From the NCBI GenBank assembly GCA_963782915.1, contig CAWALK010000022.1:32001-96000 (forward strand): a stretch of 64,000 bases of DNA, read 5' to 3'. Below the pieces are notes generated by a model. That model worked only from the letters and a program-made list of their open reading frames with translations, did no database searches and was not told the DNA's origin. Positions 1 through 64,000 of the stretch are shown piece by piece. Numbering within the stretch: position 1 is the first letter of the stretch; each line of letters starts with the position of its first letter. A program made the translations under genes and the position numbers. The stretch is from an uncultured archaeon (GTDB lineage: Archaea; Thermoproteota; Bathyarchaeia; Bathyarchaeales; Bathycorpusculaceae).

Positions 1-596
1 TACAGGCTTCCCAACCGGGATTGCTAATCGCAATATCTTCAAGCCCCTTTGGATTGATTTCGCCGATAAATCCAAACTTGCTTTGGGTAACTTGTTCAGC
101 TACTAAAAGGCATACTTCACCGAGCGCCTCTTCAGTTCCTTTTAAGGCGGCTTCTAAAATCGTGTTGGCACCCTGTTGAATAAGATTCTGCCGTTTTGCC
201 TGTTGCTCTGCAATCTTTCGTTCACTAATATCCTCGAAAATAGAGACGAAATAGTTTTTTTGCGGACTATAAGCGGAGATGTGATACCACTTCTTGCGGA
301 CATCAGCATACCGCTCAGTAACAAGTGATTCACCAGTTAATGCTACTTTGCCATAGAGGTTAATCCAATCTGCAGGGTCACTTTGAATATTTGGCAAGAA
401 CCTCCGTGGCTTTCTTACCGATAACATCTGACTTTTTAACCCCATTTATTCGTTCGTAGGCATCGTTAACGTCTAGGTAAACCCAATCAAGTGGTTTCCC
501 CTTTTCATCAGTGATTATTTGGCAGTAAGCAAAGCCCTCTGATATTTTTGAAAAGAGAAAATCTATCTGGCTAAGGTCAGGTCTTGTGTCACGCAT
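1..596 (-). CDS. PAS-domain sensor protein followed by a GAF-like domain (probable histidine kinase), frameshifted near 380 and running off the window
   Basis: ORF from ATG 596 reads EGFAYCQIITDEKGKPLDWVYLDVNDAYERING. Another frame continues DWINLYGKVALTGE...WYHISAYSPQKNYFVSIFEDISERK, a typical PAS-PAC end. Confidence 0.75.
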
Positions 597-790
597 AGTA
601 TAACCGGCCCAGTAAGTTAACCTAAACAATCCGCTTTTTCCATTAATAGGGTTTTTGCACATATAATAAATGAAAATCAGGCAAACCACAGGAAAACAAA
701 AGCCAAACGAGAGGATAACATGAAATTTGGTTTGGATAATTCTTAAATCTCCAAACTGCGTTCTCAAACAAGTCAAAGGATGTAATTAAA

Positions 791-1726
791 TTGACACAAC
801 AACCACCAACATACAAAACAGTATTCGTTTTCCTAGACACAGATAAATACTGCAGCCCATTCGACATGCTCGTCGCCATAGACGCATTCCCAGACTCCAT
901 GATATTCAAATACGAAAACGTCAACAGCGAAGACGCCCCAAAAATCGTTTTCGACCTTCTCTTCCCACGCGGACCAGAAGGCGCAAAACACACCAAAGTC
1001 TTCATCAACGGCAGCAACTTTGAAGAAGTAGAAAAAGTAGTCGCAGCCACCCAAAAAGCCATGAAATCAGCCCCATGGGGAAACAGCATCATCGTTGACC
1101 CAAGAGGCGGATACAGCACAGCCGCAGCCGCAGTCGCCAAAACCTTCGGTGCATCCATGGAAAAAGGCATGGGCATCTTAAAGGGCAAAAAAGTCACTGT
1201 TCTCGCAGGCACTGGCCCAGTCGGTCAAACAGCCGCACGCATCTACGCCAAAGAAGAAGCAGACGTAACCATCAGCAGCCGCAGCTTAGCTAAAGGCCAA
1301 GTAGTCGCAGACAAAATCAACGCTGAATGCGGTGCATCACGCGTTAAAGTTGTTGAAGTATCTAAGCCGGAGCAGACAGCCGCAGCCGTTAAAGATGCAG
1401 AAATCATTTTGGCAGCAGGCGCAGGCGGAATCCAGCTTCTTAGCGCAGCAGACTTAGCTACAGCAACTAAATGCAAAATTGTCGCAGACATTAACGCCAT
1501 TAAACCACTCGGTGTCGAAGGCTTAGGTCCAAACGATGATAAAGAACTTAAACCAGGCGTTTGGGGCATCGGCGCATTAGCCATCGGCAAACTAAAAATT
1601 AAGACCGAGACTGAAATGATTAAACGTGCAACCGCTGAACCATCGGGTCTCTTTGACTACGATATCGCTTATACCATCGCTAAAGACGCAATTTTAAAGA
1701 AACTCGCAAAAGCAGCTGCCAAATAA
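791..1726 (+). CDS. NAD(P)-dependent methylene-tetrahydromethanopterin dehydrogenase (MtdA/MtdB-like)
   Basis: SPFDMLVAIDA, FPRGP, DPRGGYSTAAA, Rossmann AGTGPVG, DINAIKPLGVEG and GIGALAIGKLK match Mtd family motifs. Confidence 0.8.
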   Translation: MTQQPPTYKTVFVFLDTDKYCSPFDMLVAIDAFPDSMIFKYENVNSEDAPKIVFDLLFPRGPEGAKHTKVFINGSNFEEVEKVVAATQKAMKSAPWGNSIIVDPRGGYSTAAAAVAKTFGASMEKGMGILKGKKVTVLAGTGPVGQTAARIYAKEEADVTISSRSLAKGQVVADKINAECGASRVKVVEVSKPEQTAAAVKDAEIILAAGAGGIQLLSAADLATATKCKIVADINAIKPLGVEGLGPNDDKELKPGVWGIGALAIGKLKIKTETEMIKRATAEPSGLFDYDIAYTIAKDAILKKLAKAAAK

Positions 1727-1850
1727 GCAGCTCTTTATCTATTCTTTTCTTTATTATTATTCACTTGTCACAGATAACTAGGTTTATAAGATAATTTGTT
1801 CATTCGCTCCCTCTATCAAAGCATGCCATAGGGAAAGGAAGAGAGAGTAA

Positions 1851-2993
1851 ATGGCTAATCTAACAGTTACATTAGAGCAGACACTGGGTACGAATGCTAT
1901 TACATCAGAAATTTTAGCGTCAATAATTCTGTTCATAATCGTTGCAGCAATTGGCTGGGCGGTTTATTTTGTTTTTAATAGATACTTCTCAAAGTGGGCA
2001 GAGAAAACCACCACTACACTCGACGACGACATCATCGACGCCGTGAAAAGTTTCGTAGTAATCATAGTAACAATTCTAGGTATCGAGTATGCTCTCACGC
2101 CTCTTTCGTTCCTCCAACCATACATGGGCACGTTAAATCAAGTGATCATATCTGCCGAGATACTTCTAATCGCATTCGCAATCACACGAGTTTCAAACAT
2201 CGTCGCTGACTGGTACACAGAGAGAAAAATCCAACCAAGCAAAAACCAGCGCCACATGGTCTTCATAATCAAAAAAATTATACAGATAATCGTTTTCATA
2301 TGCGCCTTCATCGTGATTGTTTGGGCTAACGGCTGGATAAACAATGGCGACCTCTCAAGCTTAGCAGTCACTGCAGGCGCCGGAAGCATCGCCATCGCGT
2401 TCGCGTTACAGAGTACACTCACCGACTTCTTCAGCGCATTTTCAATCTACTTCGACAGACCCTTCGAAATCGGAGACTTCATCGCTGTAGGCAAATACAA
2501 TGGCACCGTAACAAACATCGGAGTAAAATCAACACGACTAAAACTCCAATCAGGCGAAGAACTTGTCCTATCCAATAAAGAACTTAACAGTGCAAGCATC
2601 CAAAACTTCCGCAAACTAGAGAAGAGACGCATAACATTCACCATCGGCGTAGCGTATGAAACGCCATCAGAAAAACTAAAGATAATCCCGCTGATACTAA
2701 GAGGAATCATTGAAAACACAGAGAACGCAGAAATCGAAAGGGTACACTTCACTGAATTCGGCGACTTCGCCTTAAAATTCTTAGTGAGTTACTATGTTAA
2801 GGTACCAGACTACGCTGTCTATCTTGACACTCAGCAAAGCATCAACTTTGCGATAAAAGAGGCGTTTGACCGCGAAGGCATAGAGATGGCGTATCCAACA
2901 AGCACTGTCTATGTTAAAAGAGAAGCCGCCGCAAGAAACTTAGCACCACTGAAAAAAGAAGCCACTGGGCCTCTCCCAAATTTCTCTTCATAA
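1851..2993 (+). CDS. mscS: Small-conductance mechanosensitive channel
   Basis: TM helices, then AFALQSTLTDFFSAFSIYFDRPFEIGD, GTVTNIGVKSTRL and FDREGIEMAYPT. Confidence 0.92.
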   Translation: MANLTVTLEQTLGTNAITSEILASIILFIIVAAIGWAVYFVFNRYFSKWAEKTTTTLDDDIIDAVKSFVVIIVTILGIEYALTPLSFLQPYMGTLNQVIISAEILLIAFAITRVSNIVADWYTERKIQPSKNQRHMVFIIKKIIQIIVFICAFIVIVWANGWINNGDLSSLAVTAGAGSIAIAFALQSTLTDFFSAFSIYFDRPFEIGDFIAVGKYNGTVTNIGVKSTRLKLQSGEELVLSNKELNSASIQNFRKLEKRRITFTIGVAYETPSEKLKIIPLILRGIIENTENAEIERVHFTEFGDFALKFLVSYYVKVPDYAVYLDTQQSINFAIKEAFDREGIEMAYPTSTVYVKREAAARNLAPLKKEATGPLPNFSS

Positions 2994-3023
2994 ACTAAAA
3001 GTTGTAGAATAAAAAAGAGAAGC

Positions 3024-4184
3024 TTAGAAGGCTTCTTTGATTCGTCTGCAGGCTTCCGCAATGCGTTCTTTTGGCTGCGTAATCGTTATACGCACATAAC
3101 CTTCACCATGTTTACCGAAGCCAACGCCCGGAGTAACAGCGACACCGACATCCAGCAGCTTTTTGGCAAAAGCCATTGAGTCGCCTTTGCAGTTTACCCA
3201 GATGTAGAAGGTTGCTTTGGGCTTCTCGCATTTGTAGCCGATTTTGCATAAGGTATCGACGAGCAGGTCGCGGCGTTCCTGTAGAATCAGATTGTTTTTC
3301 TTGAGGAATTCTGGCGCTTCAGGACCCTTATAGCTGCCTAAAGCTTTCACTGCGACACGTTGCGTGTAGACTGGTGGGCCTGAGTCGATTTGTGATTTGA
3401 CTTTGGTTAAGCCTGCGACTAGTTGCTTGTTGCCGACTGCGTAACCGATGCGGTCGCCAGTCATGTTAAACGTCTTGGACAATGAATGGAATTCGATTGC
3501 GACATCCATTGCGCCGTCGATTTGCAGAATGCTTGGTGCACGGTAGCCGTCGTAGGTGACTTCTGAGTAGGCGTTGTCGTAGCAGAGGATGATGTTGTTG
3601 TCTTTGGCGAATTCCACTGCTTCTTTGAGGCATTTGAGGTCGACGGTTGCTGCGGTGGGGTTGTTGGGGTAGTTAATGTACATCATTTTTACGCCTTTGG
3701 CATCGACTGATTCAAAGTCTGGGCGGAAACCGTTCTCTGCCAGTAAAGGCAGGGGCACGGTTACACCGTCACAGAGTATGGTGGCGCCATTAGCGTAAAC
3801 TGGGTAAGCTGGATCCGGACAGAGCACATGGTCGCCTGGGTTAACGAAGGCCCGTGCAATGTTTGCTAAACCCTCTTTAGAACCCAACATCGCAACGACT
3901 TGGTCGTGTGCTATGTCAACGTTAAAGCGTTTCTTGTACCAACCCGAAACGGCTTCGCGGAAGTCAGGTTCACCCTGACTAAAAGAGTAATTATGGTTTT
4001 TGAGGTCAGCTGTTTCCTGCTTAAGCGCATCCACGACGAATTGCGGAGGCGGCAAATCAGGGTCGCCAATACTCAAAGAGATTAAATCGACTCCTTGGGC
4101 TTTCTTTTCGTTTTGGATTTTTTCCATTTCAGCAAATAAGTACGGTGGTAACCGCTTGATTCTGTCAGCAAACTCAAACGTCAA
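3024..4184 (-). CDS. dapL: LL-diaminopimelate aminotransferase (class I PLP aminotransferase)
   Basis: LPPYLFA, GSKEG, NYPNNPT, DNAYSE and SLSKTFNMTGDRIG motifs; last gene of the dap operon. Confidence 0.85.
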   Translation of the reverse strand: MTFEFADRIKRLPPYLFAEMEKIQNEKKAQGVDLISLSIGDPDLPPPQFVVDALKQETADLKNHNYSFSQGEPDFREAVSGWYKKRFNVDIAHDQVVAMLGSKEGLANIARAFVNPGDHVLCPDPAYPVYANGATILCDGVTVPLPLLAENGFRPDFESVDAKGVKMMYINYPNNPTAATVDLKCLKEAVEFAKDNNIILCYDNAYSEVTYDGYRAPSILQIDGAMDVAIEFHSLSKTFNMTGDRIGYAVGNKQLVAGLTKVKSQIDSGPPVYTQRVAVKALGSYKGPEAPEFLKKNNLILQERRDLLVDTLCKIGYKCEKPKATFYIWVNCKGDSMAFAKKLLDVGVAVTPGVGFGKHGEGYVRITITQPKERIAEACRRIKEAF

Positions 4185-4189
4185 ATTCT

Positions 4190-5023
4190 CTATATCTCCT
4201 TGAATAGTGTGCCTTCGAAAACTTTCTCCGCTGCTCCGCTTAGAAACAGTGTATCTGAAACTTCGACTTGAAGGTCTCCGCCCAGTACATGAACGGTGAC
4301 TTTGTTGCCGACTTTGCCCAGTTTATTGGCTGCTGCTACTGCTGCGCAGGTTCCTGTTCCGCAAGCGAGGGTTTCTCCGCATCCGCGTTCCCAAACCCGC
4401 ACCTTCAACTCGTTTTTGCCAAGGACTTGGACGAAGCCAACGTTGGTTCTTCTTGGGAAAGCCTTGTCGGTTTCGATGCAGGGTCCTACATAGTCAACGG
4501 GGAATTCATCTACGTTTTCAACGAATGTTACGCAGTGGGGGTTGCCCATGGATAGGCAGGTTACTTTGTAGGGTTCGCCATCGACGAGTATTGTGTCGTT
4601 TATGGCGGTGCCTTCGCCGACCATTGGAAGCGCTGACCGCTCCCACTTTGGCGCACCCATGTCAACACGGACAGAAGCAACTTCGTCGCCCTTGAGGGTT
4701 AACCAGATATGCTTGATGCCTGCTAAGGTTTCAACTGAAAACTCAGTTTTCTTAACGATGCCGTTTTCATAGCAGTATTTGCTGAAGCATCGAATGCCGT
4801 TGCCGCACATTTCTGCTTCGCTGCCATCTGAGTTGAAAATGCGCATCTTCACATCGGCAACTTTGGATGGGTAAACAATTAGGAGCCCATCTGCGCCGAT
4901 TGAGAAGCGTCTTTCACATAGCTGCTTAGCTATTGGGTTTACTTTGTCTTCGGTTATTTTTTGGTCTCGGTTATCGATGACAACGTAGTCGTTGCCAAGT
5001 CCATGCATCTTCCAGAATTGCAT
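4190..5023 (-). CDS. dapF: Diaminopimelate epimerase
   Basis: KMHGLGND, NSDGSEAEMCGNG, GNPH and ERGCGETLACGTG motifs. Confidence 0.97.
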   Translation of the reverse strand: MQFWKMHGLGNDYVVIDNRDQKITEDKVNPIAKQLCERRFSIGADGLLIVYPSKVADVKMRIFNSDGSEAEMCGNGIRCFSKYCYENGIVKKTEFSVETLAGIKHIWLTLKGDEVASVRVDMGAPKWERSALPMVGEGTAINDTILVDGEPYKVTCLSMGNPHCVTFVENVDEFPVDYVGPCIETDKAFPRRTNVGFVQVLGKNELKVRVWERGCGETLACGTGTCAAVAAANKLGKVGNKVTVHVLGGDLQVEVSDTLFLSGAAEKVFEGTLFKEI

Positions 5024-6312
5024 CAAACTTCACTCTGCACTTTCTGATTTGCCATCAAATCTTTTAGCTGTTCACGCTCTCGGACAATAACTGCCTTGCC
5101 GCCTTTAATCATAACTTCGGCTGCGCGTGGGCGTGAATTGTATTGTGAACTCATGCTAAAACCATAGGCGCCTGCGTTTAGAATCGCCAGTACATCGCCT
5201 TCGTCTGCTAAGGGTAGTTCTCTGTCTTTTGCTAAGAGGTCGCCTGATTCGCAGATGGGACCAGCTACATCGAAGGTTTCTTTTTCTGTTGAGTCTAGCT
5301 TGTTAGCGACGAGGATTGGGTGGTAGCTGCCATACATTGTGGGGCGTATGAGTGTGTTGAAGCCTGCGTCTACGCCGAGGTATTTGTGGGCTGGAGTAAT
5401 CTTGACAGTGTTCACTGTGGTTAAGAGGATTGTTGAGTCGCATACGAGGTATCTGCCGGGTTCAACGAATAAGTATGGTTTGCCCAGTCCGTATTCCTTG
5501 ATTTTATTCTTGAATAAATTAACGACTTTGTTTGAGAACTCTGTTAAGTCAAGTTCTTTGTCTTCCGGCTTGTATGGGACACCCAGTCCGCCGCCGATGT
5601 CGATGAATTCGAAGTCAATGCCTACTTCCTTGTGGACGCGCTTGGCTATGCTGAGTAGTTTCTCAACTGCCAGCATGTAGGGTTCTGCATCAAGGATGCC
5701 TGATCCGATGTGCATGTGGATGCCGAAGCGTCCTACACGGGCTCTTTGGGCAATAGCGTATGCTTGGATAACCTCTTCTTCCCAAAGTCCAAACTTGGAT
5801 TCGGGACCTGCGGTAATACAGTGGCTGTGATGACCTGCGCCTACTTCGGGGTTAACACGAATTGACAGAATCTGTGGCACTGATATCTTTAGTAGCCGGT
5901 CCATTTCAGATTGGGAATCAACGTTTATGGTGACGTTGGCGTCGGAGAGCATCTTTAATTCGTCATTTCGCACGCTTGTGCCAGTGAACATGATGCGGTC
6001 TGGTGTATAGCCGCTGCTTAATGCCAAGAAGACCTCACCGGGGCTAACACAATCAAGGTACGAGCCCTGAGACTGTAATATACGCAGAACGTTGAGGTTT
6101 GTGTTTGCTTTAGCGGCATAGTAGATGCGCACATACTTGTAATTGTTGACTAATGCACCGTATAATCGGTCGTAGTTATCTCTGATACGCTTCTCGCTAA
6201 TCAAATACAGTGGAGTATCGTACTTCTGTGCTAATTCCGTAACCGAGAAACCATCAAAGTAGAGGTTCCCCTTTCGGTCTTCTAGTGGTTCACGTAGTTT
6301 TTTCTTTACCAT
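5023..6312 (-). CDS. lysA: Diaminopimelate decarboxylase
   Basis: YAAKAN, SKFG, HMHIGS, EPGRY, GPICESGD and GAYGFSMSSQYNSRPR motifs. Confidence 0.97.
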   Translation of the reverse strand: MVKKKLREPLEDRKGNLYFDGFSVTELAQKYDTPLYLISEKRIRDNYDRLYGALVNNYKYVRIYYAAKANTNLNVLRILQSQGSYLDCVSPGEVFLALSSGYTPDRIMFTGTSVRNDELKMLSDANVTINVDSQSEMDRLLKISVPQILSIRVNPEVGAGHHSHCITAGPESKFGLWEEEVIQAYAIAQRARVGRFGIHMHIGSGILDAEPYMLAVEKLLSIAKRVHKEVGIDFEFIDIGGGLGVPYKPEDKELDLTEFSNKVVNLFKNKIKEYGLGKPYLFVEPGRYLVCDSTILLTTVNTVKITPAHKYLGVDAGFNTLIRPTMYGSYHPILVANKLDSTEKETFDVAGPICESGDLLAKDRELPLADEGDVLAILNAGAYGFSMSSQYNSRPRAAEVMIKGGKAVIVREREQLKDLMANQKVQSEV

Positions 6313-6352
6313 GCCGCTTCACACATCCAGTTAGTATTGTTAGGGTGGCTGT

Positions 6353-7411
6353 TTAAGCTAAGCCTTTAGCTACATACAGCTCTGCGCTGAGTATGCCGCC
6401 GCCTGCTGCGCCCCTGACAGTGTTGTGACTCAAACACATGTACTTTAACGTCATGATTGGGTCTTTGCGAAGTCTACCAACAACAACGCTCTGTCCGCAT
6501 CCTGCATCTCGATCAAATCGTGGTTGAGGCCGGTTCTTTTCGTGTCTAACAATTATCGGTTGCGTTGGAGCTGAGGGTAACTTGAGTTTCTGTGGTTCAC
6601 CTTGGAAGTTTGTGAATGCTGCCTCAACTTCTTCGAGTGTGGGTTCCTTTTCGAGTTTAACGAATACGGATTCGAGGTGACCGTCTTTGACGTTGACTCG
6701 GTTGCAGCTGGCAGTGGTCTTGAAATCGGCAAACTTTATGCCTTTACCGTCGAATTGACCTAGGATTTTGTTGGCTTCGGTTTCCATTTTATCTTCTTCA
6801 CCTGAAATAAAGGGAACAACGTTATCGATGATATCCAGTGAAGGAACTCCGGGGTAACCTGCACCGCTAAGCGCCTGCATGGTGGTTACCATGACTTGCT
6901 TTATGCCGTATTGCATAAGCGGAGCTAAGGTGATGGCTAAGCCGATGGTGCTGCAGTTAGGGTCTGTTGTGATGAAGCCTTTCCAGCCGCGTTGCTTCTG
7001 TTGAATCTTGACAAGTTCGATGTGGCTAGAATTGATTTCTGGAATGATAAGAGGCACATCTTTGTCCATGCGGTGTGCACTTGCCTTGCTAAAGACCGGA
7101 TACTTTGCGCCGAATTCATTTTCAGTTGGACCCGCCAAATCGCCTGGCAGTGAAGTGAATACTAAGTCGAAGTCGCCTGTTGCTTCGCATGATTTAACGT
7201 CTATGTTGGCGACTGGCATCTCCGCGATTTCTTTAGGCAGGTCAGTCTCCAAAACCCAGGTGGCTGCGTCCTTGAATTTTTTCCCTGCACTCCGCTCTGA
7301 AGCGGCTAGCACTGATATCTCAAACCAGGGGTGTCCCTGTAAGAGTTGAATGTACCGTTGTCCAACGGCTCCGGTTGCACCTAATATGGCGACTTTTCGC
7401 TTATTCGGCAT
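6353..7411 (-). CDS. asd: Aspartate-semialdehyde dehydrogenase (archaeal type)
   Basis: GATGAVGQ, PNCST, QALSGAGYPG and HNTVRGAAG motifs. Confidence 0.97.
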   Translation of the reverse strand: MPNKRKVAILGATGAVGQRYIQLLQGHPWFEISVLAASERSAGKKFKDAATWVLETDLPKEIAEMPVANIDVKSCEATGDFDLVFTSLPGDLAGPTENEFGAKYPVFSKASAHRMDKDVPLIIPEINSSHIELVKIQQKQRGWKGFITTDPNCSTIGLAITLAPLMQYGIKQVMVTTMQALSGAGYPGVPSLDIIDNVVPFISGEEDKMETEANKILGQFDGKGIKFADFKTTASCNRVNVKDGHLESVFVKLEKEPTLEEVEAAFTNFQGEPQKLKLPSAPTQPIIVRHEKNRPQPRFDRDAGCGQSVVVGRLRKDPIMTLKYMCLSHNTVRGAAGGGILSAELYVAKGLA

Positions 7412-7481
7412 TTTTACTTCTTCCTCTGACTGTTCTTTTTATATTGTTCTTGATAAAAAAGTTAACGGGTGAAAAATGGGG

Positions 7482-8273
7482 TTAAGTTAATCCCAATACG
7501 TCAGCCATCGTGTAGATTTTGGGCTCGTTTTGCTTGGTAATCCATTCTGCAGCCAAGACTGCGCCTTGAGCGAAGACATTGCGTGTGAACGCTGTGTGTT
7601 CGATGCGTAGCATTTCATTGGGACCTGCGACGATAATGTCATGGATTCCAGGGACTCCGCCTAATCTAAGGGCAACTGATTCAAGTTCACCTGATTGACG
7701 TGGGCTTATACCTTCTCGTCCATAAACTGTCTTGTTGTAATTGCGTGCTTGGGAGACGATTTCTTCTATTTTTTTGGCGGTTCCGCTTGGAGCGTCTTTT
7801 TTGCCCGTGTGGTGGATTTCGCTTATACTTACATCGTAGCTTGCTGGGAAGGCTTTGAGTTGCTCGGCTAATTTGAAGAGTATGTTGACGCCTATGCTGT
7901 AGTTTGGTGAGAACACAGATGGTACTTTGCCACGCATTGCGGTGGATACTTGTCGGTGCTGTTCCGGAGTGAAGCCCGTTGTGCCCAGTATGATGCGTTT
8001 CCCCATTTCTGCAACTATAGGTACGTTGACTAAGTCTGCGACGGGAGCAGTGAAAGAGATGAATACATCGGAGGATGCTACTGCTAAGCCAATGTCATTG
8101 GCACCGAGGATTTTGGTATCCGAGTTCATGCCTATGTCACGCAAGGTTTTGCCTACTGCGGGGCTGCTCGGGGCTTCTATAGCACCACTGATAAGGTGAC
8201 CTTTAGAGAGGGCATCGTTTATGATGGCTTGGCCCATACGACCGGCTGCACCTGAGATGCAGAGCTTAAGCAT
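7482..8273 (-). CDS. dapB: 4-hydroxy-tetrahydrodipicolinate reductase
   Basis: GAAGRMG, GTTG and EIHHTGKKDAPSGTA motifs. Confidence 0.96.
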   Translation of the reverse strand: MLKLCISGAAGRMGQAIINDALSKGHLISGAIEAPSSPAVGKTLRDIGMNSDTKILGANDIGLAVASSDVFISFTAPVADLVNVPIVAEMGKRIILGTTGFTPEQHRQVSTAMRGKVPSVFSPNYSIGVNILFKLAEQLKAFPASYDVSISEIHHTGKKDAPSGTAKKIEEIVSQARNYNKTVYGREGISPRQSGELESVALRLGGVPGIHDIIVAGPNEMLRIEHTAFTRNVFAQGAVLAAEWITKQNEPKIYTMADVLGLT

Positions 8274-9303
8274 AGTAGAGTCCCTCAAGGTACTTCTCGT
8301 TGTATAGACGGTCGGATAGTTTGACGTCGAAGGTGTCTTCGATGGGTTTTAGGATTTGTGGGTTGGATTCCCAGATTTTGCGTGCGTTGGCTAAGACGAT
8401 TTCGATGCCGTTGCGGGTCATTTTGCCCAGTGGCTGGCGGCAGGGTCCTGAAGGCATACCCAAGATGTTCATCAGGGTTTTTACTGCCAATGGATTACGC
8501 GCCTTACATGCAACTGGCCCATATGGCGTCTGCTCCTGAGTCTTAACGGTGACTATACTAAAGAGCGGTTGAAGTGCTTGTGAAATTACGTTTGCTGCTT
8601 CCTCATTTCCGTCAAGGACATAGTGTACCATATCGACAAGCGCGCCTGGGGCAACGTTCGAGATAACTGAAATCACGCCGCTTGCGCCGATGTCAGGCGA
8701 AATCATCATAGTGAAAGTCTTGTCGTCGTCTCCTGAGAGGATGTCGAAGTCTTCTCCGCAAAGCTGCCTTGTCAACTCCATGTTTTTGAGGTCACCTGTT
8801 GCTTCCTTCACGCAGCGAACGTTTGGGTATTGTGCGTGTAGGGCGGCGAGGTCTTGTGGGAGAAGTTGTGTGCCTGTTCTGCCGGGGATGATGTATGGTA
8901 TGATTTGTACTTCCGGGAACTGTTGTGCGATGGGTTCGATGTATTCGCGCCTTATTTCAAGTGAGCTTGGCCCATTATAGTATGGGTCAACGAGCAGCAC
9001 GGTGTTTACGCCTGCACTTTGGGCATGGGCGGTGCCTTCGATAGCTTCCTGTGTGCTATTGCTTCCGGTGCCAGCGATGGTTTGGCATCGTTTGCTTGTG
9101 AATTCATGGATTTTTTCTATTACTTTGCTGTGTTCATTCCAGTCTAGCGTGGGGCTTTCGCCTGTTGTTCCGACGGCTAGTAAGCCTTTGGTTCCGGCTT
9201 CTATTTGGAAATCTACTAGTTGTTGTATTCCTTCGTAATCGACTTGGCGATTACTGTTCATGGGGGTTATTAATGCAGTATAACAACCGCTGAATGTTAC
9301 CAA
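8266..9303 (-). CDS. dapA: 4-hydroxy-tetrahydrodipicolinate synthase
   Basis: ALITPM, GTTGES, PYYN, KEATG and LSGDD motifs. Confidence 0.95.
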   Translation of the reverse strand: MVTFSGCYTALITPMNSNRQVDYEGIQQLVDFQIEAGTKGLLAVGTTGESPTLDWNEHSKVIEKIHEFTSKRCQTIAGTGSNSTQEAIEGTAHAQSAGVNTVLLVDPYYNGPSSLEIRREYIEPIAQQFPEVQIIPYIIPGRTGTQLLPQDLAALHAQYPNVRCVKEATGDLKNMELTRQLCGEDFDILSGDDDKTFTMMISPDIGASGVISVISNVAPGALVDMVHYVLDGNEEAANVISQALQPLFSIVTVKTQEQTPYGPVACKARNPLAVKTLMNILGMPSGPCRQPLGKMTRNGIEIVLANARKIWESNPQILKPIEDTFDVKLSDRLYNEKYLEGLYYA

Positions 9304-9453
9304 TTCGGATTCCTCTTTTTAGACGCATAACAGTGCACTAGATAATATTTAAGTTTTACGTTTATCATTTTATTTTTACGAAAAACGTAACAAATACTTG
9401 ATGAAAGCAAAAATCTGCTCCTTTGGAAAACAGTTTCCGCAAAACAAGCGCCC

Positions 9454-9774
9454 TCAACATGTAACCGTATAAGCGGTAAAAATCCCATCGCAGTCGCCAT
9501 AGATCCGCCGCAGATAAGCCAAGGCATCATCAACACTTTGCGCCGAAGGAATAACCTGTCTAAAATTGTCCTCTCGAATCACTTCTGTTAACCGCCCGGA
9601 TCGAGTGCCGGTAATCCGCATCGCCAATCTATAGGGACCGCAGACAAAAAGGGCATTACCACCACATTTGGGATTGCCTTTCCTGACGTCGATTGTTTTT
9701 TTGCCCTGTTTTAACCATTCGAAGACTTCTCTTTTCGCCAGAAACGACGGCAAACTTTGTACCCTAAATGGCAT
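9454..9774 (-). CDS. ASCH/PUA-like domain protein
   Basis: FEWLKQGKKTIDVR resembles the ASCH GxKxxExR motif; IPSAQSVDDALAYLRRIY. Confidence 0.7.
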   Translation of the reverse strand: MPFRVQSLPSFLAKREVFEWLKQGKKTIDVRKGNPKCGGNALFVCGPYRLAMRITGTRSGRLTEVIREDNFRQVIPSAQSVDDALAYLRRIYGDCDGIFTAYTVTC

Positions 9775-9864
9775 GTAACCTAGCTAGAAGATAAGCATTA
9801 AGTTAAAAATCGAATAAAAACAAAAAATGAAAAGGAATGATGATGTCCAAAAAAAGCTTCTGGT

Positions 9865-10062
9865 TTATCCTTTGCCTTTTTCTTCTTTACCGAAGTACTG
9901 AGTCCACTTTAGCTTGCGTGCATCACGTTTGAACTGTAAGCTGCTCTTCTTGCATTTGCTGGAATCGAACCATAGGATTGAGCCGTCGTTTTTAACGTAC
10001 ATCATGCCTGTGCCAGCTGGGAAATCAGCACCACAGAACGAACATTTTCTCGGTTTTGGCAT
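9865..10062 (-). CDS. rpl24e: 50S ribosomal protein L24e
   Basis: CSFCG...GTGMMYVKNDG...SSKC...KLKWT. Confidence 0.97.
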   Translation of the reverse strand: MPKPRKCSFCGADFPAGTGMMYVKNDGSILWFDSSKCKKSSLQFKRDARKLKWTQYFGKEEKGKG

Positions 10063-10082
10063 GACAAATTCTCCATGTAGAT

Positions 10083-10301
10083 TTATCGTGTAATTTTCTT
10101 TGCTTCTCGTTCAGTTTCTCGCAGCATCAGGATATCTTGAACACGGACGGGTCCTTTAACGTTGCGTGTAATGATTCTTCCCTTGTCTTTGCCTTCCATG
10201 ATACGGACGCGGACCTGTGTGATTTCGCCCGTTACGCCTGTGCGGCCGATGATTTGTATGACTTCAGCGGGAACTAATTCTTCAGCTGCTTCTTTACTCA
10301 T
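10083..10301 (-). CDS. rps28e: 30S ribosomal protein S28e
   Basis: [14 protein letters not shown]...RNVKGPVR...ETEREA. Confidence 0.97.
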
Positions 10302-10684
10302 TACTGAGTTCCTCGTTTAACCTGATCGATTCGTGTCACGATTTCTTTGATTAAGCCTGCTGCTTCGCCTTCTCTCATGATGACAGCAGCTGCACATGGA
10401 ACTTCGATGCCGATGGATTTGCCGAGTTGTTCTTTGCTTGGGACAAAGACGTATGGAATCTTTCTTTCGTCGCATAGCAGTGGTAAGTGTGCAATGACTT
10501 CCGGTGGGTCAACATCTTCAGCGATGACGACAAGTTTAGCTTGTGAACGTTCTACAGCTTTTGTAGCTTCGTTTGTTCCTTTCCTAACTGATCCTGATTT
10601 TGAAGCAATCGTTAGGGCTTCATAGGCTGCATCTACGAGTTCTTTAGGTACTTCATATTTTACATAGAATGGTTTTGATGACAT
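10301..10684 (-). CDS. rpl7ae: 50S ribosomal protein L7Ae
   Basis: [12 protein letters not shown] and IAEDVDPPE; start placed at MSSKPFY (10684). Confidence 0.97.
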
Positions 10685-10823
10685 ATTTCTTAGCCTCACC
10701 CTTTTAAGGCACAGTCTTATCCAGTAATCTTGTTTAATAAGTTTTCGACTCAAAACCGCACACTTGTAGCGCCGCCTTATATACCACCCAGAAACCTTTA
10801 AATTCCAAGCTACGGCTACGTAC

Positions 10824-11102
10824 ATGTTTTCGAGAGGGGAAAATCGTTTGCAAAGATTGGGCAAAATAACAAATGTATCTCCTTCAGGAAACGCTATAGT
10901 TAAAGCTGAAAATCCCCCGAAAATCGGATCCGAAGTTGTCGATGAGAACCTAAATGTTATCGGTAAAGTTTTCGATATTATAGGCCCAGTCTCAGCACCT
11001 TATGCAGTAATCAAACCCAGCGTTAGGGAACCCGAGAAATTAGTTAACAAACCAGTATATCTGCTCCTCCCGAAAACAAAACGGGAGCAGAGAAGACAAT
11101 GA
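10824..11102 (+). CDS. gar1: H/ACA RNP protein Gar1/Naf1
   Basis: [20 protein letters not shown]; conserved position upstream of tfb. Confidence 0.88.
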
Positions 11103-12070
11103 GTAGGGACATCAAGTTACATGTACCAGTAGAAGAACCAACCGCATCCCCGGCAGAAACACCCAAAGCGCGGGTTTGCCCTGAATGCGGAAGCAACAGG
11201 CTTATGCATGATTCTGAAGCCGCCGAAATAGTATGTATGGACTGCGGAGTTGTTGTTCAACAAAAACTGGCTGATCGCGGACCGGAATGGCGAGCATTTG
11301 ATGATGAACAACGTTCTAAACGAACCCGTGTTGGTGCACCCCTAACTTATACAATTCACGATAAAGGCCTCTCAACAACCATTGATTGGCATGACAGAGA
11401 CATATACGGAAAGAGTCTCTCGCCTGGGCAGAAAGCGCAAGTTTACCGCTTAAGGAAATGGCAGCGCCGCATCAGAGTTTCAGATGCAACGGAACGTAAC
11501 TTGGCGTTTGCACTCTCAGAAATAACAAAGATTTCTAACAACCTGAATTTACCCAAGAACATTTTGGAAACCGCCTCGGTTATTTATCGAAAAGCAGTCA
11601 AAGAACGCCTAATCAGAGGCAGATCAATACAAGGCGTTACCTCAGCAGCACTATATTTAGCATGCAGACAATGTGGTTTACCCAGAACCCTAGACGAAAT
11701 CGCACAAGCATCCAATGTGAATAAGAAAGAAGTTGGAAGAAGCTACCGATTCCTAATCCGTGAACTCAACTATTCCATTCCGCCACTACGACCAAGCCAA
11801 TACATCACAAAATTCTCCAACCAACTTACAATGCAGGGCAAAGTTGAAGAAATCGCGCATAAAATCTTGGCTGCAGCTAAAGAATTAAAATTAACTTCAG
11901 GCAGAGGACCCACAGGCATCGCGGCAGCAGCAAGCTACGTAGCATCCGTCTTAACAGGTGAACGCAAGACACAACGTGAAATCGCTGAAATCGCACAAGT
12001 CACAGAGGTTACAATCAGGAACCGCTACAAGGAACTCGTGGAACGTTTAATGTTCCAAATAAGCATCTAA
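11099..12070 (+). CDS. tfb: Transcription initiation factor IIB (TFB)
   Basis: Zn ribbon CPECG..CMDCG, GPEWRAF, cyclin repeats and [13 protein letters not shown]. Confidence 0.98.
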
Positions 12071-12104
12071 CCATGCTTTCCTCTTTTTAATCAAGGGTTA
12101 AAAC

Positions 12105-12398
12105 ATGGCTGAATTTAACCAAGAAATACCCCAAGAAAAATTAACTGTGACTGAAGCCTTTGCTAAACTTAAGCTGATCCAGCAGGGGCTCGCAACAGTT
12201 ATGGCTAATCTGCATGATAACATCCAAGCCTTGGATGATGACCCAGACGTTCAGGACAGCTTAGAAAAGCTACAAAAAAACACTGAGAATAGAGCCAGAG
12301 ATTTAGAGACAGAAGTAAAACGGTTACGAACCGACTTAAAAACCATCAAGGATTTGTTGGGCGACAGTGTTGATAAAAAGAATCCAACTGATTCTTAA
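12105..12398 (+). CDS. Hypothetical coiled-coil protein
   Basis: 97-aa ORF with heptad pattern that fills the gap between genes. Confidence 0.6.
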   Translation: MAEFNQEIPQEKLTVTEAFAKLKLIQQGLATVMANLHDNIQALDDDPDVQDSLEKLQKNTENRARDLETEVKRLRTDLKTIKDLLGDSVDKKNPTDS

Positions 12399-12447
12399 GG
12401 GAACTGTATAGCTATTTTTTTAAGGGCGTATTAACCTATGCATACAT

Positions 12448-13062
12448 ATGCCCTATAAATTCACTTTCGACCTGTCCAAGGTGCCACGTTTTTTCTTCAC
12501 AGAATTAGCTATGATTAGTTACCAGAAGGGCATGCATAAGAGCTTCCTTAACACCGCTAACGAATTAATCCTAAAATTCCATATTCAAGAAGCCACTGGA
12601 CTTAACCTTTCAGATGCGGTGGTTCTGCTTCAGGACCTCATGGATTTACAAGCGATTAACTTAACTGAAAGACCCAAATTTTTAGAAACCAAGAAACGGG
12701 CGCTTTTTCTTCCGCACTGCTCCCGCAAATACATGGATAACCGATGTAAAGCGAATTTTGAACCGAGTATTCCAACTTATGTTTGCCAACACTGCTCTGA
12801 GGATTGTATAGTTAACAAGACAGTCGAGTACGCTACTAGCAAAGGCTATGATGTGTATATTGTGCCAGGTGGGTCATGTATTCCGAAAATCCTCAAAAAC
12901 AACAATTATGAGGGTATTGTTGGGGTTGCTTGCGGGGAAGAAAGCAAAATGATGGGTCACCTTTTGGAAAGCATGAGCGTTACTGGCCAAGCGATTCCAC
13001 TGATTAAGAATGGTTGTGCAAACACCGTTTTTAACATGGATACAATCGTCAAAACCCTCTAA
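12448..13062 (+). CDS. DUF116 family Cys-rich protein
   Basis: LFLPHCSR, CQHC..C, YIVPGGS, GVAC and GC motifs. Confidence 0.85.
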   Translation: MPYKFTFDLSKVPRFFFTELAMISYQKGMHKSFLNTANELILKFHIQEATGLNLSDAVVLLQDLMDLQAINLTERPKFLETKKRALFLPHCSRKYMDNRCKANFEPSIPTYVCQHCSEDCIVNKTVEYATSKGYDVYIVPGGSCIPKILKNNNYEGIVGVACGEESKMMGHLLESMSVTGQAIPLIKNGCANTVFNMDTIVKTL

Positions 13063-13100
13063 GAAGCGACTACACGCTAACAATGCAACGAAGAACAAAA

Positions 13101-14388
13101 TCAAGGACTCTGATGCCGTCGTCTCTTATAATGAATTACTAAACCAGCCCCAATCCCGATTGCTGATACCCCGAAAACAGCCGCTACTGCTGCAGAGGGG
13201 AAAACGTCTGGCACAGATACAGTGAAACTAAACGTTTCCGAACCCATGTTTCTGAATGTATCATTAGCATAAATCGTAACCGTATGAACCCCATTGGGAA
13301 TGTTAGTTAAGGTTTCATTGCCACTAAGGGTAACGTTAAATTGTCCATCAAGACTATAACCAGCCCATTCTATCCGTTTGTCAATTGTAAACTGTAAAGG
13401 CACGTTAGAATCATTGTAGGTCTGATCGGGCAGTGTTGATATGGTTATTTTTGGTGGGCTTGTTCTAATTGCATAAAGAGTGCTGTTGAATGGTTCGAGA
13501 AGTGGATAGGGATCCTGATTGTTGGTGTCAATTTGATAGGCTATGTCGCCTATTCCTGAACCGTTCAGTTCCTTAGCAGTGGGATATTTTGTTTTGTAGT
13601 CGCCCCAGTAGTTGCCGCCGTCTGGAAAACCATTGCTCCAACTGTTATTCGCTATAGGCGCTGTTCCTACTACACCGACAGTAACGCCTCCGTATGCATT
13701 GACCTTGTTGTAGAGGAAATTGTTATGGTAAACCTTGTTGCCTGAGGCATCCCAGAAAGCGAGACCTACAGAGGAACCCCAAGAGTTAGAGCAGCCAGCT
13801 ATTCTGTTCTCAACTACCAGATTATCTGTTGATTCAACGAATATTATACCGTTATAGTTACTTGATAATTTGTTGCCCTTAACTACGTTCGAGTTGCCCC
13901 GTTCAACGTAGATTCCTGCGCTTTGTTGTTGTATTGAATAATAGGCATTCCCTGTCCCAGCAACTGTATTATTGGTGACAAGTGGAGTTTACTGTATTTA
14001 CCAGGGAGATGCCAAAGATGCCGCCATTGACCTTTAGATTCTTTACGGTTACGTTAGTTGCGCCTGTTAAAGTAGGCGGCGTAGAATAGGCATTGAGACC
14101 TACGGTCAGTCCCTCTCGTCCATGGCGTAAATCTCCTATGGCTATAAGGGAACATGCGTTTCCGTTAAAAATTATGTTGCTTTTCAATATAGATATGCTG
14201 CCTGTGACATCGCCAGTTAATGTGTAGACATCACCTTCTTGCAGGATTAGCGCTGTCGAGGGGGTTATTGTGCCGTCGGCGTTTATTGTGATAAGGTTTT
14301 GAGTTGAAGTCTGTGCTTTGAGGGGTGGGATACAAACCATGGTCAGAACTGCCAATATTAGGAAGGTTACAGTGGCGCTTTTCTTCAT
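13101..14388 (-). CDS. Secreted NosD/parallel beta-helix protein with Ig-like domain and C-terminal TM anchor (frameshift near 13975)
   Basis: Signal peptide and ITINADG. The continuation in another frame has GNKVYHNNF, GGNYWGDY, DPYPL and YSLDGQFN, ending in a TM helix plus KRRRH. Confidence 0.8.
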
Positions 14389-14537
14389 GAACAGTCCTAC
14401 TTAAGGGCTTGATAGGTACAGCGATATATAATTTTGCAATAAATGTATCTGCCATGAAGCTTTGTAGGCACCGAAAAATTGGCATATATCTGTTGATGTT
14501 ATGAAAGCTTATAATTGTCAGGCTATCCAGAAGAAGG

Positions 14538-14801
14538 GTGATTTACATGCCAGAGAAGAAAAGCGTCAAGAAAACTGCGCCAAAACCAAAAACAGCACCT
14601 AAAGCAAAAGCAAAGGCAGCAGTAAAAGAAAAGAAACAAACAATCTTCCGTACAGGCGAAAAATGCCCTGAATCAGGATTATACTCACATTTCTGCAAGG
14701 ATAAAGGCGAAAAAGCCACAATTCCGCTGTCCAAAACCGAAACTTTTCCGCCATGTCGTACATGCGGTTCAGTGAAATGGACCCTAAAGATGGCGGCATA
14801 A
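14538..14801 (+). CDS. Small YjzC-like zinc-ribbon protein with Lys/Ala/Pro-rich N-terminus
   Basis: FRTGEKCPESGLY...ETFPPCRTC..VKW. Confidence 0.7.
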   Translation: MIYMPEKKSVKKTAPKPKTAPKAKAKAAVKEKKQTIFRTGEKCPESGLYSHFCKDKGEKATIPLSKTETFPPCRTCGSVKWTLKMAA

Positions 14802-14960
14802 GCCTCCTTCTTACAATTCCATTCATTTTAACAAAAAAAAGTTTTGCTGTTATTTCTTGCTGCTTTGGTTCTTTTGAGATCGATAGCTTATCGTTGATGT
14901 TTTAGTCCTTTAAATAAGGGAGGGGGAGGTACTTCTGAGCAGGTCGAGTGGTTTCTATGA

Positions 14961-16292
14961 TTATGGCGTTAATCTCACTCTGTCTCTTGGGTACAAAGTG
15001 ACTTCGCGGATGTTCTTAATACCCGTCAGCATCATGGTTAGGCGTTCTAAGCCGATTGCCCAGCCTGCGTGTGGTGGCATGCCGTAGTCGTAGGCTTGTA
15101 GGTGCATCTTGAATGAGTCTGGGTTGAGGCCTTTCTCTTTGAGGCGCTCGATGAGTTGGTTTTTGTCGCAGATGCGGGTGCCGCCTGAAGTTAATTCGAT
15201 GTAGTTCCACATGAGGTCGAAGCCTTCGCTGATTTCGGGGTTGTCTTCGCGTGGTTTTATATAGAATGCTTTGGCGTGTGTTGGCCAGTCTGTGACGAAG
15301 TAGAAGCCTTGGTACATTTCGCCTAGCACGCGGAAGGCTTCGCTTGTGATGTCTTCGCCCCAAGGTATGACTGTACCTTTGGCTTTGAGGTCTTCGAGCA
15401 CTTGGGTGTAGGTTAAGCGTTTGAAGGGTAGCTCTGGAACTTGAAGGTCATTTTGGAGTAGGGCGAGTTCGGCTGTGCATTTCTCTTTCACAGTCTTAAA
15501 CGCGTTATGAACAACTTGCTCGAGCAGTGCCATAACGTCAGTTGCGTTGGCAAACGCCATTTCGATGTCCACTGAGGTGAATTCGCTTAAGTGCCGTCTT
15601 GTATGAGATTCTTCAGCTCGGAAAAACGGCCCAACCTCGAAGACTTTCTCGAAGCTTAAGGTGAGTTCTTCTTTGTAGAGTTGTGGGCTCTGTGCAAGGT
15701 ATGCTTTTTGCTCGAAGTAGTCAATGCAGAAAAGTTCTGCGCCGCCTTCAGTTGCTGAGCCGATGATGCGTGGGCTGTGAGCTTCCATGAAACCTTTGTC
15801 ATAGAGGAAGTCTCGGATGCTCTTGAGTGCGACGTGCTGGATTTTGAATATTGCTAGGCTGGTTTCTAAGGTTAGGTCGAGTGCACGTGCATCTAAACGG
15901 ACTTCAATGTTAGCGGGTGTTTTACCGGTAATATCGATGGGTAATTGCTCGCTTGCAGTGCTGAAAATTTTTATCGCGGTTGGGACGACTTCGACGCCGC
16001 GTTTGGTTTGGTTGGTTTTTTTAACGGTGCCTTTCAAGCCGAAGCTGAAGCGTTTTTGAAGTAAATCAGATTTAGCTAAAACTTCTGGGAGCACACGTTT
16101 TTTGGGTATGGTGATTTGGACAGTGCCTTCTCGGTCCTGCATAATGATAAATCGGAGTCCGCCGAGGTCACGTACTTCTTGAACCCAGCCAAAGAGGGTA
16201 ACTTCTTTACCGTCTAGGTCTGGAGACACCTGTGAGGTATACTGAGTTCTAACCCAGTCGCCTATAGAGTCCAAATCCATACTGCTTGCCAA
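14961..16292 (-). CDS. aspS: Aspartate--tRNA ligase (archaeal type, probably non-discriminating)
   Basis: OB fold, LAQSPQLYK, FRAEESHTRRHLSEF, GMPPHAGWAIGLER and YPRD motifs. Confidence 0.96.
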   Translation of the reverse strand: MASSMDLDSIGDWVRTQYTSQVSPDLDGKEVTLFGWVQEVRDLGGLRFIIMQDREGTVQITIPKKRVLPEVLAKSDLLQKRFSFGLKGTVKKTNQTKRGVEVVPTAIKIFSTASEQLPIDITGKTPANIEVRLDARALDLTLETSLAIFKIQHVALKSIRDFLYDKGFMEAHSPRIIGSATEGGAELFCIDYFEQKAYLAQSPQLYKEELTLSFEKVFEVGPFFRAEESHTRRHLSEFTSVDIEMAFANATDVMALLEQVVHNAFKTVKEKCTAELALLQNDLQVPELPFKRLTYTQVLEDLKAKGTVIPWGEDITSEAFRVLGEMYQGFYFVTDWPTHAKAFYIKPREDNPEISEGFDLMWNYIELTSGGTRICDKNQLIERLKEKGLNPDSFKMHLQAYDYGMPPHAGWAIGLERLTMMLTGIKNIREVTLYPRDRVRLTP

Positions 16293-16297
16293 CCTTT

Positions 16298-16807
16298 TTA
16301 GTCTGCAATTTCAACACGTAAAGAAATTTTACGTACTTTAGTTGCAATTTCCTTCAATGCTTTAAGGTCCATTGGCAGTTGTGCGCCGCGTTTCCGTTTT
16401 AGAATTACTCGTGTTTCAGTTGTTCCGTCTGGAAGCCAGATGGTGTTGATGGTTAAGATGCTGAAGGGCACGAATAGATCTTCGAGGAATTTACGGTCAT
16501 CAACACCGTACTCGAGTACGCGTACGTTTTTGCCAGTTTCGTCACCGATGGTTTTGACGATTTTACCGCCGTAACCCAAAAGTTTAGGGACATCTCCATG
16601 TCCGACGAGGATGGCTAAGGTTTTTTCAACCTCTACTGCTCGATAGAAGCAGACGTTTTGCAGGGAAGGATACTTTTCTTCTAGGCCTAACAGTAAACGG
16701 GCGACTTTCAGATCAATTTCACTGATTTCGCCAGCCTTTACTTTAGCTGAACACTTTTGGCATAGTATGCCGCTTTTTAAGCAGAAACTGCATAGTTCTG
16801 TTTTCAT
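16298..16807 (-). CDS. NusA-like KH-domain protein with N-terminal Cys cluster
   Basis: CSFCLKSGILCQKC and KH-like LLGYGGKIVK; lies directly upstream of aspS. Confidence 0.75.
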   Translation of the reverse strand: MKTELCSFCLKSGILCQKCSAKVKAGEISEIDLKVARLLLGLEEKYPSLQNVCFYRAVEVEKTLAILVGHGDVPKLLGYGGKIVKTIGDETGKNVRVLEYGVDDRKFLEDLFVPFSILTINTIWLPDGTTETRVILKRKRGAQLPMDLKALKEIATKVRKISLRVEIAD

Positions 16808-16857
16808 TTGAGAGTCGGTATTCCTGCAAAGAAGGAGTTCCGCGATTATTCCGTGGC

Positions 16858-17151
16858 TTAACGCATCAGCGTGATTTCGATCGTGCTGACGTTAGTGGAG
16901 CCTTGACTGCCTTCCTCTTGGTCTATCGGTAAGAATTGGTCTGTGCCGATGCCGATGCTTTTAATTCTGACATCTGGAAGGAATCTGTGCCTAACCACTT
17001 CAGCTACATCGATGGCTCTGCTGATTGATCTGCCGCGTGCTTTAATGCTGACTTCGGTTGCGCCGCCGTGGAAGAAGGTAATGCATGCGAGGACATAGTT
17101 CATGATTGGTTTTTTGCCGATTAAGACTGCGCTGGTGGTGGTTTCCGTCAC
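16858..17151 (-). CDS. albA: DNA/RNA-binding protein Alba (paralog 1)
   Basis: [25 protein letters not shown] and VSTIEITL motifs. Confidence 0.93.
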
Positions 17152-17385
17152 GGGTTCCGCTTCACTCCTAGTTTACTTTTAAGTGGCTTCATTTACCTTT
17201 TTTTGAGCATAAATACGTTGTGGTATAGGTGAAGTGTTCCTGCTGGAAATTTCAAACTTGATAGTGACACAACTTTGTCAGTCGCTGTTTTGCCAACTAC
17301 TCGGAGCGCTCAATTGAATTGGAAGCATCAAATTCATAAGGAACCGCACTATTGTAAAGGTTTAACACAGTAAACATTAACATAA

Positions 17386-17853
17386 GTGAATAATTTGGAA
17401 CCATTAACTAAACGTTCAATCCAGCTGCTAAAAACCCTCTTTGAAAAAGGAAAATCCACCAACACCTACACCCTAAGGGTTAAACAGGATGAGTTATCAA
17501 GCCAATTAGGCGTTAGCAGGCAAGCATTAAACGTCCATTTAAGAAAACTCAAGAACCGCGGCTACATCCGCACAGGCAGAGGCTTCATCGATGTCACCGA
17601 GAAAGGCTTAGCTGCACTAGGCGTATCTACCACTCCAGCGTTTATTTTGCTCAAAGTTTCCCCAATCAAACGCATACATGTCTATGAGCAAATCCACGAG
17701 TTAGCCGTGTCAAGGGCTTTTCGCATTGCAGGCGAAGTAGATGCACTAATAATCGTTGAACGCGAAAACCTTGATGAAATCCTAAAGAAACTCTACAGCA
17801 TCGATGGCATTGAAGATACCCGCTCATACGTAACTATCGAAGTAATCAAGTAA
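17386..17853 (+). CDS. Lrp/AsnC-family transcriptional regulator
   Basis: wHTH (ELSSQLGVSRQALNVHLRKL) plus RAM domain (IAGEVD...IDGIEDTRS). Confidence 0.85.
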   Translation: MNNLEPLTKRSIQLLKTLFEKGKSTNTYTLRVKQDELSSQLGVSRQALNVHLRKLKNRGYIRTGRGFIDVTEKGLAALGVSTTPAFILLKVSPIKRIHVYEQIHELAVSRAFRIAGEVDALIIVERENLDEILKKLYSIDGIEDTRSYVTIEVIK

Positions 17854-17948
17854 CCACGATTCGAGTGAGATATCACAGAGTCAAGACAAAAGGTATATTT
17901 GAGACTCTACCATCAAAGACTTAGCCAAAACAGAAGGTTATCAATAAA

Positions 17949-18110
17949 ATGCCGATATTAGACCCAGTCAAGAAATCCATAGCGCAGAAGGCTCGCTTGT
18001 ACATGAAAATCTGCAGAGACTGCGGCGCACGCAATGCTGAAACCGCACTGAAATGCAGAAAATGCAAGGGTAAGAACTTGCGCTGGAAGAAACGAGAAAT
18101 CGTGAAGTAA
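17949..18110 (+). CDS. rpl40e: 50S ribosomal protein L40e (absent from the ORF track, under 60 aa)
   Basis: Manual translation: MPILDPVKKSIAQKARLYMKICRDCGARNAETALKCRKCKGKNLRWKKREIVK. Confidence 0.93.
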   Translation: MPILDPVKKSIAQKARLYMKICRDCGARNAETALKCRKCKGKNLRWKKREIVK

Positions 18111-18311
18111 TAGCTTCTTTACTTTCCTTTTAATAATTCAAGCACTCAAAGCAGTGCTCTTTTTGTCTTGTTATTTGATTTACATTTTGTTATACAGTTA
18201 ACTATCTTCTTGTGCCTATGGGCTTTGCTGGCGCCTGCTTTGTAGATTCCGCATACACAAAAGATTAACCACACTTCATACAACTAAGCCCTAACCAGAG
18301 GCGCGGTTATC

Positions 18312-21089
18312 TTGCAAACAAAGTTTACGGTAACAATAGCCATCGCAGTTTTACTCATATCAATATCCACCCCACTCACCCAACTTAGCCAAGCAGGCAC
18401 CCAAGTAGGCTTCAACAACCAAAACGTTGACTCCACGACGGGTCTAGCTCAGCATAAAATGTCTGCAGCAGAACTCCAAACGTACAAGGACAGTGCAGGC
18501 ACCTACCAGCCAGAACAAAACTACAACAAGATAGTCGCTGGATACGGAACAGGATTGCACCCTCCAACAGAGGAGGGATGGACAGAAATCGCAGAAAACG
18601 CCTACGTCGTAGAAAAAATCGCTTACCAAACAACCTTGCCTGCTGCAGTAGACCACACCACGGACCCATGGTTTCCGCCCATCGGAGACCAAGGCCAACA
18701 AGGCTCATGCGCCTCCTTCGCAGTCGGATACTACTGCAAAACCTACCAGGAAGCAAAAGAGCATTCATGGGACTTCTCGGGAGCAACATGGACTGGCGGG
18801 GCAACCGACGGCAACATTTCAGCAAGCTACCAAAGCAAAGTTATGAGTCCAGCGTTTGTTTACAACTTAATCAACGGCGGCAGGGATGTTGGCTCAGACT
18901 TCGAAACACCCATCGATTGGTTTCTAACGTGGGGGTTTGTTCTTGGATGAATATGCCGTATTACTATCAGGACTGCACAAGGTGGCCCACAGAAGCCGCA
19001 TGGAGTGAGGCGCCGCTTTACCGCTCCAATAGCACCTACAGTTACCAGTACCTATACGTTAACACTACTCAAGGCGTAGAAAGTTTGAAGAATTGGTTAG
19101 CCGCAGGCAACCTCGCAATTATTGGGATTGATGCCTCAGGCAATCTACTCGATTTCACAACCAGATCAAATCAAGATTTGTTCACCACCGACAATTACGT
19201 AACAGGTGAACTTGACCACGCTGCAACCATAGTTGGCTACGACGACCTCTATACCTACATGGAAAACGGCGCAGTGCATCATGGAGCATTCAAGATCGCT
19301 AACAGTTGGGGAAAAGGCGATTGGGAAACTATCCCAGACGGATGCTACTGGATATCCTACAACACAATGCAGGAACTATCAGCATTAGAGGTAAACCCAG
19401 CGATGCTTTTTGAAAACCTCGACAGTTACCAGCCAGAAATACTTGCATCCTTCAACATTACGCATGCAGCCAGAGGCGACTGCAACATAACGTTTGGTTT
19501 AGGCACCCCAACGCCCCCATTGCCACCAAAAACTTTACTGACTTCATCAGCGGAGGAAACAGGTCTTTCTGCCCAAACAACATAGTATTCGATATAACAG
19601 AATTCAAAACCAACCTGAGCAGCCTCTATAACCAAGCCTTCTACATGCAGGTCTATGATAAAGGCACCGAAACCCACGGAACCGCTAACACGGGGACAAT
19701 AAATTACTTCGCAGTGGCAAACACGTGTTGCACCCAAACCCCACTCGCCACCGCCAATGAACACTATGTTAACTTGACGTTGACCACCTCTTTTGCACCA
19801 ACAACCCTAGAGGTTACGCCTTCTTCAGGTCCCTCAGGGGCAGAAATAGTGCTTAGCGGCGTCGGGTTCAGGGGCAACACAGTTGACGTTTCATACTATG
19901 ACCCCATTGTAGGGCAGTGGGTTCCAGTACTCAGCGGTTACCCTGTATCAACAAACTTTACCTATGCAACTCATGCGCCTGACCTAAAACAGTGCAGCAG
20001 TGCAGGCGACAACCCGCCAATCTATGACAAGTAGTTTATCGTGTTCAAGATAACGGAAACTGGTACAACGCATCATGTAACGTTTGGCGTAGGGGTTTAG
20101 TACAGGTAAATAACCAAACAGCAAACGGAGTATTTGGCAACAACACTGATTTTTCGAAGAAGGTTTTTGTTCAAAATGGGCAAACGCTTCAGGTTGCAGG
20201 TAAATGGTTCAATCCAGGTTTAATCGTCATTGGGTGGGATGACCAAAACTTTAGTTCAACAACCACTGACAGCACAGGATTCTTCAATACATCCATAACT
20301 GTGCCATCGACAACTGCGGGAAAACACAACGTTACATTCTTCGACCGATACTCCAACCTATCAACAACCATAACGCGGTTACCAACAGTATCCACAAATT
20401 ATACTGATGCATGGTACACTCAAGATTACTCCGTTAACATTGCAGCCGATTATCCTGTTTCCGAGACATATTACCGAGTAAACAATGGGCAAACCTGCAC
20501 GGTATCCGCAGACGGGCAACCAACATTCACCTCAGACGCAGCCGATAACAAACTGGAATACTGGAGTACATGGAGCATTTATGGAACAGGCAACATGGAA
20601 CTCAACCATAACGTAATCACCGGAATGAAACTGGATAAAACCGTGCCGACTGCATTATTGCGGATTAACGGCGGCTATTTAGTTACAACCTCAAACACCG
20701 TCGCTCTGAGTTTTGCGGCTTCAGATTCCACCTCGGGCATCAAACAGGTCCGCATTAGCAACGACGCCTCCTTCACTCAAGCATCATGGGAAACGTATAG
20801 TACCTCTAAAAACTGGCAACTCACAAGCGGTGCAGGAGCCAAAACCGTTTATTACCAAGTCCAAGACAACGCAGGTTTAACCACAACAGTAAGCGCCTCA
20901 ATAGTTGAATCAGTGCACCTCAAGCAAGCGACAGCAACGCCCTCGCCGACTGCCACTCCAACACCAACACCGACAGTGCCAGAATACAGCACTCCACTGT
21001 TCATTTTGCTGCTTGCCATATTAACGGCTTCAATGATGCTAATGCTTAAAACACAAGGCAAACAGAGGACAAAGTTAGGCTGTGGCTAA
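18312..21089 (+). CDS. Secreted papain-family (C1) cysteine protease with Ig-like domains, Pro/Thr linker and VPEY-TM sorting signal; several frameshifts
   Basis: DQGQQGSCASF (catalytic Cys), HAATIVGYDD (His) and ANSWG (Asn) are spread over consecutive + frames; C-terminus TPTPTVPEYS + TM + basic tail. Confidence 0.85.
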
Positions 21090-21106
21090 TCTACAGTTTT
21101 TCTGTA

Positions 21107-21819
21107 TTAGTTCCTTGGCAAAGCCAGCGAGAACTCAACGTTAAGCTTAGTCAGGTACCAAAACGTCACTGCACTCAACCTTGAGAGGGCAGCGAACGGG
21201 GTGAAAATGAATCTTGCAGCCATTCGCCGTGCAAGCTTGTAAACCCCAAAATGCCCATACCGCCGATACGAGATGCCAATGGTAACATAATTCTTTGGAG
21301 GTGCCCAAATGGGTTGCACCCAAAAAGGGCAGGACCTTCCAGCGGTAACCTGTTTTTTGGACGTAGCGTTTGAAGTATTGGTCTTCGCCGAAGAACAGTT
21401 TTGGCGGGTTATAGTTTTCCATGAGTTTGCGGCGTATGAGGATGTTGTTGATGTGCGGGTTAGTATCCAACTTGCTCAGGTTGTAGACGGTGCCGACGAC
21501 GCGTTCGTAAGCTGCCGCATGAGGGTTCTTATGCACAGCAACCGTGCCAATAGCCCCCACATTAGGCTCAATTGCTTTAGTTACCAACTGCAAGCCAATT
21601 CTCGGGCAGCAGCATGTCATCGTCAACCATCGCCACCCACTCCGTCTTAGCCTGCAAAACGCCGTTCTTGCGTGCAGTGCTTAGCGGTTTTTCGTGTGTG
21701 TTTATGATTTCTCCGGCACAGGGCATCTGTTTGATTTGGCGAAGCAGGGTTGGGTTAGCTTCGTCGCTTGAAGGGACAACAAAATCGACTTTCCGGTCTG
21801 TGCTGGTGCAGGATGGCAT
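21107..21819 (-). CDS. Glycosyltransferase family 2-like protein, frameshifted
   Basis: ARKNGVLQAKTEWVAMVDDD, INNILIRR and GEDQYF across three minus-strand frames. Confidence 0.65.
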
Positions 21820-22036
21820 AGCCTCTTATGTTTTGTATGGTGGATAAATAGTTTATCTGAACCCTGGTAGCATCCGGTTTTTTATCAGTGTGTTGTTGGC
21901 AGAAACCGCCTATACACAACAACAACCAATGAGCTTTGCAGGCGGCTCTGTTTTTGTGATGGCGTTTATGTGGGGTTGCGGCTGGTTGCATCTTAATTCT
22001 GCAAGCAGATTGATTCCTTGAGCATGGCGGGCAAAT

Positions 22037-22639
22037 CTAAGCGGTGCGTTTTGCTCCACAGTTGGGGCAGAAAGTATCCAACTGATTAAACAATGTCGAG
22101 CAGTATTTGCAGGGGATTTTAACGATAACAACCTCTTTAACCACTTGAACCGGCGCCTGATTAATCACTGGGGCAGGCTGCAAAACCTGAAACTCAAAAG
22201 AGTTAGTCGCCACATCCGGGCGCCCATCCACCGCAACCACACCCTTAATGGTCCAAACCAGCCTCTGACCAACACCACTAAACGTAACCCTCGAGGCAGG
22301 GGGAATCACAATATTAACAGGAAAACTCCGTTGCTCTCCCCTGGTAAAGTGGGTTGCACCACATAACGCCGGCTTAATCGCGTAAAGAGTGGCTGTTTCT
22401 TCTGATTCATGCGGCACCGAACGCCTAAAGTTAGGATCATAAACGTATCTTATAACGCGGGCGGTCTCAACACAATCAACCTCACACCGCACCTCTGTAC
22501 AATCAAAGTCTTCTTGTGCACTAAAAACCAAAGAACCCACCAAGCTGCCGCCCAGAGGAACCGACCAATTATCAAACCGCAACTCAAGGTTACCGTCTGG
22601 CGCAGAGACTTTATCGTGTAACTTTTTAAGGAAATCCAT
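22037..22639 (-). CDS. Arrestin-N/Spo0M-like beta-sandwich protein with C-terminal double zinc ribbon
   Basis: GGSLVGSLVF, GEQRSFPVNIVIP, LVWTIKGVVAVDGRPD and CKYC..CPNCGA. Confidence 0.6.
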   Translation of the reverse strand: MDFLKKLHDKVSAPDGNLELRFDNWSVPLGGSLVGSLVFSAQEDFDCTEVRCEVDCVETARVIRYVYDPNFRRSVPHESEETATLYAIKPALCGATHFTRGEQRSFPVNIVIPPASRVTFSGVGQRLVWTIKGVVAVDGRPDVATNSFEFQVLQPAPVINQAPVQVVKEVVIVKIPCKYCSTLFNQLDTFCPNCGAKRTA

Positions 22640-22777
22640 TTACCCCACCCAATTCAGTGATTTCTGGGGGCTAAAACAATTTAAAGGTAACTACCAGCAA
22701 TAGCGGTATAAGGAATAGTATTAAGTACTAATAGAATCCATAGGGCAACGGTATATAGTCGAAAGAGGTACCTTGCG

Positions 22778-24916
22778 ATGGCTGTTGGTTCTAAAAAAAG
22801 AGATTTTATTTTTAGAATCCCCAAATCTGATCATCGAGAACTTCAAAAATCGCATGGTGGCGAACCTTACAGTGCAGAGGAACATGAGGAATTACTCGAA
22901 GAAATCGCTGAAAGGAAGCTTGATGAAAAATTCCAATCTACCGTTACGGCCATACGGAAAAAAGAAGTTAGAGATCACGGCGCTATGTACTTTGTTATTG
23001 AAATGGATGGGGTAGCGCCAGAGAGTCAAAAGGATAAATTGTTAAAGAAATTGGAAGCTACTGTTCACGATTACATAGATGAGTACCATTCAAAGGCTCT
23101 TATTTCTATTCCTACAAGGCTTGCCAGTAGGTATACTACAAGGAATTTACCCTTAGAGGTTAAGGAGCCCCTGCAGAATATTCGAGAAATAAAAAATGAA
23201 GAACAACTTAGCAAAAGCTTGCTAAAAAATGAAGGCTGGGTAGACTCTGGGAAAAGCATTTTGATACATATAATGCCCAACACGGACGAAGTAACAGCGA
23301 TAAAGTATCTCAACGGAATTGTTCAGTACTTGAAGCAAAAAAACAAGGACATAATCGCTGAAATGAACATCAAGTTGCACTTGTTAGTAGCCGTAATACA
23401 GCGTGCTGAAGCTGATGAACTGCTTAAAAAGGCAAACACAGTTTATAAATTGGAGCCCGTTCCTTCAGCAACAGTCGCAAGTATAATTGGGAAAAAACCC
23501 CGTATCAAAGCTAGGCCGGCTTCAACTTCCTCAGGTGGCAGTGGAAGATTACCTATAACTGGTCTCCCTTGGGTTTGTATACCAGATACAGGCGCAAACC
23601 CAATATCACAAATTTGTAATGTTCTCGAGCGGGATAAGGACATTTACTTCCGAGACACAGATGATAGCGACCCCAAAGGTCATGGTACACCCATTGCCCA
23701 CTTAGTTGCCTTTGGCGAAAACGGCACCTTACCTCGAGCAAGAGTTATTTCCTATAAAATATTTTCGCCTGAGATTAATGATATGGCTCTCGAAGGTATG
23801 GCGAGCGCACTTGAAAAATACTCACAGAACTGTAGGATTTTTAGCTCTTCAGTAACTTTTGATGCAACAGATAACGATAGTTTGTTTGCTTATTCAAAGT
23901 TGGGCCAAATAATTCAGGAAAAAAATGTGTGCTTTGTGGCCCCAGTTGGAAATATCTATGACGAATTAATCGACCGAAGGCGTTATCCGGGCATGCTTGC
24001 CAATTACCCTATTGATTTCCCAGCACAAAACCCTCAAGTCATCGCTGTAAGTTCAATTGCTAAGAAAGTAAAACCTGGCTCAATAGCCCCACCATATTGC
24101 CTATCGCCATTCACTAAAGCCGGAGGAACATTAACCGACATTTTGGATTCGACAAAACCAGATTTAGTGGAACACGGTGGGAATGTTTGCGATAATCTTG
24201 ACTCAACAGGTATTGGTGTGTGCTCCTTCCTCAAAGATGGAAGTCCATGTGACGATATACGCGGTTCAAGCTTTGCGGCACCTTTAGCAGCTGGAAAACT
24301 AGGACAAATCCTAGAGGAGAGTATGGAGAAAGAATTAAGAATGCTGAAACTTTAAAAGCAATATTATTGATGTCATGTGATAGGAAAGGCTTGGCCGGTT
24401 ATGGATATGGATTACCAGGCGCATTTTTAAATGCTGATGAAAACCAAGCGGTATTCATTTACGAAGGAATTATACGATTACCCGATCGTTCACAGGAAAA
24501 AGTTGAAATCGAATATCATGACAAAGTCTCAGTACCAGTACCGGCTGGGGACTGAAACGATTGATATGTGTTTGGTACATTCTGACAATTATATGCTCTC
24601 AAAGCCTTCTTTAAACACCTTCCTGCATGTGAAGGCTTGGAAAAGTGGTCGTCCAAGTTCGCCAATTCATCCAGATAACCGGGATGAACAAGATAAGAAA
24701 ACTAATGTTAAATTTTATAGATGGACCTTTGGGACTAAAAGTATGCAAGCGACTTGGGACTTCCATATTATTCCTGCACCAACGCAGTTTATAGATATTG
24801 CAAATTCACAAAAGACTTTTGTAAGATATGGATGCGTCATACTTTTAAGCTCGTTAGCGAGAAGATTTCGTCCACTTACTGACGACGTGTGGGCGGAGAT
24901 GAACAGGTGGAAATAA
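22778..24916 (+). CDS. S8 subtilisin-like serine protease (Y4bN/IteS-like, no signal peptide); frameshifts near 24318 and 24548
   Basis: Catalytic Asp CIPDTG, His GHGTPIA, oxyanion APVGN, KPDLVEHGGN and Ser GSSFAAP; the next frame continues AETLKAILL..GYGYGLP. Confidence 0.85.
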
Positions 24917-24921
24917 AGCAA

Positions 24922-25512
24922 ATGAGTAATGCAATTACATTAAGAAAATCATGCAAAGCAATGGGTAAATATGAAGCACCTTTAATCTCCAACCTCTGTA
25001 ACCATTTCGTTTCTTCTGGATTCAGTGCTTTTCCCCACGTTAGGCTTAATGTTGCATGGAGCTCAGCACTTTCGGATATTGACGCATTACTAATAAGAGA
25101 CCAAACAGTCGTTGCAATCGAGGTTAAATCCCGCCAAGACAACTTCTCAAGAGCAGAATACCAACTTGAGCGTCTCCGTGATTTTGTCGATTACTCCTAC
25201 ATAGCTGCGGAAAAAATACCGCACAATTTCTCAAATGAACGCTTTGGCCTTCTATTGCTTAATAATGGGAGCATTAGTGTCATAAAAAAAGCACCTACCC
25301 TAAAGTACAAACCAAGAATTGAGTCTTTAATGGCGCTGCCTAGAAAATGTCTTGTTGGTTTCTTAGGACCTTCATGCCCCAGCAGGCTCACAAAAAACGA
25401 ACTGGCTAGAGGAATTGCAAGCACTATCGATGATGACACAATCAAGAAGCGAATGAAAGCAATAGTCTTATGTTCTGGCTGCACTGGTAAAAAATGTGGA
25501 TTAATAATTTAA
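24922..25512 (+). CDS. PD-(D/E)XK nuclease-like protein (sce7726/MmcB-like) with C-terminal Cys cluster
   Basis: DIDALL...AIEVKSRQDNFSRAEYQL...FVDYSYIA...GLL; C-terminal CSGCTGKKC. Confidence 0.7.
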   Translation: MSNAITLRKSCKAMGKYEAPLISNLCNHFVSSGFSAFPHVRLNVAWSSALSDIDALLIRDQTVVAIEVKSRQDNFSRAEYQLERLRDFVDYSYIAAEKIPHNFSNERFGLLLLNNGSISVIKKAPTLKYKPRIESLMALPRKCLVGFLGPSCPSRLTKNELARGIASTIDDDTIKKRMKAIVLCSGCTGKKCGLII

Positions 25513-25550
25513 TATATTTTCAAAAATCAAGTAGACAGAGGAGATTGCGG

Positions 25551-26953
25551 TTACATGTTGAGGATTTTAACCGCTTTCTGTGCCGCTCGTTTGTAGCTTT
25601 TCTTGGTTATCATGCCTTTCTGTATGCCGTTGAGTAGTTGCAGTATCATGCCTTGTTTGACGTGTTCGACCATCTGTTGTTCGGTGATGCCGGGGAGGCG
25701 CATGCAGTTGCCGATTTTAACGTTGTGAGTGGCGATGCCGTATTTTTGGGCTATGTGGTAGAGTTTGCTGCCGATGATTGGGTTAGTGATTGACCACGAA
25801 ATGTATTCGATGAGGTTGTCTCTTAGGCAGTTTTTGGCGAATTCCAGCGTGTTGTTGACTTCTTCGGGGGGTTCGTATTCGAGTTTGCCGTTGGTTTCCC
25901 AGGCGTTGTAGAGCATGAGGAACCCGTAGACTTTGATGCCGTATTTCTTTAGCAATTCGAGTGTGCGTACGTTGTCTGCTTGGGATGCGTTTTTGCCGAT
26001 GCCTTTGAGCACGCGGTCGTTGGCTGATTCCAAACCGATGTGGACAAGCCAAACGTTGACGTCACGGAGTTTCTGCGCTAATTCATCGTTGAGTTTGTCC
26101 GCTCTTAGGTTGCATTGGAAAGTCATGCCCTTGAGGTTCAGCTTTTGGATTTCGTCCAGTGTTTCGAGGCACCATTTAATATCCACGTTAAACGTGTCTG
26201 AACGCAGATAGATTTCCCTGACACCCCTGTCATAGAGGTAGTTTACTTCTTCAGCTATGTTCTTTGGTGAACGCTGGCGTATCCAGGGCTTCTCCAGCTT
26301 CCAAACTGGGTTGCTGCAGTAAGTGCAGTAGTTTGGGCAGCCGCGAATAGGAATAAATATGCCAGGCGTTTTTTTCTGCTTACGGCGGCATCATAGTTTT
26401 CGAAGTCGATTAGTTCCCAGGCGGGGAAGAAGTCGATGTCTTTTAGCAGGGGTCTTATGCCGTTGTTTTTTTGCTTGTTAACAGTGCCGACTATGTCGGT
26501 GATTGGTTGGTTGGCTTGGACTTTTTTGAGTAATTCACAGGTGGTTTCTTCGCCCTCGCCCACAATGCAAACTTCGACGGGGGTGTTGTTGAGGACATCT
26601 TGGGGGTCAATGGTGGGGTGTGCTCCGCCTGCAACCATTAGCATATCCAAACCCAACGCTTTGACTTTCGCTATAGTCTCAAACGACAAGTCTCTTCTCG
26701 GGGTTGTGAAAGAGATTGCGTAAACATCAGGCTCAATCGCCTTGACCTTCGCAAGATGCTCTTCGAGTGAGAGGAAGGGTTCGAGATAAGTAAATTCCAC
26801 ATCAGGCAACCGCGGCTTAGCGTAGCCGATGAGGTATAGGATTCCTAGGTTCGGTGATTCAGTTACGGCTTCCCCTTTCGATTCCAATCCAAACGGTGGA
26901 TCCGCAAAAACAACTCTAAGCTTCTTTGTGTTGGGTGCCATGTGTTTTGTCAC
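25551..26953 (-). CDS. B12-binding radical SAM protein, frameshifted near 26345
   Basis: NLGILYL, GGAHPT and VGEGE; RGCPNYCTYC (CxxxCxxC) in the shifted frame; IGLESAND. Confidence 0.88.
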
Positions 26954-27013
26954 CGAAATGCCATCCCACTACAACTTTCCACTCATGCGTATATATTTTG
27001 CTGCACCCAGCCC

Positions 27014-27619
27014 CTATGCTCGCCTTGGGGGTTCGATCTCTCGCTGAATCAGCATCACATCATAAACCTTCGGTTCCCGTAGCACTCTGAATTTCTGGAG
27101 GTTAACCCCATTTCCAATGTTAGTTCCGCCAACTTTATTTTTCAACCATTCAGAAACACATAGCTTCCTTAGTGGCAAAGAATATGTAAATTTTGCCCTC
27201 TCTACGCGCTGGGTATCCTTAAAAAACCAGGGTTCATAATGCTGTACCAGATAAAACCCCTTACCTTTATTGCTGTAATAAGTGGGAAAAGCAGTAAAAC
27301 AAAAAGTAGCAACATTAATATCACAATTGGGAATCTCACCCATTATACGCCTCTCTCTATCCTCAAGATGGCCGTATCCATATTTGGCTAAGTATCTTCC
27401 AAAATATTTTCTTTCAAACCTATCTGTAAAGCTGAAAGGTACGTTTGGTACATTAATAATTTCAGCTTTCACATCTGGAAACCAATCGTAAACACTTTCG
27501 TCTCCAAGATGCGTAATTGTAACTTTATGGTTAAGTTTTACAAGACCGTTTGACAGCTCAAAAATAAATCGGGTACCACCAGAAAGATTCAGCCCTAAAC
27601 TGTTAAAGTTAATGTGCAT
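27014..27619 (-). pseudogene. N-terminal half of a GT-B glycosyltransferase (WsaF/GT4-like), apparently truncated
   Basis: SGGTRFIFELSNGL, YLVQHYEPWF, CVSEWLK and GNGVN motifs. The ORF ends before the C-terminal Rossmann domain, and there is no room for it before the next gene. Confidence 0.6.
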
Positions 27620-27792
27620 TATACCCGACCTAGGCTATTACTGGAAGGCCCAAGATTTATTTAAGTTGCCGTAATTACCCTCAAAACAGTCAGCAATATT
27701 ATAGCTCGATAACGATATGCAGAGCAGGTTACTAACTAAAATAACGAAATCTTTGATTAGCACTCAAACTAAACTGTAGAGGTGGCGATAAA

Positions 27793-28926
27793 GTGGCGAA
27801 ATTCCTAATAGTTCACCCATACCTTGACATCTATGGCGGCGGAGAAAGAGTCTGCCATAACGTAATCAAAACTCTAGTTAACCATGGACAAAAAGTGGAA
27901 TTGTTAACTTTTGACTTTGACCCAAGCAGATATCGCGACATCGTAGGTGAAGATTTCCCAAAGCAAGTGAGGTTCATTCTTTGGGAAAACGCACAGAAGA
28001 AAAGCCACCCTTTACAATCTATAAGCGACACCGCAACTTCGTCAAATTACTTAAAAAGTACCGAGGACAAGCTAGAATACGATTATCTCTTCTCCACACA
28101 ATCCTCCTCACCATTCGAACCAGTATTTTTGAATAAAGCCAAAAAGAATTTTGCCTATGTACATTTTCCAGAAATCCACTTTGACTATGCCAAAGGGACC
28201 TTCAAGAGGAAGCTTTACCTGTGGCTGTTTAAGCATTGGGTTGAGCAGGGCATCGACAAACTCGATATGGTTTTTTGCAACAGCAACTACACCAAAGAAG
28301 CCATGCTAAAACTCTGGAAAAGCCATGGAGTAAAAGACCCCATCGTAGTTTATCCTCCTGTTAATTTGGATAAGTTTTGGTGTGATAAGCCCTTGACGCA
28401 GCGGCGTAAGAGGGTTGTTTATGTAGCTCGGTTCATTCCAGTGAAGCGACACGAGATATTAAAGCGGTTAGCGGTGGACCTGCCCGATTGTGAGTTTGTA
28501 AGTGTAGGTGGCTTGATTGATGCAGAAAAAGCATGGTTTAACCGATTCCAAGAAAACCTTCCGCCCAATTATGGCTTAAAAACAAACCTGCCTGGACCTG
28601 AGCTGCTAAAGATACTGCAGGACTCCCGAATCTACGTTCACTTAATGCAGGGTGAACATTTCGGCATTGCCCCAGTCGAGGGATTAGCAAGCGGATGCGT
28701 CACGTTGGTCCATAACAGCGGCGGCATGAAGGAATTTATCCCGGAAGAATTCCGTTGGGAAACATATGACGACTTGAAAGCGAAAATACAAAGTTACATA
28801 CAAGACGACTATGGCAACACCAAATGGGGAAGCAAACGGGAAGAGTTATGGAGCAAAATCAAAGCAGTGGATCCACAAGCATTCGAGCAGAAAATATGGA
28901 GCAACATCGAGACAGCCCTTGAATAA
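27793..28926 (+). CDS. GT4 glycosyltransferase, ALG11-like (paralog 1)
   Basis: HPYLDIYGGGERV, YVHFP, NSNYT, VVYPPV, EHFGIAPVE and HNSGG motifs. Confidence 0.88.
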   Translation: MAKFLIVHPYLDIYGGGERVCHNVIKTLVNHGQKVELLTFDFDPSRYRDIVGEDFPKQVRFILWENAQKKSHPLQSISDTATSSNYLKSTEDKLEYDYLFSTQSSSPFEPVFLNKAKKNFAYVHFPEIHFDYAKGTFKRKLYLWLFKHWVEQGIDKLDMVFCNSNYTKEAMLKLWKSHGVKDPIVVYPPVNLDKFWCDKPLTQRRKRVVYVARFIPVKRHEILKRLAVDLPDCEFVSVGGLIDAEKAWFNRFQENLPPNYGLKTNLPGPELLKILQDSRIYVHLMQGEHFGIAPVEGLASGCVTLVHNSGGMKEFIPEEFRWETYDDLKAKIQSYIQDDYGNTKWGSKREELWSKIKAVDPQAFEQKIWSNIETALE

Positions 28927-29032
28927 TCGTCTTTAAGTTGCGCTCACACATTTTATATGCTCTTTTACCTCATTAGGGCAATAGTATGCATATTTTAAGA
29001 GGCAAAACCCCAGAAATGAAGGGGATGAACGG

Positions 29033-29909
29033 ATGAAAGCATATGGAATAGTCATTGCTACTCACATGCCCCCCGAAAGCTTTTTTGAGACCATAGAGAA
29101 ACTCTCAGCCACCCCTAATCTGAGAGTTACATAGTAGATACCTCTGACACTGCTACCTCACAAAAAATAAAAAAACACATCCAAAATCTAAACGCCAAAA
29201 CAAACCAATCTCCACCAAATATGGGATATTATAAAATTTCAAAACGCCGGCATCGGCTACACATACAACTTTGGAATAAAAAAACCAATAGCCGACAACT
29301 GCGAGTTAATCACCCTCTTCACCGACGACGTAAGAGTACTAAACAAGGGATTACCCTTGGAGAATATCCGCAAGTTTTTTGAAGCAAACTGCAAACCATC
29401 AAAAGATGCTCTCGTGCTACCTCAGAATCCAGCCGAAATCTTGATGAAGAAAGAGAGAGCAGCGGATTCTGGCTTAACCTTCTCAGCGCAACTGTTTAAA
29501 AAAATCAGGTTTAGAGAAGAGTTCATTTTGGATCAAATCGACTTTGACTTTTCGAGGCAAATTCGACGGAGTGGCGGTAAATTTGTTGTTTACCCCGAAG
29601 TAGTGATTGATGTTTTGCCGATAGGAGGAGAGGTTCAGAAGGGGGAGCATGTGCTGCCTTTTTGGCGGTTGTATTTGTTAACGAGGAATTCTATTACGAT
29701 GAGTTTGGAAAGTGATACAAAGCTTAAGGATTTGAGGGATGAGGCTTTTTCTCAGATACTGCAGTGGGGCTTGTCTGGTTTTAGGTCTGGGCAGAGCATA
29801 TTTTTGGTTTTAAAGCGTATTTTTTGGTTGCGTCGATGGTTTTACTAAGCATTTAGGTGTTACTGCTTTTTTGCAGAATCTGTCCGGTAACAGGTTTAGC
29901 AAGCATTAG
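29033..29909 (+). CDS. GT2 (rhamnosyltransferase-like) glycosyltransferase, multiply frameshifted
   Basis: MKAYGIVIAT..., LFTDD, FREEFILDQIDFDFS and RLYLLTRN motifs. Confidence 0.6.
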
Positions 29910-30096
29910 GGTGCAACTTTCACTGGAATTAACAGTTACCAATTTTTTACCGTCAACTTTTTCCATGCGTTAAGCTTCAAAAGCAGACCCTGAGCTAAAG
30001 CCCCTGCTTTGCAATAACTTTAAATCAAAAATAACCTTTACACCTAAAGGGGCGCAGGTACTTCGCCTGACAAAAGAAAAATTAGCCCACCAAATA

Positions 30097-31627
30097 ATGG
30101 TGTTTAGAGGGGAAAAGTTGGTAAATATTAAAAGAAAATTTCGCTTTCTGCCTAACTTAAAGTTGGCAAATACCCAGAATCCTACTGATGATGCAAGCAA
30201 AAGAGGCGTCTCCAAAGGCGGCAGTGGCAAACATTTTAGCAAAAAAGGAAAAGCTACAATTGGAGTTGTACTTATTGCGGTAGTTTTGGTTTCCTGTTTT
30301 GTATTCTACCCAAAGGCGAATACAACTGCACCGCCAATAAATAATGATCCGACTGCTTCACCAAATGCCACTCTTGAAGCAACTACAACTACCAACCCTA
30401 CCGCTACCCTAAACAATCCCACTCCTAGACCGTCTACACCACCCCAACCCATTCCTCAGCCAATCATCCCCCTTGATGAGAGTCACAAACTCATAAAAAA
30501 CAACAACCTGACCAAAGAAACATGGAAAAGAGTAGGAGAGTACGCTTGGGCCTATTTCCAACCTGGATCAGGAGTTGATTCAAATACAGGACTCCCAGGA
30601 TCAGGCCCATGGTGCCCGTTCTTTACTGATTGGGACTTAGGAGTATATGTCCAAGCTGTCCTTGATGCACAGGCAATAGATTTGATTGGTACAGGTGGAC
30701 CATGGGGAGCTAACGACCGCCTCGAAAAAGTAGTTACTTTCCTTGAGAACCGCGAACTTAACGCAACCACCCATTACCCATACTGGTTCTATCAAGGTAA
30801 CGGCGAAAACTACGCATCAGAATCCGACAAAGCCACAGATGTAGTCAATGTATGCTGATACTGGTCGATTATTCGTCGCACTCAACAATACCAGAACCTA
30901 CGCAGCAAAAAATGACCCCACCTTAGTCACCCGTATAAACAACGTAGTTTACAATACATACGGTAACAGGTCTAACTATGCCGCTTTAGTGCCAAGCTTG
31001 AAAGCTGAAAGCACCTACTCAACCAACATCTACGCGTACTACATAATCGCCGGCTTCGCTGGTTTCTGGCCTAAAGAACTCGCCGACGCACAAACTTCAA
31101 TTATAAATAACATGATGAACTCAGGCACCGTAACTACCCCAGAAAACGTAACCTTACCAAAAGGCAGACTTACAGGCGACCCACTATTCGGCGCAATATT
31201 TGACCTCACCAACAACCCACCACAATTGACAACGATTGCAAAACAAGTGTACCTCGCACATGAAGCCTACACCAACAGTACGGGTATGTATCGAGCGTTT
31301 AGTGAAGGACCAACAGGATCCACTGAATGGGCTTATGAATGGGTAGTGTATGATAACCAAACATGGGTTGTGCGAACAGGAGACGGAGACTACAACATAA
31401 CGCCCATAATCTACACCAAGATAGCATTCAGTTTCTTAGCTGTCTACAATTCAACCTACGCTAGAAACATGGTAATTTTCCTTGAAGATAGACTCGAAAA
31501 ACCCGACAGGGGATACTACAACGGCATCAACGAAGCTGGATCAGCACTTATAGATTCAGGCATACATACTGACGGCTTAATTTTGGGCGCCTGCAAATAT
31601 GCTATTCAGCATTACCCCAGCCCCTAA
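30097..31627 (+). CDS. Membrane-anchored DUF3131-like protein (putative alpha/alpha-barrel glycoside hydrolase), frameshifted near 30848
   Basis: TM anchor, Pro/Thr linker, AWAYF..TGLP..TDWDLGVY, DTGRLFVAL, AFSEGP, TKIAF and GYYNG. Confidence 0.7.
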
Positions 31628-31737
31628 TTTTTTAGGGGCACTCTTTAGCTACGCAAGCGTTTTTTCCAAGTTTTTTGCACTGGAAAGGGTTTATAATATA
31701 AACAGCGTTTCAGTTACGCTTGGCAAAAGAAGAAGCA

Positions 31738-33240
31738 ATGATAAAACTAAGAATCGACGTTGACTACCCTTACCCTTCAAGAGCTAAAAGCTTCCTATAC
31801 GTAGCCTTGCGAATTAAAAATGGAAAAAACAAAGATTACCTCAGAAACGCCGCGTCATAGCACAGATGGTTAATGAATCGACAACCATGTTATGGCTTAT
31901 TGGTTTTTCACTCCATACACTATCCCAGACAAAGGCTACTTGACCTGTTAGACCCAAACAAGCATGAAGATCGCCCTCCACGTAGCAAATAAGCCCATCG
32001 AAAGAATGGAAAACCCTGGAGAACGAAACCAGACCGCAAAATCAAAGTACTACACTATCCATGGTACACAGCGGCGATTTGCCCAGATTATTGTGGGGCC
32101 GTAAACATAGGCCAATCCCAAGCTAGTCATTCCAAGCGGATTTTCCTTTAACATCCTTTCATGACTTTACAACTATGAGTTTAGATAGGGAACGTTATCT
32201 TCGGGGGTGCCAAGAATGTTTGGAAGCAATCCAGAATTGGCTTGAACAAGAAGTTGTTATGTCGATTCATCCGGAATGGCTTTTTGAAAGCACTAAAAAG
32301 ACCCAGAGGGGACCATACTACGATGTATTGAAGAAGATCCTTAAAGTGGATTCAGAACTTGACACGATAAGCACACGGAAGGCAATCTCGGTGTCAGAAT
32401 TGCCCGAGACTACAGGGAATACTACAAAAACATCAATCCAACCGATGATTTGCTGTTTAAACTCGCAACTTAGAAATGTGGATATATTCACGTTTATCGA
32501 GCGCAAATGGTGCTGCCCCATCTCCAATCCACCAAGTAACATGGGTAAAAACAGACGACAACATCGGCCTACTAGAAATCAAGGACTATGAGACTTGGTG
32601 GAGCGCCATCGGCAAAAAAACACGTAACATGGTGCGCAAAGCTGAGAAGGACGGCGTAAAGGTTTCAGTTGTCACTCAGAGTGACAAGTTAGCTGAAGGG
32701 ATATTCAATATTTATCATGAAACCCCGATTCGCCAAGGCCGTGCTTTTCCACATTACGGCGAATCACTCGAACTAGTCGCCGCCAACATGTATGCAGAGA
32801 AAAACTCCACATTCATCGGCGCATACATCGGAGAAGAACTTGTGGGATTCATACAGATACTTCACGGCGACAACATCGCAATACTCTCTAATATCCTGTC
32901 GATGCAGAAGCATTGGGACAAATCCGTAAACAACGCACTCTTAGCTAAAGCCGTTGAATTCTGTGCATCCAAGGGTGAGCGGTGGCTAATGTATGGACGC
33001 ATAGGCAACCATCCCTCGCTTGATAAATTTAAGGATAATAATGGGTTTGTCAAGTATCCAATAACCCGCTACTATGTACCCATCACATCCAAAGGCAAAC
33101 TAGCAATTAAGCTGGGTTTGCATAGGGAACTCAAAGATGCCCTGCCGGATTCAATCAAGTATCCGCTTCTGCCAGCGGTAAATTGGGTAAGCCGAACAAA
33201 AACTAAAACAAAAATGGCTCTAAGAAAAACCCGAAGCTAA
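31738..33240 (+). CDS. Probable fusion of a polysaccharide-deacetylase-like domain and a GNAT (FemAB-like) domain; heavily frameshifted
   Basis: ATG 31738 MIKLRIDVDYPYP, E.ALHV, TIHG and SIHPEW, followed by KKTRNMVRKAEK, FIGAYIGEELVGF and SLDKFK..NGF. Confidence 0.55.
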
Positions 33241-33314
33241 CAGCGGATTGTCCTTGATAGGGAAATCTTGATTAGCCGAAAAAAAGAATAGTGTGACTAA
33301 TTGGTTGGCACTTT

Positions 33315-34457
33315 ATGGCGAAATTCCTCGTTGTTCATCCTAACCTTGACATTTACGGCGGCGGAGAGCGTGTCTGCCACCACATCATCAAAGCCCTCGT
33401 TGCACATGACCAACAGGTAGAGTTGTTATCGTTTGATTTTGACGAGAATCATTACGCCGAAATTATTGGGGAAAAGCTGCCAAGCGGCATAACCATTCGC
33501 ACTTTGGGCAAGCGGGAGATTGTTGAGGCAAAACCGCCTCTATCCGTCTATAAGAGACGCCGAAACATAATCAAACTGCTAAACGCCTACAAGGCAACAG
33601 CAGAGTATGATTACACTTTTAGCACTCAAACACTCTCCGCATTTGAAACAACCCTCTTTGGCAAGGCTAAAAGGAACTTTGCTTACGTTCATTTTCCTGA
33701 AATTCCCTATGACTACGACCACTCCAAACGCAGCAAACGGATGTATCTGTGGCTCTACAAGAAACTGCTTGAACGGCACATCGGCGAATTGGATCTGCTC
33801 TTCTGCAACAGCAATTATACCAAAGCTATGACTGAGAAGTACTGGAACCGATTCGGCATCAAAGAGCCAGTCGTTGCTTATCCGCCTGTTGAGGAGCCTT
33901 TCTGGTCAAGTAAGCCTCTGGAGAAGAGAGTTAATCGTGTAGTGTATATTGCTCGGTTTATTCCGCAAAAACGGCATGAGATACTAAAGCAGTTGGCAGT
34001 CAGTTTTCCACAGCTGCAATTTGCCAGTGTAGGATTGCTCAGGGATACCGAACAAGCTTGGTATGAAGGCTTCTCGAAGGACCTCCCGACCAATTACACC
34101 TTGAAACCTAACCTGCCGGAGAAAGAGCTAACCCAATACCTGCAGGACTCCACCATCTACTGCCACTTAATGGAGGGCGAACACTTCGGAATCGCCCCGA
34201 TGGAGGCCTTGGCAAGCGGCTGCATCACTTTGGCGCATAACAGTGGCGGTAGCGGAGATTTCATACCTGAAGAGTACCGCTGGAATACGCTAGAGGACCT
34301 TAAAGAGAAAATAGCCAAATTAGCGGATTCAAGGTATAGTGTCTCCGCTTGGAACATGAAAAGTAAACTACTGCAGGAAAAGATTGCTGTTTTGAAGCCT
34401 AAGAATTTTGAGGAGCAGATTTGGGTTAACGTGGCAAAGTTGATGGAGCAGTCTTAA
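33315..34457 (+). CDS. GT4 glycosyltransferase, ALG11-like (paralog 2)
   Basis: HPNLDIYGGGERV, YVHFP, EHFGIAPME and HNSGG; clearly homologous to 27793-28926. Confidence 0.9.
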   Translation: MAKFLVVHPNLDIYGGGERVCHHIIKALVAHDQQVELLSFDFDENHYAEIIGEKLPSGITIRTLGKREIVEAKPPLSVYKRRRNIIKLLNAYKATAEYDYTFSTQTLSAFETTLFGKAKRNFAYVHFPEIPYDYDHSKRSKRMYLWLYKKLLERHIGELDLLFCNSNYTKAMTEKYWNRFGIKEPVVAYPPVEEPFWSSKPLEKRVNRVVYIARFIPQKRHEILKQLAVSFPQLQFASVGLLRDTEQAWYEGFSKDLPTNYTLKPNLPEKELTQYLQDSTIYCHLMEGEHFGIAPMEALASGCITLAHNSGGSGDFIPEEYRWNTLEDLKEKIAKLADSRYSVSAWNMKSKLLQEKIAVLKPKNFEEQIWVNVAKLMEQS

Positions 34458-34458
34458 C

Positions 34459-35427
34459 GTGGCATTGGACACATGTGTTGTCATCGTTAACTGGAACGGC
34501 CGAGAGTTACTCAAAAAGTGCCTTAGTTCCTTGTTTGCTAACACCTCCGACACCAGTTGCAGGGTAGTTGTTGTAGATAATGACAGTCGTGACGGTTCAG
34601 CCGACATGGTTGAGCAGAGTTATCCTCAGGTTAAACTATTCAGGAACTCAGTTAATGTCGGTTTTTCGAAGGCCAATAACAGGGGCATACGATATGCCCT
34701 ACAGAACGGCGCAAAATATGTCATGTTACTAAATAACGATGTTGAGATAACCGACAAAACATGGCTCGAAGAATTCACCAGTGTAATGGAATCCGACAGC
34801 AAAATGGGCATTGTAGGATGCAAACTTGTCTTTCCCGACGGAACTCTACAGCATGCTGGTGGATTAGTCAAGCTCCGTGTACCCTCTCATAGAGGAGAAT
34901 GCGAGAAAGACAAAGGCCAATATAACCGCTTCGAACTTGTTGATTATGTGACAGGTGCAGCTCTAATGATAAAGGCAGAAACCATCCGAAAAATAGGACT
35001 CTTAGACGAAGGATACTCACCGCTCTATTATGAAGACACAGACTGGTGCGTAAGAGCAAAACTATATGGATACACCATCGCATACACGCCAAAGCCCACC
35101 CTGATTCATCACTGCGGCGCATCAAGCAACAAGCTAGGCAGCGAACACAAAAAATTCTACGCCAAAAGAAGCTTCATCCGCTTTGTACTCTTAAACTACC
35201 AAACCAAAGACATCCTCAAAAGGACATTATGGTTTGAGTCCAGAGAAGTCATCAGGTGCTTTGTGGTTAAGCCTAAACGTGGACTATTGCCGCTTACTCT
35301 GAGGTCTGATGCTGCATTCAGATTAACGCTTTTTTGGCGGCCTTGGTGGGCAAACATAGGCAACCTCAAAGAAATAGTGTATTTGAGGCGTCAGCGTTTC
35401 ATTTATGGCACAAAACTGCATGTTTAG
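34459..35427 (+). CDS. GT2 glycosyltransferase
   Basis: VIVNWNG, VVDNDSRD, LLNND, GAALMI and YYEDTDWC motifs. Confidence 0.93.
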   Translation: MALDTCVVIVNWNGRELLKKCLSSLFANTSDTSCRVVVVDNDSRDGSADMVEQSYPQVKLFRNSVNVGFSKANNRGIRYALQNGAKYVMLLNNDVEITDKTWLEEFTSVMESDSKMGIVGCKLVFPDGTLQHAGGLVKLRVPSHRGECEKDKGQYNRFELVDYVTGAALMIKAETIRKIGLLDEGYSPLYYEDTDWCVRAKLYGYTIAYTPKPTLIHHCGASSNKLGSEHKKFYAKRSFIRFVLLNYQTKDILKRTLWFESREVIRCFVVKPKRGLLPLTLRSDAAFRLTLFWRPWWANIGNLKEIVYLRRQRFIYGTKLHV

Positions 35428-35447
35428 GATTCAACAAATGGATTAGG

Positions 35448-36605
35448 CTATAAGACCTTACGGTAAACATCGGCTATCTCGCCTGCTACCTTGTTTGCTT
35501 CAAAGCGTTCTAATACCCATTTACGACCATTATCGCCGTAGTTATCTCTTAATTTCTTATTACTCGATAGCTCTTCAAGAGCAGAGGATAGGGCAGCGGG
35601 ATTATGGGGTTCAACCAAAAGGCCAGTGCTATGATCCTTAACTACTTCAGGTATAGAGCCACTCCAAGTGGAAACAACGGGTTTAGCGCAAGCCATCCCC
35701 TCGACTAGTGAATTACCAAATTGTTCGGCCCAAAACTTTGTTTCCGCACTGGGCAAACAGAAAATGTCAGCTATATTGTGAATTACAGGCATTTCAGCGT
35801 ATTTTATGGAGCCTAAAAACTTGACTTTATCATTAATCATGAGTTTTGTGGTTTGTTTGTGTATTTGCTCGGTCATTTCGAGGGTGCCGGAACCAGCTAT
35901 TAGTAGTTCAAGGTTGACATTGTTTTTTTGTATAGTTGAGAAGGCGTTGAGAAGATCGAATATGCCTTTTTCTTCAACGAATCGGCCTACAAATAGGATT
36001 TTAAGAGTGGAGTCGGTGAGACCGAGTCGCTGCATTGTTTTAGGGTCCTTACTGGCTGGTTTGAATAAGTCGCAGTCTATACCTGAAGGTATAACCGAGA
36101 TACGATTAGGGTCTGTTCCTTCAGTGATTAGCATCTGTCGCGCTTTTTCTGTTATTGCGATAAAATGAGCTACATGTTCTCGGTTGTACTTTTTTATTTT
36201 TGAGTATGGGCGCCCTTCATGTATAAAGGGGATGTTTTCCCATTCTGTTGTTACTGTGGGGATTCCTGTTTTTACTGCTTGGTAAGTGAAGGGGTACCAA
36301 GAATCGGCTGAGTGAAGTACATCTAAGTCTTTAGTTAATCCTTTTAGATTATTTACTTTGAAGTAGAACGATTTGAAGTTATAGCCTGTTAATTCTGTTG
36401 CTACTCCTAATGCTAATCCGAGTTTTCCTCTTGTTACTGTGTTAAAGTTGCTTCCAATTCGGAGCTGTAAAGGAACCTCTTGCTTAACGGGATTATCGGA
36501 GGTGGTGATACCTACCGGCTGAAACCCATAATTGGGGAGTTTATTAAAAAAGTGTCCTTCAGATGGACCCAGACCTGAGCCTCTTAGAATGCCTACTTTA
36601 TACAA
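35448..36605 (-). CDS. GT4 glycosyltransferase
   Basis: LFVGRFVEEKG, EQFGNSLVEGMA and GSIPEVV motifs. Confidence 0.92.
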   Translation of the reverse strand: MYKVGILRGSGLGPSEGHFFNKLPNYGFQPVGITTSDNPVKQEVPLQLRIGSNFNTVTRGKLGLALGVATELTGYNFKSFYFKVNNLKGLTKDLDVLHSADSWYPFTYQAVKTGIPTVTTEWENIPFIHEGRPYSKIKKYNREHVAHFIAITEKARQMLITEGTDPNRISVIPSGIDCDLFKPASKDPKTMQRLGLTDSTLKILFVGRFVEEKGIFDLLNAFSTIQKNNVNLELLIAGSGTLEMTEQIHKQTTKLMINDKVKFLGSIKYAEMPVIHNIADIFCLPSAETKFWAEQFGNSLVEGMACAKPVVSTWSGSIPEVVKDHSTGLLVEPHNPAALSSALEELSSNKKLRDNYGDNGRKWVLERFEANKVAGEIADVYRKVL

Positions 36606-36684
36606 GAATCAGCCAGCCACCGAGCAAATGTTTCATTGTAGACTCAATATGTTAACTGAAATAATAATTTATCACACGCTGAGA

Positions 36685-36954
36685 TTATAGCAGCAGCTTA
36701 ACCAGATAGTCCATGAGTTCGGTTTTGCTTTTCATGCCGCGGAAAATGGCTTTGCCGCTTGCGTAGAGCCGAAAAGAAACCCCTTCATACGTTAACTCAA
36801 AGATGATGCCGGCGATGGTGTTTTTGAGGGTAGCTCTTTTCATTATTATGGCGATGGCTTCATCTTTTTTTTCATACTTGAAATTGACTATAACGTCGCT
36901 TTCTGCTCCACAAGTACCCTCAATACGGGAAACGTAGTCTGTGACCGTGGACAT
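36685..36954 (-). CDS. Hypothetical protein cotranscribed with the Fe-S cluster genes
   Basis: 89-aa ORF whose start overlaps the sufS stop; FRLYASGKAIFRG beta-rich end. Confidence 0.65.
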   Translation of the reverse strand: MSTVTDYVSRIEGTCGAESDVIVNFKYEKKDEAIAIIMKRATLKNTIAGIIFELTYEGVSFRLYASGKAIFRGMKSKTELMDYLVKLLL

Positions 36955-38176
36955 TAGAGTTTGTCGAGCTCCCCAAGGATTTCTACAAATCGGTCTATTT
37001 CTTTTTTTGTATTGTAGAGGTAGAAGCTTGCCCGAGCTGAAGAGGACAGCTTGAAGATTTCGTGGAGGGGTTGTGCACAGTGGTAGCCGCTTCGGAGCAT
37101 TACGCCGTAGTTGTCGAAGAATAGTGCGATGTCATGGCTGGACATGCCTTTGATGCCGAACGGTATTATGCCGCATTTTTTGGATGATGTCGCTTGGGCC
37201 GTAGATTGTTGTTTTGCTGCATTCTTTCATGCGTTCAGTGGCATATCGGGTTAGTTCTTTCTCGTGACTAAAAACAGCATCCATTCCCAGTGCTTCGAGG
37301 TATTTGATGGCTGCGCCTAAACCGACTGCGCCACAGATGTTCGGTGTACCTGCCTCGAATTTGTATGGCAACTCATTCCATGATACATTGCATTGGCCTT
37401 GGCGGACTGAGACTTCCCGTATCATTTCGCCTCCGCCTTGGAAGGGAGACATTTTTTGGAGAATCTCTTTTTTGCCGTATAATGCGCCGATGCCTGTTGG
37501 TCCAAGCATCTTGTGGCCAGAGAAGGCGAGAAAATCCGCATCCAAGTCTTGGACGTCGATTTTCATGTGGGGCACGGATTGGGCTGCGTCAACGAGCATT
37601 AATGCGCCATTGTCATGGGCTGCTTTGCCTATGCGTTTAACGTCGTTTATGACGCCTGTGACGTTTGAGACGTGGCTTAGGCAACAAATTTTTGTTTTAC
37701 TGGTGATTTTGCTTTCGTAATCTGCATAGTCAAGGGTGCCGTCGTTCGTTGACGTTTGCGTATTTGATTGTGAAGCCCTTGATTTTTGCGGTGATTTCCC
37801 ATGGCACGATGTTGCTGTGGTGCTCCATGAGGGAAACCAGCACTTCGTCCCCTTTGCCTAAGTTCTGTAGTCCCCATGAGTAGGCGACTAAGTTTATGGC
37901 TTCAGTTGTGCCCCGCACGAAGATGACTTCGCCTGTGGATTTGGCGTTTATGAAGCGGACTACGCATTCGCGGCCTCTTTCATAGAGGTCAGTTGCTTCC
38001 GCACTAAGCGTGTGGACGCCTCGGTGGACGTTGCCGTTATGGTTTTCGTAGTAGTCGGTTATGGCGTCGATGACTTGGCGGGGTTTCTGGGTCGTAGCTG
38101 CATTGTCAAAATAGATAAGGGGATAGCCGTTGATCTTCCTGTTTAAAATGGGGAAGTCTTGGCGGTGGGCTTCCAT
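36954..38176 (-). CDS. sufS: SufS-type (group II) cysteine desulfurase; two frameshifts
   Basis: YFDNAATTQKP, MEHHSN, DAAQ, FSGHKMLGPTG, EAGTPN, RSGYHCAQPL and RASFYLYN motifs. Confidence 0.92.
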
Positions 38177-38181
38177 GGATG

Positions 38182-38694
38182 TTATTGTTTTTCTGCCTCA
38201 GGTTTTAGCCTCTTAGAGAGTGTTTTTGCCAGTTCCTCTTCTTCGAGTGCCTGTTTTTCTTCGAAGGTGTGCTCTTTTGATAGCCATGTTGGGAGTTCTG
38301 CGCCTTTTTGGGTGAAGTATTGGCGTATGGCGCGTTTGAGTGCGCCGACGGCTAGGACTCCGCAGTGGAATTTGACGCTTGGTAAGCCGCCGATTTCGTC
38401 GGTGACTTTTTTCCATGTGATCTCGTTCCATGCGACTTCAAGTGTTAGGCCTTTGATCATTTCGGTGACTATGCTGGATGTGGCGATGTTGGCGGCGCAT
38501 CCGTAGCTTTCAAACTGGGCTTTTTCGATGACTTGTTTGGGTTCGTCGATTTTTAGGTAGAAAGTGATCATGTCTCCGCATGCAGGGTTACCTGCGACGG
38601 CGACGACTGTTGCATCTTCCATTTTGCCCAAGTTTTTGGGGTTGCGGAATAAATCCATGACTTTAGGGTTATACGGTAAGGGTATACGTGACAT
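38182..38694 (-). CDS. iscU: IscU/NifU-type Fe-S scaffold
   Basis: NPKNLG, GNPACGD, YGCAANIA and GGLPSVKFHC motifs; start at 38694. Confidence 0.92.
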   Translation of the reverse strand: MSRIPLPYNPKVMDLFRNPKNLGKMEDATVVAVAGNPACGDMITFYLKIDEPKQVIEKAQFESYGCAANIATSSIVTEMIKGLTLEVAWNEITWKKVTDEIGGLPSVKFHCGVLAVGALKRAIRQYFTQKGAELPTWLSKEHTFEEKQALEEEELAKTLSKRLKPEAEKQ

Positions 38695-38696
38695 AT

Positions 38697-39921
38697 TTAA
38701 TGCACTCCTGTTGAGCCAACTATCCCTCTGATACGATTCACTGCTGATGGTAAGACTTTCAGAACGTAGGCTATATCTTCTTCTGTGTGGTTTCGGGTGA
38801 CTTTCATGAGGATGCTGCCGTGTGCTTCTTCGAAGATGCGTCCGATGGCGATTAAGACGTGGCTGGGTTGCAGTAAGCGTCGGCTGCATGCGCTTCCGCT
38901 GGATACGTAGACGCCTTTGAGGCTGAGTTCGATGGTTAGGGCTTCTCCTTCGGCGCGTAGGATGCTGACGTTGGCGTTGTCTGGGCTGCGTTTGTCGCCT
39001 TTTGGTCCGTTAAAGCGTAGGTCTGGTAGTTCAGCGAATATGCCATCGACTAGTTTGTCGCGGAGCATGCGCATTTTGGCGGTGTTAGCTTCAAAGTTGG
39101 CGAATGCGAGTTCGGAGGCTTTGGTGAAGCCAACGATTAGCGGAGTGTTTTCTACGCCTGGCCAAAGTTTTTGTGTGCCGATTGGCCCTTCGAGGATGCG
39201 TTCGAGGTTTACGCCTTCTTTGAGGTACATGGCGCCCATGCCTCGGGGGCCTTGGATTTTGTAGCTGCTGACTGTTGCCATGTCTACGCCTAAGGTTTGT
39301 ACGTTTAGGGGTATTCTGCCGTAGGCGTCTGAGGCGTCTGTGTGGAATAGTGTGTTTGGGTTTTTTGTTTTGACGATGTCGACTGCTTCTTTGATGGGTT
39401 GTATGGTGCCGATTTCGTTGTTTACGCTTTGAGATGCTGACCAATGCGGTGTCGTTGTCGACGGCTTCTTTGAGTATCTCGAGGTTGACGAAGCCTTCGC
39501 GGTTTACTGGAATTTTCTGTGTGATGAAGCCGAATTTGCCCATCATTTCGGCGACTTGCAGTACGTTGATGGGTTCGATTTCGCTGATGACGATTTTTTT
39601 GGCTTTGCCTTTTTGTAAGAAGCAGCTGCCCATTATGGCGAGGTTGTTGGCTTCTGTTTCGCCTGGTGTGAATGTGATTTCTTCTAGGTTTTTTGCGCCG
39701 AGGTAGCCGCTGACTTTGCTAAAGCAGCCCATGAGGGTTTCGAATGCTTCCCAGCCTGGCTTGTGGGTGAGTGTGGGGTTAGCGTAGGCTTTTTTGTTCC
39801 AGTAGGGCAGCATGGCGTCTATGACTTCTTGGGGAACGATGCTGGAGTTTTCGTTGTCGAGGTACACCTCGTGGGTGATGCCTTCGTGTAGTTTGAGTAG
39901 TTCTTTTACGTTTTCAACCAT
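38697..39921 (-). CDS. Divergent IscS/NifS-like (group I) cysteine desulfurase; frameshift near 39430
   Basis: YLDN, TEANN, NEIGT, SSYKIQGPRG and SSGSACS..PSHVL motifs. Confidence 0.85.
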
Positions 39922-40179
39922 ACAGTATCCTACCATAAGTTTTGTGGATAGATAACTCGTCACTTTGCTAGTGCGTGTTCAAGTAAAAAAACCTAACCAC
40001 AAAACGCCTCAGACAGACCGCTTGAGTAACAAGCGCTGAATCAAAATCGACAATCAATTGTTGACTTGCCCTTGTCAATCCAAGGTGGCTAAACAGGCAA
40101 AAAATACTCGGGCGGCTAAAAAACCCTAATAAACCCATAGGGCATAGATACGACAATCAAAATTATTCGGCGAAATCCA

Positions 40180-42464
40180 GTGAAGATTGCAGAGTTATCA
40201 GTACTAGATTCAGTCAAAGAAGTCCTAGCGGGCGTAGGCATATGCGAGTTGTTCCCGCCCCAAGAGGAATGCATACGCAACGGAGTGCTCACAGGGCAAA
40301 ATATCTTGCTTGCCAGCCCCACTGCTTCGGGTAAAACTTTGATTGCTGAACTCTGCGCCATGAAGCATGTTTTGGAGAATAATGGCAAAGTCATCTATCT
40401 CTCGCCGCTAAGGGCGTTGGCGAGTGAGAAGTATGAGGAATTCAAAAAGTATTGCTCTATCACTAAAGTTAACGGCAGGAAAGTGAGTGTCGGAATCAGC
40501 ACAGGTGACTTCGACACCGCCGACAATTGGCTTGAACGCTATGACGTAATCATCACCACCAACGAGAAGGCAGATTCGCTTCTCCGACATCGCGCCAAAT
40601 GGATGGAAAGCATCAGCGCAGTCATAGCCGACGAAGTGCATCTCCTAAACGATGGTGGGCGCGGTCCGACACTCGAAATCGTTTTGGCACGGCTGATGCA
40701 GTGCAACCCAAACATCCAAATCCTCGCCCTATCCGCCACAATCAGCAACGTGGACGAAATCGCAGGTTGGCTAAACGCTAAATCCATCGTCACCACATGG
40801 CGCCCCATCAACCTCAAAGAAGGCGTAATCTTACAAGACGAAATCAGCTATAAGGATGGCGAATCACGCAAGATTGAGCGGGAAACCAGCTTTACAGTCA
40901 TAAACTTGGTTCTAAACACCCTTCGCAACGGTGGTCAAGCATTGATTTTTGCGTCTACCCGCAAGAACGCTGTTTCTGCTGCAAAGCAGGTTGCCAGCCA
41001 TATGGACAAGGTGTTGGTGCCTAAGAGTGGCTCAAAGATTGTTAAGAAGGGTCTTGAAGAGCAAACCAGAGGACCACTGGAAAAAGAAGCCAAAAAAATT
41101 CTTGAGGCTGGCGAACATACACAGATGAGTGAGGAACTCGCCGATTTAGTCCGCTGCGCTACGGCTTATCATCATGCAGGGTTGTCGGGTGCCCACCGAA
41201 AAATCATAGAGGATGCGTTTAAGGAGCGAAAAATCAAGGTTTTAACTGCCACTCCAACGTTGGCTTGGGGCGTCAACTTACCCGCAAGAACAGTCATCAT
41301 TCAGGATTACCGCCGCTTCGAAGCAGGCTTAGGCAACTACCCCATCCCCGTCTTAGACTACAAGCAGATGGCTGGGCGTGCAGGCAGACCGAAATATGAC
41401 AAATTCGGCGAATCCGTCATAATCGCCAAAACCGCCGACGAAGCAGACTACCTCATGGAAAGCTACGTCATGGCTAAACCCGAACGCATCTGGTCACGCC
41501 TCGCAGTCGAAAAAATCATCCGCACCCACGTACTCTCAACCATCGCCAGCGACTACGCCCACACCGAAGAAGGCATCTACGAATTCTTCCGTAAAACCTT
41601 CTACGCCTACCAATACGACGTAAAAGCCATCCAAGCGTCATCAACAAAATCCTGCGCTTCCTCCATGACGAAGAAATGATATGCGTCGTCGGCGACCAAA
41701 TCCTAGCCACCAAATTCGGCAAACGCATAAGCGAACTCTACATTGACCCACTCAGCGGCGTCATCATACGAGACGCACTCCAAACCAAACCGCCAACCCT
41801 AACAGAATTCAGCCTACTCCAGCTAATCGCGCATACACCCGACATGGGACCCATCATGCGCCCCTACCAACGTGAAGTTGACAAGTTATCGCTTGAATTA
41901 GAAGACCACCGAGGGGAACTCTTCGTTGAAGTCCCAGAACAAGCAGGCGACTACGTGGGTTACGCAGAGTTCTTAGGCGAAGTCAAAACCGCCATGGTCA
42001 TGAACAGTTGGATCGACGAATTACCCGAAGACAAAATACTGGAACGCTTCAATGTACAACCAGGCGATTTATACCGCACTATCGAAAACGCCAAATGGCT
42101 CCTGCATGCCATCGAAGAAATCTCGCCAGTCATCGCTAAAAACAAAGAAGTCACCGCACTCAGCACAGAACTGGTTGAGCGGGTTTCAAAGGGCATAAAA
42201 CAGGAACTCATGCCCATCGTTGCAATAGAAGGCGTCGGCAGAGTCAGAGGACGCATCATCTTTAACTCAGGTTTCCAAACCGTTGAAGACCTCAAAAAAG
42301 CTTCAATAGAAGAATTAACCGCATTGCCCTCTGTTGGTCCGAGATTGGCTAAGAAAATTAAGGAGCAAGTCGGCGGATACATAAAGAAGGATGAATGGGA
42401 AAGCCTCAGCAAAGCCAGTAAAGCGCCTGAGGAAGCCCAACAAAAAGGGCTTTTTGACTTCTAA
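40180..42464 (+). CDS. hel308: Ski2-like ATP-dependent DNA helicase Hel308; frameshift near 41640
   Basis: PTASGKT, DEVH, LSAT, HHAGL, GVNLPA, QMAGRAGRP and C-terminal HhH GVGRVRGR. Confidence 0.93.
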
Positions 42465-43798
42465 GCGCCCGCTGCGAACCGTTCAGCTTGCGCTACGGCT
42501 GTGCCCAAGTAGTTTTTGGGGTTCAACGCCGCATCAATTTCTTTCTCGCTAAGCAGGCTGCTTACAGTTTTGTCTTCTTGCAGTGTTTGCTTGAAGGGTT
42601 TCTTTTCGACTGCACTTTTGATGGTTAATTGTCGGAGCAGTTCATGTGCTTCCTGTCGGTTGTACCCTTTTTTGGCGAGTGCCATCATGACGGATTCCGA
42701 CATTGTGCGTCCTTCAGTTATTGACATGTTTGTTAGCATGCGTTGGCTGTCGACTCGCAGGTTTGCGGTGATGTTAACCATGAGGCTCAGGATGTAGTCG
42801 AGGAGTATGCTTGATTCGGGTAGTACGAAGCGTTCGGTGGATGATTGTGTTAGGTCGCGTTCATGCCAAGTTATCATGTCCTCGAGTGCGGGCATGTTGA
42901 GGCTTCGTACGATTCTGGCTAAGCCGCAGACGCGTTCGCAGGTTTCGGGGTTTTGTTTGTGGGGCATGGTGGAGCTGCCGACTTGTTTTTTGGCTTCGAA
43001 GGATTCGAAGATTTCGGCGATTTCGGGGCGTTGGAGTTCGCGGATTTCGGTTGCAAAGTTTTCCAATGAAGAGGCAATCATGGCGTAGATTGAAATGAGT
43101 TCCGCGTAGCGGTCGCGTTGCACAATTTGGGTTGAAATCTCGGCGGCACTGATGCCCAAGCGTTTCATTACCAGCGCTTGGATTTCGGGTGCATGCTCGC
43201 CAAGTCCTGCTTGTGTGCCGACTGCGCCACTGACTTTGCCAGCCACGACGCGTTTTTTGCATTCGTCGAGGCGTTGGATGTGCCTGTTTACTTCATAGCC
43301 CCAGACTGCGAATTTGAAGCCTAAAGTGATTGGGAGGGCGTGTTGACCGTGTGTTCTGCCAATCATTACAGTATCTTTGTGGGTGAGAGCTTGTTTTTGG
43401 AGGATAACTTTGAATTCAGTTAATCGTTTTTCGAGGACTGCGATGGCATCTTTCAATTGTAGCGCGTTGGCTGTGTCTACAATGTCATAGCTTGTAGCAC
43501 CCAAGTGCACGTATGCGCCGCTTTCGCCACACTGCTCAGACAAAGCCCGAACCAGCGAGGCAATGTCATGTTTAATCTCTTTCTCGATGGCTTTAACCCG
43601 CTCAACCTTAACGTATTTGGTGGATGCCATCTGTGCGATTTTTTCTGCATCCTTTTGGGGGATGTTACCCACTTGGGCATGCGCCAGTGCCAACGCTGCT
43701 TCAACATCCAAGAGTTTCTGTGTGCGGGTTTCTTCATCGAAGATTTTTAGCATTTCGGGCGTTCCGTAACGTCCTGTGTCTATGGGTAAGATTGGCAA
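42461..43798 (-). CDS. purB: Adenylosuccinate lyase
   Basis: HLGATS, GRTHGQHA, GSSTMPHKQNP and WHERDL motifs. Confidence 0.97.
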   Translation of the reverse strand: MPILPIDTGRYGTPEMLKIFDEETRTQKLLDVEAALALAHAQVGNIPQKDAEKIAQMASTKYVKVERVKAIEKEIKHDIASLVRALSEQCGESGAYVHLGATSYDIVDTANALQLKDAIAVLEKRLTEFKVILQKQALTHKDTVMIGRTHGQHALPITLGFKFAVWGYEVNRHIQRLDECKKRVVAGKVSGAVGTQAGLGEHAPEIQALVMKRLGISAAEISTQIVQRDRYAELISIYAMIASSLENFATEIRELQRPEIAEIFESFEAKKQVGSSTMPHKQNPETCERVCGLARIVRSLNMPALEDMITWHERDLTQSSTERFVLPESSILLDYILSLMVNITANLRVDSQRMLTNMSITEGRTMSESVMMALAKKGYNRQEAHELLRQLTIKSAVEKKPFKQTLQEDKTVSSLLSEKEIDAALNPKNYLGTAVAQAERFAAGA

Positions 43799-43964
43799 GG
43801 GAAAGTTTCCTCAGGTGAAGGTATTGGTGATTAAAGATTAATGTTTTTTGAGAAAAAAATCGTTAAAGATAGGTTTGTTTCAACTTTTCACGATATTGAA
43901 GTTTGTGGGCGCAAACAAGCGGAGGAGCGGATTTGAGCGACAGAAAAGGTCGCACCGTTTTGGA

Positions 43965-44801
43965 TTAAAAAGTGTTCGAGAAAATGCCGATAAAGACAGG
44001 AATGTCTGTTCCAGCGTGAAACAAGGTTGAGCCTAATAGGCTATCAGTGCGTTGCATGATATAACCCCAAATAAGTCCCAGAGAGAATGTGAAAACTACT
44101 AGAACCCAAATAAAAGGTGTGTAAGCGTTGAGCCCTACTCCCGCTACTGAGTGACTCAGAGAGAAAATTATCGCCTGTAAGAGGTTAGACGTTTTTAACC
44201 CGAGCTTTGGCTGATATTTTTTCAGGAAAAGCCCTCTATACAGTAATTCTTCTCTAACTCCATTTAGCAGTACAATCGGTATTATGTAGGGCAGCCAAGC
44301 AATTACTTTGTCTACGTTTAGATTTTGACCTTGAAACAGGTACTGTGCTGCTGGAATAGAGGTTAAAGCAAAAAAGAAAAACCCGATTAACCCAAATATC
44401 AAACCTAATTTGATGTTTCCTTTCTTTAGGAAAATCGAGCCGAAAGATACTCCCGAAATTCGAGTCAAAATAATTATGGTGCTTACAATTATTGAAGTGC
44501 TTACCAGCATATCTAGAAATAGTCCACTCATTGTTCCTGATGGCAAGTTAACCAAGAAATCGAAAAATATCGCCAAAGAAGCTATGAAAAAACCAAAGAA
44601 GATTTGCCAATAACACTTCAACGATTTGCGGCTGCGCAGAAAAAATGCCGTGGATAAAAATATTAATGAAAGAATTAGGGTGTATGCAAGAGTTAATTCA
44701 TTTGGTACTACTGAAAAAGGGAAAACCAACAAGCCTGAAAGAGAAGGTAAGCTAATACCGCACAGTAGTAGCAACAAGAATAGGTATATGCGGTGTTTCA
44801 T
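43965..44801 (-). CDS. CPBP (CAAX/Abi) family intramembrane metalloprotease
   Basis: Multiple TM helices; EELLYRG, FSLSH and FHAGTD motifs. Confidence 0.88.
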   Translation of the reverse strand: MKHRIYLFLLLLLCGISLPSLSGLLVFPFSVVPNELTLAYTLILSLIFLSTAFFLRSRKSLKCYWQIFFGFFIASLAIFFDFLVNLPSGTMSGLFLDMLVSTSIIVSTIIILTRISGVSFGSIFLKKGNIKLGLIFGLIGFFFFALTSIPAAQYLFQGQNLNVDKVIAWLPYIIPIVLLNGVREELLYRGLFLKKYQPKLGLKTSNLLQAIIFSLSHSVAGVGLNAYTPFIWVLVVFTFSLGLIWGYIMQRTDSLLGSTLFHAGTDIPVFIGIFSNTF

Positions 44802-44940
44802 TTTCAGCCCTTGTCTGATGGTATACTTCATTTTCTTTAAAAGCTTTAACAATCAGTACTTGAGCGACAGAAAAACTCAGAATATTAATGTTTACCGATA
44901 CCACTATGTTTGATGTATATTGTTTACGGTGCATTTACAA

Positions 44941-46390
44941 ATGAAAGTTACAGTTGCAGTGTTGAATAAGCATGGGGACAGCGCAGTTACAACCCTTCTT
45001 GATTTGCTAAATACGTTTGATTTCCATCAGGTTTCACATTTCGGAGTCGTTACGCCTAAGAAGAGCTTTTTTGAGAAAAGCCTGGGCATAGTTAACAGGC
45101 AAGGGTTAGACACCTCGACCTTATTGGGCTGTATTAGCTCAAGAGCGATAGTGTCGAGCGGCTACGATTTTCTGCAGTTAGATGATGCTGCACTTGCGGT
45201 AGAGGGAAGGATATACAAGCCTGTTCCAAAAACTGCACTCACCGAACAGGTTTCAAAGGAGCCCCAGCATTGCGAAACCATCTTGCAGACCCTCATAGAA
45301 GCAAGCCGACGGAGACTATGCGTTTTGGATGCTCAGGGAAGGCTGGATAGCAGCAGGAAGAGACCCAATTGGCGTTCAACCGCTCTATTATGGCGAGAAC
45401 AGGGATATTGCAGCTTTTGCCACTAACCGTACGGCTCTTTGGCGATTGGGCATCGAAAACCCATCCTCTTTTCCGCCTGGGACATTGGCGTTTGCTGATA
45501 AAGACGGCTTCAAATTCAAACCAGTAAAAACCCTAACTTACACAGAACCCAAACAGGTCACACTGGACCAAGCGGCGGAGACGCTTCAGGCACTGCTTAC
45601 CGAATCGATTGAGCGGCGAGTGCACGGCTTAAAAGAAGTCGCTGTCGCATTCTCGGGCGGCTTAGACAGCAGCATCATCGCATATTTGGCGGCTAAACAG
45701 GGCATCAAAGTCAACTTGCTCCACGTAAGCATGGAAAACGAGCCCGAAACAGAAGAAGCCATCGCAGCAGCAGAGGCACTAAACTTGCCCATGCAAGTGG
45801 ACCTCTACAAAGACTCCGACGTAGAAGCAGCCTTGCCCAAAGTTGTAGAGTTAATCGAGGAGGCTGACCCAGTCAAAACAAGCATAGGAGTGCCTTTCTA
45901 TTGGGCAGCAGAACAGGCAACTCAAGCTAAACACAAGGTTATGCTGGCAGGTCAGGGTGCAGATGAATTGTTCGGCGGCTATCAACGCTATGTTAATGAA
46001 TGTGTAAAGGAGGGCAGCGAGAAAGTTCGCAGAACTATGTTTGACGATGTGGTTAACATTCACGTAAGCAATCTTGAGCGTGATTTGAAGATTACTGGGT
46101 CCTTTGATGTAGAGTTACGGTTGCCCTTTGCATCTTACCAACTTGCAGAGTTTGCGTTGGGTTTGCCCCTTGAATGCAAAATCGAGAATAAGCCCGATAC
46201 GCTTCGGAAGCTTGTGCTGCGCAAAGTTGCCCAGAACATCGGCATGCCAGCGTCTATTGCCGACAAACCCAAGAAGGCAGTGCAGTATTCCACTGGAATT
46301 AACGATGCGGTGAAGCGCATAGCCAAAAAGCAGGAGAAAACGGTCAACGAATACGTTGGCGAACTGTTTGAGAGTGTAAAAAGCCAATGA
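44941..46390 (+). CDS. Asparagine synthetase-like protein (AsnB family, degenerate glutaminase N-terminus); frameshift near 45300
   Basis: RDPIGVQPLYY, FSGGLDSS, GQGADELFGGY and KPKKAVQY motifs; no N-terminal Cys. Confidence 0.85.
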
Positions 46391-46520
46391 GTTGAACCCA
46401 ACAGTTCAACCTCTGAGTTAACCGCTGGTTGAAGCTATATATCAGTAGCTCAAAAATTCTCTATTTTGTATAAAAACAGAGTCGAACAATTTTTACTGTT
46501 TTCATGTTCTAAACAATAAC

Positions 46521-47700
46521 CCATCGGTTTTCTCCGATGGACAAAAAAGCAACCAAGACAGCGGTTTAGCCTCTATTGGCGGTTAGTTATTTATTTATTG
46601 CATGATTGAATAAGCAAGTTAGTAGTTGCTGTTGCTGCTGTTGCTGCAACCCTGCTCCGCATAATAGTTGCAACTACTAACAAAATTACACCACCTCACA
46701 CTGGTTGATGATAACCAACGAATATTTCTGTGGTCATCATCAACTAAGCCAATCCCAATCAAATGACTCGCCAATATGCTAAACCATTGGTGCTACTGCA
46801 ACACAACCACACGGGGAGCACACAAAGAAACAACAAAAAACAACTAACACACAACATACCTCCCCATCCTCATCCCATCCCAACCAACATAGCCCATGCA
46901 GCGGATGGGACAAAAAAACCTCTTGCCCCATCCCAACACAAACACAAAAATCAGCCCAAACCAAAAAACCAACCGCCCCCACAACCTAAGCGTGGGATGG
47001 GAAAAATCCTACACATCCCGTCCCCACAAGAACAAAAAAGAAAATAAATTGGAACAGTTTATGGCATCACAGATCGACACAACGCAAAGGGATACATTCA
47101 CCCACACCTACACCCACACTCCACCAACATAGCCCCATGTACGGAGTGTTGAGACAATCAAGGATCCCACACTGCAACACAACCAGAAAATAAGCCTAAA
47201 CCCAAAAAACAACCCATACCAAAGCCCACAGTGTAGTGTGCAACCCTATAACCGCCACACCCACACAAAGAACAAAAAAGTACTTGATATGGAAAGCGCG
47301 ACTCTAACAACAAGTTACAGCATGCAATAAAAAAACCTGGCAACAAAAATGAAAACTGTTTTTTTACAGCCATAGGCTTTCTATAGTTTCAATAACAGGC
47401 TCAATTCTTTGCAGTAGATAATAGCTGGACCGCTTATGAATTCTGCGTTTAACATGGTTGTATGCTGGTTGTAGTGTAACTCGCAAGGAACAAAATTTTT
47501 TCGATCTACTGATATAGGGGAGGGGGTAGCTCGGCAGAGCAACAGATGCTTTCTGTATACAAAAGCATCACCCAAACACACAAAAACACCACACAACCAA
47601 AAACAACTGCACACAACCAAACAGCAAAACCCAACAACCCCAACCTAACCAAACAAGCCACCCCACAAACAAGCAAACCCCAAGTTTTCTCCCACCATCC
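46521..47700 (+). ncRNA. Candidate large structured non-coding RNA or structured repeat region
   Basis: No credible ORF; many nested 7-12 bp helices; G-U pairs mostly favour the + strand; loops are A/C-rich. Confidence 0.45.
46855..47290 (+). repeat. Two diverged ~240-nt tandem units with conserved loops and different but complementary stems
   Basis: CCAACATAGCCC at 46884 and 47124, and AAGAACAAAAAAG at 47028 and 47268, are each exactly 240 nt apart. Confidence 0.75.
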
Positions 47701-47802
47701 GTTGAGCCTATAAATAAGAGGGATAGAGAAAAAAACACAAGCTAGAGCTAGATGCAGTCTGGACGAGTTTTTCCTCGGCTCTGCGGAAGAATAAGGTTCT
47801 TG

Positions 47803-48651
47803 TCACCCGTCAAGTCCCTCTGTAAGCTTCTCAGCCCTTGCAGCAACTTTTTCGGCTTCCGCTTTGATTTGGGGGTCTTTCATTTCCTCTTTACGCTTCT
47901 CGTTAGACGCCAAAATGAAGCGCAACATGTCTGAGTCATAGGAGTTTAGCAGCAGCTTCGTGTTAGGAATCAAACAGTGCCCGCCAATGAAACCTGGAAA
48001 CATAATCGGGCGATCCAGCCGTTGGCGATGGGTATCTTCCAAGAAGTCTACGGTGTCATTGAAGTCTGCGCCATTCGCTCGTGCGATGCGGTGCATTTCT
48101 TGGAAACCTGCGATCATTAGGGCTCGATAGGTGGTTTCGAAGACTTTTGCTAATTCGGTTTCGCGGCAACTCTTAAGGACCTTAACTGTTAAGCCCAACT
48201 TCTCAAAATGCGCCTTTGCCAGTTTGCCTGCTTCTGGTGTTGCGCCGCCGACGTATTTGGGCCAGCGCTTCATCTCCCACAGCATATGCTCATCAGTGAT
48301 GTGGACGCCGCGTGCGGGGGAATGGACAACAAGGCAACCGCATTTCTCAGCAACCTTCAAAGTAGTTCCTGGCGGAACAGTGCTGTTAATTATTGCAAGT
48401 TTCGGGTTGTATTCTGCAACATAGTTAGCTATGATTTCAGCGAATTTATCGGGGCTACCACAAGGCAAAGCAACCTGCAACGTATCCACTTTTTTGGGCA
48501 CCTTAGCTTTGCTTTGGCCAAGGTCACGCATCTTAGCTTCATCTAAATCTAAACCGTAAACATCAAACTCTGATGCCTTCTCTTTGTACAACGCAAAAAG
48601 CGTATGGCCGATTTCGCCTAAACCGATTAGCAGCACTGTTTCCTTAACCAA
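47803..48651 (-). CDS. UDP-glucose/GDP-mannose dehydrogenase family protein (short form)
   Basis: GLGEIG, STVPPGTT, HSP, ETELAKVFET and PGFIGGHCL motifs. Confidence 0.85.
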   Translation of the reverse strand: MVKETVLLIGLGEIGHTLFALYKEKASEFDVYGLDLDEAKMRDLGQSKAKVPKKVDTLQVALPCGSPDKFAEIIANYVAEYNPKLAIINSTVPPGTTLKVAEKCGCLVVHSPARGVHITDEHMLWEMKRWPKYVGGATPEAGKLAKAHFEKLGLTVKVLKSCRETELAKVFETTYRALMIAGFQEMHRIARANGADFNDTVDFLEDTHRQRLDRPIMFPGFIGGHCLIPNTKLLLNSYDSDMLRFILASNEKRKEEMKDPQIKAEAEKVAARAEKLTEGLDG

Positions 48652-48724
48652 ACCGTAAGCCTCCGAGTATTGAAACTCAAGTTAATGTTAAACTATTTAA
48701 ATCTGGAGCACGAAAAGGACAAGC

Positions 48725-49237
48725 ATGCAGAATTCAAAACGCGGAGTCGGCATCATCCAAGGCGCCAACGTGCAGATTGGCGAAGGCTGTGCAATCTGGA
48801 ACTATACAGTCATCGGCGATAACACAAAAATCGGTGAGGGCTGCATCATCGGCAGCTTCGTTGACCTCGGCAAAGAAGTAACACTAGGCAAGAACTGTAA
48901 CATACAAGCACACGTAACCATATCAAACGGCTGCGTACTTGGCGACGACGTCTTCATCGCGCCTAACAGCAGCCTGCTAAACGACAAGTACCCTAAAAGC
49001 AGCTTCATGACGCCCCCAACCATAAAGGACGGCGCAAGAATCGGCGGAGGAGTAACCATCCTGCCAAACGTGACCGTGGGCGAGAAAGCTGTTGTTGGCG
49101 GTGGAAGCGTAGTGACCAAAGATGTGCCAGCCCGAACTGTTGTTGCTGGTTGCCCCGCAAAGAAAGTCATGACACTCGAGCAATTCGAGAAGAAACGCGA
49201 AGCATTCCTGGCTGAAAAACAAAAGGTATCTCACTAA
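48725..49237 (+). CDS. Hexapeptide-repeat sugar N-acetyltransferase (WbpD-like)
   Basis: LbH repeats, NDKYP and VVTKDVP..VVAGCPAK. Confidence 0.9.
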   Translation: MQNSKRGVGIIQGANVQIGEGCAIWNYTVIGDNTKIGEGCIIGSFVDLGKEVTLGKNCNIQAHVTISNGCVLGDDVFIAPNSSLLNDKYPKSSFMTPPTIKDGARIGGGVTILPNVTVGEKAVVGGGSVVTKDVPARTVVAGCPAKKVMTLEQFEKKREAFLAEKQKVSH

Positions 49238-50218
49238 TGCGAGTCTGGTATGACGCCTGCACTGGCAAACACACCAGATACGGCTCAGCCATCGGCAAAC
49301 AACTACGAAAACAAGGCAACGAATTCATCTTCACCACCCGTGAACACCCCGACACATTACCCCTGGCGAAGTTACTTGGGGAAAAACCACTCGTAGTAGG
49401 AAAATACAACCCCTCAACACTCACCTCACGGTTGCAGGAAAGCGCTGAACGCATAATCGAATTCTCCAAAATCTTCGTAGAAAAACAAGCCAGACGTCGC
49501 CATAGCCCACCAATCAGTCGAACTGTGCAGAACAGCGTTTGGTTTAGGTATCCCAATTATTTTAACCGCTGACACTCCACATGCACTTGCCGTAAACAGG
49601 TTAACCATACCATTCGCGCATACCGTTGTAGTTTCCGAGGCGTTGCCGAAGAGTTTTACATGTACATACTGTGCGCAGAGAGTTATTCCGTTTAAGGGCG
49701 TTGATGAGGTTGCATGGATTCAAGGATTCAAACCCGCAAAAATGCCCGAAGTGAAGAAGCCGTTGATTGTGCTTCGGCAAATAGAAACCAAAGCAGCCTA
49801 CGCCAAAGGCAAACATGACAACCACCAATCAGTCGCCGAAAAACTTGCAGAGTTAGGCAACGTCCACATCGTTGGAAGATATAACGAGGGAACTGAAGAG
49901 TTTGGCCAAAAAGCAGTGTTTGAGGATACGGCAAGCCTCGTCGCCAACGCTGACTTAGTCGTCAGCTACGGTGGAACCATCAGCCGCGAAGCTGCACTCA
50001 TGGGCATCCCAAGCATCGCCATCTCAGACATGGCAAAAACCCCCGTCAACACCTACCTCGCCAAAAAAGATTTTCCGCTCTTCATAACCACAGAAGACAA
50101 AGTGCTTGGATTGGCAAAGAAGTATCTGGGCAAAAAATTCGATGTAGCCGCCAAACTTGCAGAACTCGAGAACCCAGTCGATGTTATCGCAAAAGTTGTT
50201 GAGAGTCTAAAAGCTTAG
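49237..50218 (+). CDS. DUF354 family GT-B-fold protein, frameshifted
   Basis: MRVWYDACTGKH, AFGLGIP and GGTISREAALMGIPSI motifs. Confidence 0.8.
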
Positions 50219-50988
50219 GCTATGATGATTTCTATTCGGTCGCCTGCTCTTACACGGTATTTTTCGGCGAAGTTGCCCTGGTTTAGGGCTAACTCCAAAA
50301 AGCCATGGCTACCAATCAACGCTATGGGTTCCTGTGATTTGGCTTGCGCATACGTTTTGGTTAGGGTTAGTTGGAGTGAAATGTGGTGCAGGTTTACCTT
50401 CACTGCTTTAGCGGTGGATAGTTCGTTTTGGGTTATATTTGTTATGGCGTTTCCAAAGCCATCTACGTGTAGGACTTCGCCGAATAGGGAACCATCATTG
50501 CGCTCAACAGTAGAGAACTTGGGTGTTATTGCATCGGTGATTTCTGGACCGAACTCTTTGGCATCAACGCCTTTGTCTATGTAGGCTGCGGCTGGAGCAA
50601 AAATGTCCCGGCCATGAAAAGTACAAGAAACTTGCGGAAGCATAAACTTAGGATTCGCCAACGTGTAAACATGCTCGATGCCCTGTGCCTGCGCAGCCAA
50701 CATCAAAACGCCATTGTCGGGTCCAACAAAAAAGCCCTGTTTAGTCTGCACCACAATTGCCCGACGCTCTGTTCCAACGCCAGGGTCAACAACTGCCAGA
50801 TGTATGGTGCCTTTGGGGAAGTATGACGCAGCTGAAGCCAACATGAAAGCGCCCATTCTCACGTTAAATTTGTCAACGCCGTGGCTGACATCCACAATGT
50901 TGGCGTTTGGGTTAATAGTTAAAATTACACCTTTCATTTCAGCCACATAAGGATCTTTTAACCCAAAATCGGTAGTTAACGTAATCAT
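50215..50988 (-). CDS. SAM hydroxide adenosyltransferase / chlorinase-fluorinase family (DUF62)
   Basis: ITLTTDFG, VVDPGVGT, GPDNG, TFHGRDIFAP and DGFGN motifs. Confidence 0.93.
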   Translation of the reverse strand: MITLTTDFGLKDPYVAEMKGVILTINPNANIVDVSHGVDKFNVRMGAFMLASAASYFPKGTIHLAVVDPGVGTERRAIVVQTKQGFFVGPDNGVLMLAAQAQGIEHVYTLANPKFMLPQVSCTFHGRDIFAPAAAYIDKGVDAKEFGPEITDAITPKFSTVERNDGSLFGEVLHVDGFGNAITNITQNELSTAKAVKVNLHHISLQLTLTKTYAQAKSQEPIALIGSHGFLELALNQGNFAEKYRVRAGDRIEIIIA

Positions 50989-50992
50989 ACGT

Positions 50993-51289
50993 TCAGCCGC
51001 CATGGACCACTGGGACAAAAATGATTTCGTCCCCATCACTGACCATAGTCGCATAACCGTTTAGGATGCTGATTTCTCTGCCATTAACTAGCACCAGCGA
51101 ATTGGATCTTGCATCATTGAGGTCACTGTCGCAAAAAGTATGCTTTAACTGCGGAAACTCTTGGCTGATGCTATCTACAACATCTTTTATGGAAGCGCCC
51201 TCTTGATAATTTAGGGTTAACTGGGTTTTTCCTGATAAGTGGCGCAGGGCACCAACAAATTTTACGGTTAACGTCAAGTACACACCCAT
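50993..51289 (-). CDS. MoaD/ThiS-family ubiquitin-like sulfur carrier (SAMP-like)
   Basis: Beta-grasp pattern LVNGRE...DGDEI..VPVVHGG with C-terminal GG. Confidence 0.9.
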   Translation of the reverse strand: MGVYLTLTVKFVGALRHLSGKTQLTLNYQEGASIKDVVDSISQEFPQLKHTFCDSDLNDARSNSLVLVNGREISILNGYATMVSDGDEIIFVPVVHGG

Positions 51290-51400
51290 AGGGGAAACAG
51301 TTTGGGTTTGTATAAAGTTTTAATTTCAAAAATTATCAATCGATGATAAAATAGCTTAGAATAGTAAAGGGAAAATAAAACAGAGTTAGGGCAAAGAGCC

Positions 51401-52822
51401 CTATTGTTGGGAAACGGTTTTTGTACGTCTTTTTAGCACGGCAAAGATTGCAAGACCCAGCAGAACTACTGTTAGCGGCAGGACTACTAGGGGTGTTAAT
51501 TCTGGCACTGTGGGGGTTGAAGATGGTTTAGTAGTGTGTGTTGTTGTTTGTGTGGGGTTAGTTGTTGGATTAGTTGTAGGTGGGTTCGTAGGTGTTGGCG
51601 TTGGAGATGTGCCCACAGCCATAACTATTGAGTGGCTGCTATGGTGATAGCCTAAGGTAATTATCCATACGTCGCCTTGTGAGAGTGCATTGAAAGTTAC
51701 ATCGGTACCGTCTAATGATACTTTGAGAGTTGATGCATCAGGCAAAAGTGTTTTTGGAATACACGCTTGAACAAATCCGACTGTGCCACTGGCGCCCGAT
51801 ACAGTGAATGACAATCGGCCTGTTGTTGAATCAAACGCTAATGCTGAAAGCGTCGAGTTCGAGGTTACAGAGAACATTTTACTATCTGTATTGGGAGTTA
51901 CTGCAAAGCTTACCTCACTATTTACACCTTGGTAAACATAGTCGGTTGCCCATGTTCCTCTAACGATATAGTTACCTGAAGCAGATGGCATCCATACCGC
52001 TGAGAAGTTTCCGTCGTCCCCTGTAATGATGTACGCCAAGTCATGCCATGTGGCACCGCCTGTGGCGCTGTAAGAAAATACTATGCCTGCGCCTGATAAG
52101 CCGATTTGGTTGTATGCTAATGCACCCTGAATTTTTACGTTAAAGCCAGTTGTGGTTGTGGAACTTGTGCAGTAGAAGGACAGGGTTGGTTTTGGCAAAT
52201 TTGGATTTGCAGTTGGAGCTGGTGAGGGGGTGGCTGTTGGTGCGGGTGTTGGATTGGAGCCATTTCCCGAGAAGAAAGCGCTTAGTTGGTGATCTGAATT
52301 CATTGTTACAGTTATGGTTGTTCCCGCGCCCTGATAAATTCCATCAAGGTACCAGCCACTAAAGGTGTTAGACCCAGCGGGGTATGCTTTAATTTGAGCT
52401 GATGCACCAGCGCTGTAATTCCATATTCCGCTACCTGGAGTTGTTGATCCAGCATCACTTGGATCCGATGTGATAGTCAGGATTGCAGTTCGTTGACTGA
52501 ACACCGCGTAAAGCTCATAGTTCTCCCACATAGTTAACGTGATTGTGGAAAGTTTACCTTGGTAAACTCCGTTTAGGTACCATCCGTCAAATACATAGCC
52601 TGTGTAGGTGTAGGCATATACCGTTACGGTTTGTCCGTAATAGTACAGCATGTTTTGGCCTCCTGGAGAGACCCAACCAGCACCTGAATAGTTAACGGAT
52701 GTACTCAAACTACATTGAGAAAGAGGATAATATGCAGATGTAGTTGATGCAAAAGATAAACTAGTTACTACTAAACATATGATTAATAATGAAACACTTA
52801 ACTTGTGAGCGCTAATTTTCAT
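51401..52822 (-). CDS. Cell-surface protein with InlB B-repeat-like and Ig-like domains and a VPEL-TM sorting signal
   Basis: Two GYVFDGWY/TFSGWY repeats, Pro/Thr linkers and TPTVPELT + TM + KRR. Confidence 0.8.
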   Translation of the reverse strand: MKISAHKLSVSLLIICLVVTSLSFASTTSAYYPLSQCSLSTSVNYSGAGWVSPGGQNMLYYYGQTVTVYAYTYTGYVFDGWYLNGVYQGKLSTITLTMWENYELYAVFSQRTAILTITSDPSDAGSTTPGSGIWNYSAGASAQIKAYPAGSNTFSGWYLDGIYQGAGTTITVTMNSDHQLSAFFSGNGSNPTPAPTATPSPAPTANPNLPKPTLSFYCTSSTTTTGFNVKIQGALAYNQIGLSGAGIVFSYSATGGATWHDLAYIITGDDGNFSAVWMPSASGNYIVRGTWATDYVYQGVNSEVSFAVTPNTDSKMFSVTSNSTLSALAFDSTTGRLSFTVSGASGTVGFVQACIPKTLLPDASTLKVSLDGTDVTFNALSQGDVWIITLGYHHSSHSIVMAVGTSPTPTPTNPPTTNPTTNPTQTTTHTTKPSSTPTVPELTPLVVLPLTVVLLGLAIFAVLKRRTKTVSQQ

Positions 52823-52977
52823 GATAAACCCCAATGTTGTAATTATAGAGAGCGGATATAAGGTTTTATTCCATTTCTGACTAAGAAAACACAACTCAAC
52901 CCTCAATATTTTTAACAAGCCCAGAAAAACCATTAAAGATAACCCTAAAATATACAACAATACATTAGGCATCTGTA

Positions 52978-55209
52978 ATGGTTGACAAAAGAAACACCAC
53001 TCTCTGGTTATTGGTAATATTAGCAGTCGGATTCATCTACAGGTTTGCGCTCACAACATTCAATGTCTTTCCGCCGGGAGCCGACATCGGATTACATCAA
53101 AGTGTAATAGACTCAATCATGTCTCCAAAAACAACTTTCCTCTATAACTATTACCACATGGGTGGTGGATTATCCGCAACAAACCCAGGTTACCATATCT
53201 TTTCAGCATTCATCATAAGCATGACAGGCGCAACCGATTACCTTGTTCAAGCATCAGTTTCCTCATTATTCTCTGCACTGATAATAATGGCCGCATTCAT
53301 GGTTGTCAGGCTGGTTTGGGGACAGAAAGCCGCATTTGTAGTCGCAATCTTAGTCACCTTCTCAGCAAGCGACATCATAATGTTAAGCTGGGCAGGGTAC
53401 CCAAACATCGTGGCGTTAGCACTAATTCCTCTGATGTTCTACTTGTTTCTTCAACCAGCAAAGATTACTCAAAAAAATTATCTTGTAGTAACATCAATTA
53501 TTGCTAGCGCACTGTTTTTAACACACCTGTTTAGCGCAATAGTGTTTCTGGCAATCACTCTCTTTGCATTGCTTATCAGCAGTGTCTTTTCAAAATCAAC
53601 TGGTCTCACAAAAAGAAATGCTCTCTACTGGTTGATACCCATCTTCTTCGGTTTCATCATAACTTCACCCTATCTGCTCAGTGTAATCCCCATCTATTTT
53701 GGAACCGAAGGAGCAATCACAGGCGGGGTTGGAGTAATGAAGCAAGCCGTAGTTGAAACCAGAGTTATTTCAACTGTAACAATGAGTTTAGCGGTAGTCC
53801 CGATCGTAATGTTTCTGGTTTTTTCCAAGAGGCAAAACGGCAAAGTCTTCACGCTTCCCAGTGTGCTCTTTGCCTCAGCGATTCTTGTTCCGCTTGCAGC
53901 TGCGCAATGCTACTTGTTTGGTTTCTTTTTGGATTATGAACGTTTCCTGTACTTTTTGGCGTTGCCAGTTATTGTCTGTATTGGCCTAATCGTCGTTAAG
54001 GCATCGGAAATTTTGCCTATAGGTTTAGCCAAAATCAGAGTGAAGGTGTCACCTGTTAAGGCTAAACCCGTTTTGTTGTCTGTGCTGGTGATCGCATGTT
54101 TGCTGACACCCTTGTTTGTCCTGCCATATAATCCGGTAGCAACTTATGGTTTCGACCAAGCCAACTACTTTCAAGTAATGAATCCAACCAAATATCAAGC
54201 AATCCAATGGATAAAAGACAACACGCCAGCGGATTCAGTAATCGTCTCCGATGCAGAACTTGGCTGGTGGATATCAGGATTCGCACAAAGACCTACTCTT
54301 AGCTCCGTTGACCCGCAATATTTGATTTTGAAACGTGAGTTCCAACCGGCTCTTATAGCTGCGAATTTTCTGGAGGCAGATTACTCGGCGGATAATGGTA
54401 TTTTACAGATTCAGCAGCCTGGAGCATACGCCAACGGCAGCACCCATGACATTTATGCGGTGCTAAATAGTTCAATCATTAAACCGCTTGTTTTTGCCCT
54501 TAACGACACCCAGATTAGTTTACTCTATCGCGATGCTGGGGCGCCAAAAGAAACAAAGTTGGGAGCATTCACTGACTCCAGCACTCAAGTAGCTAATGAT
54601 AGCACCTCAACCTCATTTATTATAGCAAGAGAAAACGAACTTTTCAGAGTAACGGAAGAAATTACGATTTTTCAAGGCTTACGCTTTGCCAAAGTTACTT
54701 TTGTTTTTCAAAGCTTAGGAGAAGTAAATTTTGATTGGTTGCATATTCCTTTCAAATCTCGCGGAGAATTGATAGAATACGCCAACAGCATCGGAGTAGT
54801 GGATAACACTTTGCATATGGTTAACCAGATTGTTCTTCCGGAAAACAAGCTTGGAGGAGATGTTAACCTGCAACAGAACCCGGATAACTATGAATTAATC
54901 TGTAAACTTAATGGTAACTCTACTGCGGTTATGAGTTTCTTTGTTGGGTTATGCCCATTTGACGCTGATAGTTTTAGTCAAACTGAATCATACAACAGTT
55001 TAATTGAGGTAAACGCAAACACATACCTAAACGTCGTCTCTGACCAACCTGTAACATGCTTCGATTACAAGACGGCCTTGCGTGAATGGAACATTTCATA
55101 CATTGTCGTCCGTGACGCTTCAGCAATCGCCCGTTTCGCAGAGGACTCAACTTTTAAAGTGGTATTCCAAAATAATGAAGTTACGATTTTTGAGGTTGCT
55201 AGAATTTAG
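52978..55209 (+). CDS. Polytopic membrane protein with GT-C/STT3-like architecture
   Basis: Many TM helices, GADIGLH in the first loop and AIQWIKDNTPADSVIVSD..GWWI. Confidence 0.7.
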   Translation: MVDKRNTTLWLLVILAVGFIYRFALTTFNVFPPGADIGLHQSVIDSIMSPKTTFLYNYYHMGGGLSATNPGYHIFSAFIISMTGATDYLVQASVSSLFSALIIMAAFMVVRLVWGQKAAFVVAILVTFSASDIIMLSWAGYPNIVALALIPLMFYLFLQPAKITQKNYLVVTSIIASALFLTHLFSAIVFLAITLFALLISSVFSKSTGLTKRNALYWLIPIFFGFIITSPYLLSVIPIYFGTEGAITGGVGVMKQAVVETRVISTVTMSLAVVPIVMFLVFSKRQNGKVFTLPSVLFASAILVPLAAAQCYLFGFFLDYERFLYFLALPVIVCIGLIVVKASEILPIGLAKIRVKVSPVKAKPVLLSVLVIACLLTPLFVLPYNPVATYGFDQANYFQVMNPTKYQAIQWIKDNTPADSVIVSDAELGWWISGFAQRPTLSSVDPQYLILKREFQPALIAANFLEADYSADNGILQIQQPGAYANGSTHDIYAVLNSSIIKPLVFALNDTQISLLYRDAGAPKETKLGAFTDSSTQVANDSTSTSFIIARENELFRVTEEITIFQGLRFAKVTFVFQSLGEVNFDWLHIPFKSRGELIEYANSIGVVDNTLHMVNQIVLPENKLGGDVNLQQNPDNYELICKLNGNSTAVMSFFVGLCPFDADSFSQTESYNSLIEVNANTYLNVVSDQPVTCFDYKTALREWNISYIVVRDASAIARFAEDSTFKVVFQNNEVTIFEVARI

Positions 55210-55251
55210 CATCCGCTGGAATCAGAAATGAAATAGCAAAATAAGTTGGTT

Positions 55252-55632
55252 TTAGCTGAAGCTCTCGAATTTTTCCTGCGTCAAGGTTTCAACAATGTCA
55301 GTGGCGATGTCAACGATTGAATCCGCCTGTTTCATCACGGCGTCACCGTTAACTTCTTCCAACTGTGAAATCTGCTGGACTAAAGTTTCGATTTCGATTA
55401 GAAAACGCAGGACAGAATCATTCGTCGGCTGGTTCTTGCTTACTTCTTCGCGGATGAGTATCTCGATGAATGCTGGTTCGCCAAGGCTGTAATAGATGGC
55501 GTTTCGGGCTTTTCGGATAGCCTCTAAAACTAAGCTTGGTGCCATGTAAGGGATTTTTCGTGCGGCTTCCAATTCAGCCTTTGCTTCACGAAGGTACCTT
55601 AGCGCCCAACCTTTACGATACTCATCCATCAT
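55252..55632 (-). CDS. HEPN-like helical protein
   Basis: WALRYLREAKAELEAA N-terminal helix typical of HEPN domains. Confidence 0.5.
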   Translation of the reverse strand: MMDEYRKGWALRYLREAKAELEAARKIPYMAPSLVLEAIRKARNAIYYSLGEPAFIEILIREEVSKNQPTNDSVLRFLIEIETLVQQISQLEEVNGDAVMKQADSIVDIATDIVETLTQEKFESFS

Positions 55633-55646
55633 GCAATAATACCAGT

Positions 55647-55883
55647 TTACTCGGCGATTTCGTCTTCTTCGTTTTCAGATTCCATTGCAGAACTGGCTTG
55701 AGCTAATGCGTTTGTTCGTGTAATGTATCCAGCTACTTTGTTTCTTACGCGGGTAGTGGTGCCTTTGGTTAATTCGTCCACTGTGCGTTTGTTTTCGTCA
55801 AAGTTAGTAGTGAATTTGCTTGGAAAGCGTGCCATTAGTTCTTTGCCAAGGTGTTTGATCTGCTCAGTCTTTACTTTTCCCAA
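55647..55883 (-). CDS. rps17e: 30S ribosomal protein S17e
   Basis: GKVKT..IK...FTTNFDENK...VRNKVAGYIT; TTG start inferred. Confidence 0.95.
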   Translation of the reverse strand: MGKVKTEQIKHLGKELMARFPSKFTTNFDENKRTVDELTKGTTTRVRNKVAGYITRTNALAQASSAMESENEEDEIAE

Positions 55884-56037
55884 ATTAGTTTCCTCCGATA
55901 TTGACAGTTCTCCGACGTTTAAAAGCGTAGGAGCAACTCTCAATAGAAGATGGGCGTAATTTAAGCTTGCGCCTCAAATAATCGTTTTTAGCAGCCGAGG
56001 GGTTGCGAGGAGAAGCACCGCAGGAAAACTAGATGGG

Positions 56038-56811
56038 TTAGTTTAGTTTTATATCAAAGAAGCTCTCAAAGTTCTTAGCTATTTGCTCGGCAACCTCTTC
56101 AACTGGCAATTTCTTGATTTCCGCAACTGCCCCCACGACGTTGCGTATGTATGAGGGCTTTGTTAATTGCCCATTGTAGGGTTGTTTCCAATAAGTAACT
56201 GGTCCATCAGTTTCCGTTAACAAGTTAGTGAGGGGCGCTTTTTCTACAACTTCACGTATGCCATTGGAATAGGTGACTGGTGGTCCTTCGGTTATGAAGT
56301 AGCCGTTGTCCATGGCTTTTGCGAGTGCAGTCATGGGGTAACTAAACCAATGGAGCAGCACACGTTTTAAGCGATAGGATGGGAGCATGTCGACGATTTT
56401 GTCGGTGGTTCCTCTTGAATGTATGATTACCGGAAGGTTAAGTTGCTCGGCTAAGTGAAGCATTTTGTCGAAGACAAGGGTTTGTTTTTCCCAGATGGTT
56501 TCGTATTTGTTGTCTAAACCGATTTCGCCGATGGCTTTGACATAGTCCTTGTTTGCCAGTATAAACTGTACTGTGTCCTCTAACTCGTTTTCTTTCAAGA
56601 TGTTAACGTTCCAGGGGTGGATGCCCATTGCCGCATAAACAAGATCAGGGTATGTTTGGGCTAGTTTAACATCGTTTTGGCAGGTTCGAAGATCCATAGA
56701 GTTTGTCATCAGCGCCTTTACGCCTGCAGTTTTTGCATCCGCTATTAACTCTTCAATATGTCCGGTGTATTCTGCATCGGAGAGGTGCACATGTGCGTCT
56801 ATTAGTTTCAT
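56038..56811 (-). CDS. tatD: TatD family nuclease/hydrolase
   Basis: DAHVH, GIHP, IGEIGLD, IHSR and ETDGP motifs. Confidence 0.95.
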   Translation of the reverse strand: MKLIDAHVHLSDAEYTGHIEELIADAKTAGVKALMTNSMDLRTCQNDVKLAQTYPDLVYAAMGIHPWNVNILKENELEDTVQFILANKDYVKAIGEIGLDNKYETIWEKQTLVFDKMLHLAEQLNLPVIIHSRGTTDKIVDMLPSYRLKRVLLHWFSYPMTALAKAMDNGYFITEGPPVTYSNGIREVVEKAPLTNLLTETDGPVTYWKQPYNGQLTKPSYIRNVVGAVAEIKKLPVEEVAEQIAKNFESFFDIKLN

Positions 56812-56911
56812 TATTCTCAGCGCTATACTGACGGGTTAAGTGTTTTTATAATTTTTCTTTCTTTAAATGACAAGTTCACGGTTGGCGTCGTTTTAACGCA
56901 AAAAACGATAA

Positions 56912-56927
56912 CAAAGGTTAAATATAG
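56912..56927 (+). promoter_or_regulatory. Putative BRE-TATA promoter of the histone gene
   Basis: Purine-rich AAAGG followed by TTAAATA about 40 nt upstream of ATG 56963. Confidence 0.45.
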
Positions 56928-56962
56928 CTTTAAAATGAAAAAGAAGCTACAGAGATGTCGAT

Positions 56963-57184
56963 ATGACTGAATTAGAAATAGCTGTAGCTCCCATGCACAG
57001 ATTATGTAAGAAAGCAGGCGCTGACAGAGTGAGCGAAGCAGCGGCAAAAGAACTTGCAAAAGCACTAGAAGAAATCGGCGTAAAAATCGCTAAAGAAGCA
57101 CTCGATTTCGCCATGCACGCTGGCAGAAAAACCATCAAAGCGGAAGATATTGAAATCGCCGCAAGAAAAATCATGGGAAAATAA
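56963..57184 (+). CDS. Archaeal histone (HMf-like)
   Basis: AGADRVSE...[12 protein letters not shown] histone fold. Confidence 0.95.
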
Positions 57185-57198
57185 GTTAACTAATTGTA

Positions 57199-57227
57199 CT
57201 TTTCTTTCCCTTTCTTCTTTTTGTTTT
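57199..57227 (+). terminator. Oligo-T archaeal terminator after the histone gene
   Basis: Pyrimidine/T-tract TTTTTCTTTCCCTTTCTTCTTTTTGTTTT just after the stop codon. Confidence 0.5.
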
Positions 57228-57499
57228 AATTAATCAGGCTAATCAGCGATTTTTTAGCTACAGTGAATGATTCTGTAAACTGCTTGCGGTTATTGCACAA
57301 CCAGCGTACAACTCGACGCTTGATCAAAAGCAGCCACCTGCATACGCCAGTGGTTGTTGTTGTGAGGGGGTTGCAACAACACACTGTAGAAAACAAGCAC
57401 TCATTCAATTAAAGCTCCCAAATGCCCATACAACTAAAGGTCAAATATTAAAAAATAGAAAGAAATTTTGGTTGTAGATTTACACGATACTAGGCTATT

Positions 57500-57790
57500 T
57501 TAGCTTTTTTTAGTAAGGGTTATCTCCATCGTGGAAACCATTCTGGACTTGCTCTCGCCCTCACGAGGTGGCATCTCGGTGGTACCAATAGCGATTTTGG
57601 ATACTTTGAGGTCTTTTATGAAGCGGTTTCTTGTGATCTCTGCTACGTCAACTGCGGTGGTTATGGCTTGTCCTCTTGCTTTGAGGGTTATTTCTTTGAG
57701 GTTGTTTGCTGAGAGGCTTGTGATGATTGCCAGAACATAGCTCATTGGGGGTTTGTTTCCGACGAAGATTACGTCTGCGTTTTCAGTCAT
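57500..57790 (-). CDS. albA: DNA/RNA-binding protein Alba (paralog 2)
   Basis: VGNKPPMSYV, KARGQAITTAVDVAE and VSTMEITL motifs. Confidence 0.93.
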   Translation of the reverse strand: MTENADVIFVGNKPPMSYVLAIITSLSANNLKEITLKARGQAITTAVDVAEITRNRFIKDLKVSKIAIGTTEMPPREGESKSRMVSTMEITLTKKS

Positions 57791-58001
57791 TTCATTTTAC
57801 TCCTTTTGTATGTCTTTGTGTAACGTTGCTGTTTTGCGCTCTGTTGCGCCTCAGAACGTCACTGCCAAATATTGGAGGTACTTCCTAATAAGTCCATTGA
57901 AAAAGCCCCTATCGACAAGCAGAGGTTGGGTGGTTGGGGTTAAGAAAGGCTTTTTTACAGCCGACCCATAATTGGCTACCACAAGTTGAGATGCGAGAGC
58001 T

Positions 58002-58634
58002 TTGCTTACCAAACTCAAACAGCAAATCCAGCAAATGCTAGCCGGCGAAGCAAAAATAGCCCATAAATTAGGTCTTACCCCGAATCGCATAAGCGTCATT
58101 GGGTTCATATTGGCATTGGCTTCTGCGGTTAGTTATGCAGTGGCGACTCCAGCGTCGCTTTGGCTTCTGCTTTTGGCAACTTTCTTTATGTTGGCGTCTG
58201 GATTCTGTGACACCATGGATGGCATCGTTGCCCGAACCTATAAGCAGACAACTGCTTTTGGGGGTTTTTTTGATTCGGTGCTGGATCGGTTTGCTGATGG
58301 AGCAGCCTATGCAGGGATCATAATCGCGGGTTTGTGCAGTGCAGCTTTTGGCAATTATTTAGGGACCGTAGTGGCTTTGGTTGCTTTGGTTGCGTCCATG
58401 CTGGTCAGTTATACTCGTGCCAGAGCGGAAGCAATTGGGGTAAAGATGGAGTCGGTTGGTATTGCTGAGCGGGCGGAGCGTATGCTGATTTTGGCTGCAG
58501 TTAGTATAATCGGGTCAATCGGAGTCGCTTATTTACCTGTACTCGGTTACGGAGTAGCACTGATAGCGATTCTATCAATAATAACCGTTGTCCAAAGAGT
58601 GCTGCATGTTTACAAACAGTTGAAGAAAGCTTAA
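58002..58634 (+). CDS. CDP-alcohol phosphatidyltransferase (archaetidylinositol-phosphate synthase-like)
   Basis: TPN, DTMDGIVAR..GGFFDSVLDRFAD, SYTRARAE and ERAER motifs. Confidence 0.92.
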   Translation: MLTKLKQQIQQMLAGEAKIAHKLGLTPNRISVIGFILALASAVSYAVATPASLWLLLLATFFMLASGFCDTMDGIVARTYKQTTAFGGFFDSVLDRFADGAAYAGIIIAGLCSAAFGNYLGTVVALVALVASMLVSYTRARAEAIGVKMESVGIAERAERMLILAAVSIIGSIGVAYLPVLGYGVALIAILSIITVVQRVLHVYKQLKKA

Positions 58635-58670
58635 GAATTAAAGAAAGAAAAACAGTAAAAACTGTTTAGT

Positions 58671-58961
58671 TTAGTATCTTCTTTTAGCTTTAGAGTGTCG
58701 TTCACTTTCTGCTCTAACGTGAACGATACCACGGTGAACTGCGCATGAAATACAGTAATATTTCGTGTCCACCCAAGAGGCTAAGAATGTACCGCTTTGT
58801 CTAAGTTCTTTTGCTAATTGTGGCTCGACGAAGGATACTCGACGTGTGGAACGTTTCGCTTTGTCACGTGGTACCGACGCACCGCAATTTGCACATTGAA
58901 CTAAGCTGCTGCTTCCTTTGCTTCCTTTTGCTCTTCCTCGGCTTTTTCGCTTAACGGGCAT
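58671..58961 (-). CDS. rps26e: 30S ribosomal protein S26e
   Basis: KRKSRGR, CANCG..VPRDKA and YCISCAVH motifs. Confidence 0.96.
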   Translation of the reverse strand: MPVKRKSRGRAKGSKGSSSLVQCANCGASVPRDKAKRSTRRVSFVEPQLAKELRQSGTFLASWVDTKYYCISCAVHRGIVHVRAESERHSKAKRRY

Positions 58962-59011
58962 TATTTTGACCTTCTTTATTTCCTATTGTTCCAATTATTA
59001 AGTTAACTATC

Positions 59012-59920
59012 TTATATATCTGCTCTTAACTTTAACAGAGAAGCGACGTTCGCTCTCGGAGTTATCTGGGGAACAATTTTGCCCTCAGCTGATGTCATCA
59101 ACGTTGTTACTCCTGGTCCGTGTCCAGCTGCGAAGCAGTTTGTATGGACCACGACGCCTATGGAGATGGCGCCTTGTCGGTAGATTCTGCCAAACGTATG
59201 ATCTGCATCGATGATTCCGACGATGTCGCCGAGGCGTAGGTTTTGTAGCCCATACTGTTCGACGATGGTTTGGTCGAAAAGTTGAATATCGTAGTCGCCT
59301 GAGTTAACTTGGTTGCTCCCTAAACCTGAGCCCATGATGGCTGCTGGAATAATATGTGTGACTGGTACGAGGAGTTTTTCGCCGCTTGGCTGCGGATTCA
59401 GTGCCTCCAGTAGTGAGGGGTCTGTGTTGAATAGTTTAATGTCGGGGTAGTCGGGGAGTTTCAAGCCGACGCCGTAGGCTTTTATGAGGATTTTATCGCC
59501 GATGAGAAGCTTCTCAAGTACATCTGGCGAAAAATCGATTAGCACATGTTCGACTCCGCCATGTTTGCCTGTGACTATGCCTCTGTCGCCTTTTGCGTCG
59601 CCTGCAGCTACGATAGCTTGGTTCCCAACGCATGAGAGAACATTAAAGGCTGTGTTTGCTGCTTGCCCTGTTCGGGAGTCGTTTTCTTTGTTTTCTGTGC
59701 TGACGCATGGTTCAGCGTGGTCTGCTTCCCATCCGTATGCTGGGTCGCCGACTCGTAGGTTGTATGTGATGCCGCCGACGCCTGGTAGTACGAGGGGTTT
59801 GCCTGTTGCTGAGACTTTATAGACATCTCGCATGGTGGGGCTGATGATTTCGCCCATGACGGAGATTTTGATGAGTTTCTCAACGTTGGTTTTGATCACA
59901 AAATGTTCCTCAATCGACAA
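59012..59920 (-). CDS. DUF4438 family protein
   Basis: LPGVGGITYN, DHAEP, GKHGG, MGSGLG, GDYDI and GHGPG motifs. Confidence 0.8.
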   Translation of the reverse strand: MSIEEHFVIKTNVEKLIKISVMGEIISPTMRDVYKVSATGKPLVLPGVGGITYNLRVGDPAYGWEADHAEPCVSTENKENDSRTGQAANTAFNVLSCVGNQAIVAAGDAKGDRGIVTGKHGGVEHVLIDFSPDVLEKLLIGDKILIKAYGVGLKLPDYPDIKLFNTDPSLLEALNPQPSGEKLLVPVTHIIPAAIMGSGLGSNQVNSGDYDIQLFDQTIVEQYGLQNLRLGDIVGIIDADHTFGRIYRQGAISIGVVVHTNCFAAGHGPGVTTLMTSAEGKIVPQITPRANVASLLKLRADI

Positions 59921-60052
59921 GTTGTGTAAGTTGTGGGCGGCATATAAAACTTCACCGAGACATTTTGATGTTAAGCAACTCTTAAATTATGCGTTCCTTT
60001 AATTGTTCAATTAGAGAAGCTAAGCCTATCTAAATTGTCGAAGGAACCTACC

Positions 60053-60631
60053 ATGTCCGAAATTGGATTAAGAACAAAGATGATGGTTAGAGACGTAATG
60101 AGCAGCCCAGTCGTCACTATGGATGAAGATGAAACCGCAAATAGGGCTGCGGCTAACATGGATATGAAGGATTTAGGCGCCGTCATCGTACAGAATAAGG
60201 CTGGAAAATCAATCGGCATCATAACCGAACGTGACATAGTCAAACGGGTAGTCGCCAAGAACCTTAAACCAGACACGGTTAAAGCTAAAGAAATCATGAC
60301 TACCCCACTAGTTACGATTGAGCCAGAAGCAAACATTACAGATGCCGCCAGACGTATGACGCGTCTTGACATCAGAAGGCTTGGCGTAATCTACAAGGGC
60401 AACCTCGTCGGGATCATCTCAAGCAAGGACATCTTAGGAGTCATGCCTGAGTTAATGGAGATTATGCAGGAACGTTCACGCATTGAAGGCGATGCAAGAA
60501 CAGAGGAAACTGAGGAAGTTCCGCTTTCAGGCTACTGCGACCGATGCAACACATACTCAGAGAGCCTTAAAGAACGCAATGGTCAAAACATATGCGACGA
60601 ATGCCGCATCGAACTTGACACAGAAAAATAA
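60053..60631 (+). CDS. CBS-pair protein with C-terminal zinc ribbon
   Basis: VRDVMS, GIITERDI, GIISSKDI and GYCDRC..ICDEC. Confidence 0.9.
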   Translation: MSEIGLRTKMMVRDVMSSPVVTMDEDETANRAAANMDMKDLGAVIVQNKAGKSIGIITERDIVKRVVAKNLKPDTVKAKEIMTTPLVTIEPEANITDAARRMTRLDIRRLGVIYKGNLVGIISSKDILGVMPELMEIMQERSRIEGDARTEETEEVPLSGYCDRCNTYSESLKERNGQNICDECRIELDTEK

Positions 60632-61040
60632 TCTCTTCTTCTTTTCCTTCAACAATTCAACGTAGACTATGTTTTCGTTTTCTGGTGTAGAATAATTTTC
60701 AGGGCTGTTTGCTTAGGATTTTAGGTAGACGACCCTAACTTTTTTTGGATTACAGTCACGCCGTACCTTAGCAGACTTTTTACCGCACCTATCCTTTTTC
60801 TCCGAACGATTGTCATGACTATGAATTAAACCGTAAAGTGATAGAACCACTTTGGCAAGAAAAGAAGACCCAGAGTAAACCACAGGGCGTAAAATGAAAA
60901 GAAACACCTTCAAAAACCAGTCAGTATGGGGTTTCTTTAAAATTCATCCCTTCGCTTCAATAAACAGGTCACCAATTTCAAAGGTTTGATGTATGAAACT
61001 TATTAACAAACTCTTCGCTACTTTATAGTCGTGAATTAGC

Positions 61041-62390
61041 GTGATTGTTGATTCTGTCCTCACCAACGCCAAAGCCTACCTCAAAGAGAGGGGACAAATT
61101 GTTGACTGCTCTATAGCCATCGAAGAAGGCAAAATACAGAAAATCGGCAGAGAATCCCAGATGCCACAGGCAGACGAAAAAACCGACTTGCATAACCTTT
61201 TGGTTTTGCCTGGTTTGATTGATGAGCACGTACATTTGCGGGATGAGGGCAGAACATACAAAGAAGATTTTACCTCTGGTACGTCTGCTGCTGCGGCTGG
61301 TGGTTTCACAACCGTCTTAGACATGCCCAACAATGACCCAGTCACCATGAGCGTAAAGCGCTTACAGAACCGTATGGAATTAGCTCAGCGGAGACTTCTT
61401 GTTAACGTTGGATTCTACTCAGAATTCCCCAATACCCTGCCTGAAATCAAGGACATAGCCAGTGCTGGCGCAGTCGCATTCAAACTGTTTATGGGTAACC
61501 AAACAGGCGGATTAAACGTAGACGACGATGCCGCCATTAAGGAAGCGTTCAAAGTCGTTGCCGACACCAAATTACCCTTAGCAGTCCACGCTGAGGATAG
61601 GGTAATGCTGGCAGCTAACGAGACCAAACTCAAACAAGCCCAAAAAAAAGCGCCAGCTGACTATCTTGCGAGCCCACACAGAAACCGTCGAAATCAAAGC
61701 CGTCCAGCGACTTCTCAAATTAGCGAGGGCACTGATGTTAGGTTGAATTTCTGCCATATCTCGACTTCTGAATCCTTAGCTGCTATATCCGAAGCTAAAA
61801 AGGGTGGGCGAAAGGTTACCTGCGAAGTTACCCCAAATCACCTAATGCTGACAAGCGAGGAAATTGCAAGCTTTGGCGGATTAGCAATTATGGCGCCTCC
61901 TCTTCGCGACCGATTGCAGGTTAATGCGTTGTGGAAGGGTTTGGATGATGGCTCCGTTGACACTTTAGGCTCAGACCATGCGCCCCATACGTTGGAGGAG
62001 AAGATGGCGAGCAGCGTCTGGGAAGTCAAAGCAGGAATTCCAGGTTTAGAGGTTACTTTGCCGCTTATGTTGACGATGGTGCGAAAGAATAAACTGACGC
62101 TAAACCAAGTTGTTGCTTTCCTATCTGAGAAGCCCGCTGAAATCTATGGCTTAACAGACCGCGGCTACCTCGAAGCAGGCAAAAACGCAGACCTAACCAT
62201 CGTTGACTATAGCCCATTCAAAATCGACGCAACCAAATTTAAAACAAAAGCCAAGTTTTCACCCTACAATGGCTGGGAAGTCTGGGGCAAACCCGCCAAA
62301 ACCATAGTCAACGGACAAGTCGTCTACGAAGACGGCGAAATCATCGCTAAAGGCGGCGTGGGCAGTATCGTGCGGGGAGGCACTGCTTGA
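61041..62390 (+). CDS. pyrC: Dihydroorotase (probable compensating frameshifts at ~61670-61710)
   Basis: DEHVHLRD, GGFTTVLDMPN, CEVTPNHL, PPLR and SDHAPH motifs. Confidence 0.9.
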   Translation: MIVDSVLTNAKAYLKERGQIVDCSIAIEEGKIQKIGRESQMPQADEKTDLHNLLVLPGLIDEHVHLRDEGRTYKEDFTSGTSAAAAGGFTTVLDMPNNDPVTMSVKRLQNRMELAQRRLLVNVGFYSEFPNTLPEIKDIASAGAVAFKLFMGNQTGGLNVDDDAAIKEAFKVVADTKLPLAVHAEDRVMLAANETKLKQAQKKAPADYLASPHRNRRNQSRPATSQISEGTDVRLNFCHISTSESLAAISEAKKGGRKVTCEVTPNHLMLTSEEIASFGGLAIMAPPLRDRLQVNALWKGLDDGSVDTLGSDHAPHTLEEKMASSVWEVKAGIPGLEVTLPLMLTMVRKNKLTLNQVVAFLSEKPAEIYGLTDRGYLEAGKNADLTIVDYSPFKIDATKFKTKAKFSPYNGWEVWGKPAKTIVNGQVVYEDGEIIAKGGVGSIVRGGTA

Positions 62391-62884
62391 AGTTCCTGGC
62401 AGATGGGATGCTGGGGAAACTTGCTCGTTGGTTACGGATGCTTGGACAGGACGTCATATACAGCACGCAGCTGAGCGATAATGAGTTGTTGGGTTTGGCG
62501 AAAACTGAATGCCGTGTATTGTTGACTAAGGATTTTGAGCTTTACAAACGCGCCATCAGCCGAGGCTTAGACGCTTTCTATGTTGAGGGCAAAACTGAGT
62601 CAGAGCGGCTAGCGGAGGTTGCCAAACGCTATGGTGTCGAGTTGGTGGTGGATATGGATAAGTCGCATTGCCCCATCTGCAACACCAAACTACAAGCAGC
62701 CCCCAAACAACAACTCAAGGACGAGTTAGAGCCAAACACCTACACTTACTATGACAAGTTCTGGAAGTGCCCCAACTGCGGGCAGGTCTATTGGCAGGGA
62801 GCACACTGGAAACAGATAACAGACACATTAACAAAAGCACAACAAAAAAGTGCGACCGTTAATGAGAGCACCAGACAGTCTTGA
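62387..62884 (+). CDS. Mut7-C RNase domain protein (PIN-like with Zn ribbon)
   Basis: FLADGMLGKLARWLRMLG, LLTKD, CPICN and CPNCGQVYWQGAH motifs. Confidence 0.93.
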   Translation: MKFLADGMLGKLARWLRMLGQDVIYSTQLSDNELLGLAKTECRVLLTKDFELYKRAISRGLDAFYVEGKTESERLAEVAKRYGVELVVDMDKSHCPICNTKLQAAPKQQLKDELEPNTYTYYDKFWKCPNCGQVYWQGAHWKQITDTLTKAQQKSATVNESTRQS

Positions 62885-63254
62885 GGCCCTCGATATTTCT
62901 GAAGTGTGCGTCATCTGTGAAGAGGGAGCAACCGTGGATTATGGCGGTTGCCGCAATAGCACTGTCAGCCATTGGCATAGGATGAGTGTTTCTTAATTCC
63001 GCGCTTTTTACTGCGATTTGGTAATTAACATCAATGATTTGAAAATCTCGTCTAATTGTATTGCTTCTCATTGCTGCAACTTCTTTACCATCCGTTCTCA
63101 GAACGAGGCGGTGTATTTCATGGATTGTTAAAGAGGAAACTAACTTTTCATTCGTTGACCTAAATTCTTCAATGAGCTTTTTTGCTAATTGTGGGTTAAG
63201 TGTGTAAAACGACTCGGCAAAGAAGCGAGTGTCATAGAAGCGTTTACTCGTCAT
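62859..63254 (-). CDS. vapC: VapC PIN-domain toxin
   Basis: YDTRF, TIHEI, MADSAIAATA and TDDAHF motifs. Confidence 0.88.
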   Translation of the reverse strand: MTSKRFYDTRFFAESFYTLNPQLAKKLIEEFRSTNEKLVSSLTIHEIHRLVLRTDGKEVAAMRSNTIRRDFQIIDVNYQIAVKSAELRNTHPMPMADSAIAATAIIHGCSLFTDDAHFRNIEGLKTVWCSH

Positions 63255-63480
63255 CTTCAGCCCTCATTTCGTCTAGCCACTTTTTTACTTCTTCAACACT
63301 GGCTTTTCCTGCGCTGCTTCCTATTAAATCGAGAAAACTGGGCTGTTTTTTTATCACTATCTTGCCATCTTCTTCGACGATTTGGACTTTTGAGTTTTCT
63401 TCTATTTTGTATTTTCTTCTAAGCTTAACTGGTATTGTGACTTGACCTTTTCGAGTAACCATTACTTCATCTGCAGTCAT
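63244..63480 (-). CDS. vapB: AbrB/MazE-type antitoxin
   Basis: VTRKGQVTIPVKLRRKY; overlaps the PIN gene. Confidence 0.9.
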   Translation of the reverse strand: MTADEVMVTRKGQVTIPVKLRRKYKIEENSKVQIVEEDGKIVIKKQPSFLDLIGSSAGKASVEEVKKWLDEMRAEDDE

Positions 63481-63609
63481 ACTTACTTCGAAGTACTACT
63501 ATTTGACAAGTATTACTTAAGGTTTAATGGATAAAAAAACTGTTTCATTTTTGTTTCAGTCAACATCCAAACCAGCCGCAGCCCATAGGCTAAGTTGAGG
63601 TAAAATGAA

Positions 63610-63977
63610 ATGCAAACAAAAATTGTCCTCGCAATAGTCGCAGTCGCTCTTGTGGCGGCAGCGTTAGTCGGCGTCACCGCCGCACAATTAGTCAACACCC
63701 AAACCCCAATCATAACGGTTGGACCAAACGGTCAAGTTCTCCCGCCATGCGTAACCGCCAACAACGGCGTAGTTCCTCCATACTGCATCAATGGCACAAC
63801 AGGTCAACCATACTGCTATGCTAACAGCACAGGCGTCTACTGCAATAATGGGATAGGAGCAGGCATTTGCCAAAACGGTGGCTGCTATGGTTATGCCGCT
63901 CAAAACCAGAATAGCCCAATATGGCGCTGGCATGATGGGCAAGCGGTTACGGTTATGGTATGGGGCGCTGCCGATAA
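63610..63977 (+). CDS. Small secreted Cys/Gly-rich protein, probably frameshifted near its 3' end
   Basis: Manual translation MQTKIVLAIVAVALVAAALVGVTAAQ...PPC..PPYC..PYC..YC..IC..GC; an alternative frame ends YGMGRCR-stop. Confidence 0.6.
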
Positions 63978-64000
63978 ACGACATAAAGTTCTTTTCTTTT

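Follow-up and report, generated by a model that had tools for sequence, protein, structure and literature searches.

The asnB-ugd spacer in the window, the 64,000-nt stretch of DNA analyzed here, contains two adjoining units with different stem sequences and conserved loops, and the question raised by this locus is whether the pair represents a regulatory RNA specific to the spacer. The preliminary description had seen in it a tandem duplication of a 240-nt unit, forming one modular RNA of this spacer. Bathyarchaeia are abundant, almost none of them has been cultured, and to our knowledge nothing is known about their non-coding DNA. Literature searches covering Bathyarchaeia intergenic repeats, non-coding RNA, soil lineages, and archaeal MITEs listed no paper describing such a repeat. 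As judged by sequence comparison, both units are members of a family of dispersed, intergenic, non-coding repeats of ~180 nt, here called F1.

Unit 1 (positions 46854 to 47038, forward strand) matched the covariance model R1 with 126.6 bits (E = 2.5e-29), corresponds to the nhmmer match C22:78854-79036 in the family search of the genome under study (G000), and belongs to the subfamily with the CCCATCC word (type B). Unit 2 (47094 to 47277, forward strand; 115.7 bits with R1, E = 1.2e-26) belongs to the CACAC(T)-word subfamily (type C). Within the genome, the closest paralogue of unit 1 lies on C24 (90.9% identity) and that of unit 2 at C14:81797-81612 (84.2% identity), whereas the two units share only 78% identity over aligned columns. 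Each is nearer to a copy elsewhere than to its neighbor; they represent different subfamilies, and the supposed duplication is the meeting of two members of a dispersed repeat. Although AAGAACAAAAAAG recurs at 240 nt (47028 and 47268), the repeated core is only ~183 nt (46854-47038 and 47094-47277), the remainder being a 55-nt spacer (47039 to 47093, forward strand) that is not conserved in other copies by BLAST against the same genome, positions 47048 to 47086 finding no cover there at all. No contig from four DNA runs bridged the spacer; they gave only short low-depth pieces and joints between paralogues. A type B copy followed by a type C copy is also found at C15:125220/125548, and a truncated version at C14. 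Upstream of unit 1, a block (46463 to 46853, forward strand) has been copied along with it, window positions 46463 to 47047 matching C14:32239-31666 at 85.7% over 596 columns. This block contains a 12-bp perfect stem (46618-46629 with 46670-46681) that recurs 5' of other type B copies.

All stems, words, and coordinates given in the preliminary description were present on reading the forward strand. Unit 1 begins with two words, W1 (46862-46869) and W2 (46873-46880, the 5' arm as first described), the pair spanning 46862 to 46880. TCCCATCC (46873-46880) pairs across a 22-nt loop with GGATGGGA (46903-46910), the complement word W'1, and the family alignment pairs columns 10-16, those of W1, with the columns of W'1. 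A second stem joins W3 (CCCATCCCA, 46927-46935) to the complement word W'2 (TGGGATGGG, 46993-47001), for which W2, W3, or W4 are possible partners, the MFE fold choosing W2. W4 (CATCCCGTCCCC, 47014-47025) pairs with W'2, by reading, with one T-G wobble, at a position that shows A/G variation among type B copies. In unit 2, the stem ACACTCC (47116-47122) with W'1, GGAGTGT (47143-47149), is also used by the MFE fold. Its second stem pairs CACACTGCA (47168-47176) with TGTAGTGTG (47232-47240) with one G-T; the whole W'2 word is CAGTGTAGTGTG (47229-47240), and ACACTG (47169-47174) is complementary to CAGTGT (47229-47234). CATCC occurs five times in unit 1 and its complement twice; CACAC occurs five times in unit 2 and its complement once. 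The proposal that these words would allow alternative pairings found support, W'1 covarying with both W1 and W3 between subfamilies.

F1 is far more widespread than one spacer. nhmmer found 28 copies in G000, and the one-contig genome G111 carries 109, which at ~180 nt apiece means that the family can occupy up to ~20 kb. Matches, reaching E = 1e-42 among genomes of the genus, were obtained in 51 of the 101 sampled (34 of 62 good-quality ones), with 50 giving none, and elsewhere in only one genome each among 15 of the same family and 95 from other families. The range of F1 is therefore one genus of uncultured soil Bathyarchaeia, with almost nothing beyond. Close copies differ by many 1- to 2-nt indels, arguing that the family is non-coding. 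At least four different words coexist within one genome (CCACAC, CCCATCC, CACACT, and CCACAAC), and between subfamilies the word (~4 copies) and its complement (2 copies) are swapped together, while the loop and platform sequence is conserved. A+C amounts to 68% over the family and 77% in units 1 and 2, a strong strand asymmetry. In agreement with the statement that the units belong to no recognized family, Rfam gave no match at gathering score in the whole window and, between 46300 and 47900, only three chance-level matches (E 0.28 to 4.9), none within the units.

The claim that the stems covary stood for the 5' stem. Among 84 copies from ~30 genomes, this stem was 82.5% paired, compared with 29 to 60% when the partner was slid, and its covariation was 0.207 against 0.153 in shuffled alignments, none of 500 shuffles being as high. 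At pair 14-60, for example, 27 copies have UA, 27 UG, 20 CG, and 2 AU, and 8 are unpaired. On the C/A-rich strand the helix W1:W'1 contains 93 G-U cells against 23 A-C cells, and the local 3' hairpin, formed in many copies by W'2 and the following word, 25 against 4. These patterns indicate that compensatory and wobble-compatible changes have preserved the predicted 5' hairpin W1:W'1 on the C/A-rich strand. For the long-range second stem W3:W'2 the covariation claim fared less well (0.074 against 0.057, A-C outnumbering G-U 17 to 7), and these values hint only faintly that this stem is real. Single units gave modest fold z-scores (-2.26 for unit 1 and -1.81 for unit 2); computed on 28 copies, the mean was -2.15 on the plus strand and -1.35 on the minus strand, the plus strand being lower in 20 of the 28. 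RNAalifold picked the local alternatives W'1:W3 and W'2:W4 with 25 copies, and with 84 retained only five pairs of the 5' stem. A duplex-energy comparison of each copy's own word pairs with those of other copies singled out no helix, any word pairing with any complement within a subfamily.

The distribution of F1 points to multiplication within genomes. On the copy tree, genome labels change only 14 times, compared with a mean of 40 across 500 shuffles, none of which gave fewer than 30, showing that copies form genome-specific clades. For 24 of 25 G000 copies and 24 of 31 G111 copies, the nearest copy comes from their own genome. Positions are mostly non-syntenic between relatives. At one site, G079 has a ~310-nt block with an F1 copy between two convergent genes where G076 has ~20 nt, the flanks being 81 to 84% alike; at a second (G010 filled, G000 empty) the spacer could not be aligned and no insertion boundary was obtained. 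The asnB-ugd spacer itself, 1,412 nt in the window, is far shorter in G007 (~70 nt) and G012 (~210 nt), and F1 does not occur within 1.5 kb of asnB in any of 19 relatives, which speaks against one modular RNA belonging to this spacer. F1 is a marker of spacers that vary between species, of which this 1.4-kb spacer is an example. It shows no preferred orientation or position with respect to genes: among 58 copies with long flanks, 17 are tandem-antisense, 14 tandem-sense, 14 divergent, 10 convergent, and 3 incomplete. Boxes of a second repeat family lie no more than 700 nt from 10 of the 28 F1 copies; a fixed link between the two families was rejected, the distance not being constant.

Taken together, we think that F1 is probably a self-multiplying structured repeat of one Bathyarchaeia genus, comparable to REP/BIME, BOX, and ERIC elements, and not a regulator of asnB or ugd. 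Matched stem changes in two adjoining units need not imply a local riboregulator, a caution for annotation. Selection would act on the single-stranded form of the C/A-rich strand, and only copies that keep the fold, or master copies, would continue to multiply. That single strand would most likely be RNA made by read-through, since oligo-T tracts are nearly absent from the C/A-rich strand; alternatively, it would be single-stranded DNA formed as an intermediate during copying. Runs of five or more A average 2.54 per copy, with at least one in 83 of 84 copies, and runs of five or more T average 0.05, occurring in 4 of 84, against a genome background of 0.51 per 180 nt. A poly-U stretch is described as sufficient for intrinsic termination in archaea (PMC7289017). 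As a side effect, each copy may therefore stop archaeal transcription arriving from its 3' side, since the G/T-rich strand has ~2.5 oligo-T tracts, and let transcription from the 5' side pass. Such a one-sided block, as predicted from composition, would bear on the insulation of neighboring genes in these compact genomes.

Several observations count against self-multiplication. Near-identical copies are almost absent (none above 95% in G000 and 0.2% of pairs in G111), so that recent activity is not supported. Synteny is kept across G000, G012, G014, and G022 for a copy lying upstream of a UbiD-like gene, and across G079 and G076 for two copies. Host function would explain these persisting copies too, and they lead to an alternative that we consider unlikely though deserving of serious attention, close to that of the preliminary description: that F1 copies are multi-copy host sRNAs, or RNA modules in longer transcripts, in which two hairpins flank a C/A-rich single-stranded platform acting as a trans regulator or protein sponge, the copies being kept alike by gene conversion. 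Gene conversion among functional genes could likewise yield genome-specific clades, and selection acting on all copies for a host role would equally account for G-U outnumbering A-C within copies. This alternative is favored by stem changes that are compensated or wobble-compatible on one strand, by the loop and platform conserved across subfamilies, and by a C/A-rich strand that could be transcribed through for want of oligo-T. The UbiD-linked copy has been kept in four species although its upstream flank is unalignable, yet two of these four copies have lost W'1. An orthologous copy shared by G079 and G076 was rejected as a sign of selection: the whole 1.8-kb right flank is 95 to 97% alike, making the identity of the element uninformative. 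By eye, no TATA-like box stands at a fixed distance upstream of 17 aligned G000 copies and 25 aligned G111 copies, and no consistent T-run follows the 3' end, where it is missing or at variable distance. The mostly non-syntenic positions and the 50 of 101 sampled genus genomes that have no match also fit host sRNAs poorly.

How F1 would be copied is less easily seen. The element has no terminal inverted repeats, its 5' end (ACATGC...) and 3' end (...CACATAAAGAGAAAAA) not being inverted copies of each other. The only likeness between the ends of the filled G079 site is a low-complexity T/C-rich one, and comparison with G076 revealed no clear target-site duplication. Among 25 G111 copies, a flank-repeat test scored slightly higher likeness within a copy's own flanks (5.8) than with those of other copies (5.05; permutation p 0.001), a difference that subfamily structure could cause. 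No fixed flanking tetranucleotide was evident by eye, the bases just 5' of the element varying between copies. RVT_1 was found in 11 of 101 genomes, G000 not among them, with 3 of the 11 carrying F1, and Y1_Tnp (PF01797) in 33 of 101, comprising 13 of the 51 with F1 and 20 of the 50 without, overlaps that assume the same 101 genomes to have been sampled for F1 and for each enzyme. Y1_Tnp is absent from the listed high-copy genomes G000, G005, G007, G014, and G043, and clear matches to the TnpB zinc-ribbon domain occur in ~5 genomes. RVT_1, Y1_Tnp, and TnpB do not track F1. Passengership in a larger mobile element was also rejected: a G079-specific 5.5-kb island with an F1 copy at its edge carries PIN and RHH genes besides a terminase fragment and lacks a transposase, and a G079-specific ~2-kb stretch in L116 has no Pfam match. 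An inversion bounded by F1 copies was discarded, only one of two copies being at a breakpoint, 64 nt off, and so was a viral origin, the one exact IMG/VR pattern match falling inside an 1,814-aa ORF and not being F1 by R1. Although the fold is conserved on a single strand, none of the tested mobilizing enzymes goes with the family, and its copying is worth study. An improbable idea is that F1 is a new archaeal mobile element that needs no known transposase or reverse transcriptase and copies via a single strand of RNA or DNA that folds; its 6- to 8-nt word, which occurs in ~4 copies alongside two complements and is exchanged as a set between subfamilies, would then serve as a programmable self-recognition or guide sequence choosing which copies or targets pair.

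Two further readings seem to us very improbable. The words might be sites in duplex DNA for a protein, such as iterons, origin boxes, or transposase sites, with the stems a by-product; one word repeated four times directly and twice inverted does resemble a binding-site array. The four or more words in one genome cannot all be read by one protein, however, duplex recognition does not predict strand-specific mismatches with G-U far above A-C, and in G111 the copies are evenly spread (49 on the plus strand and 60 on the minus strand) with no replication-strand pattern of orientation. We give scarcely any credence to a second reading, in which each unit is a cis-acting 5' leader, attenuator or riboswitch-like, of a downstream gene or small ORF. 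The chain of alternative helices (W1:W'1, W'1:W3, W3:W'2, and W'2:W4) resembles an attenuator and some copies stop a few bases short of an ATG, but of 57 copies, 29 have a convergent gene downstream and 28 a co-oriented one, which largely refutes the reading; ugd, the next gene in the window, is convergent to the units, other copies do not share the short ORFs that follow units 1 and 2, and at the UbiD locus a T6/TATA-like stretch separates element and gene. Low-complexity C/A-rich DNA with chance stems, or degenerate Pro/Thr/Gln-rich coding sequence (on the opposite strand a hydrophobic peptide), can be dismissed: stops are rare in such sequence, ORFs of 67 to 94 aa overlap the units, and single-unit z-scores are only about -2, but the indels between close copies, the E values of the family, and covariation above shuffled and slid controls refute it.

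The reading of F1 as a self-multiplying repeat invites comparison with known systems. Like classical MITEs, F1 is non-autonomous, short, intergenic, present in many copies, and patchy among relatives, but it lacks their terminal inverted repeats and convincing target-site duplications. The palindrome-associated elements called PATEs derive from IS200/IS605 and move as single-stranded DNA. F1 shares with them the lack of terminal inverted repeats and of clear target duplications, a special strand, and same-stem subterminal hairpins near both ends on that strand; it differs in having no Y1 transposase in G000 or the listed high-copy genomes and none associated with it across the genus, no fixed flanking tetranucleotide by eye, and stem sequences that vary between subfamilies of one genome. 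With SINE-like retroposons, F1 shares only an A-rich 3' end. The sRNA families Qrr, LhrC, and Yfr2 number 2 to 7 copies that occupy conserved loci and have promoters and terminators of their own. F1 resembles them in being paralogous, predicted to be structured, sometimes tandem, and endowed with conserved C-rich single-stranded stretches between hairpins, but it has up to 109 copies, no visible promoter, and copies gained and lost between species.

Closer parallels lie among bacterial dispersed repeats. The REP/BIME elements and REPINs of proteobacteria are mobilized by RAYT (Y1 HUH) enzymes. Like F1, they are short intergenic non-coding repeats with hairpins, present in tens to hundreds of copies in either orientation, often near gene ends and sometimes in composite clusters. 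F1, in contrast, is ~5 times longer (a core of ~183 nt against 20 to 40 nt for REP), is not a G+C-rich imperfect palindrome of the kind that pairs in inverted orientation (A+C 68 to 77%, words to complements 4 to 2, C/A-rich loops), has several stem words coexisting per genome, and is not tracked by Y1_Tnp, found in 13 of 51 F1 genomes and not in G000. BOX of Streptococcus pneumoniae and ERIC/RU of enterobacteria are co-transcribed with their neighbors. They are, like F1, modular intergenic repeats of 100 to 200 nt that are predicted to fold stably, encode no transposase, and have adjoining subtypes; F1 differs in being archaeal, in having no sequence relation to them, in its extreme C/A bias, and in the joint swapping of word and complement. 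Dispersed, intergenic, foldable, non-coding, enzyme-less, and with its subtypes juxtaposed, as in units 1 and 2, F1 falls within the BOX/ERIC-like class, which is a descriptive class and not a homology group.

The two repeat units in the spacer between asnB and the UDP-glucose-dehydrogenase-like gene, which are convergent, occupy window positions 46854-47038 (unit 1) and 47094-47277 (unit 2) by the limits of the covariance model. Direct reading, a repeat search and word counts found every stem, word and coordinate of the preliminary description in the sequence, and a pairwise alignment of the units (mean column identity, 78%) bore out its picture of conserved loops and divergent stems, with CCAACATAGCCC, AAGCCyAAACC, AAAAAAC and CACAAAGAACAAAAAAG shared and the stems different. 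As it also suggested, the units match no known RNA family: at gathering score, Rfam gave no match anywhere in the window, and a relaxed search of positions 46300-47900 gave just three chance-level hits, all outside the units. Against dinucleotide shuffles, each unit folded alone showed a modest gain (z = -2.26 for unit 1 and -1.81 for unit 2). The proposed tandem duplication is refuted, because both units resemble copies elsewhere more than they resemble each other (unit 1 one on contig 24, 90.9% alike; unit 2 one on contig 14, 84.2% alike) and because ~390 nt of upstream sequence was copied along with unit 1 (window 46463-47047 against contig 14, 32239-31666; 85.7%). The units are instead juxtaposed members of two subfamilies; contig 15 repeats the order type B then type C, as does contig 14 in truncated form. 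Nor could the pair be upheld as a feature of the asnB locus: the spacer is 1412 nt in the window, the matching genes lie only ~70 nt apart in the related genome G007 and ~210 nt in G012, and none of 19 relatives' asnB loci has a copy within 1.5 kb.

The asnB spacer is a stack of repeated modules. A second repeat family, far larger than that of the units, contributes a copy at positions 47496-47757. In the window's own genome (G000) this family has 287 nhmmer hits, and GGCAGAGCAACA occurs at 133 sites when one mismatch is allowed. The family's TATA-like 5' box, CTATAWATA-GGGGAGGGGG-N6-GGCAGAGCAACA, carries a small covarying hairpin; the middle is C/A-rich, and the 3' box, which resembles the 5' one, consists of GAGCCTATAAATAAGGGGGATAGAG and an A-run. 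A perfect 12-bp stem, GTTAGTAGTTGC / GCAACTACTAAC, with a TGC/TGT-rich loop (46618-46681) is also found upstream of further type-B copies (contigs 14, 15, 19 and 24), at a distance of ~170-230 nt and each time preceded by an A/T-rich stretch. The inverted repeat at 46704-46744, with arms of 19 nt (GTTGATGATAACCAACGAA / TTCTGTGGTCATCATCAAC) separated by 3 nt, is present in the contig-14 paralogue as well. Two overlapping ORFs (44920-45426 and 45329-46390) make up the asparagine synthase gene (44920-46390), whether through a frameshift, gene decay or an error of assembly; in the 19 relatives with loci listed it is a single open frame of 481-506 aa, with one exception of 363 aa. The UDP-glucose/GDP-mannose-dehydrogenase-like ORF (47803-48651) has just 282 aa, all of which is covered by the G007 and G012 matches, and a DUF354 ORF (49643-50218) spans only the C-terminal half of the family profile; both are possibly short or disrupted genes of sugar pathways.

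Units 1 and 2 belong to F1, a dispersed ~180-nt non-coding intergenic repeat. BLAST of the unit region returned many matches in G000 (3.28 Mb, 25 contigs) and in related genomes, and repeated rounds of nhmmer settled at 28 G000 copies with a core of ~183 nt, of which 25 are almost complete and 3 partial. A covariance model trained on 25 copies recognised F1 in 51 of 101 sampled genomes of the genus, G000 included (34 of 62 of good quality), in 1 of 15 from other genera of the family and, weakly (E 1.5e-5), in 1 of 95 from other families of the order; G111, a one-contig genome, holds 109 copies. An exact-pattern scan of IMG/VR gave a single chance match, inside a large ORF, which the model does not recognise.

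A tree of 84 aligned copies has 14 genome-label changes (500 shuffles: mean 40, minimum 30), a count favoured by the sampling, in which genomes other than G000 and G111 give one copy each. The type-A copies of G000, its type-B copies and most G111 copies form clades of their own, and the copies of these two deeply sampled genomes do not mix. F1 might alternatively be a host sRNA family whose copies are kept alike through gene conversion, a reading we consider unlikely. Pairs more than 95% identical are rare (none in G000, 0.2% in G111). In a comparison of G079 with G076, whose genes are 81-89% similar in DNA sequence, two F1 copies hold syntenic positions. In G079 a third lies in a block of ~310 nt that separates two convergent genes; the corresponding stretch of G076 measures ~20 nt. 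In G000, G012, G014 and G022 a copy occupies the syntenic position upstream of a UbiD-like gene, and in two of the four it has lost its first complement word. In G079, a ~4.8-kb segment inverted relative to G076 (within C3:190000-209999) has one F1 copy 64 nt from its right breakpoint and a second, in opposite orientation, within it. Another copy ends 24 nt from the right edge of a species-specific 5.5-kb island (locus L115 on C3, 1056-6583), which encodes a fragment of a terminase large subunit, a PIN-domain protein and an RHH protein. Six G111 loci (L094, L105, L107, L059, L102 and L103) share a module, TGCCCGCTGTATTGYGCTGTTCAYTG..., ~60 nt upstream of F1, and a similar one precedes second-family copies in G000; the repeat modules thus occur in several combinations.

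The 5' part of F1 comprises two copies of a short word (W1 and W2), a variable segment containing a small ACAT...ATGT hairpin, a complement word (W'1), an A-run and W3; the 3' part comprises ~65 nt of conserved C/A-rich sequence, W'2, an A-run, W4 (often doubled) and AAAGAGAAAAA. Within G000 the words and complements are CCACAC and GTGTGG, CCCATCC and GGATGGG, CACACT and AGTGT, and CCACAAC and GTTGTG, and between subfamilies every word copy and complement copy switches jointly. Given such joint switching, recognition by one DNA-binding protein is unlikely, and intrastrand pairing is indicated. Four candidate helices were scored on the 84-copy alignment (about 30 genomes) against shuffles that disregard relatedness, much of the covariation signal being a few subfamily switches: W1:W'1 with the small hairpin (82.5% of cells paired, 29-60% when slid; covariation 0.207 versus 0.153 shuffled, 0 of 500 as high), W'1:W3 (89.3%; 0.181 versus 0.085, 0 of 500), W3:W'2 in the type-A register (77.6%; 0.074 versus 0.057, 3 of 500) and W'2:W4 (84.3%; 0.134 versus 0.121, 60 of 500). 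RNAalifold kept just five W1:W'1 pairs; at pair 14-60 the alignment has UA 27, UG 27, CG 20, AU 2 and 8 unpaired.

More telling than the shuffles is the mismatch spectrum among the 71 type-A copies, whose core words are invariant. Neutral decay predicts equal numbers of G-U and A-C cells whichever strand is considered, so an excess of G-U argues for selection on the hairpins. W1:W'1 has 93 G-U and 23 A-C cells (binomial p = 4e-11, the cells not being independent), and the local 3' hairpin, in the 29 copies having one, 25 and 4 (p = 1e-4); the counts are 10 and 28 for W'1:W3 (p = 0.005), 7 and 17 for W3:W'2 (p = 0.064) and 15 and 16 for W'2:W4 (p = 1). Judged from these substitution patterns, the 5' hairpin, and the 3' hairpin where present, are under selection on the C/A-rich strand. 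The earlier placing of the stems in a selected structure stands for the 5' hairpin and is weakly supported for its second stem, W3:W'2. Over 28 copies the fold z averages -2.15 on the C/A-rich strand and -1.35 on its complement, the C/A-rich strand having the lower value in 20 (Wilcoxon p = 0.02). Alternative pairings within the units, also proposed, are indeed available: all the described stems can form, as can others, and the fold is not unique, the MFE fold of unit 1 (W2 with W'2, W'1 with W3) having an ensemble frequency of 0.003.

F1 is 37% A and 31% C, and units 1 and 2 are 77% A+C. Runs of five or more A average 2.54 per copy (at least one in 83 of 84) and T runs of that length 0.05 (in 4 of 84), against a genome background of 0.51 each per 180 nt. 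As reported in PMC7289017, a poly-U stretch suffices for archaeal intrinsic termination and a hairpin is not needed. Given that sufficiency and the run asymmetry, a polymerase arriving from the 3' side of F1 would be predicted to meet several terminators and one from the 5' side none. Where the downstream gene is convergent, the median distance between its stop and the A-rich 3' end is 64 nt, a short interval that fits one-sided termination. Of 58 long-flanked copies, drawn from about 30 genomes, 17 lie between tandem genes in antisense and 14 in sense, 14 between divergent and 10 between convergent genes, and 3 have incomplete flanks, proportions about those of random placement in spacers. 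In G111, 49 copies on the plus and 60 on the minus strand are evenly spread, with no replication-related orientation switch.

None of three candidate mobilising domains tracks F1. If, as their handles suggest, the F1, RVT_1 and Y1_Tnp draws sampled identical genus genomes, 3 of the 11 genomes (of 101) with RVT_1 and 13 of the 33 with Y1_Tnp also carry F1; the high-copy genomes listed (G000, G005, G007, G014 and G043) have no Y1_Tnp match, and clear TnpB zinc-ribbon hits, in about 5 genomes, show no association. No terminal inverted repeats of F1 were seen. A direct-repeat test on G111 flanks was weakly positive (own flanks 5.8, other copies' flanks 5.05; p = 0.001), which subfamily structure may explain.

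Overall, the preliminary observation stands and its interpretation, a modular RNA with repeated protein-binding or switch domains, needs revision: we lean towards F1 being a genus-restricted, self-multiplying, strand-asymmetric hairpin repeat, the selected form of which would be a single strand, either RNA or DNA. Closest to it in kind are the REP/BIME, BOX and ERIC elements, from which F1 differs in its size, its asymmetry, its swapped word system and its having no known partner enzyme.
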